Under the pieces are notes generated by a model. The model was given only the letters and a program-made list of their open reading frames with translations, was not told where the DNA came from and did not search any database. From contig CAWCUS010000006.1 of NCBI GenBank assembly GCA_963798845.1, forward strand, positions 32,001-96,000: a stretch of 64,000 nucleotides of DNA. Reading direction: 5' to 3'. Below are positions 1 through 64,000 of the stretch, piece by piece (position 1 is the stretch's first letter; each line of letters starts with the position of its first letter). Made by a program: the position numbers and the translations under genes. Source of the stretch: an uncultured Gemmatimonadales bacterium (GTDB lineage: Bacteria; Gemmatimonadota; Gemmatimonadetes; Longimicrobiales; RSA9).

Positions 1-582
1 CGTCCAGCGCTGCCATTCCACCAGCGTCTCCCCCAGCTGAGCCGAAGCCCGCTGGATCGCGGCGGCTGGGTTGTTCAGCTCGTGCGCCAGACCGGCCGCC
101 AGCGTCCCGAGCGACGCCAGCTTCTCCTGCTCCATGAGCGAGGCCTCGGTGGAGCGGAGCCGTCCCGCCATGGTGCGGAGAATGGAGGCGGCGGCGTCGG
201 GGCTGGCCGAGAGCAGCTCACGGAACGCCGCGGGCTCGATGATCAGGAGCTCGGTGGGCTCCACTGCGCGCACCGTGGCCGAGCGCGGCGCACGCTCGAC
301 CAGCGACATCTCGCCCAGGAACTCGCCGGCCTCGCGCACCGCCAGAACCACGTCCGCCCCGGCCTCCCGCTTCGTCACCTCCAGGCGACCCTCAACAATG
401 ATGTGCAGGCCGTCTCCCCGGGTGCCCTCCTCCATGACCATCTCCCCGGCCGCCACCTGGCGGCGGCGCGCCATCCGGCACAGCCGGCTCAGATCCTCCT
501 CCGGGAGCTCGGCGAACAGCGGGAGACGGCGCAGGAACTCCTTGTTCGTGCGCACCCGCCCCAGCGCGCCCGTGCCGCTCAT
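1..582 (-). CDS. cyclic nucleotide-binding sensor histidine kinase (5' part; runs off window)
   Basis: Not in the ORF track; translated by hand from ATG at 582: MSGTGALGRVRTNKEFLRRLPLFAELPEEDL...GEFLGEMSLVERAPRSATVRA (cNMP-binding motif GE...PRSATVRA), then EQEKLASLGTLAAGLAHELNNPAAA (HisKA H-box). ATGA overlap with the upstream gene stop. Confidence 0.9.
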   Translation of the reverse strand, partial: MSGTGALGRVRTNKEFLRRLPLFAELPEEDLSRLCRMARRRQVAAGEMVMEEGTRGDGLHIIVEGRLEVTKREAGADVVLAVREAGEFLGEMSLVERAPRSATVRAVEPTELLIIEPAAFRELLSASPDAAASILRTMAGRLRSTEASLMEQEKLASLGTLAAGLAHELNNPAAAIQRASAQLGETLVEWQRWT

Positions 583-2396
583 CCGACCGACGCCGCCGCG
601 GAGCGCGGCGCGAGCACCGGTCCGCTCAGGTGCTGGTGCACGAACTGCACGGCCATGGCGCCCTCTCCCACCGCCGACGCCACCCGCTTCACCGAGCGGT
701 GGCGGACGTCGCCGGCCACGAAGATCCCCGGCACGCTCGTCTCCAGCCAGAGCGGGTCCCTCGCCGCGCTCCACCCGGCCGGACGCTCGCTCCCCGCCAT
801 CACTTCCGGGCCCGACAGGATGAAGCCCCGCGCGTCCCTCCCCACCACGTCCCCCAGCCACTCGGTGCGCGGGACGGCGCCAATGAACACGAAGGCTGCG
901 TGCGCGGGGAGCGTCTCGCGCCCGGGCGGTTCGGCGCTCTCCACCACGATCCGCTCCAGCCGTGCCTCGCCTTCCATCTCAACGGCTTCCGCCCCGGTGC
1001 GGACTTCGATGTTCTCCGTCTCCTCGATCTGGGCGATGAGGTAGTGCGACATGGTGGTGGCGAGTGTCGGCCCGCGAACGAGGAGGGTCACCGAGCGGGC
1101 GAAGCGGGACAGGTACATGGCGCCCTGGCCGGCGCTGTTCCCCGCTCCGATCACGAATACATCCTCGCCCGTGGCCTCCATGGCTTCCGTGATCGCGGCA
1201 CCGTAGTAGACGCCGACTCCGGCCAGCCGATCCGCACCGGGCACCTTCAGCCGGCGGTACGACACCCCGGTCGCAACCAGCAGCGCCTGCCCCGTGATCT
1301 CCGCACCGTCGGCGAGAGAGACCACGGGGTAGCCGTCGTGCAGTCGCAGCCCGATCGCTTCCGCTGGCGTCAGGATCTCCGCCCCGAAGCGGCGAGCCTG
1401 GGCCACCGCCCGGCGCGCCAGGTCGCCGCCGCTCAGCCCCACCGGGAACCCGAGGTAGTTCTCGATCCGGGAGCTCTGGCCCGCCTGGCCGCCCGGCGCC
1501 TCGCGCTCGATGAGGAGCGTGCGCAGCCCTTCCGACGCGCCGTACACGCCCGCCGCCAGCCCCGCGGGCCCCGCCCCCACGATCACCAGGTCGTACGCAT
1601 CCGCCTGAGCCTGGAGGCGCAGCCCGATCCGCTCCGCGATGGCGGCGTTGTCGGGACGGCTCAAGTGGGACCCGTCCGGGAACACGACCAGGGGGAGGAC
1701 CGCGGCAGCGGCCGGAGAGGCGGCCTCGGCGATCCCGGCGGACTCGGCCGAGCCGGGCGAAGCGTCGCCGGCGGGGGAGGCGCCGTTCCCGCCCGCGCTG
1801 CGGGCGCTGGGCTCCGGGGCGTCGTCGCCCTGGGTCGCAAGTGCGAGCAGTCGCCGTGCGTCGTCACTCTCCTCCACGTCCAGCCACTGGTAGGGCGTCA
1901 GGTTGCGGGCAAGGAAGTCCTTGATGCGGTGGCCGTCGGCGGACCATTCGTGGCCCACCACGCGCACGCCTTCGAAAGGCGGCCGGAACCGGGCGCGCCA
2001 CGTGTCGAGCAGGTCCGTGAGGACTGGGTACAGGTGCTCCTCCGGCGGGTCCCACGGCTTCATCAGGTAGTGGTCGAGCCGGATCTCGTTGATGGCGCGG
2101 ATCGCCGCGTCGGTGTCCGCGTAGGCGGTCAGGAGCACCCGCTTCGCGTCGGGGAAGAGGAGCATGGCCTCCCGCAGCATTTCGACGCCGGTCATGCCCG
2201 GCATCCGCTGGTCAGCCAGGAAGAGCGCCACGGGCTCCTCCTTCAGCTTCAGCTCGCGGGCGGCTTCCAGCGCCTCCACCCCGGAGGTGGCGCGCAGGAT
2301 CCTGTAGCTGGAGCCGTACTCCCGGCGCAGGTCGCGAGCGATGGCGCTCAGCACCGCAGGCTCGTCGTCCACGGTAAAGATGATGGGCTTGGTCAT
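579..2396 (-). CDS. response-regulator receiver fused to glutaredoxin-like and thioredoxin-reductase-like FAD/NAD(P)H oxidoreductase
   Basis: REC motifs (VDDE, ADQRMPGMTG, MKPW); FAD motif IVGAGPAGLAA; SSRIENYLGFP; NAD(P) motif IGAGNSAG; ETSVPGIFVAGDV. Confidence 0.92.
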   Translation of the reverse strand: MTKPIIFTVDDEPAVLSAIARDLRREYGSSYRILRATSGVEALEAARELKLKEEPVALFLADQRMPGMTGVEMLREAMLLFPDAKRVLLTAYADTDAAIRAINEIRLDHYLMKPWDPPEEHLYPVLTDLLDTWRARFRPPFEGVRVVGHEWSADGHRIKDFLARNLTPYQWLDVEESDDARRLLALATQGDDAPEPSARSAGGNGASPAGDASPGSAESAGIAEAASPAAAAVLPLVVFPDGSHLSRPDNAAIAERIGLRLQAQADAYDLVIVGAGPAGLAAGVYGASEGLRTLLIEREAPGGQAGQSSRIENYLGFPVGLSGGDLARRAVAQARRFGAEILTPAEAIGLRLHDGYPVVSLADGAEITGQALLVATGVSYRRLKVPGADRLAGVGVYYGAAITEAMEATGEDVFVIGAGNSAGQGAMYLSRFARSVTLLVRGPTLATTMSHYLIAQIEETENIEVRTGAEAVEMEGEARLERIVVESAEPPGRETLPAHAAFVFIGAVPRTEWLGDVVGRDARGFILSGPEVMAGSERPAGWSAARDPLWLETSVPGIFVAGDVRHRSVKRVASAVGEGAMAVQFVHQHLSGPVLAPRSAAASVG

Positions 2397-2429
2397 TGAG
2401 AGTCGGGGTGCGGTTGTCGCGTCGGCGGC

Positions 2430-5400
2430 CTAGCCGGACGCTGCCGGCGCGAGGTTCAGGCGTGCACGGATCTCGGTCGCGCGCTGGCGCGCGCGCTCGG
2501 CGTCCGCAGCGCGGCCGGCCTTCTCGTGGATGCGGGCTTCCAGCTCCAGCGCCCTCGCCTCGTAGGGCGAGGTCCGGGACGCCCGGTAGTACTGCATGGC
2601 GGTGGTGAGGCTCTGCAGAGCCTCGTCCAGACGACCGGCGCGGTAGTGAGCCCGCGCCAGCCGCTCCGACGCCGTGGCGGCCGAGTACTCGTCGTGGTCC
2701 GAGATGGCGTCGGCGATCGCCTTCTCCAGCTCCGCGATCGCTTCAGCCGATCCCCTCTCCACGCCCACAGAGGCCGTCCCCACGTTGATCCGGCTGGCGT
2801 ACCCGCTCCACCCGGCCCAGTGGGCGGCGTCGAAGAAGGTGCGGGCCCGGTCGAAGCTCCCCAGCGCCTGATCCAGCTCCTTCTTCTCCAGCTCGCCCAT
2901 CCCCACCACGTAGAACCCGGCGCAGGCGCACTCGATGGCGTGCTTCGAGCTGGCCAGCTCGGCGCCGAGCCGGGCGTGCTCCAGTCCTTGCTCGATCTCC
3001 CCCAGCTCGTAAAAGGCGCTCCCCACGATCAGGTGCACGTCCGCCTCCTTCACGGGGTGCCCTCCGCTCGGCGCGGCCGCCAGCGCTTCCGCGATCCGCT
3101 CCCTCGCCTTCTCGAACTCGCCCACCCGGGCGTAGGCGACGGCGCTCGAGGCCAGCGCGTGCCCCTCGATCTCCGGCATGTCGAATTCGCGCGCCATCGT
3201 GATCACGTCCTCGAACTGCTTCACCGCCTTGCCGGGATCCCGATCCGCCAGCGTCTCGGTGGCGAAGAAGAACGGCAGGAGGAGCAGCTGCTCGAGCCCC
3301 AGCTCCGCCGCCAGCGACGCGCTCTCCTGGATGTAGGGCGCGGCCTGGGAGGGGACGCCCATGACCATGTAGATGAGCGAGATCCACGACAGGATCCGGG
3401 CGAGCCGCACTTTGTCGCCGATCTCGCGCGCCCGCTTCTCCGCTTGCAGGAGGCGGTCCACCACGCCGTCGTACCGGGCCAGCTTGTAGCGCACCACGGC
3501 CCACCCGACGATGGCATCCAGGAGATCCTCGGGCGGCGCGTCCGGGAGCCGCGCCATCGCTTCGAACGCCCGCTCGAAGTGCGTGCTCGCTTCGGAGAGC
3601 GCATAGAGTGAGACGGCGCTCCTGGCGGCCTGTGCGGCGTAGCTGGCCGTGCGTTCGGGGTCGTCGCCCTGCCAGAAGTGATACGCGAGCACCGGCGCCA
3701 CCTCCTCGAGCCGATCCGCGTACAGCTCCTCCAGCGCCAGCCCCGCCCTCGCGTGCAGCTCCCGCCGCCGCTGCTTGAGCAGCAGTCCGTACGCCGCCTC
3801 CTGCGTCAGGGCGTGCTTGAAAGTGTATTCCCGCTCCGGCTCCCTCGACCGCTCCCGCACCAGCTCCTCGTACGTCAGCGTGCCCAGGTGCGGGTCCACG
3901 TTCTCGATCCGCTCCGGCGGCGGCGCGGACCGGCAAACGGACGTCAGCGCGCGGTAGTAGAACGTGCGCCCCAGGACCGCCGCCGTCTGCGCCACCCGCT
4001 TCGTCGCCTCGGGAAGCCGGTCGATGCGCGCGCTGAGGACGCCCGCGAGCGTCTCCGGGATCGAGACCTCTGCGATCTCACGGGTCGCCCGCCAGTGGCC
4101 GTCGTCCCGGACCACGTGGCCGGAGTCGATGAGCGCCCGCAGCACTTCCTCGAGGAAGAACGGGTTGCCTTCCGAGCGCTTGAGGATCAGCGTCCGGACG
4201 CTCGCGGGAAGATCCTCGATGTGAAGCAGGTTCGACAGCAGCTCGCTCGCCCCCTGCCCGTCCAGCGGCTCGAGGTCCAGCCGCATGAACGACGACCCCA
4301 TGGTTCCCGCCAGCCGGTCCAGCAGAGCCCAGCTCGGCGCGGCACGGTCCGGGCGCAGAACGCAGAGCAGGAGGAGTGGCTCGGAGAACGCCATGGTCGC
4401 GACCTGCGCGATCAGCTCCAGCGATGCCGCGTCCGCCCAGTGCAGGTCGTCGAACACCAGCACGTGCGGGCGCACGGCATCCGCCGCCGCGCCGGGCTCG
4501 CCCGCCGGCCCACCCTCCCCCGCCCGCGCGTGCATCGCCGCGCGAAGCGCTCCGGTCACCGCCTCCGAGATCCGCTGGACCCGCGTCTCACCCTCCACCT
4601 CCCCCACCATCCGGCGGCTTTCGGCCGTCTCCACGGACAGCATCGTCTCGAAGACCGGCACGACCGCCGGGTCGAGTGAGAAGCGGTCCACGAACGACGC
4701 GATCTGTTCCCGGACCGCGGCCGGGCCGTCCGGCTCCCTGGCCCCGATCATCTCGCGCCCCAGCTGCCGCCACGGCTGGTACGCAAGCGAATCTCCGTAC
4801 GAGACCGCCCGCCCCTCGTACCACGAGACGCCCACGTCCAGCGCCTTCGCCCGCAGCTCCGCCACAAGGCGCGATTTCCCGATCCCCGCCTCTCCCACCA
4901 CCGCCACGACGCGGCCCTCTCCCGCACGCAATGCCGAAAGCGCTTCCTCGAGCCGCGTCACCTCCGCCTGCCGTCCGACCAGCGGCGACGCCAGTCCCTC
5001 CGTTTCCAGCCCGCGCGTCTTCCCCGGGGTCGCCTTCACGCCCACGACCGTGAACGTCTCGACCGCTTCCTGTTTCCCCTTCAGCGCCACTTCCCCGCGT
5101 GGCTCCAGCTCGAACAGCCCCCGCACCAGCCGGCGCGTGTCCCCGCTGATCAGAAGCGTTCCCGGCAACGCCAGCGACTGTAGCCGGGCGGCCACGTTCG
5201 CCGTGTCGCCCATCGCCGTGTACTCGGCCTTCACCTCGTCTCCCATGTACGCCAGCACCGAGGTCCCGGAGTTGATCCCCACCCGCACCTGGAACTCCAC
5301 GCCGTAGCGGCGCCCGACCGTCGCTCCGTACTCCGATGCCGACGCCAGCAGCGCCAGACCCGCGCGCACGGCACGCTCCGCGTCGTCCTCGTGAGCCAAC

Positions 5401-5690
5401 GGCGCCCCGAACAGCGCCAGCACGGCATCCCCCATCAGCCGCGCCACGGTCCCCCCGAAGCGCGTCACGGCAGCGTTCATGAACGCGAAGCCGCCGTTCA
5501 TGATCGCCGCCCAGTCCTCCGGGTCCAGCTGCTCCGCCAGGGCGGTCGAGCGGACCACGTCCGCGAACAGCACCGTGGTCAGCTTGCGCTCGCCCTCCAC
5601 CGGGCGCGGGGCGCCCAGGCTGGCGCCGCACGTATTGCAGAATCGGGAACCGTCGGGATTCTCGGACGAGCAGCTGGGACAGACAGGCAT
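2430..5690 (-). CDS. class III adenylate/guanylate cyclase with N-terminal double zinc ribbon, STAND AAA ATPase and TPR-like repeats
   Basis: Start re-assigned to MPVCPSCSSENPDGSRFCNTCG (ATG 5690). Cyclase motifs VLFADV, MGDAVLALFG, YTAMGDTANVAARLQ; Walker A GEAGIGKS; Walker B LVFDDLHWAD; GNPFF; helical C-terminus. Confidence 0.92.
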   Translation of the reverse strand: MPVCPSCSSENPDGSRFCNTCGASLGAPRPVEGERKLTTVLFADVVRSTALAEQLDPEDWAAIMNGGFAFMNAAVTRFGGTVARLMGDAVLALFGAPLAHEDDAERAVRAGLALLASASEYGATVGRRYGVEFQVRVGINSGTSVLAYMGDEVKAEYTAMGDTANVAARLQSLALPGTLLISGDTRRLVRGLFELEPRGEVALKGKQEAVETFTVVGVKATPGKTRGLETEGLASPLVGRQAEVTRLEEALSALRAGEGRVVAVVGEAGIGKSRLVAELRAKALDVGVSWYEGRAVSYGDSLAYQPWRQLGREMIGAREPDGPAAVREQIASFVDRFSLDPAVVPVFETMLSVETAESRRMVGEVEGETRVQRISEAVTGALRAAMHARAGEGGPAGEPGAAADAVRPHVLVFDDLHWADAASLELIAQVATMAFSEPLLLLCVLRPDRAAPSWALLDRLAGTMGSSFMRLDLEPLDGQGASELLSNLLHIEDLPASVRTLILKRSEGNPFFLEEVLRALIDSGHVVRDDGHWRATREIAEVSIPETLAGVLSARIDRLPEATKRVAQTAAVLGRTFYYRALTSVCRSAPPPERIENVDPHLGTLTYEELVRERSREPEREYTFKHALTQEAAYGLLLKQRRRELHARAGLALEELYADRLEEVAPVLAYHFWQGDDPERTASYAAQAARSAVSLYALSEASTHFERAFEAMARLPDAPPEDLLDAIVGWAVVRYKLARYDGVVDRLLQAEKRAREIGDKVRLARILSWISLIYMVMGVPSQAAPYIQESASLAAELGLEQLLLLPFFFATETLADRDPGKAVKQFEDVITMAREFDMPEIEGHALASSAVAYARVGEFEKARERIAEALAAAPSGGHPVKEADVHLIVGSAFYELGEIEQGLEHARLGAELASSKHAIECACAGFYVVGMGELEKKELDQALGSFDRARTFFDAAHWAGWSGYASRINVGTASVGVERGSAEAIAELEKAIADAISDHDEYSAATASERLARAHYRAGRLDEALQSLTTAMQYYRASRTSPYEARALELEARIHEKAGRAADAERARQRATEIRARLNLAPAASG

Positions 5691-6126
5691 GGCCAGGCCC
5701 GGGGATCCAGGGGGCAAGGGCGTCAATGTGAGTATGGCAATATTGCGGCTCCGAGCATGGCCGTACAAGGCCCGTCGGTGCACCGTGTCAGGGATGTCCC
5801 TACGTAACCTCGTCCCGGCCTGCCTCCTCGAAGTGGGGCTATCCCCTACCAAACGCCGCCGCCAGCGCTGCTGGCGCTCGACGGGACAGCTCTGCTTCCG
5901 GACACGTCCTGGCCCGCCCTCCGTCACGACCGAGCGGACGCGGGCGTCTTCATCCTGCGCCAGCCGCTGTGCGGCCAGCCAGCCGCGACTCGTGAACGTA
6001 TCCACGGCCCGGTGTCGCGCCCGGGCTCGGGCGGCATTGGGGCCGCGGGCCCGCGTGCGGCCTGGAAGCGAGCAGGGTCTCCGTCTACATTGGGCGTCCA
6101 CTCCACTCTCCGAGGAGACGAACATC

Positions 6127-6828
6127 ATGAGCCCCATCCGCATCACCACGGCCGCGGCGGTCGTGCTCACGCTGGCTGCGTCCAGCACCCCCGTGACCGG
6201 ACAGGAAGTCGACCGTTCGGTCGAGAATGGCGGCATCACGGTTCCGGGCTGGGAAGGAAAGGTGGATGACCGGGCGGCCGCGGCGGGCCAGACCGTGGAG
6301 GACTCCCGCCTGGCGAAGGAAGGAGAGGCGCTCCACATCACCACGGGGCCGGCCACGACGTACTGGAATCCGGCCAACACGGCTTCGGGCGACTACACGG
6401 TCACGGCCACGTTCTCCGAGCCGCGCTACATGAACCGGAACGACCATCCGCACCCGTACGGGCTCTTCATCGGCGGCCAGGACCTGGGCACGGACCAGGA
6501 GAAGCTCCTGTACTGCGAGGCGTACGGGAACGGGACGTACATCGTGCGAGGGTTCGGACCGAAGCCGTTCCAGATGAACGGCCGGGGCGAGAAGAGCGAG
6601 GCGGTGCACCAGGCGGGCGCGGCAGGCGAGCCGGTGACGCAGCAGATCTCCATGTCGGTGAAGGGGGACCAGGTCCAGTGTGCCATCAACGGGACGGTGG
6701 TGGCCACATACCCCAGGTCCGAGGTCGTCGGGGAAGGCAAGCTGTCGACCACCGATGGCGTGTACGGGATCCGCTTCGCCCACAACACCGAAGGGATGGT
6801 GACCGGGCTGAAGGTGACGAAGCCGTAG
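6127..6828 (+). CDS. secreted hypothetical protein, beta-rich (possibly lectin/concanavalin-like fold)
   Basis: ATG 6127 preceded by GAGGAGA; signal peptide MSPIRITTAAAVVLTLAASSTPVTG; strong GC3 codon bias; the fold is inferred only. Confidence 0.7.
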   Translation: MSPIRITTAAAVVLTLAASSTPVTGQEVDRSVENGGITVPGWEGKVDDRAAAAGQTVEDSRLAKEGEALHITTGPATTYWNPANTASGDYTVTATFSEPRYMNRNDHPHPYGLFIGGQDLGTDQEKLLYCEAYGNGTYIVRGFGPKPFQMNGRGEKSEAVHQAGAAGEPVTQQISMSVKGDQVQCAINGTVVATYPRSEVVGEGKLSTTDGVYGIRFAHNTEGMVTGLKVTKP

Positions 6829-6873
6829 TTCCGCCGTTTTCACGGGCGAAAAGCCGGGCGCCGGCCGCGCATC

Positions 6874-6922
6874 CGACCGGCCGCCCGGACCTGCCTCGAA
6901 GGGGCGGTCCGGGCGCCGGTCG
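6874..6922. terminator. long GC hairpin between convergent genes
   Basis: CGACCGG..GCCCGGACC..GCCTC-GAA-GGGGC..GGTCCGGGC..CCGGTCG; no U-tail. Confidence 0.5.
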
Positions 6923-6975
6923 CTTACCGGTCCGGCGCCCGCCTCCGATTGAGCGACGGGGCTGCAGCGACGGCC

Positions 6976-9900
6976 TCAGCCGCCGCCGGCCGCCGGGGCG
7001 GGATCGGCGTGGGAGCCGCCCTCCGGCGGGGCACTCGCCACGGCCGCCGTCGTCTCGAGCCCGAGGGTGCGCCCTTTCGTCGTGGCCGGGATCCCTTCCG
7101 TCATCCACACCGGCGCCGGCGCGCCCTTGAGGTAATGGTCGAAGAACTGCTGCATGCGGATGTTCCAGTCGCGGATGTCCGCCGCGGTCGTGGGCCAGTG
7201 CGGTGCGTCGTTGTAGACGATCATCCACGCCGGCTTCTCCAGGCGGCGCAGCCCGAGGAACAACTCGATCCCCTGTTCCCACGGCACCGCGCTGTCGTGG
7301 TCGTTGTGCATGATGAGGAGCGGTGTCTTCACCTTGTCCAGGTGGAAGAGCGGGCTGTTCTCGATGTAGCGCGGAGTGTCGTTCCACAGTGAGCCGCCGA
7401 TCCGGCTCTGCGTCCGCTCGTACTGGAACATCCGGCTCATCCCGGTGCCCCAGCGGATGCCCCCGTACGCGCTCGTCATGTTGGAAACGGGAGCGCCCGC
7501 CTCGGCGGCGGCGAAGAGGTCCGTCTTCGTCACCATGTACGCGATCTGGTATCCGCCCCACGAATGCCCCTGGACGCCCACGTGCCTGGCGTCCACCCAC
7601 GGCTCTGCGGCGAGCTTCAGCACGCCCGGCATGACCGCGTCCATGGCGCTTTCGCCAGGATAGCCGTCCTCGTAGACCACATCGGGCTCGAAGACGATGT
7701 AGCCGCGGCTGGCGTAGAAGGTGGGTCGGATCACCGACCGGTGCGGGAGCGGCGGCGCGTGCGCGTGCAGCTCGTCGCTGCTCCGCTCGTAAAACGTCAC
7801 CATCATCGGGTACTGCTTCGTCGGGTCGAAGTCCTCCGGCTTGTACAGCAGCCCGTCGAGCGGAATGCCATCGGTCGACAGCCAGTGCACGAGCTCCACC
7901 GTCGACCAGTTGTACTCCGCCTGCTGGGGGTTGGCGTCGCTGACGCGATGCGCTCCGCCGAACGACGCGTCCGCGACCCAGAGGTCGGGGAACTCGGACA
8001 CGTCCTCGCGCGTGTACAGCAGCACGTCGGCATCGCGCGCCCGGTCGACACGGCGGTACAGCTTCGGCTCGTACACCAGGGGCTCGGGCGTGGCGCTCCC
8101 CGAGACGCGGTCGCGGAAGAAGCCGGCGTCCCTGGTCTCCAGCTGGAACGCCGACAGCAGCAGCGGCGCGTCGGCAGGGACTGCGTCCCCGTCCGGATCC
8201 AGGTCCAGGTAGCGCAGGCGCAGCTCGTTCTCCCGACCGTACTGCTCGGTGATGGCCCGGGGCGAGCCCCGCCCGTCGGGTGAAACTGCCCAGATGTCGT
8301 AGCGGTCGTAGATCAGCACCGCCCGGTCGCCCTCGGTCCACCCTGCCATCCCGTACGGGGAGGGCATCATGGGATGGTCGTCGTCCTCGTCCCAGAGCGG
8401 GTACGGGATCTTCGACGTGACCGCCGCCGGCGCGTCCCCGTCCACCGGCATCGCCATCCACTGCCGCGCGCGGTAGTCGTACCAGGCGACGTGCTTCGCC
8501 TCCGGCGACAGCGCCATTCGCGACACCTGCCCGTCCTCCAGCACCCGCCGCCGCTCACCCGAGCGCACGTCGATGATCCAGATGTCCGCGTGCTCCGGCG
8601 CGTCGATGCCCACGAGGTGGCGGTACGGCACCCCCGTCTCCGCCACTGCAACGTCGGCGTCGCCCTTCCCGCCCACTTCCACTTCGGGCATGGCTTCCGT
8701 GGCCAGCTGGACGATGGCGCCGCCGCGGTCCAGGAGCGCCACGGCCCGGTACGTCCGCTTCCGTTCGCGGTCCGCCTCGAGCTTCTGCATCGGCTGGATC
8801 AGCGGGTCCTGCCAGTTCCACACGTCCAGCTCCACCTTCTCGTCGTCCAGAAGCGTGTCCTCCGGCTCGGGCGCGGGCCGGGGCGCGGTCCCGAAGAAGA
8901 GCCGGCGGCCGTTCTCGGAGAACGTCACCTCTCCGTTCCGGCTCACCCACCATCCCGGTGGGATCCCGTCCGCCCCCTCGGCGACCAGCCGCCTGGCCGC
9001 CTCCTCGCCCTCCTTCCAGTGGTACAGCGCGAACGAGGGCTGGTCGGCCTCGACGTCGTCCCGGTCCGTCACGAACGCCAGCTGGCGCCCGTCCCCGCTG
9101 AGCGCCATCCGCTCGTAGGCGCCCTCACCCGCGAGCACCATCCGGCTCTCCCCCGTCGCCGTTTCGACGACGTACACCCCGTCCCCGCTCCCATCATCGC
9201 TCGACGCCGCGTACGCAGCGCGCCGGCCATCGTCTGCCAGCGCGTACGACGTGACTCGCTCGAACCGGCGCTCCGCCCCGGTGGCAAGGTCCCGCAGCAC
9301 GAGCGTGAAAGTGTCCGGCTTCTTCCGCTCCTTCCCGGATTCCGCCTTCTCCTCCGGGGCCGCGGGCGCGGCCTCCGGCTGGACCGGCTCCGGTGCCGCC
9401 TGCCCCGGCTCCGCGTCGTCCGCCTCCTTCCGCGCCGGCTTCTCCGGCTCCTGGAGGTACGCGACCATGAAACCGCCCTCCTCCGGCAGCGTCCAGGATT
9501 CGAGCCCCGCCACGCGCGTGACCTCACCCGTCGCCAGGTCGAGGATCCCCAGCGTATCGGGGGGCATGGCGTCCTTCTTCGTCTTGGCCAGCTTCAGCAC
9601 CCGCACGGAGTCGTGGGCAGGGACGATCGTGAAGACCACCGTGCGGGAGTCGGGCGCGAAAGCGGCGTCCCCGACCCGCTCGACCCGGACCCGGGCCGCC
9701 GATGCGGTCCCCGCCGGCGCCACCACCAGCGCCGCATTCCCCACGCGCGGCTCCAGGCGGTAGAGCACCCACGCGCCATCGGGCGAGATCCGCTCTCCGC
9801 GGATAGTCTTCCAGATGTCGTAGGCCCCGTGGTCCAGCACTTTCTTCTGGGCCGAGGCGCCGCCCGCGAGCGTCAGCGTCGCAAGCAGTGAAATGGCGGC

Positions 9901-9990
9901 CGTCGCGGCCGCGGAGCGGAGCGCGGTGAACGCGGCGGGTGCCCCGCGGCGTCCCGCGGCTGGTGTCGCAGCGGAAATGGAAGCCTTCAT
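6976..9990 (-). CDS. S9 family (prolyl oligopeptidase/acylaminoacyl) peptidase, secreted
   Basis: Signal peptide (…AGGASA-Q); beta-propeller repeats; GHSWGGY nucleophile; HNDHDSAV Asp; APHW His. Confidence 0.92.
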   Translation of the reverse strand: MKASISAATPAAGRRGAPAAFTALRSAAATAAISLLATLTLAGGASAQKKVLDHGAYDIWKTIRGERISPDGAWVLYRLEPRVGNAALVVAPAGTASAARVRVERVGDAAFAPDSRTVVFTIVPAHDSVRVLKLAKTKKDAMPPDTLGILDLATGEVTRVAGLESWTLPEEGGFMVAYLQEPEKPARKEADDAEPGQAAPEPVQPEAAPAAPEEKAESGKERKKPDTFTLVLRDLATGAERRFERVTSYALADDGRRAAYAASSDDGSGDGVYVVETATGESRMVLAGEGAYERMALSGDGRQLAFVTDRDDVEADQPSFALYHWKEGEEAARRLVAEGADGIPPGWWVSRNGEVTFSENGRRLFFGTAPRPAPEPEDTLLDDEKVELDVWNWQDPLIQPMQKLEADRERKRTYRAVALLDRGGAIVQLATEAMPEVEVGGKGDADVAVAETGVPYRHLVGIDAPEHADIWIIDVRSGERRRVLEDGQVSRMALSPEAKHVAWYDYRARQWMAMPVDGDAPAAVTSKIPYPLWDEDDDHPMMPSPYGMAGWTEGDRAVLIYDRYDIWAVSPDGRGSPRAITEQYGRENELRLRYLDLDPDGDAVPADAPLLLSAFQLETRDAGFFRDRVSGSATPEPLVYEPKLYRRVDRARDADVLLYTREDVSEFPDLWVADASFGGAHRVSDANPQQAEYNWSTVELVHWLSTDGIPLDGLLYKPEDFDPTKQYPMMVTFYERSSDELHAHAPPLPHRSVIRPTFYASRGYIVFEPDVVYEDGYPGESAMDAVMPGVLKLAAEPWVDARHVGVQGHSWGGYQIAYMVTKTDLFAAAEAGAPVSNMTSAYGGIRWGTGMSRMFQYERTQSRIGGSLWNDTPRYIENSPLFHLDKVKTPLLIMHNDHDSAVPWEQGIELFLGLRRLEKPAWMIVYNDAPHWPTTAADIRDWNIRMQQFFDHYLKGAPAPVWMTEGIPATTKGRTLGLETTAAVASAPPEGGSHADPAPAAGGG

Positions 9991-10139
9991 CGGTCTCGCT
10001 TCGGCTCGGGTGCGCTCGGGTCGGTCCGGCCATGGGAGCGGCCGGGCGGAGAGGGGCTGCGCCGAAAGTGGCGGGTGAGCCCGTGTCCGGTCAACGGGGC
10101 GTCGTCGTCCGGGCGAGACCGCATCGCGGCGGTCCTGCG

Positions 10140-12509
10140 CTAAAGAGTCCTCGCGGTCCGGCGAGGCAGGCGCAGGGTGAACGTGCTGCCTTCGCCGGGC
10201 GTGCTCCCCGCAGTGACATCACCGCCCAGGAGCCGGGCCTGGCGGCGGGCGATGGTGAGCCCGAGACCGGTACCCCCCTTCTCCCGTGTGCTGGACGAGT
10301 CCAGCTGCACGAAAGGCTCGAAGATCTCTTCGAGACGGTCGGGGGGGATGCCCGGGCCGGCGTCCCGCACGCGCACCTCGACCCATGCTTCGTCCCCGCC
10401 GACCTGGACGTCCACATCGCCTCGGGAGTGCTTCTCGGCGTTGCCGATCAGGTTGACCAGGATCTGTCTCACCTTCCCCTCGTCGGTGAACGCCGGGATG
10501 GGCTCCTTTGCACCGTGCAGGTGGATGCCTGCGGGCTCGCCTGAGGCCGGGGCGAACATGCCGAAGGCGTCCCGCACCACGGCCGCGAAGTCCACATCCG
10601 CGAGCCGCATCTGCTCCTTCCCCGCCTCCGAGCGAGAGAACGTGAGGATCTCGTCGATGATGTGGACGAGGTGCCAGGCACTCCGCCGGATCCGGTCGAG
10701 CGCCACCTTCTGCTTCACCGACATCTCCCCGAGCACTTCCGTCTCCAGGAGGTCGGACATGCCGATGACCGCGGTGAGCGGCGTGCGCAGCTCGTGGCTC
10801 ATGGTGGAGAGGAACTGGCTCTTCACCCGGCTCGCCTCCTCCGCCGCGTCTTTCGCCGCCCGCAGTCCCTCTTCCGCTTCCTTCCGCTCCGTCACGTCCG
10901 TGGCCGCCCCGACCCACTCCACCACCTCACCCAGCTCGTCCAGGAGCGGCACCGCGCGCGAGAGCAGCCATGCCGTGCTACCGTCCGCGCGCCGAACGCG
11001 GTGCTCCTGCTCGAACACGCTCTTCGCCTCCATCGCCACGAGGACGGCCGCCGCCACCGCGGCCCGGTCCTCCGGATGGACGAATTCGCTGATCCAGAGC
11101 TCGCCCCGCTCGCCCGGATTCGCCAGCGACGCAGGCCCGCCGAGCGTGCGCACCTCGGTCCAGTCGTGGTTGATCCGGAAGACCACCTCCGAGCTCGCGG
11201 TCACCAGCGCACGGAAGCGTTCCTCACTCCTGCGCAGCGCCTGCTCGGCCGCGAGCCGCTCCGTGACGTCCAGCAGCGCCCCCACCGCCCCCACGATGGC
11301 GCCGCTATCGCCGTAGATCGGGGAGACGTTGTTGAGGTAGTAGCGACGCTCGTCGGTGTCGAACTTCTGGTTGCGGACCAGCTCGTTGCGCGTGTGCTCG
11401 CCGTGGTGCAGCGCCCGCGCCATCGCCCACTCCTCTGCGGTGATCCGCTCGCCCGTTTCCGGCCACCAGCCGACCCATTCGGCGTAGCTCTCCCACGATC
11501 CGGTCTCCGGCGGCACACCCCACAGCTCGCGGGTGGCGGCGTTGTCGCGCACGATCCGCCCCTCGGAGTCCGCGATGACGACGCCGACCGGGAGCGCCTC
11601 CAGGATCACGTCCAGCATCGTCCGCTCCTGTTCGAGCGCTTCCACCGTGTCCCTGAGTGCCGCCTCCGACTTCTTCCGCGCCGTCACGTCTTCCGCCACG
11701 ATGATCGCCCCCAACACCGCCCCGTCCGCTCCGAGGTACGGCGTAGCCGTGACGCGCACCCACCGCTCTCCGCCGTCGCCCAGCGTCCGCAGGAGCTCCA
11801 CGCCCGGCCGGACGGCTTCGCCTCGCAGCGCACGCGCCCCCGGCCATTCCGACGCGTCCAGCGGCCGCCCATCTTCGCTCCAGCCGCGCCAGCGCGGACC
11901 CGCCTCCGGGTCCGTGGCTGCCAGCTTCCCGGGCGCGAGCCTGTCGAGCACGGGGTTCTTGAAGATCCAGTTCCCGTTGGCGTCCACCATCCCCGCGCCC
12001 ACCGGCAGCTGGTCCAGAAATGCCTGGAGACGCTCCTGGCTCCGCCGCCCCGCCTCGTGCGCCGCCCTGCGGGCCGTCGTGTCCTGGAAGTAGACCGACA
12101 GCCCCGACTCCCCCGGGTAGATGCGCACGTCCATCCACATTTGGAGCGTCGGGGAGAAGGTCTCGAACGACACCGGCTCGCGCTGGTCGGCCGCACGCTG
12201 GTGCATTTGGAAGCCTTCCGCCTCATCCGGCTGCGGGAAGAGCTCCCACAAAGAGCGACCCAGCAGATCTTCCCGCTTCTGACCCCAGAGCTCCTCCGTC
12301 CTGCGATTCACGTACGTCAGGCGCCAGTCGTAGTCCACCGCGTAGAACGCGTCCGTGATGCTCTCGAGGATCTCGACGGTGCGCTGATGCGCGGCACGCA
12401 GTTCATCCTCGGCGGACACGTCGCCGGCCACCGATCCTTCGGTGGGGTCCGGCGCACGCACCGCATCCGACCCGGTTCCTTCCCGGTGGTCCTTCCCTGC
12501 CATTGGCAC
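10140..12509 (-). CDS. multi-PAS sensor histidine kinase
   Basis: Four PAS/PAC-like repeats; SHELRTPL H-box; NLIGNA, DAGPGI, GTGLGL boxes. Confidence 0.92.
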   Translation of the reverse strand: [789 protein letters not shown]

Positions 12510-12889
12510 CTGCTCAGAAACAGGGACTCGCTTCCGCTACGCCCGGACGAAGTTCGAAGATACACCGAACCCGGCCGACGATGGAGCCCGGTCCCACCGC
12601 TCCCCCGCAGATCCGCCTTCCATCCGCCGCCGATCGCCGTCCACCCGAGGCGGTTCCACCCGGGCATCGCCGGGTCCCCCGTGGTGGCTCACTCCGCGAC
12701 AGGGTCTGTCCCGGTGCGAGACGATCGGCGGGTTGGCTGCCGTGGCGTCCGGGGACGGAGGTAGCGGCCGAGACGCGCCGCACGCCATGATTCGGGGGTC
12801 TCCCCGGCCCCCCTCGCCGGTGCCGGCCCGGATGCTGCACACCCCCTGTTTCGGTGGCCTCCGCCACCGCGGGACGACCTGTGCCGGAC

Positions 12890-12946
12890 GTTTCAGGGTT
12901 GAAACAGCTTCCTTTGGATGCGCCGGGACTCGATGTATTATCGAGT
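12890..12946 (+). promoter_or_regulatory. two palindromes and a -10-like TATTAT upstream of the L,D-transpeptidase gene
   Basis: GTTTCA-GGGT-TGAAAC (12890-12905) and ACTCGAT-GTATT-ATCGAGT (12928-12946), AT-rich in a GC-rich background. Confidence 0.45.
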
Positions 12947-12983
12947 GGGGGTTGTCCGCAGTTGCCGAGCGTGGAGGCAGTGC

Positions 12984-13793
12984 ATGGCCCGTCCGGGACC
13001 GGTGCCGATCCGAAGCGATGGCCCCGTCCGTCCGCGCCCGATCCCGGGCGAGGCGGTCGCGGGTCGTCGTACGACCGGCAGCGGCCTCCACGGGCTCCTC
13101 GTCTGCCTGGCCGCATGCCTGGCCGCGTGGGCCGTCCCGTCCGCGCCGCTGTCGGGGCAGGCCGTGGCGCCCGCGCCACGGGATGAGGCGGCCGGGCAGC
13201 GGATCGTCGTATCTCTCGACGCCCGTGAGTTGTGGCTCGTGGAGGGCGCGGACACGGTGTTCAGGGCCCCGGTCGCGGTGGGGCGGGACGAGGTTTTCCG
13301 GTTCGCGGGAACGACCGTGGTCTGGAGCACGCCCCGGGGCGAGCGGCGGGTGCTGGCGAAGCGGAGCGATCCAGTGTGGACGGTGCCGGAGTGGCACTAC
13401 TACGAGCGTGCCTCCGAGCAGGGGCTGCGGGTGGTCCGGATGAGGAGGGGCGGCGATTACCCGTTGCCGGACGGCTCCAGCCTCATGGTCCGCGGGGCCA
13501 ATGTGGTGCGCGTGCTGGGCGACCGGTTCTGGAAGGTGCCGCAGGGTAGCGAGATCATCATCGATGGCAAGCTGTACGTTCCTCCGGCTGGCACTGTGCA
13601 GCGGCGCATTCCCGGCGCGCTCGGCACGCGCGCGCTCGACCTGGGCGACGGCTACCTGATCCACGGCACGACGACGTACAACCGATCATCGATCGGCGCG
13701 GAGGCGAGCCACGGCTGCATCCGGATGGGTACGGCGGACATAGAGCGACTGTTCGACCTGGTCGCGGAGGGGACGCCCGTCCTCATCAAGTAG
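12984..13793 (+). CDS. L,D-transpeptidase (YkuD family)
   Basis: Motifs IVVSLDARELW, APVAVG, PVWTVPEW, IHGT…IGAEASHGCIRM; ATG 12984 with GGAGG RBS. Confidence 0.9.
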   Translation: MARPGPVPIRSDGPVRPRPIPGEAVAGRRTTGSGLHGLLVCLAACLAAWAVPSAPLSGQAVAPAPRDEAAGQRIVVSLDARELWLVEGADTVFRAPVAVGRDEVFRFAGTTVVWSTPRGERRVLAKRSDPVWTVPEWHYYERASEQGLRVVRMRRGGDYPLPDGSSLMVRGANVVRVLGDRFWKVPQGSEIIIDGKLYVPPAGTVQRRIPGALGTRALDLGDGYLIHGTTTYNRSSIGAEASHGCIRMGTADIERLFDLVAEGTPVLIK

Positions 13794-13825
13794 GCGAGGC
13801 CGACCGTTGACGAAGGCAGGGGAAC

Positions 13826-14380
13826 ATGACGAAAAAGAAGAAATTGCTGGTGCTTGCGCTGGTCGCGTCGTCGGTGGGCGGGGCGACGGGAGTGCGGTTC
13901 CTGCACGCCCGTCACGGGCGCGGCCTTGCCTTCGGTGAAGAGGCCGAGGCGCTCGCCATGGCCCGACCGCAGCCCGACGGGTGGAGGAGCGTGCGACACG
14001 CCGTCCAGGTGGACACGCCACCCCCCCTTCAGCAGGCGCCCGGCTGGCCGTTCGAGGCGCTCCCGAGCGTCGACAAGTTCACCAGCACCGTGCCGGCGAT
14101 CCATCTCGCCAACTCCCTGACGGATTACTGGCACGAGCCCCTGCTGCGTGACGTGACGCCGTTCACGCAGCTGCTCGCCATGGAAAGCAGCGGACCGTCC
14201 GCGGCGTGGGCACTCCCCCCGCTCGCCGCAGCCGGCGGGCTGGCACTCGGCTCGCGGGAGAGCTCGATCACGCACCCGCCCACGGTCGTCCCGGAGCCTT
14301 CCACGATCCTGCTCCTGGCCACCGGGCTGCTGCTCGTGGCACTGATAGCGGCGCGCAGAAAGCGAACGGAAAGGGGCTGA
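13826..14380 (+). CDS. PEP-CTERM sorting domain protein
   Basis: C-terminus VPEPSTILLLATGLLLVALIAARRKR (VPEP + TM + basic tail); N-terminal basic-hydrophobic signal MTKKKKLLVLALVA. Confidence 0.85.
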   Translation: MTKKKKLLVLALVASSVGGATGVRFLHARHGRGLAFGEEAEALAMARPQPDGWRSVRHAVQVDTPPPLQQAPGWPFEALPSVDKFTSTVPAIHLANSLTDYWHEPLLRDVTPFTQLLAMESSGPSAAWALPPLAAAGGLALGSRESSITHPPTVVPEPSTILLLATGLLLVALIAARRKRTERG

Positions 14381-14422
14381 ACGGCGGCCCGCCCGCGCCG
14401 CGCGTGCAGTGCGGCCGTGAAC

Positions 14423-14455
14423 AGGCGCGCCCGGGCGGGTTGCCCCGGCGCGCCT
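14423..14455. terminator. GC hairpin between convergent genes
   Basis: AGGCGCGCC…GGCGCGCCT stem with an inner GGGC/GCCC extension. Confidence 0.45.
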
Positions 14456-14490
14456 TCGTGCGCTCGGAAGAGCCGGCGCCGCAGTGCGCG

Positions 14491-15120
14491 CTAGGGCGCG
14501 GCGGTGCCGCCCTCGGTCTCGGTCCGGTGCGCGGACAGGGCCAGGGCCGCACCGAGGCTCAACGTCAGTGAGGACACGCTCGTGCTGGATTCCTGCCCGT
14601 CCACGGTCACGCTGAAGGAGTAGCGCCGGTAGCGCGCCGTGGGGCGGATGAACAGCGAGCGGCCCGCGACGGCGATGTCGAGCCCGACGCCGCCCTCGAG
14701 CGTCCTGATCCCCTTCGTGTCCTCGCTCGAGAACGCGCCTCCTGCGATCAGTGGATCGAGGTCGTGCCAGCCGACGCCGAGCCGGACCCACGGCTGCACG
14801 CGCGCGTCTTCACGCATCGGAACCCAGAGCTGCGCTCCAACGCCCACCCCGGAGTCCACCCAGCTGTCGTCCCCGCCGCTGGCCGCGGAGTCGTCCAGCC
14901 CGAACGTGAGCCGCTCGTACGACGCGTAGGCGCCGAGCACGCGGGTGATCCGGACCGAGGCCGACGCATTCACCATCCAGCCGGTGTTGGCGCCGTCGTC
15001 GGCGAAATCGCCCAGCGGGATCGCGACGCCCCCGCCGGCGCCGAGGATCAGCGCAGGCGCTTTCTGAGCGACGGCGGAGTTGGCGACGAGCAACAGCCCG
15101 AGTGCGAGCGCGTAACGCAT
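14491..15120 (-). CDS. outer-membrane beta-barrel protein
   Basis: Signal peptide MRYALALGLLLVANSAVA-Q after GGAGA RBS; alternating beta-strand pattern (PWVRLGVG, LEGGVGLDI). Confidence 0.75.
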   Translation of the reverse strand: MRYALALGLLLVANSAVAQKAPALILGAGGGVAIPLGDFADDGANTGWMVNASASVRITRVLGAYASYERLTFGLDDSAASGGDDSWVDSGVGVGAQLWVPMREDARVQPWVRLGVGWHDLDPLIAGGAFSSEDTKGIRTLEGGVGLDIAVAGRSLFIRPTARYRRYSFSVTVDGQESSTSVSSLTLSLGAALALSAHRTETEGGTAAP

Positions 15121-15261
15121 GGTTTCGTCTCCGGTGGGTCCCGACGCGGAGCGCCGGCCAGGCCGTGTGGCCCGCGCAGGGTCGGGCGCGGCGGCGCAGT
15201 GATGAGTGAACGTTGCACTACTCGGGCCACGACCCGACGCACCGACTCTGTCCATGCTGCG

Positions 15262-15290
15262 ACCCTAGGCGCAGGCAATGGGGCTGTCAA
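15262..15290 (-). promoter_or_regulatory. sigma70-type promoter for the beta-barrel gene
   Basis: Minus strand TTGACA-N17-TAGGGT. Confidence 0.6.
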
Positions 15291-17395
15291 TACGGATTGC
15301 CGGCCGGCTCGCTCTCGAGCGTGAGCACCTGGAACGGCCCGAGCTCGAATGCGTGGGGCCGCCCGGCGCGCACGGGGATCGCCTCTGCCCGTCCGCCCTC
15401 CCGCCACGGACTCGAAAGCGCGTATTCCGCGCCCGCCCCCTCCGGCAGCTCGAACGCGCTCCCCACGTCCAACTCGATGGTCTGCGGCGAGGACGAGGGG
15501 TTTCGCAGCGTGAGGATGCCCCGGCCCGGTGACCAGGCCGCCCAGCCGTACGGCTCGAGCGAACCCGGGTCGCCACCGACCCAGTGGCTGTCCACGAGCG
15601 TCCCCGCGTTCCGGCGAGCCCAGCGCGCCGCCTCGGCGATCGCAGCCCAGTCGCCCGGTCCGAGCAGGGACGGGGTGATGTACATCTCCTGGAGCTGCGT
15701 GCCCGAGCCGAAGTAGGACCGAACCTCGCTCGTGAAGTCGTGGCCGGGGTCGTCGCTCAACCCCTTTGCGTGCCGGGCGAAGATCAGCCCGTGCAGCATG
15801 AGCGCGTTGAGCGGGTAGAGCGGCCCGTTCCGGACCACTCCGGCGAAAGTGGCCGCGTCGCGGTAGGTGATCCACTGTTGCCGGGGGCTCCCGACGCCGG
15901 TGAAGGCATGGTCGTCCCCTCCGCGCCAGGTGGAGTCGGCGTAGCGGAGCCAGAACGGCGAGGGGTAGGTGCCGGTGGTGAGGTTGACGTACAGCTCGGG
16001 CTCGGCCTCCCGAAGCCGCTCGATCAGGTGGATCGCGGCGTCGAAGTCGCTGTCGAAGCGGCTTCCGCGCACGGCATGCCCGGTGTCCCCGGTGCCATCC
16101 AGCTTGAACTGGTTGATCCCGTACTTCTCCACCATGTCCAGGCAGACGCTCTCGAAGCGCGGGTAGTACTTCGGCCCGGAGAGCGCGAGACCGCCCTCGT
16201 TGATCTCGAAGCCCTGGGCGCGGGCGCTGGCCAGCCTCTCCTGGCGCGGGTCGCCGTAGCCGCCCCACGGCGACAGCCACACCCCTGGCGCGGCCCCGTA
16301 CGAAGCCGCCGCCGCGCGCAACCGCGAGAAGCCATTGGGGAAGCCCGGGCTGAAGCGCCAGAGGTCGTGGTGGTCGTCCCAGCCGTCATTGAAGAGGAAC
16401 GAGCTCAGCACCACGCCGCGCCGCTCGTGGAGCTCGCGCCCGAAGGCGTGGATCCGGTCCAGGGCCCCCGCTTCGTCGTACGGGCTGAAATAGCCGAGAT
16501 CGTACCAGGAGTTGTAGTGCAGGAAAGGCCGGTACGGGTGGGCGCGCTCGCGCTCGAGGTAGTCCAGGAACCCTCGCCGCAGCTGGCCCGTGGGCACCAC
16601 GCCGGCCACGGAGGACACGGTGGTCGGCGCTCCCGGCCGAAGGGGGAGCTCGCGGGCCAGCGTGCAGCGGACGCGGGCGGACGCGGCGTCGCCTTCGACA
16701 CGGCTCTCGCTCAAGGGGTGCTCGAAGCCCAGGAACAGGTCTCCGGCGACGACGGGCGATCCCCGCACGCTCCCGCGCACGCTCGCACCCGGAAGGACGA
16801 GGTCCCACAGCACGATCTCCCGAACCGGGACGTCTCCCCGCAGCGCCTCCAGCTCCAGCGACTGCCGCACGTGACCCGCCCCGTCTCGCAGCTCCGCCCG
16901 CCACGTGGCCCGCAGCCGCCCGTCGGGGTCCTCCAGAACGGCCGTGATCCGCCGTCCCGCGCCCCGGCTCGCCAGCCGGGACGCCCGCGGCTCCGGCGCG
17001 AGACGCTCCAGCCGCGGCCCGGACGCGAGCTTCAGCTGGGTCGCTGACAGCGACGAGCCATCGTCCAGGCGGAGGCTGAAAGCGTCCCCGGCGAGCGCCA
17101 CGTCCCGACCGTGCAGCCGGTCCCGCAATCGGACGGGGCGCAGCCGGTCCTCGTCGAAAGCCCAGGCCAGGGAGATGGCGTCGCCGGTGAGAGCGAGCTC
17201 GCGGCCCTGCCGGACGATCCGAGCCCCGCCACCCTCAGCGGCGGGGCTCGCGGACGCGCCCGGCGCACCGGCCAGCCCGAGCACTCCGGCGGGCGCCAGC
17301 GGAAGCAGAGCCAGCCCCGCGGCGCTTTCCGCCGCCCGGCTCAGGAAGTCGCGCCGCGTCAGCGTGTCGCAGCCGGCCCAGCCTCGTGCCGTCAT
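15287..17395 (-). CDS. Tat-exported glycoside hydrolase-like protein, clan GH-D (GH27/GH36-like TIM barrel)
   Basis: Tat motif LTRRDFL; HYNSW, FLFNDGWDD, PGVWLSPWGGY, FKLDG motifs resemble the alpha-galactosidase barrel. From memory, this family is often auto-labelled 'enterotoxin'. Confidence 0.7.
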   Translation of the reverse strand: MTARGWAGCDTLTRRDFLSRAAESAAGLALLPLAPAGVLGLAGAPGASASPAAEGGGARIVRQGRELALTGDAISLAWAFDEDRLRPVRLRDRLHGRDVALAGDAFSLRLDDGSSLSATQLKLASGPRLERLAPEPRASRLASRGAGRRITAVLEDPDGRLRATWRAELRDGAGHVRQSLELEALRGDVPVREIVLWDLVLPGASVRGSVRGSPVVAGDLFLGFEHPLSESRVEGDAASARVRCTLARELPLRPGAPTTVSSVAGVVPTGQLRRGFLDYLERERAHPYRPFLHYNSWYDLGYFSPYDEAGALDRIHAFGRELHERRGVVLSSFLFNDGWDDHHDLWRFSPGFPNGFSRLRAAAASYGAAPGVWLSPWGGYGDPRQERLASARAQGFEINEGGLALSGPKYYPRFESVCLDMVEKYGINQFKLDGTGDTGHAVRGSRFDSDFDAAIHLIERLREAEPELYVNLTTGTYPSPFWLRYADSTWRGGDDHAFTGVGSPRQQWITYRDAATFAGVVRNGPLYPLNALMLHGLIFARHAKGLSDDPGHDFTSEVRSYFGSGTQLQEMYITPSLLGPGDWAAIAEAARWARRNAGTLVDSHWVGGDPGSLEPYGWAAWSPGRGILTLRNPSSSPQTIELDVGSAFELPEGAGAEYALSSPWREGGRAEAIPVRAGRPHAFELGPFQVLTLESEPAGNPY

Positions 17396-17509
17396 GCCCT
17401 CCTCCGGTGCCCGCAGACGCCATCCGGGATGCAGGGGAGAATGGGATCGGCGCTGGGACGCGGCAAGCTGACCGCGGCACAGACGCGAGCCGGCGCCGAA
17501 GGACCCGAC

Positions 17510-19613
17510 TCAGCGCATGAGGGCGCGTCCCACCTCCACCGCCACGAAGACCGCGATCCCCGCGTACGCCGACCGCCTGGCCGCATCGCCGAATGAGCGC
17601 TGCTTCGGGTAGCCGCCCACGAGAGTCAGGAGGGCGAGCAGCGCCCACAGGACAGGGAGCACGATGAACGCCGCGGCGTTCAGGCCGAGGATCACCCATC
17701 TCCACCGGGGGCGTCGTGTCCAGGATCCCCGGCCTTCCCCGGGTGCTGAAGCAGTCGAGCTGCAGCTGGGAGATGGTGGTGCCGGCGCGCTCGGAGCTGC
17801 GGGCGCCGCAGTCCGGACAGCGGTGGGTGGCACGGTTGGCGTCGGCGTCGGCGTCGCCTGCGTCGTCGATGGGGTCGAGCCGGACGCTCCCGCACCGGGG
17901 GCACGCCTTGCGGAAGAACGCCTTCCTCAGCGCCCAGGCGCCGGCGAGAAAGGCGAGGATGAGGAAGATGAAGGTCGCGCGCTGGTCGCCGACGGGCAGG
18001 TGGAAGAACCCGGTCGGGCGCCAGATCCCCATCGTCATCAGGATCCCCGGATCCCCTCCTCGGACGGCCATGGCCAGGACCACGGCCAGGGGCAGCAGCG
18101 GGAAGAGGAGGGTGGGCGTGGTGTTCGAGGTGCTCGCCCCGACCTTGGAGCTGTGGCTCGTGTAAACGGCCGGATAGCTGGTGCGGAGCCAGTCGGCGTC
18201 CCCGAGCAGCGCCTCACCGCAGCGGCGGATGTGCTGCTTGTGGTCCGCCTCCATCCGGTCTCCCATGGTCGCCGCGAAGTACAGGCAGTCGACCACCTTG
18301 CGCCGGACCGACTCGTCGAACCGGTTGAGGAACTCGAGGGCGAGCGTCTTCCCCAGCTCGGGATGGAAGGAGGGGATGTCCTGGAACGCCTCATCATCCA
18401 GGAGCCGCTCGTGGATCTCCAGGCTGAAGAGCTCCCCCTCCAGCTCGTTCATCAGGTGATGGTAATGCTCCTGCGCCCGCTCCTTGTCGTCGTAGTCGCG
18501 CTTGTGCGCCAGGATCGGGTGCAGCAGCAGGATCACCGATGCCGTGTACTGCTCGTGAGGGGTGTAGCCCTCGAGGCGATCGATGATCGCGTCCCACTCC
18601 TCTTCCGGCACTTCCGGGAAATTCTCCCGGTCCACCGAGTACCGGTGGTTGACCGCGAACTGGAACCGCTCCTCCAGCCGGTCCGCATCCGTCAGCACGA
18701 GCGTCCGTCCGGCGACCTGGACGAACGGGATGGGGTTGAGGGAGAAGTAGCCGATTCCGAAGTCGTCGGGGATGGTGAAGCGGAAGTCGGTGTCGAGGGC
18801 CACCTGCGCGTGCGGGCCGATGTCCTCGTCCTCGTTGTCGTGGATGTCGCCCTCGAACGCCACCGCGTCGGGCTCCACCACCACCCCCGTGCGGAACGGT
18901 GCGGGGATCGGGATCCCGTACTCGTTGTCCATGAGCACGCTGGTTATGGTGAAGCAGCTGCCGGCGGTGAAGATCCCGTTCTTGCGGGTGCCGTCGTCCT
19001 CGATCGATACGGTGCTCGGGTTGAGGCCGCAGCCGCCGTCCAGGTACGGCATGCCGTCGATCTGCGCCACGTACTGCCGCTTTCCGGGCTGCCCTGACGG
19101 GCCGTTGATGCCGAAGGGATCACCCTTCCCGCCCAGTCCGCCGCTGCCCGCAGCCGCGGACAGGCGGACCGAAGGCAGGAGACGCGGATCCTCGGCCCTC
19201 ACCAGCACGGACCCGCCGTTGCCGCCCCGCCCCCCGTTGCCGCCCCGGCCGTCCTTCCCACGCCGCCCGGGCGGGTTGCCCGCGCCGCCCGCCCCACCCG
19301 AACCACCGTCCCCGCCGTGTCCGCCATTGCCGCCCGATACGTCGATGTAGACCGCGCCCGTCACCTCCTGCCGGTGCTCACCGCTGATGAGGAAGATGCC
19401 GCCATCCTCCACCACCAGATCGAAGCCCACGTCCTCCCCGTCGGTGGCGTGCGTGCCGTCCGTCGCGTCCGTGCCCGGCCGGCCGGGCTCCCCCTCCTTC
19501 TGCTCCTCCTGCCCCGTATGCGGGTTCAGGACCCTCCGCCCGGCCGCCCCAGCGTGCCCGCTCGTCCCGCTGAGGCCCCGTCGCCCGTCGTTCCCACGGA
19601 AATTGAGCTGCAT
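17510..19613 (-). CDS. Gly-rich repeat / TerB-like / Zn-ribbon membrane protein (apparent single-base frameshift near 17709)
   Basis: Good codon bias from ATG 19613 to ~17710, which then continues in the adjacent frame (…RWRWVILGLNAAAFIVLPVLWALL…ALMR*, stop 17510). Removing one base gives 700 aa. Confidence 0.7.
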
Positions 19614-19690
19614 TGCTCCCCCTGAACCACGTCAGGAGATCATGGACCCGGGACTGCGGCCCACACGGGAGGGGGCATCTGGACGGGCGC

Positions 19691-19720
19691 ATCATAGGCC
19701 ACCACCTACCGGGCTGGCAA
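19691..19720 (-). promoter_or_regulatory. sigma70-type promoter for the Gly-rich protein gene
   Basis: Minus strand TTGCCA-N18-TATGAT. Confidence 0.55.
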
Positions 19721-19795
19721 CCTGAGCGCGACGGAGGCCGCGCTCTCGGCGGGCGCCCCGGCGGCGCGGGTCCGATGGCGTGGTCGCGAGGCCGA

Positions 19796-19825
19796 CCGGC
19801 GGGGGCGCCCTGGCACCCCCGCCGG
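19796..19825 (-). terminator. hairpin downstream of the tricorn-like peptidase
   Basis: CCGGCGGGGG…CCCCCGCCGG 10-bp perfect stem, 25 nt after the stop. Confidence 0.55.
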
Positions 19826-19850
19826 CGTGGCCTCCGTCAACTCGCCGGGG

Positions 19851-22800
19851 TCAGGATCCCACCCGCTCCAGCAGCGTCTTCACGGCAGCCTCGAGCTGCT
19901 GGTCGCGGCCGCGGCTCACCACGTCGTAGTCGTTCCAGACGGGCACATCCACCTCGGTCTGCCAGTTCTCGAGGTAGCGGCCCGTGTCGGCGTCCTTGAC
20001 GCCCATCCCGGGCACACCCCACACCACCCCGTCCTGGAGCATCTCCCACCCCGCGAACGTGCACGTCCCGGGCACGGGCTGGCCGACCAGCGGTCCGATC
20101 CCGAGGTGGCGGTACGCCCACGCGTAGCAGTCGCCGTCGCTGTACGCCGCCTCGTTCACGATCGACACGCTCGGCTTCGTCCAGCGGAAGTTCGGCTCGA
20201 ACCCGGTGCTCCGGGTGTCGGTCGTGTAGTTGAAGAAGCGCTTGCCGCTGAGGAACATGGCGAGGTCCGCCACCAGGTCCCCGCCCCCGTTCCAGCGCTC
20301 GTCCACGATGAGCCCTTCACGGTTCGGATACTTCCCCATGACCTCCTCGAACGTGGAGCGGTACGCCCCGTCGTTCATCCCCGGCACGTGCACGTAGCCG
20401 AGGCGGCCATGGCTGAGGCTGTCCACCTCCGCTTCGTTCCGCTCCACCCAGCGCCGGTAGAGCAGCTGGCCCTCTTCCCGCGGCGTGATTGGCTTCACCA
20501 CGAGACCCCGGACGGCGCGCGCGCCCGGATCGCGTACGGACAGGAGCACGTTCTTCCCGGCCTTGCGGTTGAGCTGGGCGGCGAAATCCACGTCAGCGCC
20601 GATCTCCTCGCCGTCGATCGCCGTGACGACCGCACCCGGCCGCACGTCCATACCCGGCCGATCGAGCGGACCCCCCTTCATCACCTCCACCACTTCCACG
20701 CCGGGGTCCGTCCGGGCGTAGTCGTAGAAGATCCCCAGCGAGGCGGTCTCGTCACCGTCGTCGGCCTGGCTCCGGAACCGGGCACCGCTGTGGCTCACGT
20801 TCAGCTCGCCCAGCATCTCGCTGAGCAGGTCGGCGAAATCGTACTCGTCGCCCACGCCGGACAGGTACTTCTCGTACTGCGGCCCGAGCGCCAGCCAGTC
20901 CACGCCGTGGTAGCCGGCGGTGTAGAACGTGTCGCGCGTGCGACGCCACACCCTGTCGAACAGCGCGACGCGCTCGGCATCGCCGTCCACCACCATCTCT
21001 CCGCGCACCTTGATGCTCTCGCGCTTCGCGCTGGACGGATCCACGAGCGACATGCCGCCATCGGACACCAGGAAGATCTTCTTCTGGGCGCTGTCCCATG
21101 CCATGGTCGCCCCGTTGGCGTTCAGCGCCAGCACCATCTTCGTCTCCCTGGTGCGCAGGTTGGTGGACCACAGGTTCATTCCCTTCTCGAACCGCGCCAG
21201 GTAGTACAGCGTCTCCCCGTCCTCGCTCACGAGCGCCCCACCCATGCGCGAGGAGTGGATCGTCAGCCTCGCCTTCCGGTCCTGGACACCGGCCAGCTCC
21301 AGCGCCACCGGCGGCGGCGGCGCGGCCTTCTGCTCCGCGTCCTTCCCGCCATCCTTCCCCTTCCCCTTCTTCGCTGCCGCTTCCGAGTCCTTCAGCAGCG
21401 CGTAGTCCGCCTCGCTCAGGTTGTAGCGGTCCCAGCCGTCGCGCGTGAAGAACATGGCATAGGCATCCGTCTGATCCCCGCCGGACATCGCCATGGACCG
21501 GAGGCCGTCACGGTCGCTCTGCCACAGCATGGCCTTCCCGCCCAGGATCCACGTCGGCGCGAAGTCGTTGAACCCGCTCTCCGTCAGGTTGATGGCCGGC
21601 TCGCCGCCCGCAGCCTTCACCAGCCCCGCCTCCCCGGGCGCCAGCCCCGGCATGGCATAGTCGAACAGGATCCACTGGCCGTCCGGGCTCCACTCGAAGT
21701 GCTGCCGCGGCCCGGTTCCGAACAGCTCCTCCTCCGTCAGGAGCGTGCGCGTCCGCCCGTCGGCCACGTCCCGGACCCGAAGGCGGTCGTAATCCTCGAT
21801 GTACGCGATCGACCTGCCGTCCGGCGAGTACTGCGGCTGGAAGTTCTGGTGCTCGTTTACGATCACCGGCGCCTCCGCCAGCACCGTCGAAGCGAAGAAG
21901 TAGGGCTCCTCCTGGCGCGTCCGCGCGGCCTGGTAGATGCCCCATTTCCCGCCGCGCTCCGAGGCGTACAGCAGCGTCCGGCTGTCGGGAGAGAAGACGA
22001 CGCCGGTCTCCGCTTCCGGCGTTCGCGTCACCTGCTTCGTCGTGCCGCCTTCCACCGCCGCCACGAAGACGTCTCCGCGGTAGACGAACGCCACCTCCTT
22101 GCCGTTGGGTGCCAGCACCGCCTCCCGCGCGTCACTGCTGAACGACTCGACGCGTGTGGCGTTGGTGGTGGCGTCGCCGGCGATGGTCACGTGGACCTGC
22201 TTCGGCTCGCCACCGGGCGCCAGCGTGAAGAGGCGCCCCGCATGCGCGAACGCCAGAGTGCCCTGATCCGACCGGCTGAGGAACCGGACCGGCCCGCCCT
22301 CCGTGAAGTGCGTCACCTGCGTGGACGGACCGCCCGAAGCCGGCATCCGGTGCACGTTGAGCGTACCGCTCTGCTCGCTCAGGTAGTAGACCGCGTCGTC
22401 TGCGTCGGCGAAGACCGGGTCACGGTCCTCGCCCTCGAAACTGGTCAGCCTCCGGTGGGTACCCGAGGCCGCGTCGTAAGCCCAGATGTCGCGCGCCACC
22501 GAGGACGTGTGGTGCTTCCGCCAGGCGTTCTCCTGCCCCTTCCGGTCCTCGTACAGCATCACCCGGCCGTCCCCGCTGAACGCCACCTCCTCCGCCGGGG
22601 ACGTGAGCAGCTGACGCGGGCGACCGCCATTGACGGACACGCTGTACAGCTCCGGCTGCGCGCCGGTGGGAAAGAGCCGGCTGTTCCCCACGTCGAGACG
22701 GGCGGCGCCGTATACGACGCTCGCGCCGTCCGGCGCGAACGCGTACGGGTACTCGTCCGCGCTGTGCACCGTCAGCCGCCTCGGCTCCCCGCCCTGCGCC

Positions 22801-23081
22801 GGCATCACGTAGACATCGAAGTTCCCGAAGCGGTCGCTGGCGAACGCGATCTGGAGGCCGTCACGGCTCCACACGGGCATGAAGTCGTGCGCCGTGTGGG
22901 CCGTGAGCCGCGTGGCCGCCCCGCCCGCGCTCGGGACCCGGTACAGGTCCCCCCGGTAGGCGAACACGAGCGTGGCGCCGTCCGGCGAAAGGGCGGGGTA
23001 GCGCAGCCACAGGGGCTCCTGCTGCGCGGTGGCGGGAACGGCGCAGAACAGGGCTGCGGCGAGCAGACAGATCCGGACCAT
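19851..23081 (-). CDS. S41 family tricorn-like protease, secreted
   Basis: Start re-assigned to MVRICLLAAALFCAVPATA-Q; LRYPALSPDG propeller repeats; GELNVSH; PDZ; DERWNGGG; YSDGD catalytic Ser region. Confidence 0.92.
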   Translation of the reverse strand: MVRICLLAAALFCAVPATAQQEPLWLRYPALSPDGATLVFAYRGDLYRVPSAGGAATRLTAHTAHDFMPVWSRDGLQIAFASDRFGNFDVYVMPAQGGEPRRLTVHSADEYPYAFAPDGASVVYGAARLDVGNSRLFPTGAQPELYSVSVNGGRPRQLLTSPAEEVAFSGDGRVMLYEDRKGQENAWRKHHTSSVARDIWAYDAASGTHRRLTSFEGEDRDPVFADADDAVYYLSEQSGTLNVHRMPASGGPSTQVTHFTEGGPVRFLSRSDQGTLAFAHAGRLFTLAPGGEPKQVHVTIAGDATTNATRVESFSSDAREAVLAPNGKEVAFVYRGDVFVAAVEGGTTKQVTRTPEAETGVVFSPDSRTLLYASERGGKWGIYQAARTRQEEPYFFASTVLAEAPVIVNEHQNFQPQYSPDGRSIAYIEDYDRLRVRDVADGRTRTLLTEEELFGTGPRQHFEWSPDGQWILFDYAMPGLAPGEAGLVKAAGGEPAINLTESGFNDFAPTWILGGKAMLWQSDRDGLRSMAMSGGDQTDAYAMFFTRDGWDRYNLSEADYALLKDSEAAAKKGKGKDGGKDAEQKAAPPPPVALELAGVQDRKARLTIHSSRMGGALVSEDGETLYYLARFEKGMNLWSTNLRTRETKMVLALNANGATMAWDSAQKKIFLVSDGGMSLVDPSSAKRESIKVRGEMVVDGDAERVALFDRVWRRTRDTFYTAGYHGVDWLALGPQYEKYLSGVGDEYDFADLLSEMLGELNVSHSGARFRSQADDGDETASLGIFYDYARTDPGVEVVEVMKGGPLDRPGMDVRPGAVVTAIDGEEIGADVDFAAQLNRKAGKNVLLSVRDPGARAVRGLVVKPITPREEGQLLYRRWVERNEAEVDSLSHGRLGYVHVPGMNDGAYRSTFEEVMGKYPNREGLIVDERWNGGGDLVADLAMFLSGKRFFNYTTDTRSTGFEPNFRWTKPSVSIVNEAAYSDGDCYAWAYRHLGIGPLVGQPVPGTCTFAGWEMLQDGVVWGVPGMGVKDADTGRYLENWQTEVDVPVWNDYDVVSRGRDQQLEAAVKTLLERVGS

Positions 23082-23320
23082 GAATCGCTTCCGCGTTCGG
23101 GTGTCGAGGGAGGGGCCGAACGGAGAATATGAGGCACGCCGGAGCACCCGTCTACCGGCGCGCGGCGGCCTTGGGCGGGCAGTGGCCGGCCAGGCCAGCA
23201 GGGAGGTCACGCCCCGGCGCGACGTTCGCGGCTCGCCGTTCCGCTGACGGCCGCGACGTGCCACATTCCGGGGATCCGACGGGGCCGCGGCCCCTCTGCC
23301 ACTCCCGATCCCTACGAATC

Positions 23321-23884
23321 GTGAAGATCGCGTTCATCGGAAGTCACGGCGTGGGCAAGACCACGCTCTGCTTCGACGTGGCCGCGCGCCTGAAGCGGCT
23401 CGACCTCGCCGTCGAGCTGGTGAAGGAGGTGGCGCGCGCCTGTCCCCTGCCCATCAACCGCAACACCACGGTCGAGGCCCAGGCCTGGATCCTTCACTCG
23501 CAGATCGCCGAGGAGATCGTCGCGGCGGACCGCTACGACGTCGTCGTGAGCGACCGCTCCGTCCTCGACAACTACGCCTACCTGGTCCACCAGGCCGGGC
23601 GTCACCCCGCGTACGCCCCGCTCGTCCGCGAATGGATGGCCACCTACGACGCCGTGTTCAAGGTGCCGATCGTCGAGCCGCCGGCCTTCGACGGCACCCG
23701 CGACACCAGCGAGACCTTCCAGCTCGAGGTGGACGCTCTGATCGAGCGGCTGCTCGACGAGTTCGGGATCGCCTGCCACCGCCTCGACCCGTACGACCGG
23801 CCGTCATGGCCCGACACCGTCGTGCGCACCATGGGCCTGCCCACCACCCCTGCCCAGATGGACATCTTCACCGCGGCCGGGTGA
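23321..23884 (+). CDS. P-loop nucleotide-kinase-like protein (AAA_28/NadR-type)
   Basis: GTG start; KIAFIGSHGVGKTT Walker A; EVAR; SDRSVLDNYAY. Confidence 0.8.
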   Translation: MKIAFIGSHGVGKTTLCFDVAARLKRLDLAVELVKEVARACPLPINRNTTVEAQAWILHSQIAEEIVAADRYDVVVSDRSVLDNYAYLVHQAGRHPAYAPLVREWMATYDAVFKVPIVEPPAFDGTRDTSETFQLEVDALIERLLDEFGIACHRLDPYDRPSWPDTVVRTMGLPTTPAQMDIFTAAG

Positions 23885-23894
23885 GCGCGGTGCG

Positions 23895-24782
23895 CTACGC
23901 CACGGAAGCTTCGTAGATGCTCCGGATCGACGCATCCAGCGCCGCGTCGAACTCCTCGTCGCTCTGCTGGGCGGTGAGCCCTTCCGTGAGCGCACGGGAG
24001 AAGCTGGCGACCACGCCCGGGTTCCGGGCGAGACGGGCGTTCGCCTCGTCGCGGCTGTAGCCGCCCGAGAGCGCCACCACCTTGAGCACTTTCGGGTGCT
24101 CCACCAGGTCGCGGTAGAAGTCGTCCTCGTCCGGCAGCGTCAGCTTGAACATGAGCGGGAGGTCGGCGCCGACGCCTTCGAGCCCGCGCAGCAGCGCGTC
24201 CCGCAGCAGCGCCTCCGCCTCCGCCTTGTCGGGCGCGTGTATGTCGATCTCGGGCTCCAGGATCGGGACCAGACCGCGGTCCATGATCCGGCCACCCACT
24301 TCGAACTGCTGACGCGCGATGGCATCCACGCCCGCGTCGTTGGCGCGCTTGATCACCGACCGCATCTTCGTGCCGAACATCCCGTTGGAAAGCGCGCGCT
24401 CGAGCACGCCATCGAGCCCCGGCATCGGCTTCATGACCCGCACGCCATCCGACTCTGCTTCCAGCCCCTTGTCCACCTTCAGGAACGGCACCACCCGCTT
24501 CTCGGACCAGAGATACTCCGCGCTGCCCCGGCCTTCGATCTCGCGATCCATCGTGTTCTCGAACAGGATCGCGCCCATGATCCGGTCGCCGCTGAACGCG
24601 GGGCTGGTGATGATGCGCGTCCGCATCTCGTGGATGCGGTCGAACATTTCGGTGTCGTTCGAGTACTCGTCCTCGCCGACGCCGTACGTCAGGAGCGCCT
24701 TGGGTGTGCTCCCACCGCTCTGGTCGAGCGCGGCGATGAAGCCATCCCCTTCGCGCACCTTCTCGTATTGCTCTCGATTCAT
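23895..24782 (-). CDS. fda: fructose-bisphosphate aldolase class I
   Basis: GFIAALDQSGGSTPKAL, FGTKMRSVI, PILEPEI, ALSGGY, ASFSRAL. Confidence 0.93.
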   Translation of the reverse strand: MNREQYEKVREGDGFIAALDQSGGSTPKALLTYGVGEDEYSNDTEMFDRIHEMRTRIITSPAFSGDRIMGAILFENTMDREIEGRGSAEYLWSEKRVVPFLKVDKGLEAESDGVRVMKPMPGLDGVLERALSNGMFGTKMRSVIKRANDAGVDAIARQQFEVGGRIMDRGLVPILEPEIDIHAPDKAEAEALLRDALLRGLEGVGADLPLMFKLTLPDEDDFYRDLVEHPKVLKVVALSGGYSRDEANARLARNPGVVASFSRALTEGLTAQQSDEEFDAALDASIRSIYEASVA

Positions 24783-24896
24783 GGCCCGGCCTCCAGGTCG
24801 TTAAGGTCGTGAATGCGGACAAGATAGGCGCGCGAGCGCCCCGGCCCAAAATCCCCTCGCGCCGGGGCCGCCCGGCACGTTCCGCCGTCCTGCCCA

Positions 24897-25439
24897 TCAG
24901 TTCATGGAGGGGTCGTACGGCATGCGGGAAAGGGAGTGGTAGCGCGGGCCCTTCCGTTCCAGGACACGGCGCCACAGGGCGTCGGGCGCGGGCGTGAAGG
25001 CATCGTCCGCGCGCGCGGCCTCGACGATCCACGCACCGCTCTCCATCTCGGCGTCCAGCTGACCGGGTCCCCATCCCGCGTGGCCCGCGAAGACACGGGC
25101 GCGGCGGATCGCGCCCTCCGCGTGAGGGGGCACATCGCCCGTGAGGAAGCCGACTGACCCGAACACCACCAGGTTCAGCATCTCCGGGTCGGCCACCTCG
25201 GCCAGCAGGACTGGCTGGCGCGGCTCCACGGGCCCTCCCTCGAAGAGCGCCGCACCGGGCTCGACGAGCCCCGCCAGCGTCGGGACCGCTGCCTCGACGG
25301 TCACGTCCATTGGGCGATTCAGCACGATGCCTACTGCGCCGTCCACATCATGACCGCCGATCAGCACGACGGTGTGCCTGAAGTTCGGGTCGAACAGCCC
25401 GCCGCTCGAAATGAGCAGCTGCCCCTGCAGGCTCTCCAC
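24897..25439 (-). CDS. yqgE: YqgE/AlgH family protein
   Basis: DPNFRHTVV, GIVLNRP, EGGPV, GHAGWGPGQL; strong RBS. Confidence 0.9.
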   Translation of the reverse strand: MESLQGQLLISSGGLFDPNFRHTVVLIGGHDVDGAVGIVLNRPMDVTVEAAVPTLAGLVEPGAALFEGGPVEPRQPVLLAEVADPEMLNLVVFGSVGFLTGDVPPHAEGAIRRARVFAGHAGWGPGQLDAEMESGAWIVEAARADDAFTPAPDALWRRVLERKGPRYHSLSRMPYDPSMN

Positions 25440-25480
25440 GCGCTCCTCCCCTCCGCGTCAGGACGACGGCGCCCCGCTGC

Positions 25481-25711
25481 TCACTCGCTCTTCCCTTCGG
25501 CTTCCGACACCTGAACCCGCATCTGCTCCGCCACCCGCACCGCCTCCGCCACGGCCAGCTTCGCCCTGCCGATAATCGCCAGGCGCCGCCCCGACGTCGA
25601 TTCCTGCCCCGCGCCCTCCAGCGCCTCCAGTGTCTGCAGGTTCATCTGCACGGCCGACAGGGCGTCACGGAGGTCGTGCTGGAGCGGGCGGGGATCGGGG
25701 TCGGATGTCAT
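25481..25711 (-). CDS. small protein resembling an isolated HisKA (DHp) helical hairpin
   Basis: 76 aa; QHDLRDALSAVQMNLQTL resembles an H-box; two amphipathic helices; plausible codon bias. Confidence 0.5.
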   Translation of the reverse strand: MTSDPDPRPLQHDLRDALSAVQMNLQTLEALEGAGQESTSGRRLAIIGRAKLAVAEAVRVAEQMRVQVSEAEGKSE

Positions 25712-25837
25712 CGCGGATCACGGTATGGTTGTCGAGCGGCTCCCCTCAACAGACTGGCGGATCGGCCGCAGGGACGCATTTTGCATCATCCTGTCGCGGC
25801 CCGCCAGTTTCGTCTTGTTGCGAACGTCGAGGTGTTG

Positions 25838-26263
25838 TTGTCCATCCGCGTCTACATTGTCGAGGATCACCCGGTGATGCGGGAGACGCTCCGGGATTAC
25901 CTGGCGCTGACCGAGGACCTCGAGCTGTGCGGGATGGCGGACGACGCTGAGAAGGCCTCGATCGCGCTGGAGACGGCTGAGCCGGACGTGGTGGTCGTGG
26001 ACGTCGCGCTGCCGGGCCGCAGCGGTCTGGACCTGCTTGTGGAGATCCAGGCGCGGTGGGGCACGCCGTGCGTGATCCTGTCCGGCCACGGCGAACGGAG
26101 CTACGTGGGGCGTGCATTCGCGGCCGGCGCCCGGGGCTATGTCCTGAAGGGCAACCCTCTGGACCTGCCCCTGGCCATCCGTCGCGTGATGGAGGGCGAG
26201 GTGCACCTCTCGGAATCGCTGCGCGACAGGCTGGACTACGGAACGGAAGAAACTGGCGCATAG
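25838..26263 (+). CDS. single-domain NarL-type response regulator receiver
   Basis: TTG start after GAGGTG; IVEDHPVMR, VVDVALPGRSG, GARGYVLK; ends without a LuxR HTH. Confidence 0.85.
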   Translation: MSIRVYIVEDHPVMRETLRDYLALTEDLELCGMADDAEKASIALETAEPDVVVVDVALPGRSGLDLLVEIQARWGTPCVILSGHGERSYVGRAFAAGARGYVLKGNPLDLPLAIRRVMEGEVHLSESLRDRLDYGTEETGA

Positions 26264-29200
26264 GCGACCACGTACGTCCCCTCGCCGGGCGCCGAACGCA
26301 CCTCGAGGTCGCCGCCGCGGAGCCGGAGACGCTCCCGCGCGCTGAACAGGCCCAGGCTGCCCCTGCGCCGATGGCCGTCCAGCGACGCCGGGTCGAACCC
26401 CAGGCCGTGGTCCCTCACCGTCACCTGTACCCGGTCGTCCCCGCGGGTCACCTCCACCACTGCGTGGCCGGTTCCCGCGTGCTTGGCCACGTTGAAGAGC
26501 AGCTCCCGCGTGACCTGGAAGAGGAGGATCCGGAGGTCGGCCGGTGGAATCACCACCTCCTCGTCGGCCTGGATCTCCACCTCGAGGCCGTGCATGTCGC
26601 GCATCTGGGTCCGCAGCCACTCGATGGCGCCGACCAATCCCTCGCCCTCCAGGATCGGAGGGTTCAGGTCGACCGTGAGCTGCCGCGTGCGGGTGATCGC
26701 CTGCCCGAGCAGGTCGAGGCTCTGCCGCGCCTGCTCGGCGGCGCCGGCGAGCTCTTCCCGCCGCGCCTGCTCCAGCGCCAGGCTGACCTTCATCTGGATG
26801 CCATAAAGCAGCTGCTGGAGGTCGTCGTGGAGCAGGTGCGACAGGCGTTGCCGCTCCTCCTGCTCGGCCACGGACAGCATCTCGGCAAGCCCCCGCACTT
26901 CCTCGGTGCGTTCCTGGACACGACGCTCGAGCTCCTCCTCCTCGTGCTTGCGATCGGTGATGTCGCGGATCCCCAGCAGGATGCGCTGGACCTTGTCGAG
27001 GCGGCGGGCGTTCAGCAGCATCACTCGCTCTCCGAGATCCTCGAACGCGTGGCGGACCTCGTAGTCGTTGAAGACTTCGTTGTCCGGCAACACGTCCTCG
27101 AGGAGCATGCGCAGCTCGGGGATGTCCCACTCGCCGCTGCCCAGGTCGTAGATACGGTGTCCGACGGTCTGTCGCTCCCGGACCAGGAAGTGGTCGTAGA
27201 AGGCCTGGTTGACCCGCTGCACCCGCAGTTCCGGATCCAGGACGAGCAGCGGCTCGTGCAGCGTCTCGAAGATGCTCTCGGCGTAGTCCCGGGCCTCCCG
27301 CAGCTCCTCTTCCGCCCGCTTCCGCTCGGTGATGTCCACGAACGTGGCCACCACGCCCTCGATCCGGTCGTCGTGGCTGCGGTAGGGAAGCACGCGTGTC
27401 AGGTACCACCGGCCGCCCTCATCGGACACCTCCCGCTCGACGGGGATCAGCCGCTCCAGAACCCGGCGCGCGTCCTCCTGAAGCTCGGCGTAGCGAAGCC
27501 GGTGCGTCAGGTCCCCGACGGGTCGTCCCCGATCCGCCGCTCGCACGTTGAACAGCTCGGCGACACGCGGGGTGTAGCGCATGATGCGAAGCTCCCGGTC
27601 CAGGAACAGCGTGGCGATGTCGCTCGCGGCCAGGAGGTTCTGGAGATCCCCGCTCAGCTGCGAAAGCTCCTCCACTCTGTGGCGGTTCTCCTGGTTCACC
27701 GTGTGGAGCTCCTCGTTCATGCTCTGGAGCTCCTCCTTGCTCGTCTCCAGCTCCTCCAGGGTGGAGCGGAGCTCCTCGTTCGACGACTGCAGCTCCTCGT
27801 TCGACGCACGCAGCTCCTCCTGGCCCGCCTCGTACTCCTCGATGATGCCCTGGAGCTGCTCCCGCGTCTGCCGCAGCTCCGCCTCCAGGCCGGCCACCCG
27901 CTCCGCGTCCGACCACGAGGCGACCGCCGCTCCGGGCGATCCTGCCGCACTCTCACCGTCACCGCCGATCTCCTGCCCGGCGCGTCCGGCCGCGGCGGTG
28001 TCCCGCCGCTCCGCTGCTGGCCGCTCTGTGAAAAGCACGAGAGCGAACCCCTCCTGACCCGGCTCGCCGGCAGGGCGAACGTCCATGGTCACTTCGGCGA
28101 ACTCGCCGTCGAAGCGCACCGCCTGCGGCCGCGTCCGCACGGACGCCTCCCGCTTCCTCGCCTCGTGCAGCGCCGATCGCAGCTCGATCCGGAGCTCCTC
28201 CCGGAGCAGCCTGTAGACACTGGACGTCAGCTCACCGCCCGGATGGACCAGGTACCGGCCAGCGTGCTCGGAGAGGTGGACCACGCGGTCGTCGGGGCTC
28301 ACCAGGAGGCCCGGCGGGCCGTACCGCTCGACAATGCGCTGGTGCATCTCCCCGTACGCAAGCGGTTCCGCGTCCGCCCGCCGGCGCTCCCCGGCTGCGT
28401 CCCGGCGGGGGTGCGTGACCGGGAAGACGGGGAGGCGCGGCTCCGGAGCCGAGACGTTGCGTCGTCGGTAGATGGACCTCTTTTCGTCGGCGACGCTGAA
28501 CAGATCCTGGGTTTCGACAGTTTCGGAGGTGCCCAGGACCAGGAAGCCGGCGGGACGAAGGGCGTAGTGGAAGATGTCGACCACGTCGCGCTGTACGCCG
28601 CGGCCCAGGTAGATGAGGACGTTGCGGCAGGAGATCAGGTCGATGCGTGAGAACGGCGGATCGGCGAGCAGGTTGTGGGGCGAGAACACCACCATCTCCC
28701 GCACCTGCGGACGGATCCGGTACCCGCCGTCCTCCTCGATGAAAAAGCGGCGCAGCCGCTCCAGGCTGACGTCCGTGGCGATGTCGCCCGGATAGAACCC
28801 TTCGCGCGCCTTCTCCAGAGACCCGTCGTGCAGGTCGCTCGCGAAGATCTGGATCCCGGGCGGCGCATTGCGCCGGGCGGCTTCCTCCACGAGCAGCATG
28901 GCGAGAGAGTACGCCTCCTCGCCCGTCGCGCACCCCACGCTCCAGACCCGGATCGTGTCGTCGGGGCCACGGCCCTCGAACAGGGCCGGGACCACCTCCT
29001 CCCCCAGCGCCTGCCAGACCTCCGGGTCCCGGAAAAAGCTGGTCACCGTGATCAGCAGGTCGGCTGCCAGCTCCCGCACCTCTTCGCCGTGCTCGCGCAG
29101 CAGCGTGACATACGCCTCCAGCTCCTCCACCCGGCGAATCCGCATCCTGCGCCCGATGCGCCGAAGGATCGTGCTCCGCTTGTAGTCGGTGAAATCATGC

Positions 29201-29920
29201 CCCGTGCGCTTCCGGATCTGGGCGAACACCGCCACTAGCAGCTGCGCCTGGTCCGTCTCCGGGGGCTCGTCCGAGTCCGGGATCGAGACTCTCGGCCGCG
29301 TGTGGGAGAACCCCAGTATCGCGTCGGCCATGGCGGCGATCGGCAGGATCGAATCCACCAGCCCAGTGGCGATGGCGCTCTGGGGCATGCCGTCGTACTC
29401 CGCCTCTCCCGGGTCCTGGACGATGGTGAACCCGCCCTTCTCCTTCACCTCCCGCAGCCCCAGCGTGCCGTCCGAGCCGGTCCCCGTCAGGATCACGCCC
29501 ACGGCATGGCCATCGTGGGTCCGCGCCAGCGTCCGGAAGAAATGGTCGATCGGCGCGCGCTCACGCCGACTCTCCTCCAGCTCGCTCAGCCGCAGGTGCG
29601 TGTCGATCGTGCTCAGGTTCGCGTTCGGCGGAATCACGTACACCCGGTCCGGCTCCAGCAGGACCGTCTCGCTCACCTGCTGCACGGGCAGCCGCACGTG
29701 AGGCTGGAGCAGCTCCGCCAGAATGGCTCTCGTGCTCCGGCGACAGGTGCACCACCACCACCCAGGCCAGCCCCGTCTCCGCCGGCACCTCGGCGAAGAA
29801 CGACTTCAGCGCGGCGAGCCCGCCCGCAGACGCGCCGATGCCGACGACCGTGGCGTGCTCCGCCGCATTGAAGCCCGCGTCCACGGCGCTGCTGTCGGGT
29901 GCGTGCCTGTCTTCAGCCAT
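26236..29920 (-). CDS. CheB-CheR-coiled-coil-PAS-HisKA_3 hybrid kinase (single-base frameshift at ~29722)
   Basis: ORF 29561..29920 (VVGIGASAGG, VVVHLSPEHESH) continues into ORF 26236..29697 (CheB TGTGSDG; CheR GCATGEEAYS; LHDDLQQLL H-box) if CATTCTG is read as CATCTG. Confidence 0.88.
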
Positions 29921-30043
29921 GGGAGGTCCAGCCTCGGGTGATTGTGAGGACCGAGCGGAGCGCGACTTCGCTAGGGCTGTTCAAAGATAGGTACACGCCC
30001 AGAACGCCGCACGAGGACGCCCCGCTCCGCCGGGGCCGGCCGC

Positions 30044-30832
30044 TCAGGGGAGCCTTGTGTAGCTGACCGTGACGCCCAGTGTGTAGCCGGTCCTTGCCTG
30101 GAAGATCCGCCGCAGCCCGAGGTGAACGTCGAGCCCGCGCGTGGCGAGCTGCTGCACACCGACGCCGAGGCCGGTGAAGAACGCCAGCCCCGTGGATGGC
30201 GCGGCCGCAGAGCAGCGGATGTCCAGCATGGCGCCCGGCGAGATGAAGGCGGCGAGCCGAACGCTCTGCAGCATGGCCACGGAGAAGGGGGCGGCGGCGT
30301 CGACGGTGCAGGCATCCACGCCGGGTCGGATCCCGGGTGCGTAGCCAAACCCGATCTCGGTGCCCAGCGTGCTCGTGGCGGTGTAGTCGCCGATCACGGA
30401 CGCGATCGTGGGGCCGGACGTGATGAAGTTGAGCCGGGCACGGGCGCCGAACATCGGGTGGCCCCGGCAGTCGGCCGCCGCCGTCCCGCACTTGCGCTGG
30501 ACGTAGCCGGCTGTCAGGCCAAACACGGAGCCACCGCGCCACTGGAGGTCGATCCCCCCGCCCAGGGCGAGAGGGTTCGCCCCGCTGCCGCGGAGCTGGC
30601 CGACTGCCAACCTCGCCGCCCAGTAGTTGTGGTTCCGGCTCGCGGGCATCGGGAGGGCGAGGGGCGGCAGGGCGCCCAGTGGGGTGGAGAGCAGTCGCGC
30701 GGCCCGGATCGCCGCGGTCGATTCCTGTGCCGGGGCCCGCTCTGCTCTGGAGAGCAGCGCCACCAGCGCGAAAGCGAGCGCTGCGATCGTCAGTCGAGGG
30801 CGGCCTCGACGGCCCGGCATTCGGCTATTCAC
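30044..30832 (-). CDS. hypothetical exported protein, probable beta-barrel
   Basis: Signal peptide; strand-like segments ending GYTLGVTVSYTRLP; overlaps the stop of the upstream gene. Confidence 0.6.
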   Translation of the reverse strand: MNSRMPGRRGRPRLTIAALAFALVALLSRAERAPAQESTAAIRAARLLSTPLGALPPLALPMPASRNHNYWAARLAVGQLRGSGANPLALGGGIDLQWRGGSVFGLTAGYVQRKCGTAAADCRGHPMFGARARLNFITSGPTIASVIGDYTATSTLGTEIGFGYAPGIRPGVDACTVDAAAPFSVAMLQSVRLAAFISPGAMLDIRCSAAAPSTGLAFFTGLGVGVQQLATRGLDVHLGLRRIFQARTGYTLGVTVSYTRLP

Positions 30833-31907
30833 GGGCCTCGAGCCAGCGCGTGTAGGCGAGCCCGCCGACGCCGTGGCGGTCGTAGCGGTAAACGCGCAGG
30901 AGGACGCCGCGCGGCTTCAGGATGTCCAGGCGCATGAAGCCGAGGCTGTTCTGCGCCACGTAGTAGCTCTCGCGCATCCACACCGCACACGAGGTCTTCG
31001 AGCCCGCACCGCTCACCAGGAGATACGGCACCGTGCGGCCGCCCCGGAGCACCTGGAGCACGTGCTCGTGCCCGGCGGCGTACACCAGCGGGGCGTGCTC
31101 GGAGAACGCGCTCTCGATCGAGTCACGCATGGTGCGGTTGGCGCGGGAGATGATGTCCTGGCTGCGCCCGCCGAACCGGTGGAAGGGTGCGGTGGCACCG
31201 CAGTACCCTCCGTGCGGTCCCCCCGTCATCAACGGGTGGTGCCCGGCAACGACCGTGACCTGGTCGTCGCGATGGGGCACGACGACGGCGCGCAGCCGCC
31301 GGGTGACCGCCCCGGGGTCGAGAGTGCAGCCGGACCGCTCGTCGTGGACGATGTATTCGTGCAGCCACCACTCCGTGTCGAGCACGACCACGCGCAGTCG
31401 CCCGGTGTCCACTGCCACGGGCCCGGGGCAGCCCTCGCCCGGCAGCATCTGGATGTCCCGTCCGGTCGCCAGCGATCGGAGCATCCCCTGCTCCAGCCGG
31501 ACCGAGTTGAGGCCGAACACGCCCCCGCCCGCCCAGTCGTGGTTCCCGGGAAGGAAGATCGCCCTCGCGCCGGGCGGAACCGCATCGATCTGCGCACGCA
31601 GGCGACGCCGCGCGTCCGCCCGCTCTGCAGCACCCTCTTCCCGGGCTCCGAGCGGCTGGACCCCGTCCGGATAGACGTTGTCTCCCAGGAAGAGGATCAG
31701 CGAGCGTTCAGGGGCCACGGCGGCCTGCCGCGCCAGCGAATCGAGCGGTGGACCCAGCCGGAGCCGGGGGTCGGGCGCGCCTGCGTCGCCCACGAGGAAG
31801 AGCGTCGTCTGAATCGATGCCGGCTCCGGCTCGACCGGCCGCACGCCGCCGTGGCAGCCCGCCAGGGCGGCCGGCAGGAGCGCAAGGGCGAGCAGGTCAC
31901 GGTTCAT
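30825..31907 (-). CDS. calcineurin-like metallophosphoesterase lipoprotein
   Basis: Lipobox LAGC; GDAG, LGDNVY, GNHDW, GHHP, GHEH motifs. Confidence 0.88.
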   Translation of the reverse strand: MNRDLLALALLPAALAGCHGGVRPVEPEPASIQTTLFLVGDAGAPDPRLRLGPPLDSLARQAAVAPERSLILFLGDNVYPDGVQPLGAREEGAAERADARRRLRAQIDAVPPGARAIFLPGNHDWAGGGVFGLNSVRLEQGMLRSLATGRDIQMLPGEGCPGPVAVDTGRLRVVVLDTEWWLHEYIVHDERSGCTLDPGAVTRRLRAVVVPHRDDQVTVVAGHHPLMTGGPHGGYCGATAPFHRFGGRSQDIISRANRTMRDSIESAFSEHAPLVYAAGHEHVLQVLRGGRTVPYLLVSGAGSKTSCAVWMRESYYVAQNSLGFMRLDILKPRGVLLRVYRYDRHGVGGLAYTRWLEARE

Positions 31908-32066
31908 TTCACGCGGGGTCCGGTGATCCGCCGGGCGGCTGCGCACGTTCCGGACCAGCGGTCGAAGGCGCCGCCACCGCCCTCCACCGCTGGTTCGCGG
32001 CGCGGCGCTCCGACCACGCCCCCGGCCCCGCGTGCCGGGAGCCGTGAATGAGCCGCCCGGCTCCGC

Positions 32067-33476
32067 TCAGGCGAAGCCGAACAGCGGCGGGAAGAGAAGG
32101 GCGACCACGGTCGCCCAGCCGGCGATGACGTAGAGGTAGGACATCTGCCATCCCCACAGGCGCGTGAACGCCGATTCCCCACGAAGGAACCGGGCCTGCA
32201 GGAACGCCGAGCCGGCGAGATTCACGAGCAGCACCCCGTTCATGCCCAGCGCCGCCAGCCGGTTGGGAGTCGAGCCGAACTCCGATATCCGTGCCCCGAT
32301 GGCCCACAGCGCGAGGGCGTCGACGAGCAACGCGGTGCAGACCAGCGTGAGCTGGATCCAGTCGAGGAGGCCGGGCGCGGCCACGGGATCCCGGGCGGAC
32401 ATCGAGTAGAGCAGAAGACCGAACACCACCACCAGCAGGAGGTCGACCGCGATCAGGATCTCCCGCTCCACGTCGATCCCCCTCCCGGTCGCCGCCATGG
32501 TCACGACGAAGGAGAGGAGCACCAGCGCGAAGAGGGGGATGAAGATGCGAGCCAGGACCGGCGCCATGTTCTCGATCACCGCCTGCTTCGCTTCCACGAG
32601 CCACGTGGCCACCACGGTGGCCCCCGCGAACCCGCAGGGCACGATCCACGTCTGGGCCAGGCGCTCCACGTCAATGCCGATGGCCTGGAACAACGCCAGG
32701 GTCAGACCGATGAGCACGCCCCCGCCCAGGGCGATCAGGACGAAGTAGATGAAGAGCTCCCCCGTGAAACGGACGAAGTCCATCCGCCTCTCGCTCCCCC
32801 GCCACCGCCCGCCCACGTACGCCACACCCACCGCCAGCCAGAGCGCGATCGGCAGGTGGAGAACGGTCAGCAGCGCGGTATCCGGCTCGCTCCCCGGCGA
32901 GCGGGAGAATGGGAAGGCGTTCACGACCACGGCCGCCAGGAGGAAGGCGGCGGCCAGCCACGCCCGCTTCGATGACGGCAGCGGCCGATCCCAGGCGAAG
33001 TACGCCGATATGAACGGGAGCGTGAAGAAACCGATGTTGAGCGGGTAGAAGAGGCTCGCGTCTTCATCGAAGGCGACGCCGAAGAACATGGGCACCTTGA
33101 TCGCCAGCGCCGCCGCCGCCGCGAGAGCGACGGCGACCCACATCGTCCGGGACCCGTAACCACCGGCCGACTCTTCGCCTCCAGCCCCTCCGTCTCCCGA
33201 AAGAACGAGCTGCTTCCACAGGCGATCCGAATGCTCCCGCGCGAATTCCCGGGTCAGCGCATCGATGGCCCCCATGCGCTTGACCGCCACCAGAAACGCC
33301 TCGTCGTCCGAAAGCCCCTGTTCGCCCAGCGTCGACATCTGCTCCCGGAGGTGGTCCTCCATCTCCGCCACGTCCGGCTCCGAGATCGCCCGGCTCCGGC
33401 GGAGGTGCGCACGCCAGGCCTCGACCTGCTCTTCAATGGCATGCACCGGGGGATCATCCGGGCGATTCGCGTCCAT
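32067..33476 (-). CDS. permease-prefix-domain membrane protein (PadR-associated)
   Basis: N-terminal EMEDHLRE…GLSDDEAFLVAVKRMG prefix followed by about 10 TM helices. Confidence 0.8.
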   Translation of the reverse strand: MDANRPDDPPVHAIEEQVEAWRAHLRRSRAISEPDVAEMEDHLREQMSTLGEQGLSDDEAFLVAVKRMGAIDALTREFAREHSDRLWKQLVLSGDGGAGGEESAGGYGSRTMWVAVALAAAAALAIKVPMFFGVAFDEDASLFYPLNIGFFTLPFISAYFAWDRPLPSSKRAWLAAAFLLAAVVVNAFPFSRSPGSEPDTALLTVLHLPIALWLAVGVAYVGGRWRGSERRMDFVRFTGELFIYFVLIALGGGVLIGLTLALFQAIGIDVERLAQTWIVPCGFAGATVVATWLVEAKQAVIENMAPVLARIFIPLFALVLLSFVVTMAATGRGIDVEREILIAVDLLLVVVFGLLLYSMSARDPVAAPGLLDWIQLTLVCTALLVDALALWAIGARISEFGSTPNRLAALGMNGVLLVNLAGSAFLQARFLRGESAFTRLWGWQMSYLYVIAGWATVVALLFPPLFGFA

Positions 33477-33480
33477 GTGC

Positions 33481-33861
33481 TCAGCCCTGCCGGGGGTGGG
33501 GAGCCGCTCTCCCGTTGACGCTCCGATATTCGACCATGCCCGACCAGATCTTCCGGAGCGCCTCGTCCACGGTCCGCCACTGGTGGCGCTCCTCTGCCAG
33601 CTGCGCCCGTCCGGCCTTCGTCAGCCTGTAGTACTTCCGCCGCCTCCCCGCTTCCGACTTCTGCCACCGGGATTCCACCAGGCTGGACCGCTCGAGTCGA
33701 TGCAGGACCGGATACAGCATTCCGTCCGTCCACTCCAGCGCCCCGCCGGACAGCTCACGAACCCGCTGCAATATGGCGTAGCCGTAACTGTCGCCCTCGG
33801 CGAGGATCGCCAGAACCAGCGGCGTCGACGACGCGGCTACGAGCTCCCTGTTGATGCTCAT
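33481..33861 (-). CDS. PadR family transcriptional regulator
   Basis: SYGYAI, DGMLYPVLHRLE, RRRKYYRLT. Confidence 0.92.
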   Translation of the reverse strand: MSINRELVAASSTPLVLAILAEGDSYGYAILQRVRELSGGALEWTDGMLYPVLHRLERSSLVESRWQKSEAGRRRKYYRLTKAGRAQLAEERHQWRTVDEALRKIWSGMVEYRSVNGRAAPHPRQG

Positions 33862-33953
33862 GAAATCCGCGCCATGCTCCGGCCACGACCGCTGCCCGCA
33901 CCGCCGTGGAACGCCCCGTCCGCGTCGGCCCGGGCTGGAGGCGAGGTTCTATA

Positions 33954-33968
33954 CATAGTGGAACTATG
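33954..33968. promoter_or_regulatory. palindromic operator upstream of padR
   Basis: CATAGT-GGA-ACTATG in an AT-rich patch ~93 nt upstream of the padR start. Confidence 0.55.
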
Positions 33969-34131
33969 CATTGAAGGCCTACGCTTCGCAAGCACCTTTC
34001 CGCCACTCGCACCACAGAAATGAGGCGAACGCGTCACGAGCGTCTTGTTCGACCGGAGGAACCGTAGCAATTTGTTGTAATCTCCGGCTTCTGCTGCTGC
34101 CCGGCCGACACGCGACCCACCATGATCGGCT

Positions 34132-35832
34132 GTGGCTCAGCGGTACGTCGTCGCGTCTCCAGGGCCGGAGAGTCCTTTGCAATCCACGACGCTCGGTGGC
34201 GGAGACCTGGCTTCGGCAGCCTCGGAACGGACCCGGTTTCGGATCCCGTTGCGTGACAGCGCACCCCTCTTCGTGCTCTCCCTTTGTGCACGTTTTCTGG
34301 CGCTCCGTTTCTCCACGATCGAGTCGGGCGATTCGGCAGCGCGGGTCTGGCTGGGGTGGCGCTGGCTGGATCACCCGTTCTTCATGACGGACGGGGTATG
34401 GGGTCCGCTTCATTTCTACCTCATCGGCGGCGCTCTCTTCCTGTGGCCGGATCCTGTCTGGGGTCCGACGCTGCTCCACGTCGTCATGGGCGCGAGCGTG
34501 CCGGTCGCGGTCTACGGGCTGAGTCGCGAGATCTTCGACGATCGTCGATCCGCCCTGCTTGCGGGCACCGCGGCAGCCGTCTACCCGACGGCTGTGGCGA
34601 TCAGCGTGGTGGCGGCGTCCGAAACGCCGTTCGTGCTGTTCCTGTCCGTCGGCATGCTCTTCATCGCGCGCACCAGGGCCTCGTCGAGCGCCGTTCGGGA
34701 CCCACTAGTCGCGGGCCTCGCGATCGGGCTGGCGTCGATGCTACGGTACGAGGCCTGGATGCTGCTCCCGTTTCTGACGCTGTTGCTGATCCGGCGGCCG
34801 GCACAGGCAGCGCTCTTCCTCGGTGTCGCCCTGGTTCACCCGGTCGTCTGGATGGCGGGCAATTACCTCGCGCACGGCGACCCGCTCTTCAGCTTCGCGT
34901 GGGCGGCGAGGTACGAGCGGGACCTTATGGGTCACGCCGAGGCGGTCACGCTGACCGGCGTAGCGAGGACCATCGGCCGGCTTGTCTGGACGATCCAGCG
35001 CGGCCTGAGCCTTCCCCTGAGCGCGCTGGCTTTGGTCGGCATCGCGGGGAGCCTGCGTCGTCGCGAGGGGGTCGCGGTCTGGCTGCTCCTCCCTGCGGGG
35101 CTGTTCGTGCTCTACGTCGTGGCGGCGGCCCGTGGATCATTGTTGCTGAAGTGGGAATACACGGTGACGTACGGCATATTGCTCATGCCGCTGGTCGCCG
35201 AGTCGTCTCGTGTGCTGGGCATGAACCGGTGGTCCCGCCCCCGGTTCGTCGGTACGATGACGCTCCTGGTCCTGGCTGTCGGTCTCAGCGCGTACGAGCC
35301 CGCCTGGCAGGTGCTTCCCGGGCGGCGCTTCTTCTTCGCGGACGCGACCCCCGGATTCTTCAAGGAAGCGGAGGCGAAGAGGGTGCTGGAACTCGTGAAC
35401 GCAGGTCGAGCGACCGGTCACGACGCCGCCGTCATTGACTTCTTCGGATGGTCTCCCTCGGCCTACGTTGCGCTCCACACCGGACTCCACCCGAGTCGGC
35501 TCTGCAAGACGAGCGGGGCGCCCAACATCAACCTGGATCCCGCCGACTTCGCACGGTTCGTGGCCGCGAACCCGAAGGGGGTGATGATCACGCGCGATCA
35601 TGGACGCCTCGATTCCATGCTCCAGCGGAAGACGGACGAGGTGGCGCAGCTGGACGATCTGCTGCTCCGGATCAGTCCGGTGGGGGTGGTTCCCTGGACC
35701 ACTGCCCCCGGTGGAGAGCGGGAATCCCTTCACGTGGACCGCTACGAGCTGATCTCCGGGTCGACCGGAACCTCGAGACGGGGCGGCCGGTGCATCTCCT
35801 CCTGCGTCCCGGACTTCTGCGCGGACGAGTGA
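34132..35832 (+). CDS. membrane glycosyltransferase, GT-C (ArnT/PMT-like); start uncertain
   Basis: Multiple TM helices; early acidic motif ESGDSAAR; WGPLHFY; SETPFVLF; LRYEAW. Confidence 0.75.
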   Translation: MAQRYVVASPGPESPLQSTTLGGGDLASAASERTRFRIPLRDSAPLFVLSLCARFLALRFSTIESGDSAARVWLGWRWLDHPFFMTDGVWGPLHFYLIGGALFLWPDPVWGPTLLHVVMGASVPVAVYGLSREIFDDRRSALLAGTAAAVYPTAVAISVVAASETPFVLFLSVGMLFIARTRASSSAVRDPLVAGLAIGLASMLRYEAWMLLPFLTLLLIRRPAQAALFLGVALVHPVVWMAGNYLAHGDPLFSFAWAARYERDLMGHAEAVTLTGVARTIGRLVWTIQRGLSLPLSALALVGIAGSLRRREGVAVWLLLPAGLFVLYVVAAARGSLLLKWEYTVTYGILLMPLVAESSRVLGMNRWSRPRFVGTMTLLVLAVGLSAYEPAWQVLPGRRFFFADATPGFFKEAEAKRVLELVNAGRATGHDAAVIDFFGWSPSAYVALHTGLHPSRLCKTSGAPNINLDPADFARFVAANPKGVMITRDHGRLDSMLQRKTDEVAQLDDLLLRISPVGVVPWTTAPGGERESLHVDRYELISGSTGTSRRGGRCISSCVPDFCADE

Positions 35833-36161
35833 CGTCGGGCGTATGCGGGATGGCATGGATCGGGCCGTGGGCCCGCGGCCCGAGGCCCGCGTCATGAGGA
35901 GTGCGCTGGCGTTAGCGACAGGGTCCACGGGTCCGCAGCCGTAGACCACGCTCATGCCTCGTGCCCCGGGACCCTCCTGTCGTTCATGACCGAGAGCTTC
36001 CGCCGCACCGTTTGCAGGTCCATCCCGCAGGGAGCGCTCGCCGTGATCCGCACGTTGATCCGGCGGCGGTTGGAGCATCCGCCCCGGAGCGCGGACCGGC
36101 GAAGTGGATTGTGCGCCGACTCGTACTTGCGATATTGAGCCCACCCCGGATGGGAGCCCAC

Positions 36162-37184
36162 GTGTACAGCACCTGCCTCTTCTGCAACTCGGACCTCGGG
36201 ACGAACGGAGTCGTCGAAGCCTTCCCGGTGGGCCGCCGCCTCGCCTTCGATCCACATCGCGGTCGGCTCTGGGTCGTGTGCAGGCGGTGCGAGCGGTGGA
36301 ACCTGTCGCCGCTCGAAGAGCGGTGGGAAGCCATGGAGACGCTCGAAGGGATGTACCGGAGCACGCGCGTCCGCGTATCCACCGAACACGTCGGCCTGGC
36401 CCGACACCCTGAAGGGCTGGAGATGGTGCGGATCGGCAAGCCGCTGAGGCCCGAGTTCGCGGCGTGGCGCTACGGCGACCAGTTCGGCCGGCGACGCAGG
36501 CGCGCGATCCTTTACGGAGTGGGAGGCGCCGCCGTGTTCCTGGGCGTGGTCGTCGGTGGAACGGTCACGGGCGTCATCAGCGGAGGTCTCATCGCGCAAT
36601 CCGGCAACTTCGTCAACATGTGGACCAACCTGCGGACGCGGGTGAAGCTCCGCACGGCGGACGGTGACGTGCTCCGTCTCAAGAACCCCGACCTGCTCGG
36701 GACCCGAATCCGACCCGCCGGGGATGACGTCGGCTTCGCCATCGAGGTGCGCAAGGGCAGGCGAAAGCAGTGGTTCAAGGGCGAGGAGGCACGTCGTGTC
36801 GCGGGGCTGATCCTGCCGAAGATGAACGCCGCGGGTGGGAAGCGCACCACCGTGCTCGACGCTGTCACCCAGATCGAGACCCACACTCACCCGGATGCGT
36901 TCCTCCGGGCCATCGCCGAGGGCCAGCGTTTCACTGACAGGAAGGGCGTGCCGGGCTACGTCAACAAGATGCCAGGAGGCACGAAGCTGGCCGTCGAGAT
37001 GGCGCTCCACGAGGAGTCGGAGCGGCGGGCGCTGGAAGGGGAGCTCTGGCGGCTGGAGCAGGCCTGGCAGGCCGCCGAAGAGATCGCGGCCATTGCCGAC
37101 GACCTCCTCGTTCCCGAGGCAGCCCGCCGGTTCCTCGCCGACGCCGCGGCACGTCAGGCACGCGGAGGGATCGGGCGGCGATGA
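36162..37184 (+). CDS. hypothetical Zn-finger (CxxC…CxxC) single-TM protein
   Basis: GTG start after GGGAG; YSTCLFC…VVCRRCERWNLSPLEERWE; central hydrophobic segment; C-terminal helical ALHEESERRALEGEL. Confidence 0.7.
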   Translation: MYSTCLFCNSDLGTNGVVEAFPVGRRLAFDPHRGRLWVVCRRCERWNLSPLEERWEAMETLEGMYRSTRVRVSTEHVGLARHPEGLEMVRIGKPLRPEFAAWRYGDQFGRRRRRAILYGVGGAAVFLGVVVGGTVTGVISGGLIAQSGNFVNMWTNLRTRVKLRTADGDVLRLKNPDLLGTRIRPAGDDVGFAIEVRKGRRKQWFKGEEARRVAGLILPKMNAAGGKRTTVLDAVTQIETHTHPDAFLRAIAEGQRFTDRKGVPGYVNKMPGGTKLAVEMALHEESERRALEGELWRLEQAWQAAEEIAAIADDLLVPEAARRFLADAAARQARGGIGRR

Positions 37185-37265
37185 TCGGGCGGCTGCCTTC
37201 TTGCACAGTCAGAATAGGCGTCGGTCCGTTCACCACCGCCGCCGCCGGTTCATCGAGGGCAGATC

Positions 37266-40200
37266 ATGCCACAACCTGAAACCGTGCCGGATTCGCCTCG
37301 GCCGGACGGCCCGCACGTCCGGCTGGTGGGAATCGGGGCCTCCGCGGGAGGGGTCCGGGCGCTGGGGGAGTTCTTCCGCGCCCTACCCGAGCGGCCGGGC
37401 ATGGCGTTCGTGGTGGTGATGCACCTCTCGCCCGAGCACGACAGCCAGCTCGCGGAGGTGCTCCAGAAGGATTCGAAGATCCCCGTCCGCCAGGTTCAGG
37501 GCCGCACCCGGCTCGAGCGGGATCACGTGTACGTCATTCCGCCGAACCGCAGCCTCGAGCTGACCGACGGCCATCTCGAGCTGTTCGAGTTCACCGAGCC
37601 GCGGGGGCACCGATCGCCCATCGACACCTTCTTCCGCGGGCTGGCTGCGGTCCACCCGGACGGAATCGGCATCCTGCTCTCCGGCTCGGGCACCGACGGG
37701 GTGGTCGGTCTCAAGGCGATCAAGGAGGGGGGCGGGATCATCCTGGCCCAGTCGCCGGAAGATGCCGAATACGACACGATGCCAAGGAGCGCCATCGCGA
37801 CGGGGCTGGTGGACTTCGTGCTGCCGGCGGGGAGGCTGGCCGGGAAGGTGCTGGAGATCCAATCGGCCAAGGCGGCCTGGCAGCTCCCGGACCCCGAAGG
37901 CCTTCAGGCGGATGAAGCGGAGGCGCTGCGCTCGATCCTGTCGCACCTCCAGGCCCGCACCGGCCGTGACTTCCGCGGCTACAAGAAGAGCACCGTGCTG
38001 CGACGGATCGGCCGTCGCATGCAGGTGCACGGAGCGGAGAACTTCGACCAGTACCTGGACGTGCTGCGGGCAAATCCCACCGAGCCGCGGGCGCTGCTGA
38101 AGGACCTCCTGATCAGCGTCACGACCTTCTTCCGGGATCCGGATGCGTTCGCGGCGCTCGAGAACACGGTCCTGCCTGCCCTCTTTCGTGGTGGGCAGCA
38201 TGCGCCGGAGGAGATCCGCGTGTGGGTGCCCGGCTGCGCCACGGGCGAGGAGGCCTACTCGCTGGCCATGCTCGTGGCGGAGCAGGCCGAGCGGCGGGGC
38301 GGCGGCGTGGAATTGCAGGTGTTCGCGTCGGATCTCGACGCCGATGCCCTCGCCTACGCCCGGGAAGGGCTGTACCCGGACGCCATCGCCGGCGACGTGG
38401 GCATGGATCGTCTGAGCCGCTTTTTCCGCCGAGAGGGCGCCTACTACCGGGTGCGCAACGAGCTCCGCGAGATCGTGCTCTTCGCCGAGCACGACCTGCT
38501 CCGGGACCCGCCGTTCTCGCGCCTCGACCTGCTCACCTGCCGGAACCTCCTGATCTACCTCGAGCGCGGCCTCCAGGAGCGGGTGGCGGAGGTCTTCCGC
38601 TATGCGCTCCGCGCTGGCGGGTTCCTGTTCCTGGGCAGCTCCGAGACGCCGCCGGACGACGGCGGCTTCCGGCCCGTCGACAAGCAGTACCGGATCTACC
38701 GGCGAATCGGCGCCGCGGAGCAGTCCGATCGGCTGCCGGCCATGCCCCTCCTTCCCGGGCCTCGACCGCGATCGCCAGGAGACCGGGTGCCACCCCTCTC
38801 TCCGCAGCAGGAGATCGCTGACGCCGCCATGCACCGCCAGGCCCTGGAGGCGCACGCGCCGCCGAGCGTTCTGGTGGACGCGGAGCACACCATTGTCCAT
38901 GTCTCTCCCCGCGCCCGCCGCTACCTCCAGTTCCCGGCTGGCAGCCCGTCGTCGAACCTCCTCAAGGTCGGTCGCCCGGAGCTGCGCTTCGAGCTCCGCA
39001 GCGTCCTGTACCACGCCCTGGAAAAGGAGGAGGCCGCGCGTTCCGGATGGGTGCCCGTGGAGATCGACGGCGAGGCGCGGCAGGTCCAGGTCCACGCGGC
39101 GCCCGCGCCCGTGGCCGATGACCTGCGCCTCGCCCTGGTGACGTTCCTCGAAGCGCCCGCCGAGGGGCGGGGAGAGGGAGAGGGAGAGGGAGAGGGGGAG
39201 GGGGAGGGGGAGGGGGAGGGGGACCGGGCGCGTGGGCGGGCAGAAGACGTGGCCGGCGCGTCACGGCGGCTGTCGGAGATGGAGGCGGAGCTCGAGAACT
39301 CCCGGACGCGCCTCCAGGAGATGGTGGAGACTTCGGAAACCCGTCAGGAGGAGCTTCGCGCCGCCAACGAGGAGCTCCAGTCCATCAACGAGGAATACAA
39401 GTCGACTCTGGAGGAGCTGGAGACGAGCCGGGAGGAGCTCCAATCGTCCAACGAGGAGCTTCGGACGGTGAACGAGGAGCTGAACCGGAAGGTCGCCGAG
39501 CTGGCCAACGCGAACGACGACCTCCGCAACCTCATGGCGGCGACGGAGGTGCCGACCCTGTTCGTGGACCGGTTGCTCCGCGTCCAGCGGTTCACCCCGG
39601 CGCTCCAGGACGTCTTCAACATCATGCCTGTGGACGAGGGGCGGCCGCTGGACCACCTGACCCACAAGCTCGACTACCCGCAGCTCCGCGAAGACTGCCT
39701 GAACGTGCTGAGCCGGCTCCAGCCGAAAGAGCGCGAGGTCGGCAGCGGCAGCGGCCAATCCTGGCTCGTGCGGCTCACGCCGTACCGCTCGGAGGAGGAC
39801 CGGATCGGGGGCGTGGTGATCACGTTCACCGATGTCACGCGCGTGCGGGAGGCACAGGTTTCGGTCCGCGAGAGCGAGGAGCGCTTCCGTGCGCTGGTGG
39901 AAGCGACCGCCGAGATCGTCTGGACAGCCGATCCCGAAGGCGTCGTGGTGCGGGACTCCCCCAGCTGGCGGGCGTTCACCGGGCAGGCCGTGGAGGACCG
40001 GCTGGAATGGGGCTGGCTCGACGTCGTCCACCCGGAGGAACGGGAGTCGGCCCGGGCCGCGTGGCAGCGAGCGGTCTCCGAAGGCCGTGCGCTGGACAGT
40101 GAGGTCCGCCTCTGGCACGCGCCCTCACAGAGCTGGCGGCTGACGGCGGTCCGGGCGGTTCCGGTCCTCGACTCCGACGGCCGGACCCGGGAGTGGGTGG

Positions 40201-40988
40201 GCATGAACACGGACATCACCGAGGAGCGGGAACGGCAGGAAGACCTCCGTCAGGCGAAAGCTGCCGCCGAGCGGGCGGCCGAGGTGAAGAGCCAGTTCCT
40301 GGCCACCATGAGCCACGAGCTCAGGACGCCGCTGACGGCGGTGATCGGGATGGCGGACCTCATGGAGACCGAGGTGGTCGGCCCCATGAACGAGACGCAG
40401 AAGAAACACCTCCAGCGCATGAAGAAGGCGGCCTGGCACCTGGTCAACATCATCGAGGAAGTGCTGGCCTTCTCCCGTTCGGAAGCCGGGCGAACGCAGC
40501 TCCATCGGACCACCATCGACCTCGCCGCCATCGCCAGAGAGGTCGTGGACGTGCTGGCGGTCGAAGCGGACGAGAAGGGGCTCCGGCTGAGGATCGAGGG
40601 GGCCGACCGTCCCGAGTTCCTGTTCGGCGACGGGGGCAAGGTCCGGCAGGTCGTCACCAACCTCGTCGGCAACGCCCTCAAGTTCACCGATGACGGTGAG
40701 GTCGTGGTCCGGATCGAGCTCCGGGACCGGGACGCCATCGCGCTGACGGTGGCGGACACCGGCCCCGGGATTCCGCCCGAGGTGCGAGAGGAGGTCTTCG
40801 AGCCTTTCCGGCAGGGTGACAACACCGCGACCCGTTCGAAGGGCGGCGTGGGTCTGGGACTGGCGGTGTCCCGCCGCCTCGCGCGCCTGATGGGCGGCGA
40901 CATCGAGCTGGAGAGCCTGCCGCGGGACGGCGCGACCTTCACGCTGACCCTGCCGCGCGAGCCGGACGTCGGCGGCGACCGGGAATAG
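37266..40988 (+). CDS. CheB-CheR-coiled-coil-PAS-HisKA hybrid kinase
   Basis: GIGASAGG, VVMHLS, SGSGTDG; GCATGEEAYS; EELQSINEE repeats; SHELRTPL; GVGLGL. Confidence 0.93.
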   Translation: MPQPETVPDSPRPDGPHVRLVGIGASAGGVRALGEFFRALPERPGMAFVVVMHLSPEHDSQLAEVLQKDSKIPVRQVQGRTRLERDHVYVIPPNRSLELTDGHLELFEFTEPRGHRSPIDTFFRGLAAVHPDGIGILLSGSGTDGVVGLKAIKEGGGIILAQSPEDAEYDTMPRSAIATGLVDFVLPAGRLAGKVLEIQSAKAAWQLPDPEGLQADEAEALRSILSHLQARTGRDFRGYKKSTVLRRIGRRMQVHGAENFDQYLDVLRANPTEPRALLKDLLISVTTFFRDPDAFAALENTVLPALFRGGQHAPEEIRVWVPGCATGEEAYSLAMLVAEQAERRGGGVELQVFASDLDADALAYAREGLYPDAIAGDVGMDRLSRFFRREGAYYRVRNELREIVLFAEHDLLRDPPFSRLDLLTCRNLLIYLERGLQERVAEVFRYALRAGGFLFLGSSETPPDDGGFRPVDKQYRIYRRIGAAEQSDRLPAMPLLPGPRPRSPGDRVPPLSPQQEIADAAMHRQALEAHAPPSVLVDAEHTIVHVSPRARRYLQFPAGSPSSNLLKVGRPELRFELRSVLYHALEKEEAARSGWVPVEIDGEARQVQVHAAPAPVADDLRLALVTFLEAPAEGRGEGEGEGEGEGEGEGEGDRARGRAEDVAGASRRLSEMEAELENSRTRLQEMVETSETRQEELRAANEELQSINEEYKSTLEELETSREELQSSNEELRTVNEELNRKVAELANANDDLRNLMAATEVPTLFVDRLLRVQRFTPALQDVFNIMPVDEGRPLDHLTHKLDYPQLREDCLNVLSRLQPKEREVGSGSGQSWLVRLTPYRSEEDRIGGVVITFTDVTRVREAQVSVRESEERFRALVEATAEIVWTADPEGVVVRDSPSWRAFTGQAVEDRLEWGWLDVVHPEERESARAAWQRAVSEGRALDSEVRLWHAPSQSWRLTAVRAVPVLDSDGRTREWVGMNTDITEERERQEDLRQAKAAAERAAEVKSQFLATMSHELRTPLTAVIGMADLMETEVVGPMNETQKKHLQRMKKAAWHLVNIIEEVLAFSRSEAGRTQLHRTTIDLAAIAREVVDVLAVEADEKGLRLRIEGADRPEFLFGDGGKVRQVVTNLVGNALKFTDDGEVVVRIELRDRDAIALTVADTGPGIPPEVREEVFEPFRQGDNTATRSKGGVGLGLAVSRRLARLMGGDIELESLPRDGATFTLTLPREPDVGGDRE
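39171..39218 (+). repeat. (GGAGAG)4(GGGGAG)4 microsatellite encoding (GE)8
   Basis: Read directly from the sequence; in frame within the hybrid kinase. Confidence 0.95.
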
Positions 40989-40998
40989 CCTCCGGATC

Positions 40999-41694
40999 GT
41001 GTCCACCATCACCTCCGACCTCTCGCCCGATCCGCAGCTCCAGGCACTGGCCCGCGAAGCACTGGCGCTGCTCAGAGATCATCTCCACGTCCGGCATTTC
41101 CGAAAGGGCAATCTGCTCTGGCGCGAGGGGGACACGTCCGGGATGCTGGTGTCCCTGCGCTCGGGGCGCGTGAAGATCTACCGGCGTCTGGGCGGCGATC
41201 GGGAAGCCACCCTCTTCCTCTTCGGGCCCGGCGACCTGTTCGGGTTCCTGCCGTTCATCGACGGTGAGGCGTATCCGGCCTCAGCCCGCGCCATGGACGA
41301 TGTGGAAGCGGACGTCATGGCCCGGTCCGCGCTCCTGGAAGTGCTGAGAGCGCAGCCGGAGCTGGGGATCACCCTCATCGGGCTCCTGGGCGGGCGCCTG
41401 CGTGCCTCCTTCGACCTGATTCGCTCGCTCTCGACCCCCAGCGCCCGCGTCCGGGTAGCGCGAGCGCTGCTCGAACAGATCCAGCATTCCACCTCAGGAT
41501 CGGCACACCCCCTCATCACGCTCCCCGTCTCCAACCAGGAGTTTGCCAGCGCACTGGGGATCGTGCCCGAGACTCTGTCCCGCACCCTGACCGGCCTGGT
41601 CGAGGGCGGCGTGCTGGAGCGCACAGGCTCCGGCGACTACCGGGTCCTGGACCTGGCCGGACTCACGCGCGCTTCCGAGCCTGCGGCGGAGTAG
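40999..41694 (+). CDS. Crp/Fnr family transcriptional regulator (Dnr/NnrR/HcpR-like)
   Basis: cNMP-like barrel (SGRVKIY…GPGDLFG…YPASA); HTH EFASALGIVPETLSR; no Cys. Confidence 0.88.
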   Translation: MSTITSDLSPDPQLQALAREALALLRDHLHVRHFRKGNLLWREGDTSGMLVSLRSGRVKIYRRLGGDREATLFLFGPGDLFGFLPFIDGEAYPASARAMDDVEADVMARSALLEVLRAQPELGITLIGLLGGRLRASFDLIRSLSTPSARVRVARALLEQIQHSTSGSAHPLITLPVSNQEFASALGIVPETLSRTLTGLVEGGVLERTGSGDYRVLDLAGLTRASEPAAE

Positions 41695-41697
41695 AGC

Positions 41698-41767
41698 CCG
41701 CCCGGCCAGTGCGCCGTGGGATGGCCGCCCGGCCAGGGCGCCGTGGCATGGCCACCCGGCTGCGCCG
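41698..41767 (+). repeat. 27-bp tandem repeat (2 full copies + degenerate partial)
   Basis: CCGCCCGGCCAGTGCGCCGTGGGATGG / CCGCCCGGCCAGGGCGCCGTGGCATGG / CCACCCGGCTGCGCCG. Confidence 0.8.
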
Positions 41768-41796
41768 CGAAGGGCCCCGGCCGCCACTCACCACGG

Positions 41797-41810
41797 TTGA
41801 TCCCGGTCAA
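41797..41810. promoter_or_regulatory. FNR-type binding box
   Basis: TTGAT-CCCG-GTCAA, one mismatch from TTGAT-N4-ATCAA, between the Crp/Fnr gene and the fmdE-like gene. Confidence 0.7.
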
Positions 41811-41934
41811 TGCGTGTCCGCCCCACGACCGCCAGGTTCGTGTGCACGGGCCGAGCGGCGGCCCGGCGGGAGCGACTCGCGTTGCGGGCGAGGCCCGCTT
41901 CCGTTGATCCGGAGGACGACGTGGAGGAGCGACA

Positions 41935-42552
41935 ATGGTGGATCCAGAGGAATATCTCGAAGCCGGACTGAAGCTGCACGGCCACAGGTGTCCGGCGATG
42001 CCCATGGGGCTGCGCGCGGCGGCCATTGCCATGAACCGGCTGGGTGTGGAGCGCTCGGGCGCCAAGACCCTGGTGGCACTGGTCGAGCTCGGCGACGGCC
42101 ACTGCGCGCATTGCTTCGGCGACGGCGTCCAGACCGTCTCGGGCTGCACGTTCGGAAAGGGCAACATACAGAAGCTGGGCTATGGCAAGTTCGGCCTCAC
42201 GCTCGTGGACAGGGAGACGGGACGCGCCGTCCGGGTCGTCCCCCGGGGAGAGGCGCAGATGCGGATGAAGCAGACTCCGTTCTTCAAGGAGTACCGGATG
42301 AAGGGGATCCCACCGACGGAAGTGCCGGAGGAAGTCGTGGACCCGCTCATCCGCAGGGTCCTGTCCGGCCCCGAGGACGAGATGTTCAAGGTGAGCGACG
42401 TCTTCACCCACGCGCTCGCGCCCCAGGAAGAGGACTTCGCCTCCTTCGTGTGCGAGCGGTGCGGTGACATGGTGGTGGAACGCTACGGCCGCGTGGTGGG
42501 AGAGGCCAAGGTGTGCATCCCCTGTCAGGAAGCCCTGCTGGCCGACAGGTAG
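41935..42552 (+). CDS. FmdE family protein with C-terminal DksA/TraR-type C4 zinc finger
   Basis: HGHRCPAMPMG, CFGDGVQTVSGCTFGKGN, GKFGLT, CERCGD…CIPC; GGAGGAG RBS. Confidence 0.9.
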   Translation: MVDPEEYLEAGLKLHGHRCPAMPMGLRAAAIAMNRLGVERSGAKTLVALVELGDGHCAHCFGDGVQTVSGCTFGKGNIQKLGYGKFGLTLVDRETGRAVRVVPRGEAQMRMKQTPFFKEYRMKGIPPTEVPEEVVDPLIRRVLSGPEDEMFKVSDVFTHALAPQEEDFASFVCERCGDMVVERYGRVVGEAKVCIPCQEALLADR

Positions 42553-42554
42553 CC

Positions 42555-43304
42555 ATGCTCCACGCATCGATCGCGGTGGCGTTTGTCGGCGCGTCGTTCC
42601 TGTTCTCGATGCTCGGCCTGGGCGGCGCGCTCGTCTACGTCCCCGTCCTGACGTGGGCCGGCTTCCCGGTCAGGGAGGTGGCCATTCCGCTGGCCCTCCT
42701 GCTCAACGGGCTCACCACCCTGATCGCGCTCGGGTCCTATGTCCACGCCAGGCTGGTCGACTGGAGGGGTGGACTCGGCATGACGGTTGGGGCATTCGCC
42801 TTCGCGCCGGTCGGGGCGTTCGCGTCCCGGGTCGTGCCCGTACGATTCCTGCTCGGCCTCTTCGCCATCGCCGTGCTGGTGGCGGCTTTCCGGATGCTCG
42901 CCATGTCCAGGACCCCCGAGCCCGGAGATCTCATGCCGTTGCGGAGGAGGCTGATCATCGGATCCGCCGTCGGGGTCTTCGCCGGGTTCATGGCGGGACT
43001 CCTCGGGATCGGCGGCGGCTTCATCATGTCTCCCCTTCTCATGTGGATGGGGTACGAGACGAAGCAGGCCGTGGCGACGTCTGCCCTGGCCGTGACCTTC
43101 TCGTCCTTCTCCGGGTTCGGCGGACACATCGCACAGGGGCACCTCGACCTGACGCTGACGGCGCTGCTGGCCTTCGCAGTGCTGATGGGCGCTTTCGCGG
43201 GAAGCCGATTCATGGTGACGAAGGCGAAATCGGCGAGGGTCAAGCAGGTGTTCGCCCTCGTGCTCTTCGCCATCGCCGCCAAGCTGCTGGTGGGGGTGCT
43301 CTGA
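42555..43304 (+). CDS. sulfite exporter TauE/SafE family permease
   Basis: SMLGLGGALVYVP and GLLGIGGGFIMSP duplicated motifs; 8 TM helices. Confidence 0.9.
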   Translation: MLHASIAVAFVGASFLFSMLGLGGALVYVPVLTWAGFPVREVAIPLALLLNGLTTLIALGSYVHARLVDWRGGLGMTVGAFAFAPVGAFASRVVPVRFLLGLFAIAVLVAAFRMLAMSRTPEPGDLMPLRRRLIIGSAVGVFAGFMAGLLGIGGGFIMSPLLMWMGYETKQAVATSALAVTFSSFSGFGGHIAQGHLDLTLTALLAFAVLMGAFAGSRFMVTKAKSARVKQVFALVLFAIAAKLLVGVL

Positions 43305-43370
43305 GGGGCCTCGGCGCGGCCGTCGTGAGTCGTACGCGGGAGTCGGCTCCGCCCGGCCGGGCCGCCCCGA

Positions 43371-44486
43371 TCAGGACCCCGGCCTCAAGCCTGCCGGGAC
43401 GACGCAGTTCGACACCGACGCCAGCTCCGCCTCCGCCGCCGGGAAGTACTTCCGCCTCCACCACAACGCCACGTTGACCAGACCGATCAGGACCGGCACT
43501 TCCACGAGCGGGCCGATCACGGCCGCGAACGCGGCCCCGTGTGCGATCCCGAACGTGCCCACCGCCACCGCGATGGCCAGCTCGAAGTTGTTCGACGCGG
43601 CCGTGAACGACAGCGTGGCCGTCTGCGGGTACGTGGCGCCCACCGCCCGGCTCATGAAGAAGGTGACGGCGAACATGACCAGGAAATAGACGAGCAGCGG
43701 GATCGCCACCAGGACCACCTGCGACGGCTGCTCGACGATCGCGCGCCCCTGGATCGAGAACATCACCACGATCGTGAACAGCAGCGCCACCAGCGTTAGC
43801 GGGCTGATCTTCGGGACGAACCGCTCGTGGTACCACGTCTTTCCCCTGGCCTTCACCAGCGCGAATCGCGTCAGCATGCCGGCCAGGAACGGGATGCCGA
43901 GGTAGACGAACACGCTCTCCGCGATGCGCCCCATGGTGATGTCCACCACCGTCCGCTCGAGCCCCAGCCACCCCGGAACGACGGTGATGAAGGCCCACGC
44001 ATAGACCGAGTAGAACAGCACCTGGAAGATCGAGTTGAAGGCGACGAGCCCCGCGGCGTACTCGTTGTCCCCCTCCGCCAGCTCGTTCCAGACGATCACC
44101 ATGGCGATGCAGCGCGCCAGCCCGATCAGGATCAGGCCGACCATCAGCTCCGGGTGGTGGCGCAGGAAGAGCACGGCCAGGCCGAACATGAGCAGCGGAC
44201 CGATGATCCAGTTCTGGACCAGCGAAAGGCCCAGCACCTTCCAGTCCCGGAAGACGTCGCCGAGCTCCTCGTAGCGCACCTTGGCAAGCGGCGGGTACAT
44301 CATGAGGATGAGCCCCGCGGCGATGGGGATCGAGGTCGTCCCGACCTGCGTCGCCTGGTTGATCGCCGTCACCGGCTCAGGCCACAGGTATCCGAGCCCC
44401 ACGCCCACCCCCATCGCCAGGCCGATCCATGCCGTCAGGTACCGGTCCAGGAACGACATCCGCCGCCCGACACCGCCCGCGGTCAT
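43371..44486 (-). CDS. acr3: ACR3 arsenite efflux transporter
   Basis: [59 protein letters not shown] coupling. Confidence 0.95.
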
Positions 44487-45256
44487 CCGGTGTCCGCCGT
44501 CCGCGTGGTCGGCATCCCGCCCGTCTCCAGGTACACGGCGAACTCGTCCGGAAGCTCGCTCTCGCCGATCGCCGCCATCGTCCGCTCCAGCTCGTACTCG
44601 ACGCGGACGAACTCGACCCCCACCCGTTCGCCGTCCAGCTCCACCAGCACGTAGCCCGCGCGCCAGTCGCCGTCCTTCGGCCGCCCGACGGACCCCGTGT
44701 TCACGAGATGGATCCCGTCCACCGTCCGCGTCCATGGCCTGTGCGTGTGACCGAACGCCACCACATCGCCCGCCCTGGCGCCGAGCTGCTCCGCCATCTG
44801 CCGGCAGAACCTGTCCGAACGATCTTCGGTCCAGTAGACCGTGTTCAGCACCGGGTTGCCGTGCACCAGGATGAGCCGGGGCCCGGCGACATGGCCGCCC
44901 AGCGGCCGGATGTCGATGCGGAACGGCAGGCTCCCCAGCCAGCGCTTCGTACCGGCGGTCACGTTGGCGCGAGTCCACGCGTAGCTGAGATGGCTCAGCG
45001 CCTCCTGCCGCGCGTCTTCATACCTGCATCCGCAGTGCTCGTAGTCGGTGGCCGTGGTCGAGTCGTAGTTCCCGGCCACGCCGGGGATGGCCCGATCGCG
45101 GAGCGCCGCCACCACCTCCTCCGGCCATGGCGCGTATCCCACCAGGTCGCCGAGGTGGTAGACGCCGGTCAGGTCGCTCCGGGAGTCAATGTCGGCCAGC
45201 ACCGCCTCCAGGGCGGGCAGGTTCCCGTGGATGTCGCTGATGAGCGCGTACTTCAT
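44483..45256 (-). CDS. ars-operon metallophosphoesterase (YfcE/MJ0912-like)
   Basis: SDIHGN, LGDLVGY, GNYD, VHGNP, GHTH, NTGSVG; coupled by ATGA to both neighbours. Confidence 0.9.
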
Positions 45257-45768
45257 GGCGCACCTCGCAGTGTCGTCGCCCGGCCGCTGCCGGGCACCGG
45301 ATCGAGGACCATCGCGACCGCCGAAGCCGGGCACGCTTCCCGGAACTCCACGGACTGCTGAACGTCCGGCGGTGCCGCGCTTCGTTCGATCCGACGGAAG
45401 CCGAACCGGGGGAAGTACTCCTCCGCCGTGGTCGTCAGGAGGTACAGGCGACGGAGCCCCCCCTCGCGCGCACCCGCCAGAGCCCTTCTCGTCAGCTCGC
45501 CGCCCAGGCCGGTCCCCCGACGCCCCGCCACCACCGCCACGGAGCGCAGCACCCCGTCCCGGCCGTGTGTCTCGACCCCCGCGACGCCCAGCAGCGCCTC
45601 GCCCTCCTCCGCCACGACGAAACCGGGCAGGTGCTCGGCCACCCCCGCCCCAGGCAAGCTGGCACCCTCGAGGAGCCCCAGGACCGCCGGGAGGTCAGAA
45701 TCCCTCGCCGGCCGGAGCACCACCCCGTCCGACTCGCCCGGCGTCGCTCTCGCCACAGTCTCAGCCAC
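45253..45768 (-). CDS. arsN2: arsenic-resistance GNAT N-acetyltransferase, ArsN2-like
   Basis: LRSVAV…RGTGLG, LYLLTTTAEEYF…GF, EFREACPASA; GTG start overlapping the arsM stop. Confidence 0.85.
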   Translation of the reverse strand: MAETVARATPGESDGVVLRPARDSDLPAVLGLLEGASLPGAGVAEHLPGFVVAEEGEALLGVAGVETHGRDGVLRSVAVVAGRRGTGLGGELTRRALAGAREGGLRRLYLLTTTAEEYFPRFGFRRIERSAAPPDVQQSVEFREACPASAVAMVLDPVPGSGRATTLRGAP

Positions 45769-46675
45769 AGCAGCCGGGCCCGCAGCAGGGCTCCTCCACG
45801 GCGGCCACGGCGGCTCCCGCCGGCGACGGCTCAGCGGCCGCCGCCGGTTTCCTGGCCCGCACGAACGCCGACAGGATCCGCCCGCGCACCGCCTCCGCCA
45901 TGGCGCCCACATCCAAACCCGCCTCCTCCAGGAACGAGCGCGCATCCTCCGGCTCGTACACCCGCGTCGGCTCCAGCGAAGGAGCCTCGAACCCGACATC
46001 CCGGAGCAGCTTTTCGAACTCGTCCATGTCCAGCGCCCCCGCGACACAGCCGACCCACAGCGCCATGCTCTTCCGCACCTCCGCCGGGATCTCCCCACGC
46101 GTCACCACGTCCGACACCGCGAAGCGGCCGCCCGGCTTCAGCACCCGGTATGCCTCGCCCAGGACCTTCCGCTTGTCCGCCGACAGGTTGATCACGCAGT
46201 TGCTGATGATCACGTCCACCGACGCGTCCGGCAGCGGGATGGTCTCGATGTCGCCCCTCAGGAACTCCACGTTCGTCGCCCCCGCCTCCGCCGCGTTCCG
46301 CCGCGCCAGCGCCAGCATCTCGTCCGTCATGTCCAGCCCGTACGCTCTCCCCGTCGGGCCCACCCGCTTCGCGCTCAGCAGGACGTCGATTCCACCCCCG
46401 CTCCCCAGGTCGAGCACCACCTCTCCCGCCTTCAGCTCCGCCAGCGCCGTCGGATTCCCGCACCCCAGTGATGCCAGCACAGCCGCTTCCGGCAGCGACG
46501 AAGCCGTCACCGCGTCGTACAGGTCTCGCGTGATCGGGTCCCTGAACCCCCCGTCCGCCTTCGTCTCCCCGCACCCGCACTTCGTCCCGCAGCACGTCGA
46601 TGGCTCGCCGCTCACCACCCGCAGCGCCGCCTCCCCGTACTTCTGCCGCACCACCGACTTCACGTCCCCGCTCAT
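45761..46675 (-). CDS. arsM: arsenite S-adenosylmethionine methyltransferase
   Basis: SLGCGNP, VLDLGSGGGID, IISNCVINLS, LWVGCVAG; Cys-rich termini. Confidence 0.95.
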   Translation of the reverse strand: MSGDVKSVVRQKYGEAALRVVSGEPSTCCGTKCGCGETKADGGFRDPITRDLYDAVTASSLPEAAVLASLGCGNPTALAELKAGEVVLDLGSGGGIDVLLSAKRVGPTGRAYGLDMTDEMLALARRNAAEAGATNVEFLRGDIETIPLPDASVDVIISNCVINLSADKRKVLGEAYRVLKPGGRFAVSDVVTRGEIPAEVRKSMALWVGCVAGALDMDEFEKLLRDVGFEAPSLEPTRVYEPEDARSFLEEAGLDVGAMAEAVRGRILSAFVRARKPAAAAEPSPAGAAVAAVEEPCCGPGCCG

Positions 46676-46689
46676 GTCATCCTCCGGCG

Positions 46690-46705
46690 ATCAACATCGA
46701 TTGAT
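46690..46705. promoter_or_regulatory. ArsR-type operator between arsR and arsM
   Basis: Perfect ATCAA-CATCGA-TTGAT, next to an A7/T7 run at 46716-46722. Confidence 0.75.
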
Positions 46706-46756
46706 GCTTTGGCCCAAAAAAACTCCGCACTCGCGGCCCACCCCACGAACACCTGG

Positions 46757-47086
46757 TCAGCCACAGCAGTCCCCACGCCGCGCCACCGGCAGCCAACCCG
46801 ACTCCGGCTTCACCTCGCCCAGGAACGACCTCATCTCCTCCAGCGCCTCCGGGACGAGTGAATAGTACACCCACCGGCCGTCCCGCCGGTCCGACACCAC
46901 CCCGGCATCCTTCAGCTTCTTCAGGTGGAAGGACAGCCGCGACTGTGCCGCCCCCATCTCGTCCTGGAGCTCACAAACGCACCGCTCTCCCCCGGTCAGC
47001 AGCTGGATCACCCTGAACCGGGTCTCCTCCGCCACGGCCTGGAAGCGCTGCAGCAGCGCCTCGTTCTGCACGGTCTGGTTCGTCAT
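46757..47086 (-). CDS. arsR: ArsR/SmtB transcriptional repressor
   Basis: GERCVCEL As-binding box, QSRLSFHLKKLKDAG HTH, RDGRWVYY, C-terminal CCG. Confidence 0.93.
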   Translation of the reverse strand: MTNQTVQNEALLQRFQAVAEETRFRVIQLLTGGERCVCELQDEMGAAQSRLSFHLKKLKDAGVVSDRRDGRWVYYSLVPEALEEMRSFLGEVKPESGWLPVARRGDCCG

Positions 47087-47092
47087 GGCCCA

Positions 47093-47122
47093 ACGATACA
47101 TCAACATCCATAGATACGTCAA
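47093..47122 (-). promoter_or_regulatory. arsR promoter with embedded operator
   Basis: Minus strand TTGACG-N18-TATCGT, 6 nt before ATG; ATCAA-CATCCA-TAGAT (47100-47115) lies in the spacer. Confidence 0.75.
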
Positions 47123-47236
47123 CCCCGCCCCAGCCGGCGGGGCGGCGTGCTTCCGCCCGGTCGCCGGCCCCGCGCCCTGCACACCATGCTCCCGGCAGGA
47201 TTCGACTGTGAGGCCGGCGTGTCCCTATCTTGTGGC

Positions 47237-47689
47237 ATGAAGATCTGGATCGACGCGGACGCCGCCCCGAAGGACGTGAAGGAGATCGTCTTCCGGGCCT
47301 CGGCCCGACTGGAGCTCGCGGCCGCGCTGGTTGCGAACCGTCGGCTCTCCACGCCGGCCGACAACCCGCTCATCGAGTCAGTGATCGTGCCGGGCGGGCC
47401 CGATGTGGCCGACCAGCACATCATCGATCACGCCCGGGAGGGCGACCTGGCGATCACTTCCGACATCCCGCTGGCCGCGGCACTCGTGGAGAAGGGGGTC
47501 CTCGTTCTGGACCCGCGGGGCGAGCGGTACACCGAGGCGAACGTCCGCGAGCGCCTGTCCATCCGGGACTTCATGGACTCGCTCCGGAGCAGCGGCGTAG
47601 ACACGGGCGGGCCGAAGCCGTACGGCAAGCAGGAGAAACAGGGCTTCGCCAACGCGCTGGACCGGCTGCTGACGAGACACCTGGGGTAG
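47237..47689 (+). CDS. yaiI: YaiI/YqxD (UPF0178) family protein
   Basis: MKIWIDADAAP, DVAD, ITSDIPLA, LDPRGE, FANALDR. Confidence 0.9.
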   Translation: MKIWIDADAAPKDVKEIVFRASARLELAAALVANRRLSTPADNPLIESVIVPGGPDVADQHIIDHAREGDLAITSDIPLAAALVEKGVLVLDPRGERYTEANVRERLSIRDFMDSLRSSGVDTGGPKPYGKQEKQGFANALDRLLTRHLG

Positions 47690-47747
47690 TCGGCTCCCCT
47701 TCGGCACGACCACGGGAGATTCTCCCCATGACCAGAGGGATGTGACC

Positions 47748-48266
47748 ATGGCGTTTTCCAACCGTGCCACGGCGGCGATTGCGGCGCTGAGCGCCCTCGC
47801 TGCGGCGGCCGTGACGGCTGGTGCGTTCTCCTGGAACGGCACGCGCGGCGCTCCTCCTTCGGAGCGCGCCCACCAGGTCCACGAAATGGCGGGTACGGTC
47901 ATGCCGTTCGCCCTCGACCGGACCACCCACGTCTTCGAGATGACCGACAGTGGCGGGATCCAGGACGTGGTGGCGAAAGAGCCCGGAGACACCGCCACCA
48001 TCCGGCTCATCCGGCAGCACCTCATGCACGAGTCGGAGCTCTTCCGCCGCGGCAGCTTCCGCGACCCCATGGCGCTCCACGGCAGGGACATGCCGGGACT
48101 GACGGAGCTGGCCGCAGGCTCGGACAGGCTGCGCGTGGCGTTTCAGGCGCTCTCCGACGGTGCCCGGATCACCTTCAGCACGGACGATCCACTCCTTCTC
48201 ACGGCGGTGCATCGCTGGTTCGGCGCCCAGCTCTCCGACCACGCCGCGGACGCCACGTACCGATAA
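47748..48266 (+). CDS. exported hypothetical protein (VMPF…TTHVF…GG family)
   Basis: Signal or TM N-terminus; motifs MPFALDRTTHVF, DPMALHGRDMPGL, VHRWFGAQLSDH. Confidence 0.7.
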   Translation: MAFSNRATAAIAALSALAAAAVTAGAFSWNGTRGAPPSERAHQVHEMAGTVMPFALDRTTHVFEMTDSGGIQDVVAKEPGDTATIRLIRQHLMHESELFRRGSFRDPMALHGRDMPGLTELAAGSDRLRVAFQALSDGARITFSTDDPLLLTAVHRWFGAQLSDHAADATYR

Positions 48267-48389
48267 AGCCGCCAGGTAGAGGATCGCCACGCACAGAGGC
48301 GGGGACTCGGGCGGACGCGGCGCTGCGCGGCCGGGATCGGCGGGGTCGGTCCGCTGCCCTGCATTCGTCGTCGAGCCCGTGTCCTCGCC

Positions 48390-49895
48390 TCAGGTCGTGA
48401 CCTCCTTGGTGACGGCTTCCGCCACCGCCGCTTCCTCCCACGGTCCTTCGCTCACGGCTGACAGCTTCTTCATCGTCGGGATCACCGCGGCGGCGATCAG
48501 CGTTCCGGCCACGGCCACGATACCCAGCCTGGTGAAGAGGCTGGTGTAGAGCGGGAGCGTGGCGACCGGATCGGTCACGTTCTGGGGCACGCTGGCGAAG
48601 GTGGCGACGTAGCTCCCCACGTACTGCGAGATCCCGGTGGCGAGGAACCAGACGCCCATGATGAACCCGCGCAGCGACGGTCCGACGTAGCGCGCCACGA
48701 CTGCGAGGCCGAGGCCGCTGATGAGGAGCTCTCCCAGCGACTGGAATCCGTAGCCGGTGATCATCCACCAGAACGAGACCTTGCCGGCGCTGGCGAAGTG
48801 ACCGCTGAAGCCGTAGGTGAAGAACCCGAGGCTCAGTACCGCGAAGCCCATGGCGAACTTCGTGGAGATGTGGAAGTCCCCGCCTTTGCCCTTCCCGAGG
48901 TGCGTATAGAGCCAGGCGAGACCCGGGCTCAGGACGAAGACCCAGATCGGGTTCAGCGCCTGGACCTGCCCCGCGGGGACGTGGTACCCGAACAAGCCGA
49001 GGTCGACGTTCCGGAGCGAGAAGAGCGTGAGCGAGGTCGACATCTGCTGGTAGAAGATGAAGAACAGCATGCCCAGCCCGGTCAGGATCAGCACGGCGAT
49101 GAGACCCTTTCGCTCGCGCTCGCTGCCCCGTCGCATCATGATTCCGAAGATGCCGAGCATCGTGAAGAACCCGAGGATGACGGTGCCCCGAGCAACGGTG
49201 CGGTTCTGGACGATGAACGTCACGAGAACGATGCCGACGGCGATCCCGATGAGGACCTGAACGAGGCGCTTCACGTCGAGGGGCCGGAAGTCGGGCTCGG
49301 AGCCCACGTGCCGGAGGTACCGGCTCATGGCGAAGTAGTTGAGGATGCCGACGACGAGCCCGCCCGCGGAGACTGCGAACGCAGCGTGCCACCCGAACCT
49401 GATCGCGATGAGCGGCGTCGCGATCTGCGATGCGGTCGCACCGATGTTGACGGCCATGTAGTACATGGTGAACGCGCTGTCGATCTTCGCGGGATCTCCC
49501 TCGTAGAGCTTGGAGATCATGTTGGCGGGATTCGCCTTGAAGATGCCGCCGCCGACCGCCACGAGCGCCAGCGCCGGGAAGAGAAGGCCCGGATGATCCG
49601 GAATCGCGAGCCCGATGTATCCCAGGGCGAGGATCAGCGCGCCGAGGACCATGGTGCGGCGGCTCCCGAGGAGCTTGTCGCCGATCCAGCCGCCGAGCGC
49701 CGGAACGGTGTAGGCGAGCGCCGCGAACGCGCCGAACGTGAGGGTGGCGCGGTCGTCGGTGTACCCGAGCTTCTGCACCATGAAGAGCACGACGACGGCC
49801 GTCATGCCGTAGTAGCCGAACCTCTCCCAGAGCTCGATGAGGAAGAGGGTGGTGAATCCCTTGGTTCGCGAAGGCGTCAGCGCCTGGGTCGTCAT
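48390..49895 (-). CDS. proton-dependent oligopeptide (POT/PTR) transporter
   Basis: ELWERFGYYG signature, YYMAVNIG, QALNP, GELLISGLG. Confidence 0.93.
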   Translation of the reverse strand: MTTQALTPSRTKGFTTLFLIELWERFGYYGMTAVVVLFMVQKLGYTDDRATLTFGAFAALAYTVPALGGWIGDKLLGSRRTMVLGALILALGYIGLAIPDHPGLLFPALALVAVGGGIFKANPANMISKLYEGDPAKIDSAFTMYYMAVNIGATASQIATPLIAIRFGWHAAFAVSAGGLVVGILNYFAMSRYLRHVGSEPDFRPLDVKRLVQVLIGIAVGIVLVTFIVQNRTVARGTVILGFFTMLGIFGIMMRRGSERERKGLIAVLILTGLGMLFFIFYQQMSTSLTLFSLRNVDLGLFGYHVPAGQVQALNPIWVFVLSPGLAWLYTHLGKGKGGDFHISTKFAMGFAVLSLGFFTYGFSGHFASAGKVSFWWMITGYGFQSLGELLISGLGLAVVARYVGPSLRGFIMGVWFLATGISQYVGSYVATFASVPQNVTDPVATLPLYTSLFTRLGIVAVAGTLIAAAVIPTMKKLSAVSEGPWEEAAVAEAVTKEVTT

Positions 49896-49998
49896 GGTCG
49901 TTTCCTGGATCCGTGAATCTCGGCGGGTCGCCCACTATTATCCCTTGCGCGACGCGGTCGCGCCACTGCCACACACGATCACATTGCCGGGAGTCCCC

Positions 49999-51264
49999 AT
50001 GGTCGCTTTCGATGACCCGTCCGTGGTCCTGAGCCGGACCCGTATCGTGGAGCGCTTCCTCGAATACGTGCGCTTCGACACCCAGTCGGACGAAACCAGC
50101 GACACGTGCCCGAGCACCGCCAGGCAGCTCGAGCTGGCGCGCCAGCTGGTGGCCGAGCTGAATGAGATGGGACTCCAGGGTGTGGGCGACGCCCACGTCG
50201 CCATGGACGAGAACGGCTACGTCCTCGCGGAGCTCCCCGGGACTGCTCCGGGCCGCGTGGGCCTCTGCGCTCACATGGACACGGCGCCGGCGTTCACCGG
50301 GTCCGGCGTGAGCCCGCGGCTGGTGGAGGGCTACGACGGTGGCGCCATCGACGTGGGCCACGGCGTGGTCCTGGACCCCGCCGACACGCCCGAGCTCGGG
50401 GAGTGCGTCGGCGACACGATCATCACCACCGACGGGCGCACGCTCCTGGGCGCCGACGACAAGGCGGGGATCGCGGCGATCATGGGCGCCCTGGAGATCC
50501 TGGTGCAGGAGCCGGAGATCCGGCGGCCAACGGTGCGTGTCTGCTTCAACCCGGACGAGGAGATCGGTCGCGGCGCCGACCGCTTCCCCCTGGCGCGCTT
50601 CGACTGTCCCGTCGCCTTCACGGTCGACGGGAGCTTCACGGGGGAGATCAACGTCGAGACCTTTTCCGCCGACAAGGCAGTGGTCACCTTCACCGGCGTC
50701 TCGGTCCACCCCGGCACGGCCCGGGGAAAGATGGTCAACGCCCTCACCTGGATGGGGAAGCTTCTGGACCGGCTGCCCATGGCTGAGGCGCCCGAGACGA
50801 CCGACGGGCGTGAAGGCTTCTACCACCCCGTCACGGCGTCGGGCGACGCCGCCTCCTGCACGCTGCAGCTCATCCTCCGGGATTTCGACACCGACGTCCT
50901 GGAGGAGCGCGGCCGCAGGCTGGAGCGTATGTGCGCCGGGCTCATGGCCGAGGAGCCCGACCTCGACGTGAAGGTAGAGATCGCGAAGCAGTACCGGAAC
51001 ATGTACGACGTGCTGAGCCGCCACCCCGACGTCACCGCGAAGCTGGAGGCGGCGGTTCAGGCCGCCGGGATCACCCCACGGCTCGAGCCCATCCGCGGCG
51101 GGACGGACGGCTCACGGCTCACCGAGCTCGGGATGCCCACGCCCAACGTCTTTGCCGGAGGTGTCAACTTCCACGGACCTTCGGAGTGGATCTCCACCCG
51201 CGTGCTCGCCCAATCGGCGTGCACGATCCTGAACCTCGTGCAGCTCTTCGCCGACGGGGGCTGA
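49999..51264 (+). CDS. pepT: peptidase T (M20 tripeptidase)
   Basis: ERFLEYVRFDTQS, AHMDT, LGADDKAG, PDEEIG, IRGGTDG, NFHG. Confidence 0.93.
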   Translation: MVAFDDPSVVLSRTRIVERFLEYVRFDTQSDETSDTCPSTARQLELARQLVAELNEMGLQGVGDAHVAMDENGYVLAELPGTAPGRVGLCAHMDTAPAFTGSGVSPRLVEGYDGGAIDVGHGVVLDPADTPELGECVGDTIITTDGRTLLGADDKAGIAAIMGALEILVQEPEIRRPTVRVCFNPDEEIGRGADRFPLARFDCPVAFTVDGSFTGEINVETFSADKAVVTFTGVSVHPGTARGKMVNALTWMGKLLDRLPMAEAPETTDGREGFYHPVTASGDAASCTLQLILRDFDTDVLEERGRRLERMCAGLMAEEPDLDVKVEIAKQYRNMYDVLSRHPDVTAKLEAAVQAAGITPRLEPIRGGTDGSRLTELGMPTPNVFAGGVNFHGPSEWISTRVLAQSACTILNLVQLFADGG

Positions 51265-51353
51265 GCACGGCGCCCCCGGGGGGGCACCGATCGCCCCGGT
51301 CGTCCGCTCAGCGGCGGAGCACGATGAGAAACGGCCGCACGCGGGCGCCCTCC

Positions 51354-52640
51354 CTAGCCGCCGATCCTCACCAGCTCGACGCGCCGGTTCTGCTGCTTCC
51401 CTTCGGGCGTGTCGTTGCCCGCCACGGGCCGGGCCTCGCCGAATCCGGCGGTCTCCAGCCGGGAGGCGTCGATGCCGTAGCTCTCGACGAGGTAGTCGCG
51501 CACGCTCCCGGCACGCTCACCGGACAGCTGCTGGTTGTAGGCTTCGTCGCCGTCCGAGTCGGTGTGGCCTTCGATCGTGAGGCGCAGCTCGGGATGGTCC
51601 CGGAGCATGGTCCCGATCTGCTCGAGCGTGGGCGTCGACTCCGGACGGATGCGCGCGCTGTTCGTCCCGAAATAGATGCCGCGCGTGGCGACGCGGCCGT
51701 TCTCCGCGAGCGCGTCGTACAGGTCGCGGCCTCCCGCGGCGACCCGGATCGGCCCGATGAGCATCGGGTGCTCCTCGTCCGCCGAGTACGTGTTCTCGAG
51801 GTAGATCCACTCCGTGCGCGCAAGCTCCGCGTTGGGCACGTTCGCCACTCGCCGCTCGTTGACGTAGACCTTCACGTAGCGGCCATCCGCCATGATGCGG
51901 ATGGCCGTCAGCGCCTCGTCCACCGTCCCGGTCACCCGGTTCAGAGCCTCGACGGACGCGCCCTGCCCCTTCTTCACTCCCGTCCCGTTGCGGGCGATCT
52001 GAAACCAGTTGCCCGCGAGCTCGCCCACGTTGCGCTCGGCTCGCTCAGTGGTGACTGCGAGCTGCTGGTTCACCTCCGGGAAGTACACCTCCGTCTCGAT
52101 CGTGAACCGTTCGGGAAGCGCTTCCGGAAGGTGGATGGCGACGGCGCCGTGCCTCGGCCCCGTGTGCCTCAGAAGCCGTCGCCCCTGCCACTCGACGATG
52201 TCCCAGTTGCCGCGCACCAGCTCGACACGGCGGGGGAAGTCTCCCACCTGGTCGGCCGACCAGTCATCGGCGAACAGCACCCGCTCCCCGGGGATGAAGT
52301 CGTAGTTCGCCCACGCCCCCTCGCCGGGCTTCGGAGCCGTGGCCGCCGGCGCCGCCCCGGGATCGGTGATCGGCGCGCCATCCTCGTCGGTGAGCAACGT
52401 TCCGCTGTCGTCCGTCAGGACCACTTCCTTGCCGTCCGCCTGCGCCTGCTCGAGACAGACCGGGTCGTCGAACACGCAGCGCACCTTGCCGCGCACCAGC
52501 TGGTCGATCTGGCTGAGCGTCTCATCCTCCGCCGCCTTCTTCACCGTCTCCTTCACCTTCTTCCAGATCTGCGCGTGCGACGGTGCCGGGGCGAGAAGCG
52601 TCGCGACGATCACGAGCGAAAACGGAATCCGGACGGTCAT
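51354..52640 (-). CDS. OmpA family peptidoglycan-binding protein
   Basis: Signal peptide after GGAGGAG; C-terminal IEGHTD…YNQQLS…NRRVEL. Confidence 0.88.
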   Translation of the reverse strand: MTVRIPFSLVIVATLLAPAPSHAQIWKKVKETVKKAAEDETLSQIDQLVRGKVRCVFDDPVCLEQAQADGKEVVLTDDSGTLLTDEDGAPITDPGAAPAATAPKPGEGAWANYDFIPGERVLFADDWSADQVGDFPRRVELVRGNWDIVEWQGRRLLRHTGPRHGAVAIHLPEALPERFTIETEVYFPEVNQQLAVTTERAERNVGELAGNWFQIARNGTGVKKGQGASVEALNRVTGTVDEALTAIRIMADGRYVKVYVNERRVANVPNAELARTEWIYLENTYSADEEHPMLIGPIRVAAGGRDLYDALAENGRVATRGIYFGTNSARIRPESTPTLEQIGTMLRDHPELRLTIEGHTDSDGDEAYNQQLSGERAGSVRDYLVESYGIDASRLETAGFGEARPVAGNDTPEGKQQNRRVELVRIGG

Positions 52641-52872
52641 GGCTCCTCCACGGTGAACCAATGCAAGGCGAGCGTACATGCCAAGCGCGAAAACCCGGAC
52701 GAACCCGACAGCCGCCACGGGAGGGGAGCCGCTGGCAGCGCGATGCTCCGCCGGCGTCAGCCGGCGCTTTCCGGCTGACAACCGCTCCGCCATGCCAGCC
52801 TTGCTCGCTCGCCGGTCGGCTCCTACGGTGTCCACCATCCCGGCAAGCGCGTTCTCACCCCCGGAGTCATCG

Positions 52873-54336
52873 ATGAGCCCACTGCGTCGCACGCTGCTGC
52901 CGCTTCTGCTCCTGTTCGGGGGCACCGCCCCCGCGCTCGCCCAGGTCCCGGGCACGCCTGCCAGGCCTGCCACGGCGGAGGCCCGGCAGGCGGCGGTGGC
53001 GACCGGGCTGGAGCGCGCGATCCAGGTGGCGGGGCGCGAGCCGGAGCGGTGGACGATTCAGCAGCGCATGGAAGTCTACGGCGTGCCCGCGGTGAGCGTG
53101 GCGGTGGTGCACGACGGGCGCCTCGACTGGGCGCGGGCGTGGGGGTGGGCGGACGTGGCGTCGAAGCGGGAGGCGACGCCGTCGACGCTGTTCCAGGCGG
53201 CGTCCATGAGCAAGTCCGTGGCGGCGCTGGGTGCGCTGACGATGGTGGAGGACGGGCTGCTGTCGCTGGACGGCGACGTGAACGACGCCCTCGTCGCCTG
53301 GAAGGTGCCGGAGAACGCGTTCACCGCGGCGCGCCCGGTGACGCTGCGGGCGCTGCTGTCGCATACCGCAGGGACCACGGTGCACGGCTTCCCGGGCTAC
53401 GCGGCGGGGGAGCCGGTGCCCACGACGGTCCAGGTGCTGGAGGGGGCGGGCAACACGGCGGCGATCGTCGTGGACACGGTGCCGGGCGCCGTCTACCGGT
53501 ACTCGGGTGGGGGCTACACCATCGCGCAGCTGCTCATGGCCGAGCGGGCCGGGCGGCCGTTCGCCGAGCTGATGCGGGAGCGCGTCCTCGACCCGCTCGG
53601 GATGGAGGAGAGCACGTACCGTCAGCCGCTCCCCGCGGCGATGCGGGAGCAGGCGGCCACGGGGTACCGCCAGGTCGGCCAGCCGGTGAAGGGGCTCTAC
53701 CACACGTACCCGGAGATGGCCGCCGCCGGGCTGTGGACCACACCGTCCGACTACGCGCGCTACGTCATGGGCGTCCAGGCCGCGTACGCGGAGCGGCCGG
53801 GGTCGCTGGTCTCGCGGGACGTCGCCGTCACCATGCTCACGCCCGTGCTCGGCGACTACGGGCTCGGCCTGGGGATCGCCGGCGCGGCCGACTCGCTCCG
53901 CTTCGCCCACGGCGGCGCCAACGAGGGCTTCCGCAGCCAGTTCGTCGGCTATGCCGGGAGCGGCGAGGGCGTGGTGGTGATGACGAACAGCGACACCGGC
54001 TCCCCGCTGGCGCAGGAGGTCATCCTGGCCGTGGCCCGGGTGTACGGGTGGCCGGGGCTGGCGCCCCGGGTGGTCACGGCCGTCCCCGTCGACCCCGCCA
54101 CGCTCGCCCACTACGCCGGAACCTACACCGTCGGCGGCACGCGGCTGGACGTCACCGTGGAAGGAGACCGCCTCATGCTGGCCGAGGACGGCGGCACGCC
54201 GCTGGAGCTGGTGCCCACGGGGGAGGACGCGTTCGTGTACGTGGGCGGCGGCATCGCGCTGACGTTCGAGCGGGACGCCGCGGGTGCGGTCACGGCGATC
54301 CGCGCCGGCAACGCGCGGGCGGAGCGGAGCCCGTGA
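52873..54336 (+). CDS. serine hydrolase, beta-lactamase/AmpC-like family
   Basis: Signal peptide; FQAASMSK (SxxK), LLSHTAG, YSGGGY, HGG. Confidence 0.88.
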
Positions 54337-54998
54337 CGGGCGGACCGTTCGTTCCGCTCCCGGACTATCGCGAGTACCCGCCCGAGGAGATGCTGGCGCG
54401 CAGCCGGGCGTTCCTGGCCGAGATGCAGCGGCGGCGGACCACGCGGCACTTCAGCGACAGGCCGGTCGCGCGGGAGGTGATCGAAGCGTGCGTGAGGACG
54501 GCGGGCACCGCGCCGAGCGGGGCACACATGCAGCCGTGGCACTTCGTGGTCGTGGGCGATGCGGAGACGAAGCGGCGGATCCGGGCCGCGGCGGAAGCGG
54601 CGGAGGCGGAGTTCTATGCGACGGCGCCCGAGGAGTGGCTGGCCGCGCTGGCCCCGCTGGGGACCGACGCCCGCAAGCCGTACCTGGAAGCGGCGCCATT
54701 CATCATCGCGGTCTTCGCGCAGCGCTACGGGATCGGCCACGACGGCGAGCGCCGGACGCACTACTACGTGAGCGAGTCCGTGGGGATCGCGTGCGGCTTC
54801 CTGATCGCCGCGCTGCACCACGCCGGACTGGCCGCGCTCACGCACACGCCCAGCCCCATGGGCTTCCTCGGCGAGCTGCTGGGCAGGCCAGAGAACGAGC
54901 GGGCCGTGATGCTGGTGGTGGCCGGCTACCCGGCGGAGGACGCCCGGGTGCCGGACCTCACACGCAAGCCGCTGGACGACATCGCGACGTTCGTCTGA
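54333..54998 (+). CDS. nitroreductase-family flavoprotein, iodotyrosine deiodinase-like
   Basis: GTG 54333 (GTGA overlap); [52 protein letters not shown]. Confidence 0.85.
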
Positions 54999-55038
54999 TC
55001 CCGGCCATCGGGGCGCCCCCGCCGCCGCCCGCGCGGGG

Positions 55039-55632
55039 TCACCCTTCCGCCGCCTCGCCGTTGCCCGCCGTGCGCGCGGCCGCCCGGAACAGCAGTCCCG
55101 ATCCGGCCCACAGGGCGATGAACATCCCGTTGACCGCCACGACTTCCGCCGCTCCGCCCTTCGCGCTCGGCGCGTACCCGGCGGCGAGGGCGATCGCGGT
55201 GACGGCGGCCTGGGCGAGGGCCGTGGCGAACAGCGTCCACATCATCCCCTTGGGCTGGAAGCGGGCGGCGAGGGCGCCGACTACGGCGACCGCGAGCACG
55301 CCGAGGTACATGCCGTTGGCGGGGTTGTCCTCGCTCCCGATGACGCCCACGGCGAGGTTCGCCCAGATGAGGAAAAGGGCCGTCCCGGCCCAGAGCGCCG
55401 TGGCCCACCGGTAGGTCGTTCCGGCGCGCCTTCTCGCCGCCACCACCAGCACGTACACCAGGCCCGTTCCCGCCAGCAGGACCCCGGCCAACGCGAAATC
55501 GGCCCCGGTCCACGCCACTTCATCGGTCAGCTGCATGGCCACGAGGGGCACGAGGAGGAGAGCCGCCGTGGCGCCGAGCACGCCCATGACGGGCCGGGAC
55601 ACGCTGATTGCCGCCTTCATTGAAGACTCCAC
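55039..55632 (-). CDS. hypothetical membrane protein
   Basis: About 6 TM helices; LLVPLVAMQLTDEVAW…LIWANLAVGVIGSEDNPAN. Confidence 0.75.
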   Translation of the reverse strand: MESSMKAAISVSRPVMGVLGATAALLLVPLVAMQLTDEVAWTGADFALAGVLLAGTGLVYVLVVAARRRAGTTYRWATALWAGTALFLIWANLAVGVIGSEDNPANGMYLGVLAVAVVGALAARFQPKGMMWTLFATALAQAAVTAIALAAGYAPSAKGGAAEVVAVNGMFIALWAGSGLLFRAAARTAGNGEAAEG

Positions 55633-55667
55633 GGTCGAGTGTTGCGGTTCATGTGGTCCAGGGGATC

Positions 55668-58295
55668 CTATTCCGCCCGGAGCGCGTCGGTGGGCTGGAT
55701 CCGGAGCGCCCGCACGGCCGGCACGCTCGCACCGAGCGCACCCACCACCAGCATGGAGAGGGACACGGCGGCCACGAGCAGGAGGCCGCGGGGCTCGCCG
55801 GCGAGGGCGAAGCCCACGAGCACGGCGCCTAGGGCAATGCCCAGGCCGATCTGGAGCATCGCCCGGGAGAAGATGGCGGTGAGGAGCCGGCCCGGGCTGG
55901 CACCGAGAGCCTGGCGGATGCCGATCTCTCTCGCCCGTCGCTCCACGGTGAACGCGGTGAGCGCGTAGATCCCCATGAGGGCGAAGAAGATGATGACGGC
56001 GGCGACTGCGGCCAGGCCGGCCAGGAGGAAGACGTTGCCCCGCTGGACAGGCCGCCAGACCGCGTCGAGCGGCTCCAGCTCCGCCATCCCGAGCTCCGGG
56101 TCCACCCCCTCCACCAGGTCGTGCACCCGCGGGATGAGGGCGTCGGGCCGGCCGCCGGTGCGCACGAAGAAGTGGAGCGACGCATGGCGATCCGGGTGGA
56201 GCGGGCGGTACACGCCCACCGGCTGGCCGGGGCCGATGGCGGGCTCCATTCCGTCCACCACGCCCACCACCTCGTGCCAGCGGCCGGCGGACCCATCCCC
56301 GGAATCCGAGAGGACGCGGATCCTGCGCCCGATGGGGTTCGCCCCTCCGAACAGAACCTCGACGGATGCGTGGTCCACGATGGCGACGGGAGCGTCGGCG
56401 GCCCGGTCGCTCTCCCGGAACCCGCGCCCGCTCACGATCCGCGCACCCATGACGTAGAAGAAGTCCGGGTCCACCTCGAGGACTCTCCGGCGGATCACCG
56501 CCGAGTCGCCTTCCACTTCCACGGCCGAGGTGACGTGGTTGAAGCCCGGGAGCCAGCTGGCGCGCGTCGCCGCCAGCACACCGGGCTCGTCGCGCAGCCG
56601 ACGGAAGACCTCGTCGAACCCCGCCGCCCCCTCCGCCTGGCCACCCAGACCGTCGTCTCCGCCTCGCTGCGACTGGTGCTCCCGCGTGAGTCGACCATAC
56701 AGGAAGTGATCCGCCGGGAACTCCGCGTTCGCCCGCCCGGGTATCGCCTCCATCGCCCGGGCGAACGCCAGCGGCACGAACGCGACGGTGAGGGCCACCT
56801 GGACCACGATCACGGCGGTGGCCAGGGCGCCGAAGCGCATCGAGGAGAGCCCGGTGCCCGTGCTGGTGAGCCGGCTGCGCAGCTCGCCCCGCGTCGCCCG
56901 GAGGGCCGGCAGCCCGCCGATGATCAGCGCGGCCACCACGGCCAGCACGAGGACGTAGACCACGCCGCGGATGGACAGGCTGGTGTGGAACCAGAAGGGA
57001 GCTCGCGCCTGCTGGACCTCGAAGAAGAGCGACATGGCTCGCCCGAACGCCCAGCGGGCGACAACCAGGCCCAGCACGGCCGCCGTCAGCGTCAGCACCA
57101 GCGCCTCGCCCGCCATCTGGAGCACGATGCGCCGCCGGCTCGCCCCGAGCGCCGTCCGCATGGCGATCTCGCCCTCACGGGTGGCCGTCCGGGCGAAGAG
57201 GAGCGTGGCGACGTTGGCGCTCACCACGACCAGAAAGAGAAGGAACGGGAGGTTCAGCAGCCCGGCGAACGCGGCCGCCGGGCCGAACATGCTGGGCCGG
57301 TAGACCTGGGGATGCAGGTGCTCGTGGGTCGCGGGGTAGGCGGCGGCGACCCGTCGCCCGACGACGTCCAGCTCCGCCTGCGCCTGGCCGAGCGACACGC
57401 CCGGCCCGAGCCGGCCGAAGACCGTGAGGGAGGGGCCCTGGCGCGGCCCGACGTCCACCCCCCGCGCCCGGAGCGGAAGCCAGATCTCCTGGTCCACCGG
57501 GAACCCGAAGCCCTGGGGCATCACCCCGACCACCGTGACGGTCTCCGAGCCCACGCGCAGCGTGCGCCCGATCGCGCCGGGATCCGCGTCGAACAGCCGC
57601 GTCCAGGCCGAGTGGGCCAGCACTGCCACGGCGGGCGAGCCCGCGTCAGCGTCGTCCGGCCGGAGCGGGCGTCCATACACCGGCCGCAGCTTCGAGAACG
57701 GGAACATGGATGGCGTGGTCCTCGCCCCCTGCAGCGTCGCGTACCGGTCGTCCGCTGTCCGGACGACGACCTCGACCGTCGTGACGGCGCCCAGGTCGTT
57801 CACCGTCCGGAGCTCGTCCCGCCACAGCTCGAAGTCCTGCAGCGCACGCCGCTCCTGGGCCCCGCTCTCCTCGTCCTGGAGCCGGAGCAGGACGATCCGG
57901 TCGGCGTCCGGAAGCGGGATCCGCGGCCGGCTCATGTTCGACATGAACTCGAACCAGCACACCGCCAGCGTCACCGCCAGCGCCAGCGCAATCACGCTCG
58001 TGCCCGTCAGCACGGGGTACTTCGCCAGCATCCGCGCGCCCAGCTTCAGGTCGAGCCGCACCCCGGACAGCCACGCGAGCCCCCGGCCCTCCCGCAGCTC
58101 CTCCTTCGTCCGCTCGACACCCCCGAACGACACCAGCGCGCGACGCCGCGCTTCCGCCGCATCGAGACCCTCCTCCCGCTCCAGCCGCTCCGCTTCCATG
58201 TCCACATGGAACGCGATCTCCTCCCTCATGCGCGACTCCGCCTCATCACTCCGCAACAGGCGAAGCCGCGCACCGAGCCCCCTCAGCCACCCCAT
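55668..58295 (-). CDS. MacB/FtsX-like duplicated orphan ABC permease (ADOP type)
   Basis: Start MGWLRGL (TGATG coupling); prefix EEIAFHVDME…ARRRALVSFGG; two MacB_PCD/FtsX halves (REGEIAMRTALGA; REIGIRQALGA). Confidence 0.88.
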   Translation of the reverse strand: MGWLRGLGARLRLLRSDEAESRMREEIAFHVDMEAERLEREEGLDAAEARRRALVSFGGVERTKEELREGRGLAWLSGVRLDLKLGARMLAKYPVLTGTSVIALALAVTLAVCWFEFMSNMSRPRIPLPDADRIVLLRLQDEESGAQERRALQDFELWRDELRTVNDLGAVTTVEVVVRTADDRYATLQGARTTPSMFPFSKLRPVYGRPLRPDDADAGSPAVAVLAHSAWTRLFDADPGAIGRTLRVGSETVTVVGVMPQGFGFPVDQEIWLPLRARGVDVGPRQGPSLTVFGRLGPGVSLGQAQAELDVVGRRVAAAYPATHEHLHPQVYRPSMFGPAAAFAGLLNLPFLLFLVVVSANVATLLFARTATREGEIAMRTALGASRRRIVLQMAGEALVLTLTAAVLGLVVARWAFGRAMSLFFEVQQARAPFWFHTSLSIRGVVYVLVLAVVAALIIGGLPALRATRGELRSRLTSTGTGLSSMRFGALATAVIVVQVALTVAFVPLAFARAMEAIPGRANAEFPADHFLYGRLTREHQSQRGGDDGLGGQAEGAAGFDEVFRRLRDEPGVLAATRASWLPGFNHVTSAVEVEGDSAVIRRRVLEVDPDFFYVMGARIVSGRGFRESDRAADAPVAIVDHASVEVLFGGANPIGRRIRVLSDSGDGSAGRWHEVVGVVDGMEPAIGPGQPVGVYRPLHPDRHASLHFFVRTGGRPDALIPRVHDLVEGVDPELGMAELEPLDAVWRPVQRGNVFLLAGLAAVAAVIIFFALMGIYALTAFTVERRAREIGIRQALGASPGRLLTAIFSRAMLQIGLGIALGAVLVGFALAGEPRGLLLVAAVSLSMLVVGALGASVPAVRALRIQPTDALRAE

Positions 58296-58630
58296 CAGCC
58301 GGTGCTCAGCACGGATTCCAGCCCCCGGGCGAACCGTCGCCAGCTCTCCAGCTCCTCTCCGAGCGCCTGCCGCCCCGTCCGCGTCAGCTCGTAGTACCGG
58401 GCCCGGCGGTTGTTCTCCGTCTTCCCCCACTCGCTCGCGATCAATCCCTCCTTCTCCAGCCGCTGGAGCGCCGGGTACAGCGAGCCCTGGTTCACTTCCA
58501 GAACCCCGTCCGAGATCTGCTGAACCCGCTGGCTGATCCCCCACCCGTGCATCGGCCCCAGCGACAGCGTCTTGAGGACGAGAAGGTCGAGTGAGCCCCG
58601 CAGGGCGTCGGACTGTGATCGTGAGGACAT
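58295..58630 (-). CDS. PadR family regulator (acidobacterial type)
   Basis: LRGSLDLLVLKTL, HGWGI, NQGSLYPALQRLE, ENNRRARYY. Confidence 0.93.
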   Translation of the reverse strand: MSSRSQSDALRGSLDLLVLKTLSLGPMHGWGISQRVQQISDGVLEVNQGSLYPALQRLEKEGLIASEWGKTENNRRARYYELTRTGRQALGEELESWRRFARGLESVLSTG

Positions 58631-58648
58631 GGCCGTCTCCGCGTTTCA

Positions 58649-58696
58649 TGTAGCCGTCTACAAGAGTCTCGCGGATGGTCCTCTAGCTGTCAAGAG
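58649..58696 (-). promoter_or_regulatory. padR promoter with two related palindromes
   Basis: TGTAG-CCGT-CTACA (58649-58662) and CTCTAG-CTGT-CAAGAG (58681-58696); the latter contains minus-strand TTGACA. Confidence 0.6.
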
Positions 58697-58761
58697 AAGG
58701 ACGCGCAGCCTCAGGCCGGAGCACGCGCCGAACTGGGCTGGGGGAGGGTGAGCGGCCGCTG

Positions 58762-61700
58762 CTAGTACCGCCACTTCTTGAACAGGAAGAGGCTGAGGGC
58801 GCGGGTCTGGTCCGCGGTCTGACTGGTTCCGAGCGTGGGGAGGAGCGGCAGGTAGCGCGGCTCCCACGAGCTCGTCAGTCGGAACCCGGAGGGCGTCCGG
58901 TACTCGGCCCGGAGACCGGGCCAGGCTTCGGTGGTGGTCCGACCGCGGGCTGCGACGAACAGCTGCGGGGTCAGGTATTTCCCGGCCTCGACCTGGGTGC
59001 CGCGCAGCACGTTCTGGAAATAGCTGTCGAAGGCCAGCTCGTCGGGGAGCTCGGTGGCGGAGATGCGGAGCACGTCGAGCCCGTAGCGGCCCGGCCGCGC
59101 TTCGACGCCCTGGAACGTGCGCTGGAAGAGGGAGCCGAGGGCGACGCTGGCGAGCTGCTGGCTCGCGAGGGCGCCGAGCTGGCCGGCGCTGCCACCGGCG
59201 AGGCCGGACCCGCTCGCGGGCATGATCGAGCCGGAGGCCGAGCCGAAGACCAGGAACGATATGAGGTCGGTCTGGGAGAGCGGCGGCTGCGCGTTGCTGC
59301 TCAACGTGACCACCGGCTGCTGGAGGTGACCGCCGACCGTGATCTGGATCTCGAGAGGGTCCTGGCCGGGGCGAACGACATCGTGCACCGCGGTGAGCTG
59401 GAGCTGCGGATCCAGCTCCGCGGTCTGGAGGAACGTGGCGGTGCCGGTGGTGAGCTCGAATCGTTTGCCGGCGAACGTCCACTCGCCTCGCTCCGCGTGC
59501 ACCACGCCGTCCAGGACCGGCAGGCCGCGGGCGCCGGAGTAGCGGATCGCCAGCGGGGCGCCGTCGTCCGGCGTGTAGATTTCGACGGTTCCGTCGAGCG
59601 CGCGCACCCACGTGTTGCGATCCACGCGGAGCGAGACGTCCGCGCGGAGTCCCTGGAGAACGGAGTTGTGGGGCGGGACCGCGCGCTTGACCACGTCCGA
59701 GGCCGCAATGGCGGTCTGGGCCTCCGCTCCCGAGAGGTCGAGCGCGTTGCCGCGGTCGAGCGGGACGTGAATGATCCCTCCGCGCACGCGAGCGGTGCCG
59801 GTCACGGCGAGGGACGAGATCGGACCGAACAGGTGGAGGTCGGCGTCGGCGTGGAGGTTCTCGGCGAGGTCGTTGTTCATGACGAGCGCGTCCTCGGCCC
59901 TGAGCTGGAGGTCGGCCGCGGGGCCGTTTTCGCCATCGAGCTCGACCGTCCCGGCCACACGCGTGCGGCCGCCGCCGCTGAGGGCGGTGAGAGAGTCCAG
60001 GAAGAGGCGCGTCCCGTCCAGGCGCAGCCGTCCGGTCACCTCCCTGAGCGGGACTCCGGGCTGCGTGATGTCCAGCCGCCCCAGGTCGAGATCGACGGCG
60101 CCCGAGAGGACGGGATCATCCAGCGTGCCGGCGACCCGCACGTCGCCGCGGACCCGGCCCCGGACGTCCGACACGGCATCCGTGAAGCTGGGCAGCGATT
60201 CCAGTGGAAGGCTGTCCGCCCGAACCGTGAGGTCCAGGCGCCGGGGACCCGCGGGGCCGGCCAGGTCCACGTGGCCGCGGACGGTGGCGAGGACGGTGCC
60301 CGCGGCGGCGGTGTGGACGCCGGACGCGGCGAGAGTGAGGTCGGACTCGAGGGTGCCGCCGGCCCACCCCAGGCTGCCGTCGATGCGGGGGAGGACGGTC
60401 CCCCGGAACGTGGCGTCGGTGAGGGAGACGGTGGCCTCGGCCCGGGGTTCGGACATGGTGCCCTGCACGCGGGCCTGGAGGTCCAGGATGCCGGTGGCGT
60501 CCAGCGTGTCCTGGACGAGCCCGATCAGCTGAGCGACCTGGAGGCGCCGGATCTCGACCACCAGCCCCTCGCCGGCCGCTCGCCCCTCGCCCGCGGACCC
60601 GCCCTCGCCCGGAAGCCGACCCTCCGCATAGATGCGCGCGCCGTGGTCGCTCACCAGCTCCAGGTGGTCCAGCGCGACGCCACCCCGTCCCCACGTGATG
60701 GCGCTGGGCGCGGTGGACCGCCAGTAGGTGGTATCGAAGCGAAGCGCGAGGGAGTCGAGCCGCACGGAGCGCCGGTCGAGGGCCAGCTCGTACGCCGCGT
60801 TCAGCCGGTAGTCACGGTCGGGGTCCTGGCGGATGGCAAGCCGGACCGACCCCTCTCCCTCGGTGAGGCCGCCGGCGTGCTCGACGTGGGCGTGAAGCGA
60901 GTCGAACGCGAACCCCGCGGCCTGGACGGAGTCGAGGTCGGCGTCGAGCCGGACCGCCAGCCGTCCAGCCGCCGGCTCTCCGACCGGCCGGGGGTTCGCC
61001 GGCGAAGCTGGCTGTGCCGACGGCGCCGATGGCCCGGCAAGGGCGAGCCCCTCGGCGTCCAGCGTGAGCTTGCCTCCGCCGACCCGGTATCCCAGCGCCA
61101 CGACGTCCTCGAGCGTGGCGCCGAGGTGCGCCGCGAGCCGGTGCAGCCCGCCGCTGGCGGTGCCCGCGAGCCGGACGCTGCCGGAGAGGGAGTCGCTGGG
61201 GATGGGCGGGAGCGTGTCCACCTCCAGCGCGGGCTCGGGCGGCCGGCCGGTGGCGGCGCGCTGCACGGCGGTGGCCTGGGCGCGCCGGATCGAGTCTTCT
61301 CGGGCGATGGCGAGCCGTCGCGCCTGTATCGCGGGACGGAGCCCCGGCGCCGGCCGCGCCGCTGTGTCTTCGGGGACGAAGGCGGCAAAATCGGAAAGCG
61401 AATCGATCCGCAGGGTGTAGTGGAGCGAGCCGCTGGCGTGCGGGCCCAGTCCGAGAGTGCCCTCGATCGACGCGGTGGCGGAGGCCACGCGGATGTCTGC
61501 CTGGCGGATGTCGGCGACGCCGTCCGCGACCCGGGCCCGGATCTGCGCCCCGCCACCCCGGACATCTCCCCGGGCCCGCCTCTCGGAGAGCGAATCCACG
61601 AGCGTCACATCAATGTCGGCCCGGAGCGTCGCCGGGTCGGTGCCGGCGCCGACCACCGACGCCGTGCCCCACAGCTCCGTCCCGGGCGCGCGCGCAGAGA

Positions 61701-63657
61701 AGGCTGCGGCATCGAAAGCGGTGAAGCGGGTGTCCAGGTCGTAGCGGCGGCCGGGGTGCGCGGCGTCGAGCGAGCCCTCGAGCGCGACGTTGCCGCCGCC
61801 GGGGGTTGCCAGATCCAGGTCCACGCCAAGGCGGTCGAGCGGGCCGCGGGCGACGAGGGTAGCCGAACCGGAGCCGCGGAGCGCCGCCGCGGGGATGAAC
61901 CGCCCCACCGTCGCCAGGGCGAGGGATGGCGCGCGAAGCCGTGCGTCCAGGACCCGCCCGGGTCCGCCGGGTTCCAGCCGGACGGAGCCGGTGACGTGGC
62001 TGACGCCGGTGGTGTCGCGGTGCACCACGTCCAGGTCGGCTGACAGCGCAGCGCCGGGCGAGCCGTTGATCGTGGCCCGGCCGGTCACGATGCCGCCGAC
62101 CGGCAGCGGGCTGGCCAGCGCCTCCACCAGGGCGAGTCGGAGCGGCTCCATGCGGACCACCAGGTCGCGAGCCGCGACGCCGTTGCCCAGGTCGATCCCG
62201 CCGCGGGCGAGGACGTGAGATCGGCCTGTGGCGGCGCCGTTGTGGATCACGTCCGCGTCCACGGCGAGACGGCCGTGGACGCTGCCATCGAGAGACACCG
62301 TGCCCGTCACCGTGCCGTCCACCGTGAGCGACGGGGCCACGTCCCGGGCCAGCGACAGGTCGAGCGGGTCGAACCGCGCCGTGACGGCGTCGAGGACGAT
62401 GTCGCCGCCGAACGCCACCCGGCCATCCGCCGTCACGTGGCTGGTCACACCGTCCGGGCGACGGCGGAACCGCACGTCCGCGTCGAGCGCCAGCGCCTCG
62501 CCGGCGGTGGCCGAGTCCAGCCGCACGCGTCCGGCGGCCGTGCCTTCCACCGGCAGCGCCGCCCCGGGCGAGAGGCGCTCGAGGAGCCGGGTGTCCACGC
62601 CCTCGAAGCGGACGTCGGCCGGGCCGGCGGTGAAGGTGTCGCCCAGGGCGAGGACGCCCCCGCCTCGCACGCGCGCATCCTGGAGCCGGGCGTCCAGGTC
62701 GGTCACCGTCAGGCGGGTTTCGCCGGCCGTGCGGGTCCCGGCGATCCTCGCGCGCAGGCGGCCGTCCTCGGGGAGCGACGGGCGGAGCCACAGGAGGTCA
62801 CGGGTGAGCACGTCCGCGTCGATGCGCCCTTCCACTTCGCGCGACCCGAGCGCCACCACCCCCTCCCCCGTCACGTTCGAGGATGGCAGCTCGAGCCGGA
62901 GACCGCCGACGCGCAGCGTGTCGTGGGCGAGGGTGAAGCGGCCGCGGAGGTCCTGCACGCGGAGCGGGGGGGCGTCGTACAGGCGGGCCACCGCAGAGAG
63001 GGAAGCGAGCCGGCCGGAGAGCGGGGCGCCGGGGTCCGCCAGCACCAGGTGACGGAGCTCGGCGTCGAGGTCGCGGATTTCGCGCACCACCATCTTGCGC
63101 CCGTTCACTTCCACGGCCCGCAGGCGTGCGGTGTCCGGGGCGGGCGCGTCGGGCCACGGCTGGCGCAGCGTCGCCTCGCCATCGCGTAGGGTGGCCCGGC
63201 TCACCCGGACCCAGGAGCCGAAGCCGGGGGCGAGGGTGTCGCCCGACGGCGGCGAGGGGATCCACAGGTCGGAGACGTTCAGGGACCCATCCGGCCGCTG
63301 CACGAGAGTGACGCGGGGCCGCACGAGCTCCAGGCCAGTGAGGACGATCCGCTGGCGAAGCAGCGCAGCGAGCGAGAACCTGGCCCGGACCGCATCGACG
63401 GCGAGCACGGTGGTCCCGGCCGAGTCCTGCACGGTGACGTCGTGGAGCGTGAAGCGGCCGAGCAGGCTGCCGTCGATCTCGCCGATGCCGACGGTGCCGT
63501 TCACCCTGTCGGCGACGGCGCCGATCAGGCGGGTGCGGGCCTGCTTGAGCGCCCAGTCGCTCTGCGCGAGCCACACCACCCCGAGCGCAACGACGACGAC
63601 CAGTCCCGCGACGGCCAGGAGCCCGCGAACCAGCCAGCGCTGCCAGCGGCGGGGCAT
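58762..63657 (-). CDS. tamB: translocation and assembly module TamB (AsmA-like)
   Basis: N-terminal TM anchor, long beta-taco-like repeats, C-terminal DUF490-like region (PPLSQTDLISFLVFG…EAGKYL); directly downstream of tamA. Confidence 0.85.
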   Translation of the reverse strand: MPRRWQRWLVRGLLAVAGLVVVVALGVVWLAQSDWALKQARTRLIGAVADRVNGTVGIGEIDGSLLGRFTLHDVTVQDSAGTTVLAVDAVRARFSLAALLRQRIVLTGLELVRPRVTLVQRPDGSLNVSDLWIPSPPSGDTLAPGFGSWVRVSRATLRDGEATLRQPWPDAPAPDTARLRAVEVNGRKMVVREIRDLDAELRHLVLADPGAPLSGRLASLSAVARLYDAPPLRVQDLRGRFTLAHDTLRVGGLRLELPSSNVTGEGVVALGSREVEGRIDADVLTRDLLWLRPSLPEDGRLRARIAGTRTAGETRLTVTDLDARLQDARVRGGGVLALGDTFTAGPADVRFEGVDTRLLERLSPGAALPVEGTAAGRVRLDSATAGEALALDADVRFRRRPDGVTSHVTADGRVAFGGDIVLDAVTARFDPLDLSLARDVAPSLTVDGTVTGTVSLDGSVHGRLAVDADVIHNGAATGRSHVLARGGIDLGNGVAARDLVVRMEPLRLALVEALASPLPVGGIVTGRATINGSPGAALSADLDVVHRDTTGVSHVTGSVRLEPGGPGRVLDARLRAPSLALATVGRFIPAAALRGSGSATLVARGPLDRLGVDLDLATPGGGNVALEGSLDAAHPGRRYDLDTRFTAFDAAAFSARAPGTELWGTASVVGAGTDPATLRADIDVTLVDSLSERRARGDVRGGGAQIRARVADGVADIRQADIRVASATASIEGTLGLGPHASGSLHYTLRIDSLSDFAAFVPEDTAARPAPGLRPAIQARRLAIAREDSIRRAQATAVQRAATGRPPEPALEVDTLPPIPSDSLSGSVRLAGTASGGLHRLAAHLGATLEDVVALGYRVGGGKLTLDAEGLALAGPSAPSAQPASPANPRPVGEPAAGRLAVRLDADLDSVQAAGFAFDSLHAHVEHAGGLTEGEGSVRLAIRQDPDRDYRLNAAYELALDRRSVRLDSLALRFDTTYWRSTAPSAITWGRGGVALDHLELVSDHGARIYAEGRLPGEGGSAGEGRAAGEGLVVEIRRLQVAQLIGLVQDTLDATGILDLQARVQGTMSEPRAEATVSLTDATFRGTVLPRIDGSLGWAGGTLESDLTLAASGVHTAAAGTVLATVRGHVDLAGPAGPRRLDLTVRADSLPLESLPSFTDAVSDVRGRVRGDVRVAGTLDDPVLSGAVDLDLGRLDITQPGVPLREVTGRLRLDGTRLFLDSLTALSGGGRTRVAGTVELDGENGPAADLQLRAEDALVMNNDLAENLHADADLHLFGPISSLAVTGTARVRGGIIHVPLDRGNALDLSGAEAQTAIAASDVVKRAVPPHNSVLQGLRADVSLRVDRNTWVRALDGTVEIYTPDDGAPLAIRYSGARGLPVLDGVVHAERGEWTFAGKRFELTTGTATFLQTAELDPQLQLTAVHDVVRPGQDPLEIQITVGGHLQQPVVTLSSNAQPPLSQTDLISFLVFGSASGSIMPASGSGLAGGSAGQLGALASQQLASVALGSLFQRTFQGVEARPGRYGLDVLRISATELPDELAFDSYFQNVLRGTQVEAGKYLTPQLFVAARGRTTTEAWPGLRAEYRTPSGFRLTSSWEPRYLPLLPTLGTSQTADQTRALSLFLFKKWRY

Positions 63658-64000
63658 CAGAACGCTTGCCCGATGCTGAGGTGGAGCACCAGCCGCTCCA
63701 GGATCTGGCGCAGGAAGCTCCCGGATCCGGCCACCGGGTCGTAGCGTCGGGTCCTGTCCAGGGTGATCAGCCGATCCTCCCCCGGCACGCGCGTCACGAC
63801 CCGCAGGTCTTCGGCCAGCGTCGGGCGGATGCCCAGGTCCGCGCGCACCATTCCGACCGGGGATGGGTAGCGGACGCCGAAACCGGGCGTGAGCGCGGCA
63901 CGGGAGCGGGCGCTCACGTTCAGCTGACTCGCCCCGACCCAGCCGGCATCCACGAACACGGCGGTCGCGAGGCCGAAGATGGGGAACCGGTACTCGAGGC
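63657..64000 (-). CDS. tamA: Omp85/BamA-TamA family outer-membrane protein, 3' end (partial)
   Basis: LEYRFP…AVFVDAG…GFGVRYPSPVGMVRADLG…LHLSIGQAF C-terminus. Confidence 0.85.
   Translation of the reverse strand, partial: LEYRFPIFGLATAVFVDAGWVGASQLNVSARSRAALTPGFGVRYPSPVGMVRADLGIRPTLAEDLRVVTRVPGEDRLITLDRTRRYDPVAGSGSFLRQILERLVLHLSIGQAF

Follow-up and report, generated by a model that had tools for sequence, protein, structure and literature searches.

The locus analysed here is a five-gene ars operon, encoded entirely on the minus strand of the window (the whole 64 kb stretch of DNA that was analysed) in the order arsR, arsM, arsN2, a metallophosphoesterase gene (MPE) and acr3. The first gene, arsR (46757-47086, 109 aa), matches NF033788 with 96 bits (cut-off 55) and is followed by arsM (45761-46675, 304 aa; NF008823, 350.7 bits, cut-off 263), arsN2 (45253-45768, 171 aa; NF040501, 148.2 bits, cut-off 125), MPE (44483-45256, 257 aa; TIGR00040, 58 bits, cut-off 56.25) and acr3 (43371-44486, 371 aa; TIGR00832, 442 bits, cut-off 282.8). 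All five genes that a preliminary description had placed here are present on this strand, with family models above cut-off. The tight coupling claimed for them holds: GTGGCTGA at the arsM/arsN2 junction and two ATGA junctions are found, but homologues fix only the ATGA overlap of arsN2 and MPE, because the first methionine of MPE is invariant. Alternative starts are available for arsN2 at GTG codons further in (the NF040501 match covers residue 25 onwards) and for acr3 at an ATG at 44459 (TIGR00832 match from residue 10 on). With these starts the overlaps give way to gaps of 2-40 nt, and the genes are tightly packed in both cases. The end given earlier, 47122, is probably not the start of arsR. 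Here lies an in-frame TTG, while the homologues begin at the ATG at 47086, and the TTG more likely belongs to a promoter-like site, as its -35 box, than serves as a start codon.

This promoter-like site (TTGACG-18-TATCGT, 47093..47122, minus strand) lies just 5' of arsR, and transcription from it would leave the arsR mRNA nearly leaderless. It is a consensus match only, found once where shuffled sequences give a mean of 0.2. A putative ArsR operator, ATCTATGGATGTTGAT (47100..47115, minus strand), sits between the -35 and -10 boxes, and a second one, ATCAATCGATGTTGAT (46690..46705, minus strand), is located immediately 5' of the arsM ribosome-binding site. Their 16-nt motif, ATCAA-N6-TTGAT, occurs twice in the whole 64 kb with 0 occurrences expected, the pattern having been derived from the same two sites that were later counted. 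Relaxed to ATCNA-N6-TNGAT, the motif precedes arsR in 26 of 34 related loci; its background frequency is 0.09 per kb. ArsR itself is a repressor of the ArsR/SmtB type with an HTH_5 domain and a Cys-Cys at the C terminus; its DNA-binding region contains Cys36-Val-Cys38, of which C36 and C38 are invariant in all 13 aligned ArsR proteins. The family match, the retained CxC and the conserved putative operator bear out the ArsR control proposed for the operon. Between arsR and arsM, a terminator-like hairpin (46717..46752, minus strand) consists of a 10-pair stem followed by GGAGTTTTTT. As a weak suggestion, it could act as an attenuator or mark where an arsR transcript ends; the region holds two terminator-like sites, with 1.2 expected.

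The NF008823 match identifies ArsM as an As(III) S-adenosylmethionine methyltransferase. In the alignment to the solved ArsM structure 5evj the cysteines of GCGNP, SNCVINL and GCVAGAL are conserved, and an N-terminal cysteine cluster is present that falls outside this alignment. Acr3 is an As(III) efflux permease by its TIGR00832 match, and ArsN2 is a GNAT acetyltransferase assigned to the ArsN2 family by the equivalog NF040501, with a near-invariant Cys146 in an EFReACPASA stretch. A second ars locus was not found elsewhere in the genome (4.26 Mb, 96.28% complete, 6 contigs). The same genome was searched for a canonical arsenate reductase. The PF03960 profile search of the whole genome gave no matches, nothing was found with TIGR00014 at E <= 1e-10, and PF01451 (LMWPc) has three matches, all outside the window, none of which scores above 40.7 bits on arsenate-reductase models (cut-off 174.3).

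The remaining protein of the operon, MPE, has a calcineurin-like metallophosphoesterase domain (PF12850, 72.1 bits; PF00149, 47.5 bits), and among solved structures 3rqz_A is the closest to it by sequence (E 5.5e-21). The binuclear motif set DxH, GD, GNxD, H and GHxH is intact, the His of GNH(D/E) being replaced by Tyr64. All 34 aligned sequences, 21 of which are representatives picked for having CGC, keep the metal ligands D8, H10, D37, N63, H132, H170 and H172 unchanged. Databases offer little guidance to its role: the NCBIfam matches are to YfcE-type phosphodiesterase models only, NCBIfam and Pfam yield no more specific name, and its relatives are called "metallophosphoesterase family protein" in RefSeq. 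A cysteine pair, C75-G-C77, is invariant in all seven aligned proteins from four phyla and aligns with C74 and C76 of a homologue from Rufibacter sediminis (42% identity, E 4e-66). In Car1, a calcineurin-like metallophosphoesterase of Rufibacter tibetensis, Cys74 and Cys76 are "essential to the reductase activity" (Shen et al., 2024, Mol Microbiol 122:201, as cited in the available sections of PMC12124457). The same sections describe an MPE from an ars operon that shares about 40% identity with Car1 and keeps both cysteines, and this is the level of identity at which function was transferred there (PMC12124457). In our case the comparison runs via the congener R. sediminis and not Car1 itself, since R. 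tibetensis was absent from the genome scan seeded with an Adhaeribacter protein, and 42% is distant for a transfer of function. MPE further resembles Car1 in its placement in an ArsR-controlled ars operon adjoining acr3. The differences are that the protein described here comes from Gemmatimonadota and not Bacteroidota, and that its reductase activity is predicted. On the tree, C-x-C MPEs are clustered (12 changes, with 25.7 in shuffles). A single clade of these proteins, a further point in which the comparison with Car1 falls short, is marginally rejected (p-AU 0.026), with at least five changes forced by supported branches. Taken together, MPE is most likely a member of the recently described Car1 family of phosphoesterase-type arsenate reductases, and the operon would then only seem to be without an arsenate reductase because MPE belongs to this family.

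Gene neighbourhoods of MPE relatives point in the same direction. In at least 66 of 80 loci ars genes lie on the same strand within four genes of MPE; arsR was counted in 46 of these 80 loci, arsM in 38, acr3 in 30, a MIP channel in 15 and arsN2 in 14, all of which are lower bounds because the gene caller missed some genes, for example in locus L008. The MIP channel lies directly 3' of MPE in 15 loci, and the order arsR-MPE-aquaporin is frequent. Loci that lack arsM and arsN2 still pair MPE with an As(III) exit, which is Acr3 (arsR-MPE-acr3) or a MIP channel (arsR-MPE-MIP). None of the 106 unlabelled neighbours at MPE loci reaches the ArsC cut-off. An Adhaeribacter plasmid carries the same five-gene set in the order arsR-arsN2-arsM-MPE-acr3, and a Paraclostridium bifermentans plasmid has arsR-MPE-arsM. 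The preliminary description had made its reading depend on a conserved linkage of arsN2 and MPE to ars genes, and both are indeed strongly linked to them. Among 251 high-quality Gemmatimonadota genomes, 54 encode MPE only, 124 an ArsC-like protein only, 10 both and 63 neither. The odds ratio of 0.094 indicates a tendency to mutual exclusion, the significance of which is overstated because related genomes were treated as independent. Ten of the 64 MPE-bearing genomes encode an ArsC-like protein as well, so the functions of the two may not be the same. The earlier statement that no arsenate reductase is present is thus accurate for canonical arsC, both in the window and in the 96.28% complete genome, but is most likely wrong in functional terms, because MPE combines homology to Car1 and its Cys-x-Cys pair with pairing to As(III) exits and anticorrelation with ArsC.

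Several known systems share parts of this arrangement. Paraclostridium and Terrisporobacter have arsR-orf1-arsM operons in which Orf1 is likewise an MPE with a cysteine pair that adjoins arsM 3' of arsR, and the available text of PMC12124457 proposes that As(V) reduction feeds methylation there. Orf1 differs from the MPE described here in being 37% identical to it, and its operons are without arsN2 and do not have acr3 in the same place. The ars genes of Sinorhizobium meliloti have the order arsR-aqpS-arsC-arsH. Many Gemmatimonadota relatives with arsR-MPE-MIP similarly combine a reductase with a subsequent As(III) exit channel, the difference being that the reductase would be MPE and not ArsC; the operon studied here uses Acr3 instead of a MIP channel. 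With the classical arsRBC and arsR-arsC-acr3 operons, which rely on LMWP- or Grx-type ArsC, it shares the regulator, the exporter and the detoxification scheme, whereas here the predicted reductase is of another fold and arsM and arsN2 are extra.

Probably, the five genes make up a complete operon that detoxifies inorganic arsenic under ArsR control, with a Car1-type MPE in the place of ArsC. From homology we infer the reductase activity of MPE, its electron donor and the sequence of steps. Arsenate would enter through phosphate transporters and bind at the binuclear metal site of MPE, where Cys75 and Cys77 would donate the electrons that turn As(V) into As(III), becoming linked by a disulfide in the process. 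The disulfide would then be re-reduced by thioredoxin. The genome encodes TrxB (378 bits, cut-off 343) and three thioredoxins, with a single copy of MPE. Car1 is reportedly coupled to thioredoxin with formation of a disulfide. The resulting As(III) would be exported by Acr3, with part of it methylated by ArsM, and As(III), possibly also MAs(III), would free ArsR from the copies of ATCAA-N6-TTGAT 5' of arsM and in the arsR promoter. ArsN2 would act as an accessory acetyltransferase. The operon is therefore read here as mostly ordinary arsenic resistance, with a new member of a known reductase family. In surveys that count arsC, this genome would be scored as unable to reduce arsenate, because MPE has no specific family name, and the 54 of 251 Gemmatimonadota genomes with MPE and no ArsC-like gene would be subject to the same mis-scoring. 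Recognition of Car1-type reductases shifts the estimated set of arsenic-mobilising soil bacteria and, since these reductases adjoin arsM, bears on which bacteria can methylate arsenic derived from arsenate.

Other roles of MPE have to be weighed against reduction. It might be a true hydrolase of arsenate esters or anhydrides, ADP-arsenate or arseno-sugar phosphates for example, or serve as a phosphatase when cells are stressed by arsenate. As(V) would then be reduced in another, perhaps non-specific, way. This would fit with the complete set of phosphoesterase metal ligands and with the weak phosphatase activity that Car1 itself is said to retain. It would also suit the lineages in which MPE adjoins an ArsC-like gene, as on a Rubrobacter plasmid and in R. 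sediminis (in contrast to the MPE described here, which has no such gene beside it), and the open reading frames in which MPE is fused to LMWPc (P0275, P0278). In Deinococcus indicus, too, MPE adjoins an ArsC-like gene (PMC9807832). A pure hydrolase does not, however, account for a cysteine pair that is kept across phyla at identities up to 42%, nor for the anticorrelation with ArsC-like genes in Gemmatimonadota and the pairing with As(III) exits, and the PF03960 and PF01451 searches reveal no other candidate reductase in the genome; we therefore regard this role as improbable. Still less probable, to a degree that makes it hardly credible, is that a canonical ArsC exists in the unassembled 4% of the genome or is too divergent to be recognized, with MPE being redundant. 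Completeness of 96.28% in six contigs leaves space for such a gene, and one LMWP paralogue does score 40.7 bits on the ArsC model. The same paralogue, the best-scoring of the three, reaches a higher value on the tyrosine-phosphatase model (47.6 bits) and adjoins a TsaC/YwlC-like gene (judged by reading the translation), and an ArsC-like gene is likewise missing from 54 of the 64 MPE-bearing Gemmatimonadota genomes.

The preliminary description had favoured yet another reading, in which ArsM, ArsN2 and MPE form one organoarsenical pathway of methylation, N-acetylation and ester hydrolysis, the product leaving by Acr3 or another exit. We give this reading little chance as well. The step assigned to a metallohydrolase finds mostly no support and is not needed, as MPE carries the reductase cysteines of Car1 and is anticorrelated with ArsC. 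MPE also occurs without arsM and arsN2, just 14 of the 80 loci were seen to have arsN2 near MPE (a lower bound), and the operon contains no radical-SAM or other carbon-arsenic bond-forming gene. What speaks for such a pathway comes from ArsN2. In Gemmatimonadota, arsM immediately precedes arsN2 at 52 or more of 96 places, and among 20 sampled places without a nearby reductase about 8 have an operon made up of arsR-arsM-arsN2 alone (another 9 or so are solitary arsN2 genes). One metagenomic protein, P0043, is an in-frame fusion of ArsN2 and MPE. The related ArsN1 acetylates arsinothricin, according to the available sections of PMC6465285, which define the ArsN2 clade and study ArsN1 only. Some room is left for organoarsenical chemistry, in the arsM-arsN2 pair only. 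It is conceivable, albeit doubtful, that ArsN2 is the fixed middle member of a module leading from arsM via arsN2 to an arsenate reductase of either type, and not a free-standing resistance gene; its position after arsM, the fusion with MPE and the near-invariant cysteine speak for this, too. In such a module ArsN2 might speculatively use acetyl-CoA to activate or trap arsenic species between reduction and methylation, for example as an acyl-arsenate or an amino-arsenical, or, equally speculatively, acetylate one of the partner enzymes. With its single operon and no canonical reductase, the locus offers a clean natural setting in which to test the role of ArsN2. A role as reductase-specific accessory is weakened by the 20 sampled places without a reductase. 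Where a reductase gene does adjoin arsN2 in Gemmatimonadota, be it Car1-like MPE or ArsC-like, arsN2 lies directly 5' of it (31 of 96 places) and never 3'.

The genes at 43371-47122 on the minus strand probably work, judged by sequence comparison, like a classical ars operon whose arsenate reductase is of the Car1 kind. All five tightly packed genes of the preliminary description are backed by curated family models, namely arsR (NF033788, 96 bits, cut-off 55), arsM (NF008823, 350.7 bits, cut-off 263), arsN2 (NF040501, 148.2 bits, cut-off 125), the metallophosphoesterase (MPE) gene (PF12850, 72.1 bits, cut-off 27) and acr3 (TIGR00832, 442 bits, cut-off 282.8), the last encoding a canonical Acr3. 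Aligned to solved ArsM structures, the ArsM keeps the three As-binding cysteines and additionally carries an N-terminal cysteine cluster. The junction strings quoted in that description are found in the sequence; homologues fix only the ATGA junction of arsN2 and MPE, and other in-frame starts for arsN2 and acr3 would replace the overlaps by gaps of 2-40 nt. The arsR start proposed there, TTG at 47122, is less likely: it coincides with a promoter-like TTGACG-18-TATCGT, and homologous ArsRs start at ATG 47086.

The MPE has the domain, metal ligands, cysteine pair and ars-operon context that would be expected of a relative of Car1, the MPE-type arsenate reductase of Rufibacter tibetensis, and is predicted to have reductase activity. 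PMC12124457, citing Shen et al. 2024, states that an MPE of an ars operon, about 40% identical to Car1, retains the two cysteines on which reductase activity depends, Cys74 and Cys76. The window protein has Cys75-Gly-Cys77 ten residues past the GNYD metal motif. Aligned proteins from Gemmatimonadota, Rubrobacter, Adhaeribacter and Paraclostridium show no variation at either cysteine or at any of the dimetal ligands. The homologue from Rufibacter sediminis, the nearest stand-in for Car1 in this comparison, is 42% identical (E 4e-66) and has its two cysteines at exactly positions 74 and 76. A tree was built from 83 full-length sequences, including 73 representatives at 50% identity. Of the 83, 51 have the C-x-C motif, and the window MPE falls within a 14-member clade that is entirely C-x-C (SH-aLRT 98). 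The motif is clustered on the tree, with 12 changes compared to 25.7 in shuffles, and none of 500 shuffles was as low. A single clade of all C-x-C MPEs was marginally rejected (p-AU 0.026). A sequence search found no solved structure of the subfamily; the best match, 3rqz, lacks the cysteine pair. The only NCBIfam matches of the MPE are YfcE-type phosphodiesterase models, and this annotation gap for Car1-like MPEs is worth keeping in mind. Another protein, P0202 (413 aa), joins a cysteine-rich DUF2703 domain to an MPE that has C-K-C.

A missing arsenate reductase had been noted for the window, and canonical arsC is indeed found neither there nor in the whole genome (4.26 Mb, 6 contigs, 96.28% complete; the window is 32001-96000 of the sixth contig). 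PF03960 and TIGR00014 (the latter at E <= 1e-10) have no match in this genome. It has three PF01451 paralogues of low-molecular-weight phosphatases, each located outside the window; two score 22.5 and 40.7 bits on the thioredoxin-type ArsC model (cut-off 174.3), and for the third no match to that model is reported. The MPE is single-copy, and tblastn with the five operon proteins found no second ars locus in the genome. Across 251 Gemmatimonadota genomes, each at least 90% complete, a Car1-like MPE (E <= 1e-55) is present in 64, of which 10 have and 54 lack an ArsC-like gene (TIGR02691, E <= 1e-15); among the 187 genomes without the MPE, 124 have an ArsC-like gene and 63 do not. This near-exclusive, phylum-wide pattern deserves attention (odds ratio 0.094; Fisher p 1e-12, a value inflated by the relatedness of the genomes). 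No ArsC-like match, of 134 in all, scores above the strict TIGR02691 cut-off. Glutaredoxin-type ArsC, with matches in 11 of the 251 genomes and one above cut-off, is rare. The tallies include genomes flagged as unpublished, G053 (MPE and arsM sets), G178 (ArsC-like, ArsN2 and arsM sets), G153 (ArsN2 and arsM sets) and G093 (arsM set), and the conclusions are independent of them. Elsewhere, an MPE and an ArsC-like gene stand side by side, as on a Rubrobacter plasmid, in Rufibacter sediminis (156.9 bits) and in Deinococcus indicus, and fused MPE and LMWPc open reading frames exist; therefore the two reductase types are not strictly interchangeable everywhere. For D. indicus, PMC9807832 called the MPE function unknown in 2022 and reports that arsenate and arsenite induce every assayed gene of the ars cluster, including the MPE gene. 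The R. sediminis locus (L089) also encodes a DUF6428 protein (3013-3480) between arsR and the ArsC-like gene, upstream of the MPE, and a MerA-like gene further upstream in the cluster.

The MPE family is large: one search confirmed at least 553 relatives, and another at least 7997 among 8000 scored candidates (E <= 1e-10). The 80 closest loci among the matches listed (67-83% identity) are almost all from Gemmatimonadota MAGs, and at least 66 of them have same-strand ars neighbours within four genes. The proposed synteny of arsN2 and MPE with ars genes is borne out here, and the exact gene set recurs in three related loci (L009, L013, L038); an annotated Adhaeribacter radiodurans plasmid carries the same five genes with arsN2 and arsM swapped. 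By our own gene calls and labels, which missed some genes and give lower bounds, the neighbours are arsR (at least 46), arsM (38), acr3 (30), a MIP-family channel (15) and arsN2 (14). An ArsC cut-off was reached by none of 106 unlabelled neighbours, one of which scored a weak 79.6 bits. At its simplest, arsenate resistance needs a reductase followed by a way out for As(III). A MIP channel lies directly 3' of the MPE in 15 loci (L031, L036, L042, L045, L050, L053, L054, L059, L061, L062, L064, L068, L070, L073, L081), often as arsR-MPE-MIP without arsM or arsN2. Fused MIP and MPE open reading frames were also seen (P0276, P0277; weakly in P0245). In one relative, L050, pstB, pstB and phoU (2000-4385) lie directly upstream of arsN2-MPE-MIP, which would link control of phosphate and arsenate uptake to the reductase module. 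Small CC/Se-motif proteins (NF041239) adjoin ars genes in L033, L035 and L069.

The preliminary description had read the operon as a possible uncharacterised organoarsenic pathway. ArsN2, whose Cys146 is nearly invariant, occurs in 94 of the 251 genomes at 96 places. It stands directly upstream of a reductase gene (within 150 nt, same strand) in 31 of these, 11 with MPE and 20 with ArsC-like genes, and directly downstream in none of the 96. The gene immediately before ArsN2 is arsM at 52 or more of the 96 places, a lower bound from 150 of 221 arsM matches. This fixed order, arsM-arsN2-reductase, is worth retaining. Where no reductase is near, 20 of 52 places were sampled and comprised about eight arsR-arsM-arsN2 operons and about nine solitary arsN2 genes. 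A metagenomic protein of 416 aa (P0043) joins ArsN2 (154.7 bits) in frame to a Car1-like MPE 82% identical to that of the window, in one cluster only and possibly by an assembly or frameshift artefact. In the parts of the literature searched ArsN2 is defined as a group and a characterisation was not found. The organoarsenical idea would survive only for the arsM-arsN2 pair.

Concerning regulation, a 16-nt motif has just two copies in the window, one inside the promoter-like site of arsR and one directly before the arsM ribosome-binding site. The inverted repeat that underlies this motif, ATCAA-N6-TTGAT, precedes arsR in 26 of 34 related loci (background 0.09 per kb), usually 20-30 nt before the called start. 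Cys36-x-Cys38 of ArsR is kept in all 13 aligned sequences and a C-terminal Cys-Cys usually so. Between arsR and arsM there may be a terminator-like hairpin, for which the evidence is weak. Outside the operon and convergent on the 3' end of acr3, plus-strand genes (40999-43304) encode a Crp/Fnr-type regulator, an FmdE-domain protein with a C4 zinc finger and a TauE/SafE permease. Next to these, a 1240-aa protein (37266-40988, plus strand) reads in translation as CheB/CheR-like, PAS and histidine-kinase segments with a GEGEGEGEGEGEGEGD repeat linker. On the other side, a DUF188 (YaiI/YqxD) gene (47237-47689, plus strand) is divergent from arsR, and beyond it lies a POT-family peptide transporter gene (48390-49895, minus strand).

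Follow-up and report, generated by a model that had tools for sequence, protein, structure and literature searches.

A Car1-like metallophosphoesterase as putative arsenate reductase in an ars operon of Gemmatimonadota

Which enzyme could reduce arsenate in a genome that carries an ars operon and no recognisable ArsC? The question is raised by a gene on the reverse strand of the window (the whole stretch of DNA analysed, 64,000 nucleotides), for which the existing label is phosphoesterase and nothing more. The first-pass annotation had put its product forward as a candidate new arsenic enzyme. Judged by its sequence, the gene probably encodes an arsenate reductase of the Car1 type, in which the Metallophos_2 fold and its two-metal site are kept and a Cys-Gly-Cys element has been gained after the GNYD motif. 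The arsenic part of the proposal therefore stands by homology, but the novelty does not, because the Car1 kind entered the literature in 2024 (Shen, Song, Bickel et al., Mol Microbiol 2024;122:201, doi 10.1111/mmi.15289, describing the arsenate reductase of Rufibacter tibetensis). The gene thus appears to be a further member of that kind and not a new enzyme type, and the mechanism that had been deduced from the letters alone matches one already in print for Car1.

The gene, its motifs and its operon

The reading frame is stop-free and translates into 257 amino acids. We place its true start at the ATG at 45256, since Car1 and other homologues start at the same position; the upstream GTG at 45334, which the ORF list has for this gene, is not needed. 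Among Pfam and NCBIfam profiles the protein matches Metallophos models only, with 72 bits for Metallophos_2 (PF12850). Profile matches reveal no homology to the ArsC families PF03960 or TIGR02691, and no Car1 family model was matched in NCBIfam release 20. The informative comparison is with protein P0293, to which NCBI gives the name ‘arsenate reductase Car1 [Rufibacter tibetensis]’: BLASTP aligns residues 1-246 with residues 1-259 of Car1 at 43% identity (114/263; 199 bits, E 3e-68). Car1 has cysteines at positions 33, 74 and 76, of which Cys74 and Cys76 are given as essential for As(V) reduction in a 2025 article that cites the Car1 work (PMC12124457). Cys75 and Cys77 of the protein studied here align with these two, and GNYD-x9-C-G-C is common to both sequences.

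All of the metal ligands that the first-pass annotation had seen as retained (D8, H10, D37, N63, H132, H170 and H172) are present and conserved. Apart from GNYD, the motifs involved are DIH (residues 8-10), GD (36-37), VHGN (131-134, with H132) and GHTH (169-172). In a 40-sequence alignment D37 and N63 are invariant, and D8, H10, H132, H170 and H172 are each found in at least 90% of sequences. Translation likewise confirms that residue 64 is a tyrosine in place of the histidine of the canonical GNH(D/E) Metallophos type. The HCGC described as lying eight residues past GNYD is there at that spacing, H74 being separated from D65 by eight residues and C75 by nine; the position of His74, however, is variable among relatives (D, K, H, E and others), and the conserved element is x-C-G-C rather than HCGC. 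The concern that CGC might not be conserved proved groundless, as C75, G76 and C77 are all invariant in that 40-sequence alignment, which has a mean column identity of 34%. GNYD-x9-CGC recurs in 120 of the 120 best matches of the query and in 119 of the 120 best matches of an Adhaeribacter homologue, the single exception having GNYE. Among the 80 best species-level relatives, GNYD-x9-CxC is found in every one (CGC in 78, CMC in two). Such recurrence lies far beyond chance.

An AF2 model of the protein (pLDDT 93.5, pTM 0.91) places CGC within a predicted loop, residues 71-81, between predicted helices 63-70 and 82-97, in a block with pLDDT 88. Foldseek matched the model to 3rqz (E 1e-20), SapH 3qfm (TM-score 0.78) and 1nnw/2gju (0.79), and more distantly to YfcE 1su1 (0.48; all TM-scores query-normalised). 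Pfam, alignment, AF2 and Foldseek together bear out a calcineurin-like fold whose binuclear metal ligands are intact.

The operon has the order arsR-arsM-arsN2-MPE-acr3, where MPE is the metallophosphoesterase gene (Table 1). At both ends this gene overlaps its neighbour by four bases, ATGA, which combine a start and a stop codon: the TGA of arsN2 overlaps its ATG at 45253-45256, and its own TGA overlaps the ATG of acr3 at 44483-44486. The arsR product carries a CVC motif within ‘ERCVCEL’ and a C-terminal CC. This is the only arsenic-resistance operon of the host.

Table 1. Features of the ars operon and of the Car1-like protein, in positions of the window
Feature	Position	Strand	Evidence or description
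acr3, arsenite efflux permease	43371..44486	-	TIGR00832, 441.7 bits (cut-off 282.8)
car1-like gene	44483..45256	-	metallophosphoesterase-fold protein of 257 aa; putative arsenate reductase, thiol-dependent
H74-C75-G76-C77	45026..45037	-	C-G-C is the family signature, aligned with Car1 Cys74-Gly-Cys76
GNYD (G62-N63-Y64-D65)	45062..45073	-	Asn63 metal ligand; Tyr64 in the place of the canonical GNH histidine; GNYD of Car1 is residues 61-64
arsN2 (GNAT N-acetyltransferase)	45253..45768 (start approximate)	-	NCBIfam NF040501 ArsN2, 148 bits (cut-off 125)
arsM, arsenite S-adenosylmethionine methyltransferase	45761..46675	-	NF008823, 350.7 bits (cut-off 263)
arsR	46757..47182 as listed (real start probably further in)	-	HTH_5, 52 bits; NF033788, 95 bits

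In the host genome, which is 96% complete, neither ArsB nor a PF03960-type ArsC was found, and none of its three LMWPc genes exceeds 40.7 bits, where LMWP-type ArsC (TIGR02691) has a cut-off of 174 bits. The genome holds a single match for acr3. Given one acr3 and no recognisable ArsC, the car1-like gene is therefore likely to be the arsenate reductase that feeds Acr3 and ArsM. It probably fills the arsenate-reductase role in the operon, and homology to the As(V) reductase Car1 likewise favours the earlier suggestion that it stands in for a missing ArsC.

Relatives and their gene neighbourhoods

The family is large, with at least 8,000 candidates in each of two word-index searches, and the 80 best species-level relatives span more than a dozen phyla. 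ArsM, ACR3 or ArsN2 is encoded within 3 kb at 45 of these 80 loci (ArsM at 31, ArsN2 at 10). Seven more have ArsA, ArsD, ArsI, ArsN1 or an ArsC-like gene nearby, counting up to two called ORFs on each side within about 3.5 kb, which brings the loci with an arsenic-specific gene within about 3 kb to 52. At seventeen of the 80, arsenic genes and ArsR-family genes are both missing from the neighbourhood: six of them lie beside pst/phoU/pit genes, two beside MerR (one with MerB), and nine are uninformative. The same five genes as here occur on an Adhaeribacter plasmid in the order arsR-arsN2-arsM-MPE-acr3. Members with CxC are also found fused to an ArsN2-like GNAT domain (P0039), to DUF2703 and to a MIP channel.

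The expected co-occurrence of GNYD and CGC in ars-linked members was borne out by the 80 relatives as far as the combined motif goes, but GNYD also occurs in relatives that have no cysteine. Tyrosine is the commonest residue at the position of the GNH histidine in this branch of the family (74 of 108 representatives); 26 of those 74 lack cysteine in the scanned region and four have a single one. The cysteine-less GNYD relatives that were checked are fused to CHAD or to Ppx-GppA(-III)/HD, which are polyphosphate-type domains, and GNYD as a marker of arsenic enzymes is ruled out by them. Cluster look-up yielded no informative names for the nearest relatives that lack cysteine. Distant plasmid-borne controls from Halomicrobium (GNHD), Agrobacterium and Ralstonia (both GNHE) have neither CxC nor ars neighbours, a contrast between CxC and ars linkage that rests on these few plasmid controls and on the domain fusions. 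A single clean clade of CxC members did not emerge from a quick, poorly resolved tree of 91 rows with many open forks, on which the trait changes at least four times on starred branches and 12 times overall, two of the rows scored as lacking CxC (P0122 and P0130) being N-truncated fragments and thus mis-scored.

Some operons hold both kinds of gene. In Rubrobacter the copy, 68% identical, is accompanied by two genes annotated as arsC, and three other loci (L006, L047 and L081) have LMWP ArsC-like neighbours. In a sample of 100 other genomes of the phylum, PF03960 is matched in 18 of 24 genomes with an orthologue versus 30 of 76 without one, tallies in which most matches are weak, related genomes do not count independently and one unpublished genome (G055) is included. 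A general replacement of ArsC by Car1-like genes across the phylum is thus unsupported.

Proposed mechanism and alternative readings

From the sequence we infer how the protein would work chemically, what would reduce it and which role it would have in vivo. By homology to Car1, arsenate, as a phosphate analogue, would bind at the dimetal centre and be attacked by Cys75, with Cys77 resolving the intermediate; As(III) would then be released and a Cys75-Cys77 disulfide left behind. A cellular thiol reductase system would re-reduce the disulfide, as thioredoxin reportedly does in Car1, and the As(III) could leave the cell through Acr3 or be methylated by ArsM; the genes for both belong to the same operon, under the control of ArsR. 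The Car1 study reportedly covered the use of thioredoxin as reductant, which metal is preferred and which cysteine attacks first. The first-pass annotation had envisaged arsenate at the dimetal site acted on by the CxC thiols, and the full-length identity to Car1 with aligned cysteines argues for this picture; an identity of 43%, however, is no guarantee of the same substrate.

There are other possible explanations for a metallophosphoesterase in this position. The protein could be an ordinary phosphodiesterase or phosphatase, of an Ap4A or nucleotide type like SapH or YfcE, that rides in an ars operon with cysteines serving a structural or regulatory purpose. Its nearest solved folds are phosphoesterases (3rqz, SapH 3qfm and YfcE 1su1), the hydrolytic metal ligands are all kept, and TIGR00040 (yfcE) matches in two stretches with 58 bits (cut-off 56.25), while the equivalog NF006988 at 50.6 bits stays below its cut-off of 117; the six relatives that sit beside pst/phoU/pit genes only would fit as well. 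We nevertheless consider it highly unlikely, as the canonical GNH histidine is absent, the C-G-C is invariant over more than a dozen phyla and matches the cysteines cited as essential in Car1, arsenic-specific genes occur at 52 of 80 loci, and the gene is translationally coupled to acr3. That same coupling, the established binding of As(III) by vicinal thiols and the one relative fused to DUF2703 would suit an As(III)-binding chaperone or buffer, whose cysteine pair hands As(III) to Acr3 or ArsM with no catalysed reduction. This is the reading to which we give the least credence of all, since a pure chaperone needs no dimetal ligands, yet these are conserved, and the characterised homologue Car1 is cited as a reductase.

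The presence of ArsM within 3 kb at 31 of 80 loci and of ArsN2 at 10, together with the GNAT-MPE fusion P0039 and the hint of a non-redundant role given by ArsC-like genes in some operons, could point instead to organoarsenical substrates: the enzyme might reduce pentavalent methylarsenate or its kin for ArsM or efflux, or hydrolyse arsenate esters, possibly together with ArsN2. Many members, however, are found in plain arsR-MPE-acr3 settings that have no ArsM, Car1 is cited for inorganic As(V), and direct evidence for such a role was not found; nor did anything point to the hydrolysis of arseno-esters or methylarsenicals that had been offered as an option at first. We regard an organoarsenical enzyme as decidedly unlikely. 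A wider role, in which Car1-like enzymes would ‘proofread’ arsenate arriving by the phosphate route, or process with ArsN2 an arsenical still to be identified, is suggested by the coupling to arsN2 and acr3 with the ArsN2-like GNAT fusion, by the ArsC-like genes in some operons and by the 6 of 80 loci with pst/phoU/pit genes only; it seems unlikely.

Read as a Car1-type arsenate reductase, the gene would explain how a member of the Gemmatimonadota whose genome has an ars operon, and in which no ArsC can be recognised, is still able to handle arsenate. It further reveals a gap in annotation: among the source-given names of the best matches listed (many of which are nameless) and the annotated plasmid matches, the only labels other than that of Car1 itself are ‘metallophosphoesterase family protein’, ‘YfcE family phosphodiesterase’ and the like. 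Where arsenic-cycling surveys count ArsC and Arr genes only, they probably overlook capacity for arsenate reduction, above all in soil Gemmatimonadota, Bacteroidota, Chloroflexota and Bacillota. A search of full-text literature, whose scope did not extend to the original Car1 article, returned no Car1 paper besides the citing article PMC12124457.

Comparison with known systems

The solved proteins closest in sequence are 3rqz (a Sphaerobacter thermophilus metallophosphoesterase), 1nnw/2gju from Pyrococcus, and 3qfm (SapH, an Ap4A hydrolase/phosphodiesterase). All have the two-domain-like fold of the protein described here (query-normalised TM-scores 0.72-0.79), and none of their PDB titles is arsenic-related. 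The Pyrococcus proteins also have a tyrosine at the position of the GNH histidine (GKYD), whereas 3rqz has GNHD; a CxC aligned with C75-G-C77 is absent from 3rqz, 2gju and 1nnw in the three alignments compared. A functional analogue is found in the thioredoxin-coupled ArsC of the LMWP family (the pI258/B. subtilis type, TIGR02691), which likewise combines a phosphatase scaffold, thiol-based arsenate reduction and a place in ars operons. Its fold is unrelated and it has no sequence similarity to the protein described here; it has no metal site and works through a three-cysteine cascade.

Metallophosphoesterase genes in ars operons have precedents. The ars cluster of Deinococcus indicus DR1 contains an ‘MPase’ gene (PMC9807832), and this Metallophos-fold gene, found also on a plasmid of Deinococcus sp. 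QL22, lies inside an ars operon as here. It differs in having GNTD, about 30% identity to our query and two ArsC genes beside it, and it cannot use the Car1 thiol mechanism because it has no cysteine at all. Since such a cysteine-less gene resides in an ars operon, a place among ars genes is not enough to make a gene Car1-type. Passages of PMC12124457 describe a further ars-operon metallophosphoesterase, Orf1, in Paraclostridium dentum IIB4 and Tepidibacter petrolearius. The article takes this ars-operon homologue (~40% identical) to be a putative As(V) reductase; the strain concerned methylates As(V). We compared, as a stand-in for Orf1, a relative on the Paraclostridium bifermentans plasmid NZ_CP094934. 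Like the gene studied here it encodes an ars-operon metallophosphoesterase, with Cys74 and Cys76, and is adjoined by arsR and arsM; unlike it, the gene order is arsR-MPE-arsM. This relative is 36% identical to our query in the multiple alignment (about 32-33% in tblastn matches), and the function of Orf1 is putative.

The closest parallel is Car1 itself. The protein described here resembles Car1 in length (257 versus 259 amino acids), in its metal ligands and in the ars-operon setting of close relatives. It differs in the residue before CGC, which is His here and Asn in Car1, and in lacking two insertions of Car1, one of about eight residues after residue 178 and another near 208. Unlike Car1, its host belongs to the Gemmatimonadota, judged by the names of the nearest matches, and its gene is coupled between arsN2 and acr3.

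A car1-like gene within an arsenic operon

The product of the car1-like gene, P0001, is best read, and probably so, as a Car1-type arsenate reductase, a reading that draws on homology, motifs, fold and genomic context. Translation of the gene is stop-free from an ATG at 45256, a start position also used by homologues, and recovers GNYD and HCGC exactly where the first-pass annotation had placed them. In Pfam the protein scores 72 bits with Metallophos_2 and 47.5 bits with Metallophos, while its sole NCBIfam match, to the YfcE subfamily, is marginal, at 58 bits where the cut-off is 56.25. Five minus-strand genes follow one another (arsR, arsM, arsN2, car1-like, acr3), with the car1-like gene in fourth place, and because ATGA overlaps join it to the stop of arsN2 and to the start of acr3, these three genes are probably translationally coupled.

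Features of the operon, its surroundings and the encoded protein
Feature	Position	Strand	Detail
arsR	46757-47182	-	CVC motif
arsM	45761-46675	-	NF008823, 350.7 bits
arsN2	45253-45768	-	NF040501, 148 bits; gene ends at 45253
car1-like gene	44483-45256	-	P0001, 257 aa
GNYD	45062-45073	-	P0001 residues 62-65
HCGC	45026-45037	-	P0001 residues 74-77
DIH; GD; VHGN; GHTH			P0001 residues 8-10; 36-37; 131-134; 169-172
acr3	43371-44486	-	TIGR00832, 441.7 bits
174-aa ORF	47742-48266	+	signal-peptide-like N-terminus
TauE/SafE-family permease	42513-43304	+	start overlapped by FmdE-domain gene
FmdE-domain protein	41935-42552	+	C-terminal DksA/TraR-type zinc finger
Crp/Fnr-type regulator	40999-41694		upstream of the FmdE/TauE pair
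1240-aa ORF	37266-40988	+	histidine-kinase-like region at end
Gly-Glu dipeptide run	about 39100-39160		linker of 1240-aa ORF, GEGEGEGEGEGEGEGEG

The surroundings hold several further genes. The 174-aa ORF lies just past the divergent DUF188 (YaiI) gene that adjoins arsR, and it matches no Pfam family at E <= 0.001. The FmdE/TauE pair (41935-43304) is convergent with acr3. Read by eye alone, the 1240-aa ORF resembles a CheR/CheB-like chemotaxis methyltransferase/methylesterase joined to a sensor kinase.

An AlphaFold2 model of P0001, built on a 40-sequence alignment, is confident (mean pLDDT 93.5, pTM 0.91), and places the C-G-C in a loop (residues 71-81, confidence down to 88) that links helix 63-70 to helix 82-97. 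The best matches of Foldseek in the PDB, with TM-scores normalised by query length, include a Sphaerobacter thermophilus metallophosphoesterase (3rqz, E 1e-20), Pyrococcus proteins (1nnw and 2gju, TM 0.79), the Ap4A hydrolase/phosphodiesterase SapH (3qfm, TM 0.78) and YfcE (1su1, TM 0.48).

Conservation of the tyrosine and the C-x-C motif

In the 40-sequence alignment (mean column identity 34%), C75, G76, C77, D37 and N63 are invariant and D8, H10, Y64, H132, H170 and H172 are conserved at 90% or above. The HCGC singled out by the first-pass annotation thus survives as C-G-C, the column of His74 not being conserved. The full GNYD-x9-CGC pattern is present in all 120 top matches of P0001, in 119 of the 120 top matches of the Adhaeribacter protein (the single exception is GNYE) and at 78 of the 80 genome loci of the best species-level relatives, with CMC at the remaining two.

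The tyrosine has a different distribution. Among 108 representatives of at least 220 aa from a 50%-identity library, it occupies the GNxD position in 74, and C-x-C follows the motif in 48, of which 44 have Tyr; another 26 of the 108 have Tyr without any cysteine in the scanned region. Some GNYD relatives without cysteine, whose loops are rich in lysine, carry fused CHAD and Ppx-GppA-III/HD domains, which are polyphosphate-type contexts. Judged by these distributions, the tyrosine therefore predates the arsenic function and extends beyond it, and its proposed status as an arsenic-linked trait falls; the C-x-C reads as the specific signature. A second class of relatives, about 32-35% identical to the query, occurs in seven Gemmatimonadota genomes (G059, G077, G047, G056, G080, G098 and G038).

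Distant plasmid relatives from Halomicrobium, Agrobacterium and Ralstonia carry GNHD or GNHE without C-x-C, and no ars neighbours were found beside them. On the Deinococcus sp. QL22 plasmid NZ_CP097152 (locus L089, 4001-4720), a GNTD metallophosphoesterase (MPE) lies within arsR-arsC-aquaporin-arsC-MPE; since it has no cysteine at all, its predicted chemistry cannot be the Car1 thiol mechanism, and ars linkage alone is therefore not enough for a Car1 assignment. The D. indicus 'MPase' described in PMC9807832 is of the same kind. In a quick tree of 91 rows with a poorly resolved backbone, the C-x-C trait does not form one clean clade; the query groups with good support (99*) with a Rubrobacter protein and Gemmatimonadota representatives, 12 rows in all, apart from the Hymenobacteraceae and Paraclostridium groups.

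Genomic context of relatives and ArsC in the host

Context was collected for the best 80 species-level relatives from a search of genome contigs, whose record titles name Gemmatimonadota, Acidobacteriota, Chloroflexota, Bacteroidota, Bacillota, Actinomycetota, Armatimonadota, Chlorobiota, Myxococcota and Sumerlaeota, and also Rhodothermales/Balneolales, Caldatribacterium, Eisenbacteria and one Rhodanobacter MAG; about 30 of the loci are Gemmatimonadota, so the 80 are not independent. A tblastn search with the window's own ars proteins, within 3 kb of each locus, matched ArsR at 47, ArsM at 31, ACR3 at 27 and ArsN2 at 10; at least one of the last three lay within 3 kb at 45 of the 80, some ACR3 matches showing no more than 30-37% identity. 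Around the remaining 35 loci, as many as two called ORFs per side (122 in total) were scanned against NCBIfam. Seven had an arsenic-specific neighbour (ArsA, ArsD, ArsI, ArsN1 or LMWP ArsC-like), three had ArsR with a MIP channel, eight an ArsR-family regulator only, six pst/phoU/pit phosphate genes only, two a MerR neighbour (one with MerB) and nine nothing telling nearby, several of these loci being at contig ends. Annotated plasmids carry arsR-arsN2-arsM-MPE-acr3 in Adhaeribacter radiodurans, the same five genes as in the operon described here, arsR-MPE-arsM in Paraclostridium bifermentans, and arsC-arsM-arsR-arsH-MPE-arsC in Rubrobacter radiotolerans, whose MPE is 68% identical to the query.

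Some members have other company. Full GNYD-x9-CGC genes at loci L016, L027, L056, L067, L078 and L079 have phosphate-uptake neighbours (pstS/C/A/B, phoU, pitA-like), with no arsenic genes found among the nearest neighbours, and a further one at L081 has both phosphate-uptake neighbours and an ArsC-like gene; in phosphate-linked members, arsenate reduction may be tied to the phosphate entry route. In two Gemmatimonadales MAGs (L017 and L018) the gene adjoins a MerR-family regulator in place of ars genes, and at L017 a MerB-like organomercurial lyase as well. Fusions comprise an N-terminal ArsN2-like GNAT with a C-x-C Car1-like domain (P0039, 416 aa, metagenomic), an N-terminal DUF2703 with a CKC Car1-like domain (P0198, 413 aa) and a CMC Car1-like domain with a C-terminal MIP channel (P0241, 468 aa). 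ArsN2 and Car1-like proteins are paired by probable translational coupling in the window, by proximity (within 3 kb) in 10 of 80 relatives and by fusion in one protein.

The host genome (96% complete, 6 contigs) has no match to PF03960, the glutaredoxin-type ArsC family. Its three LMWPc genes reach at most 40.7 bits with TIGR02691 (cut-off 174.3), and protein-tyrosine-phosphatase models score higher on them, yet also far under their own cut-offs. One acr3 copy is present; neither ArsB nor a second copy of the car1-like gene was found in this genome. By sequence, no candidate for reducing arsenate other than this gene can be recognised there. The suggestion that it stands in for a missing ArsC accordingly suits the host, whereas simple replacement is not supported across the phylum. 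In a sample of 100 other genomes, with the unpublished genome G055 in the tallies, an orthologue (at least 60% identity) occurs in 24, one of them partial, and 18 of these 24 match PF03960, as do 30 of the 76 without an orthologue, kin among them being non-independent and most matches reaching only 27-52 bits. PF03960 also covers non-ArsC proteins. Among the 24, four have a sub-threshold TIGR02691 match and five match neither model.

Proposed mechanism and comparison with Car1

A Car1-type reaction would begin with arsenate binding at the dimetal site and attack by one C-G-C cysteine, the second resolving the intermediate; As(III) would be released, the disulfide re-reduced by a cellular thiol system, and As(III) received by Acr3 or ArsM. 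The 2024 Car1 study reportedly deals with coupling to thioredoxin, with nickel and with which cysteine attacks first. Set beside this route, an organoarsenical enzyme acting with ArsN2/ArsM, a plain phosphoesterase and an As(III) chaperone are all improbable, positive evidence having been found for none of them. What keeps its interest is the gap in annotation, the members linked to pst/phoU, the fusions and the pairing with ArsN2.

The sequence of Rufibacter tibetensis Car1 (P0293, 259 aa) was obtained from a search seeded with an Adhaeribacter homologue, and aligns with P0001 end to end (43% identity, 199 bits, E 3e-68). The kind has been published since 2024, and NCBI already names its type protein arsenate reductase Car1. 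PMC12124457 describes Car1 as an As(V) reductase for which Cys74 and Cys76 are essential and gives the reference as Shen et al., Mol Microbiol 2024;122:201; its authors' scheme for their own operon hands As(III) to Acr3 or ArsM. The first-pass proposal of a new arsenic enzyme was therefore essentially right on function, by homology to Car1, and mistaken on novelty. Car1 has cysteines at positions 33, 74 and 76, and its GNYD(61-64)-x9-C74-G-C76 corresponds to GNYD(62-65)-x9-C75-G-C77 of P0001, so the characterised enzyme has the tyrosine as well as the C-G-C. P0001 is, as its alignment indicates, a new and fairly distant member of the Car1 kind, in another phylum.
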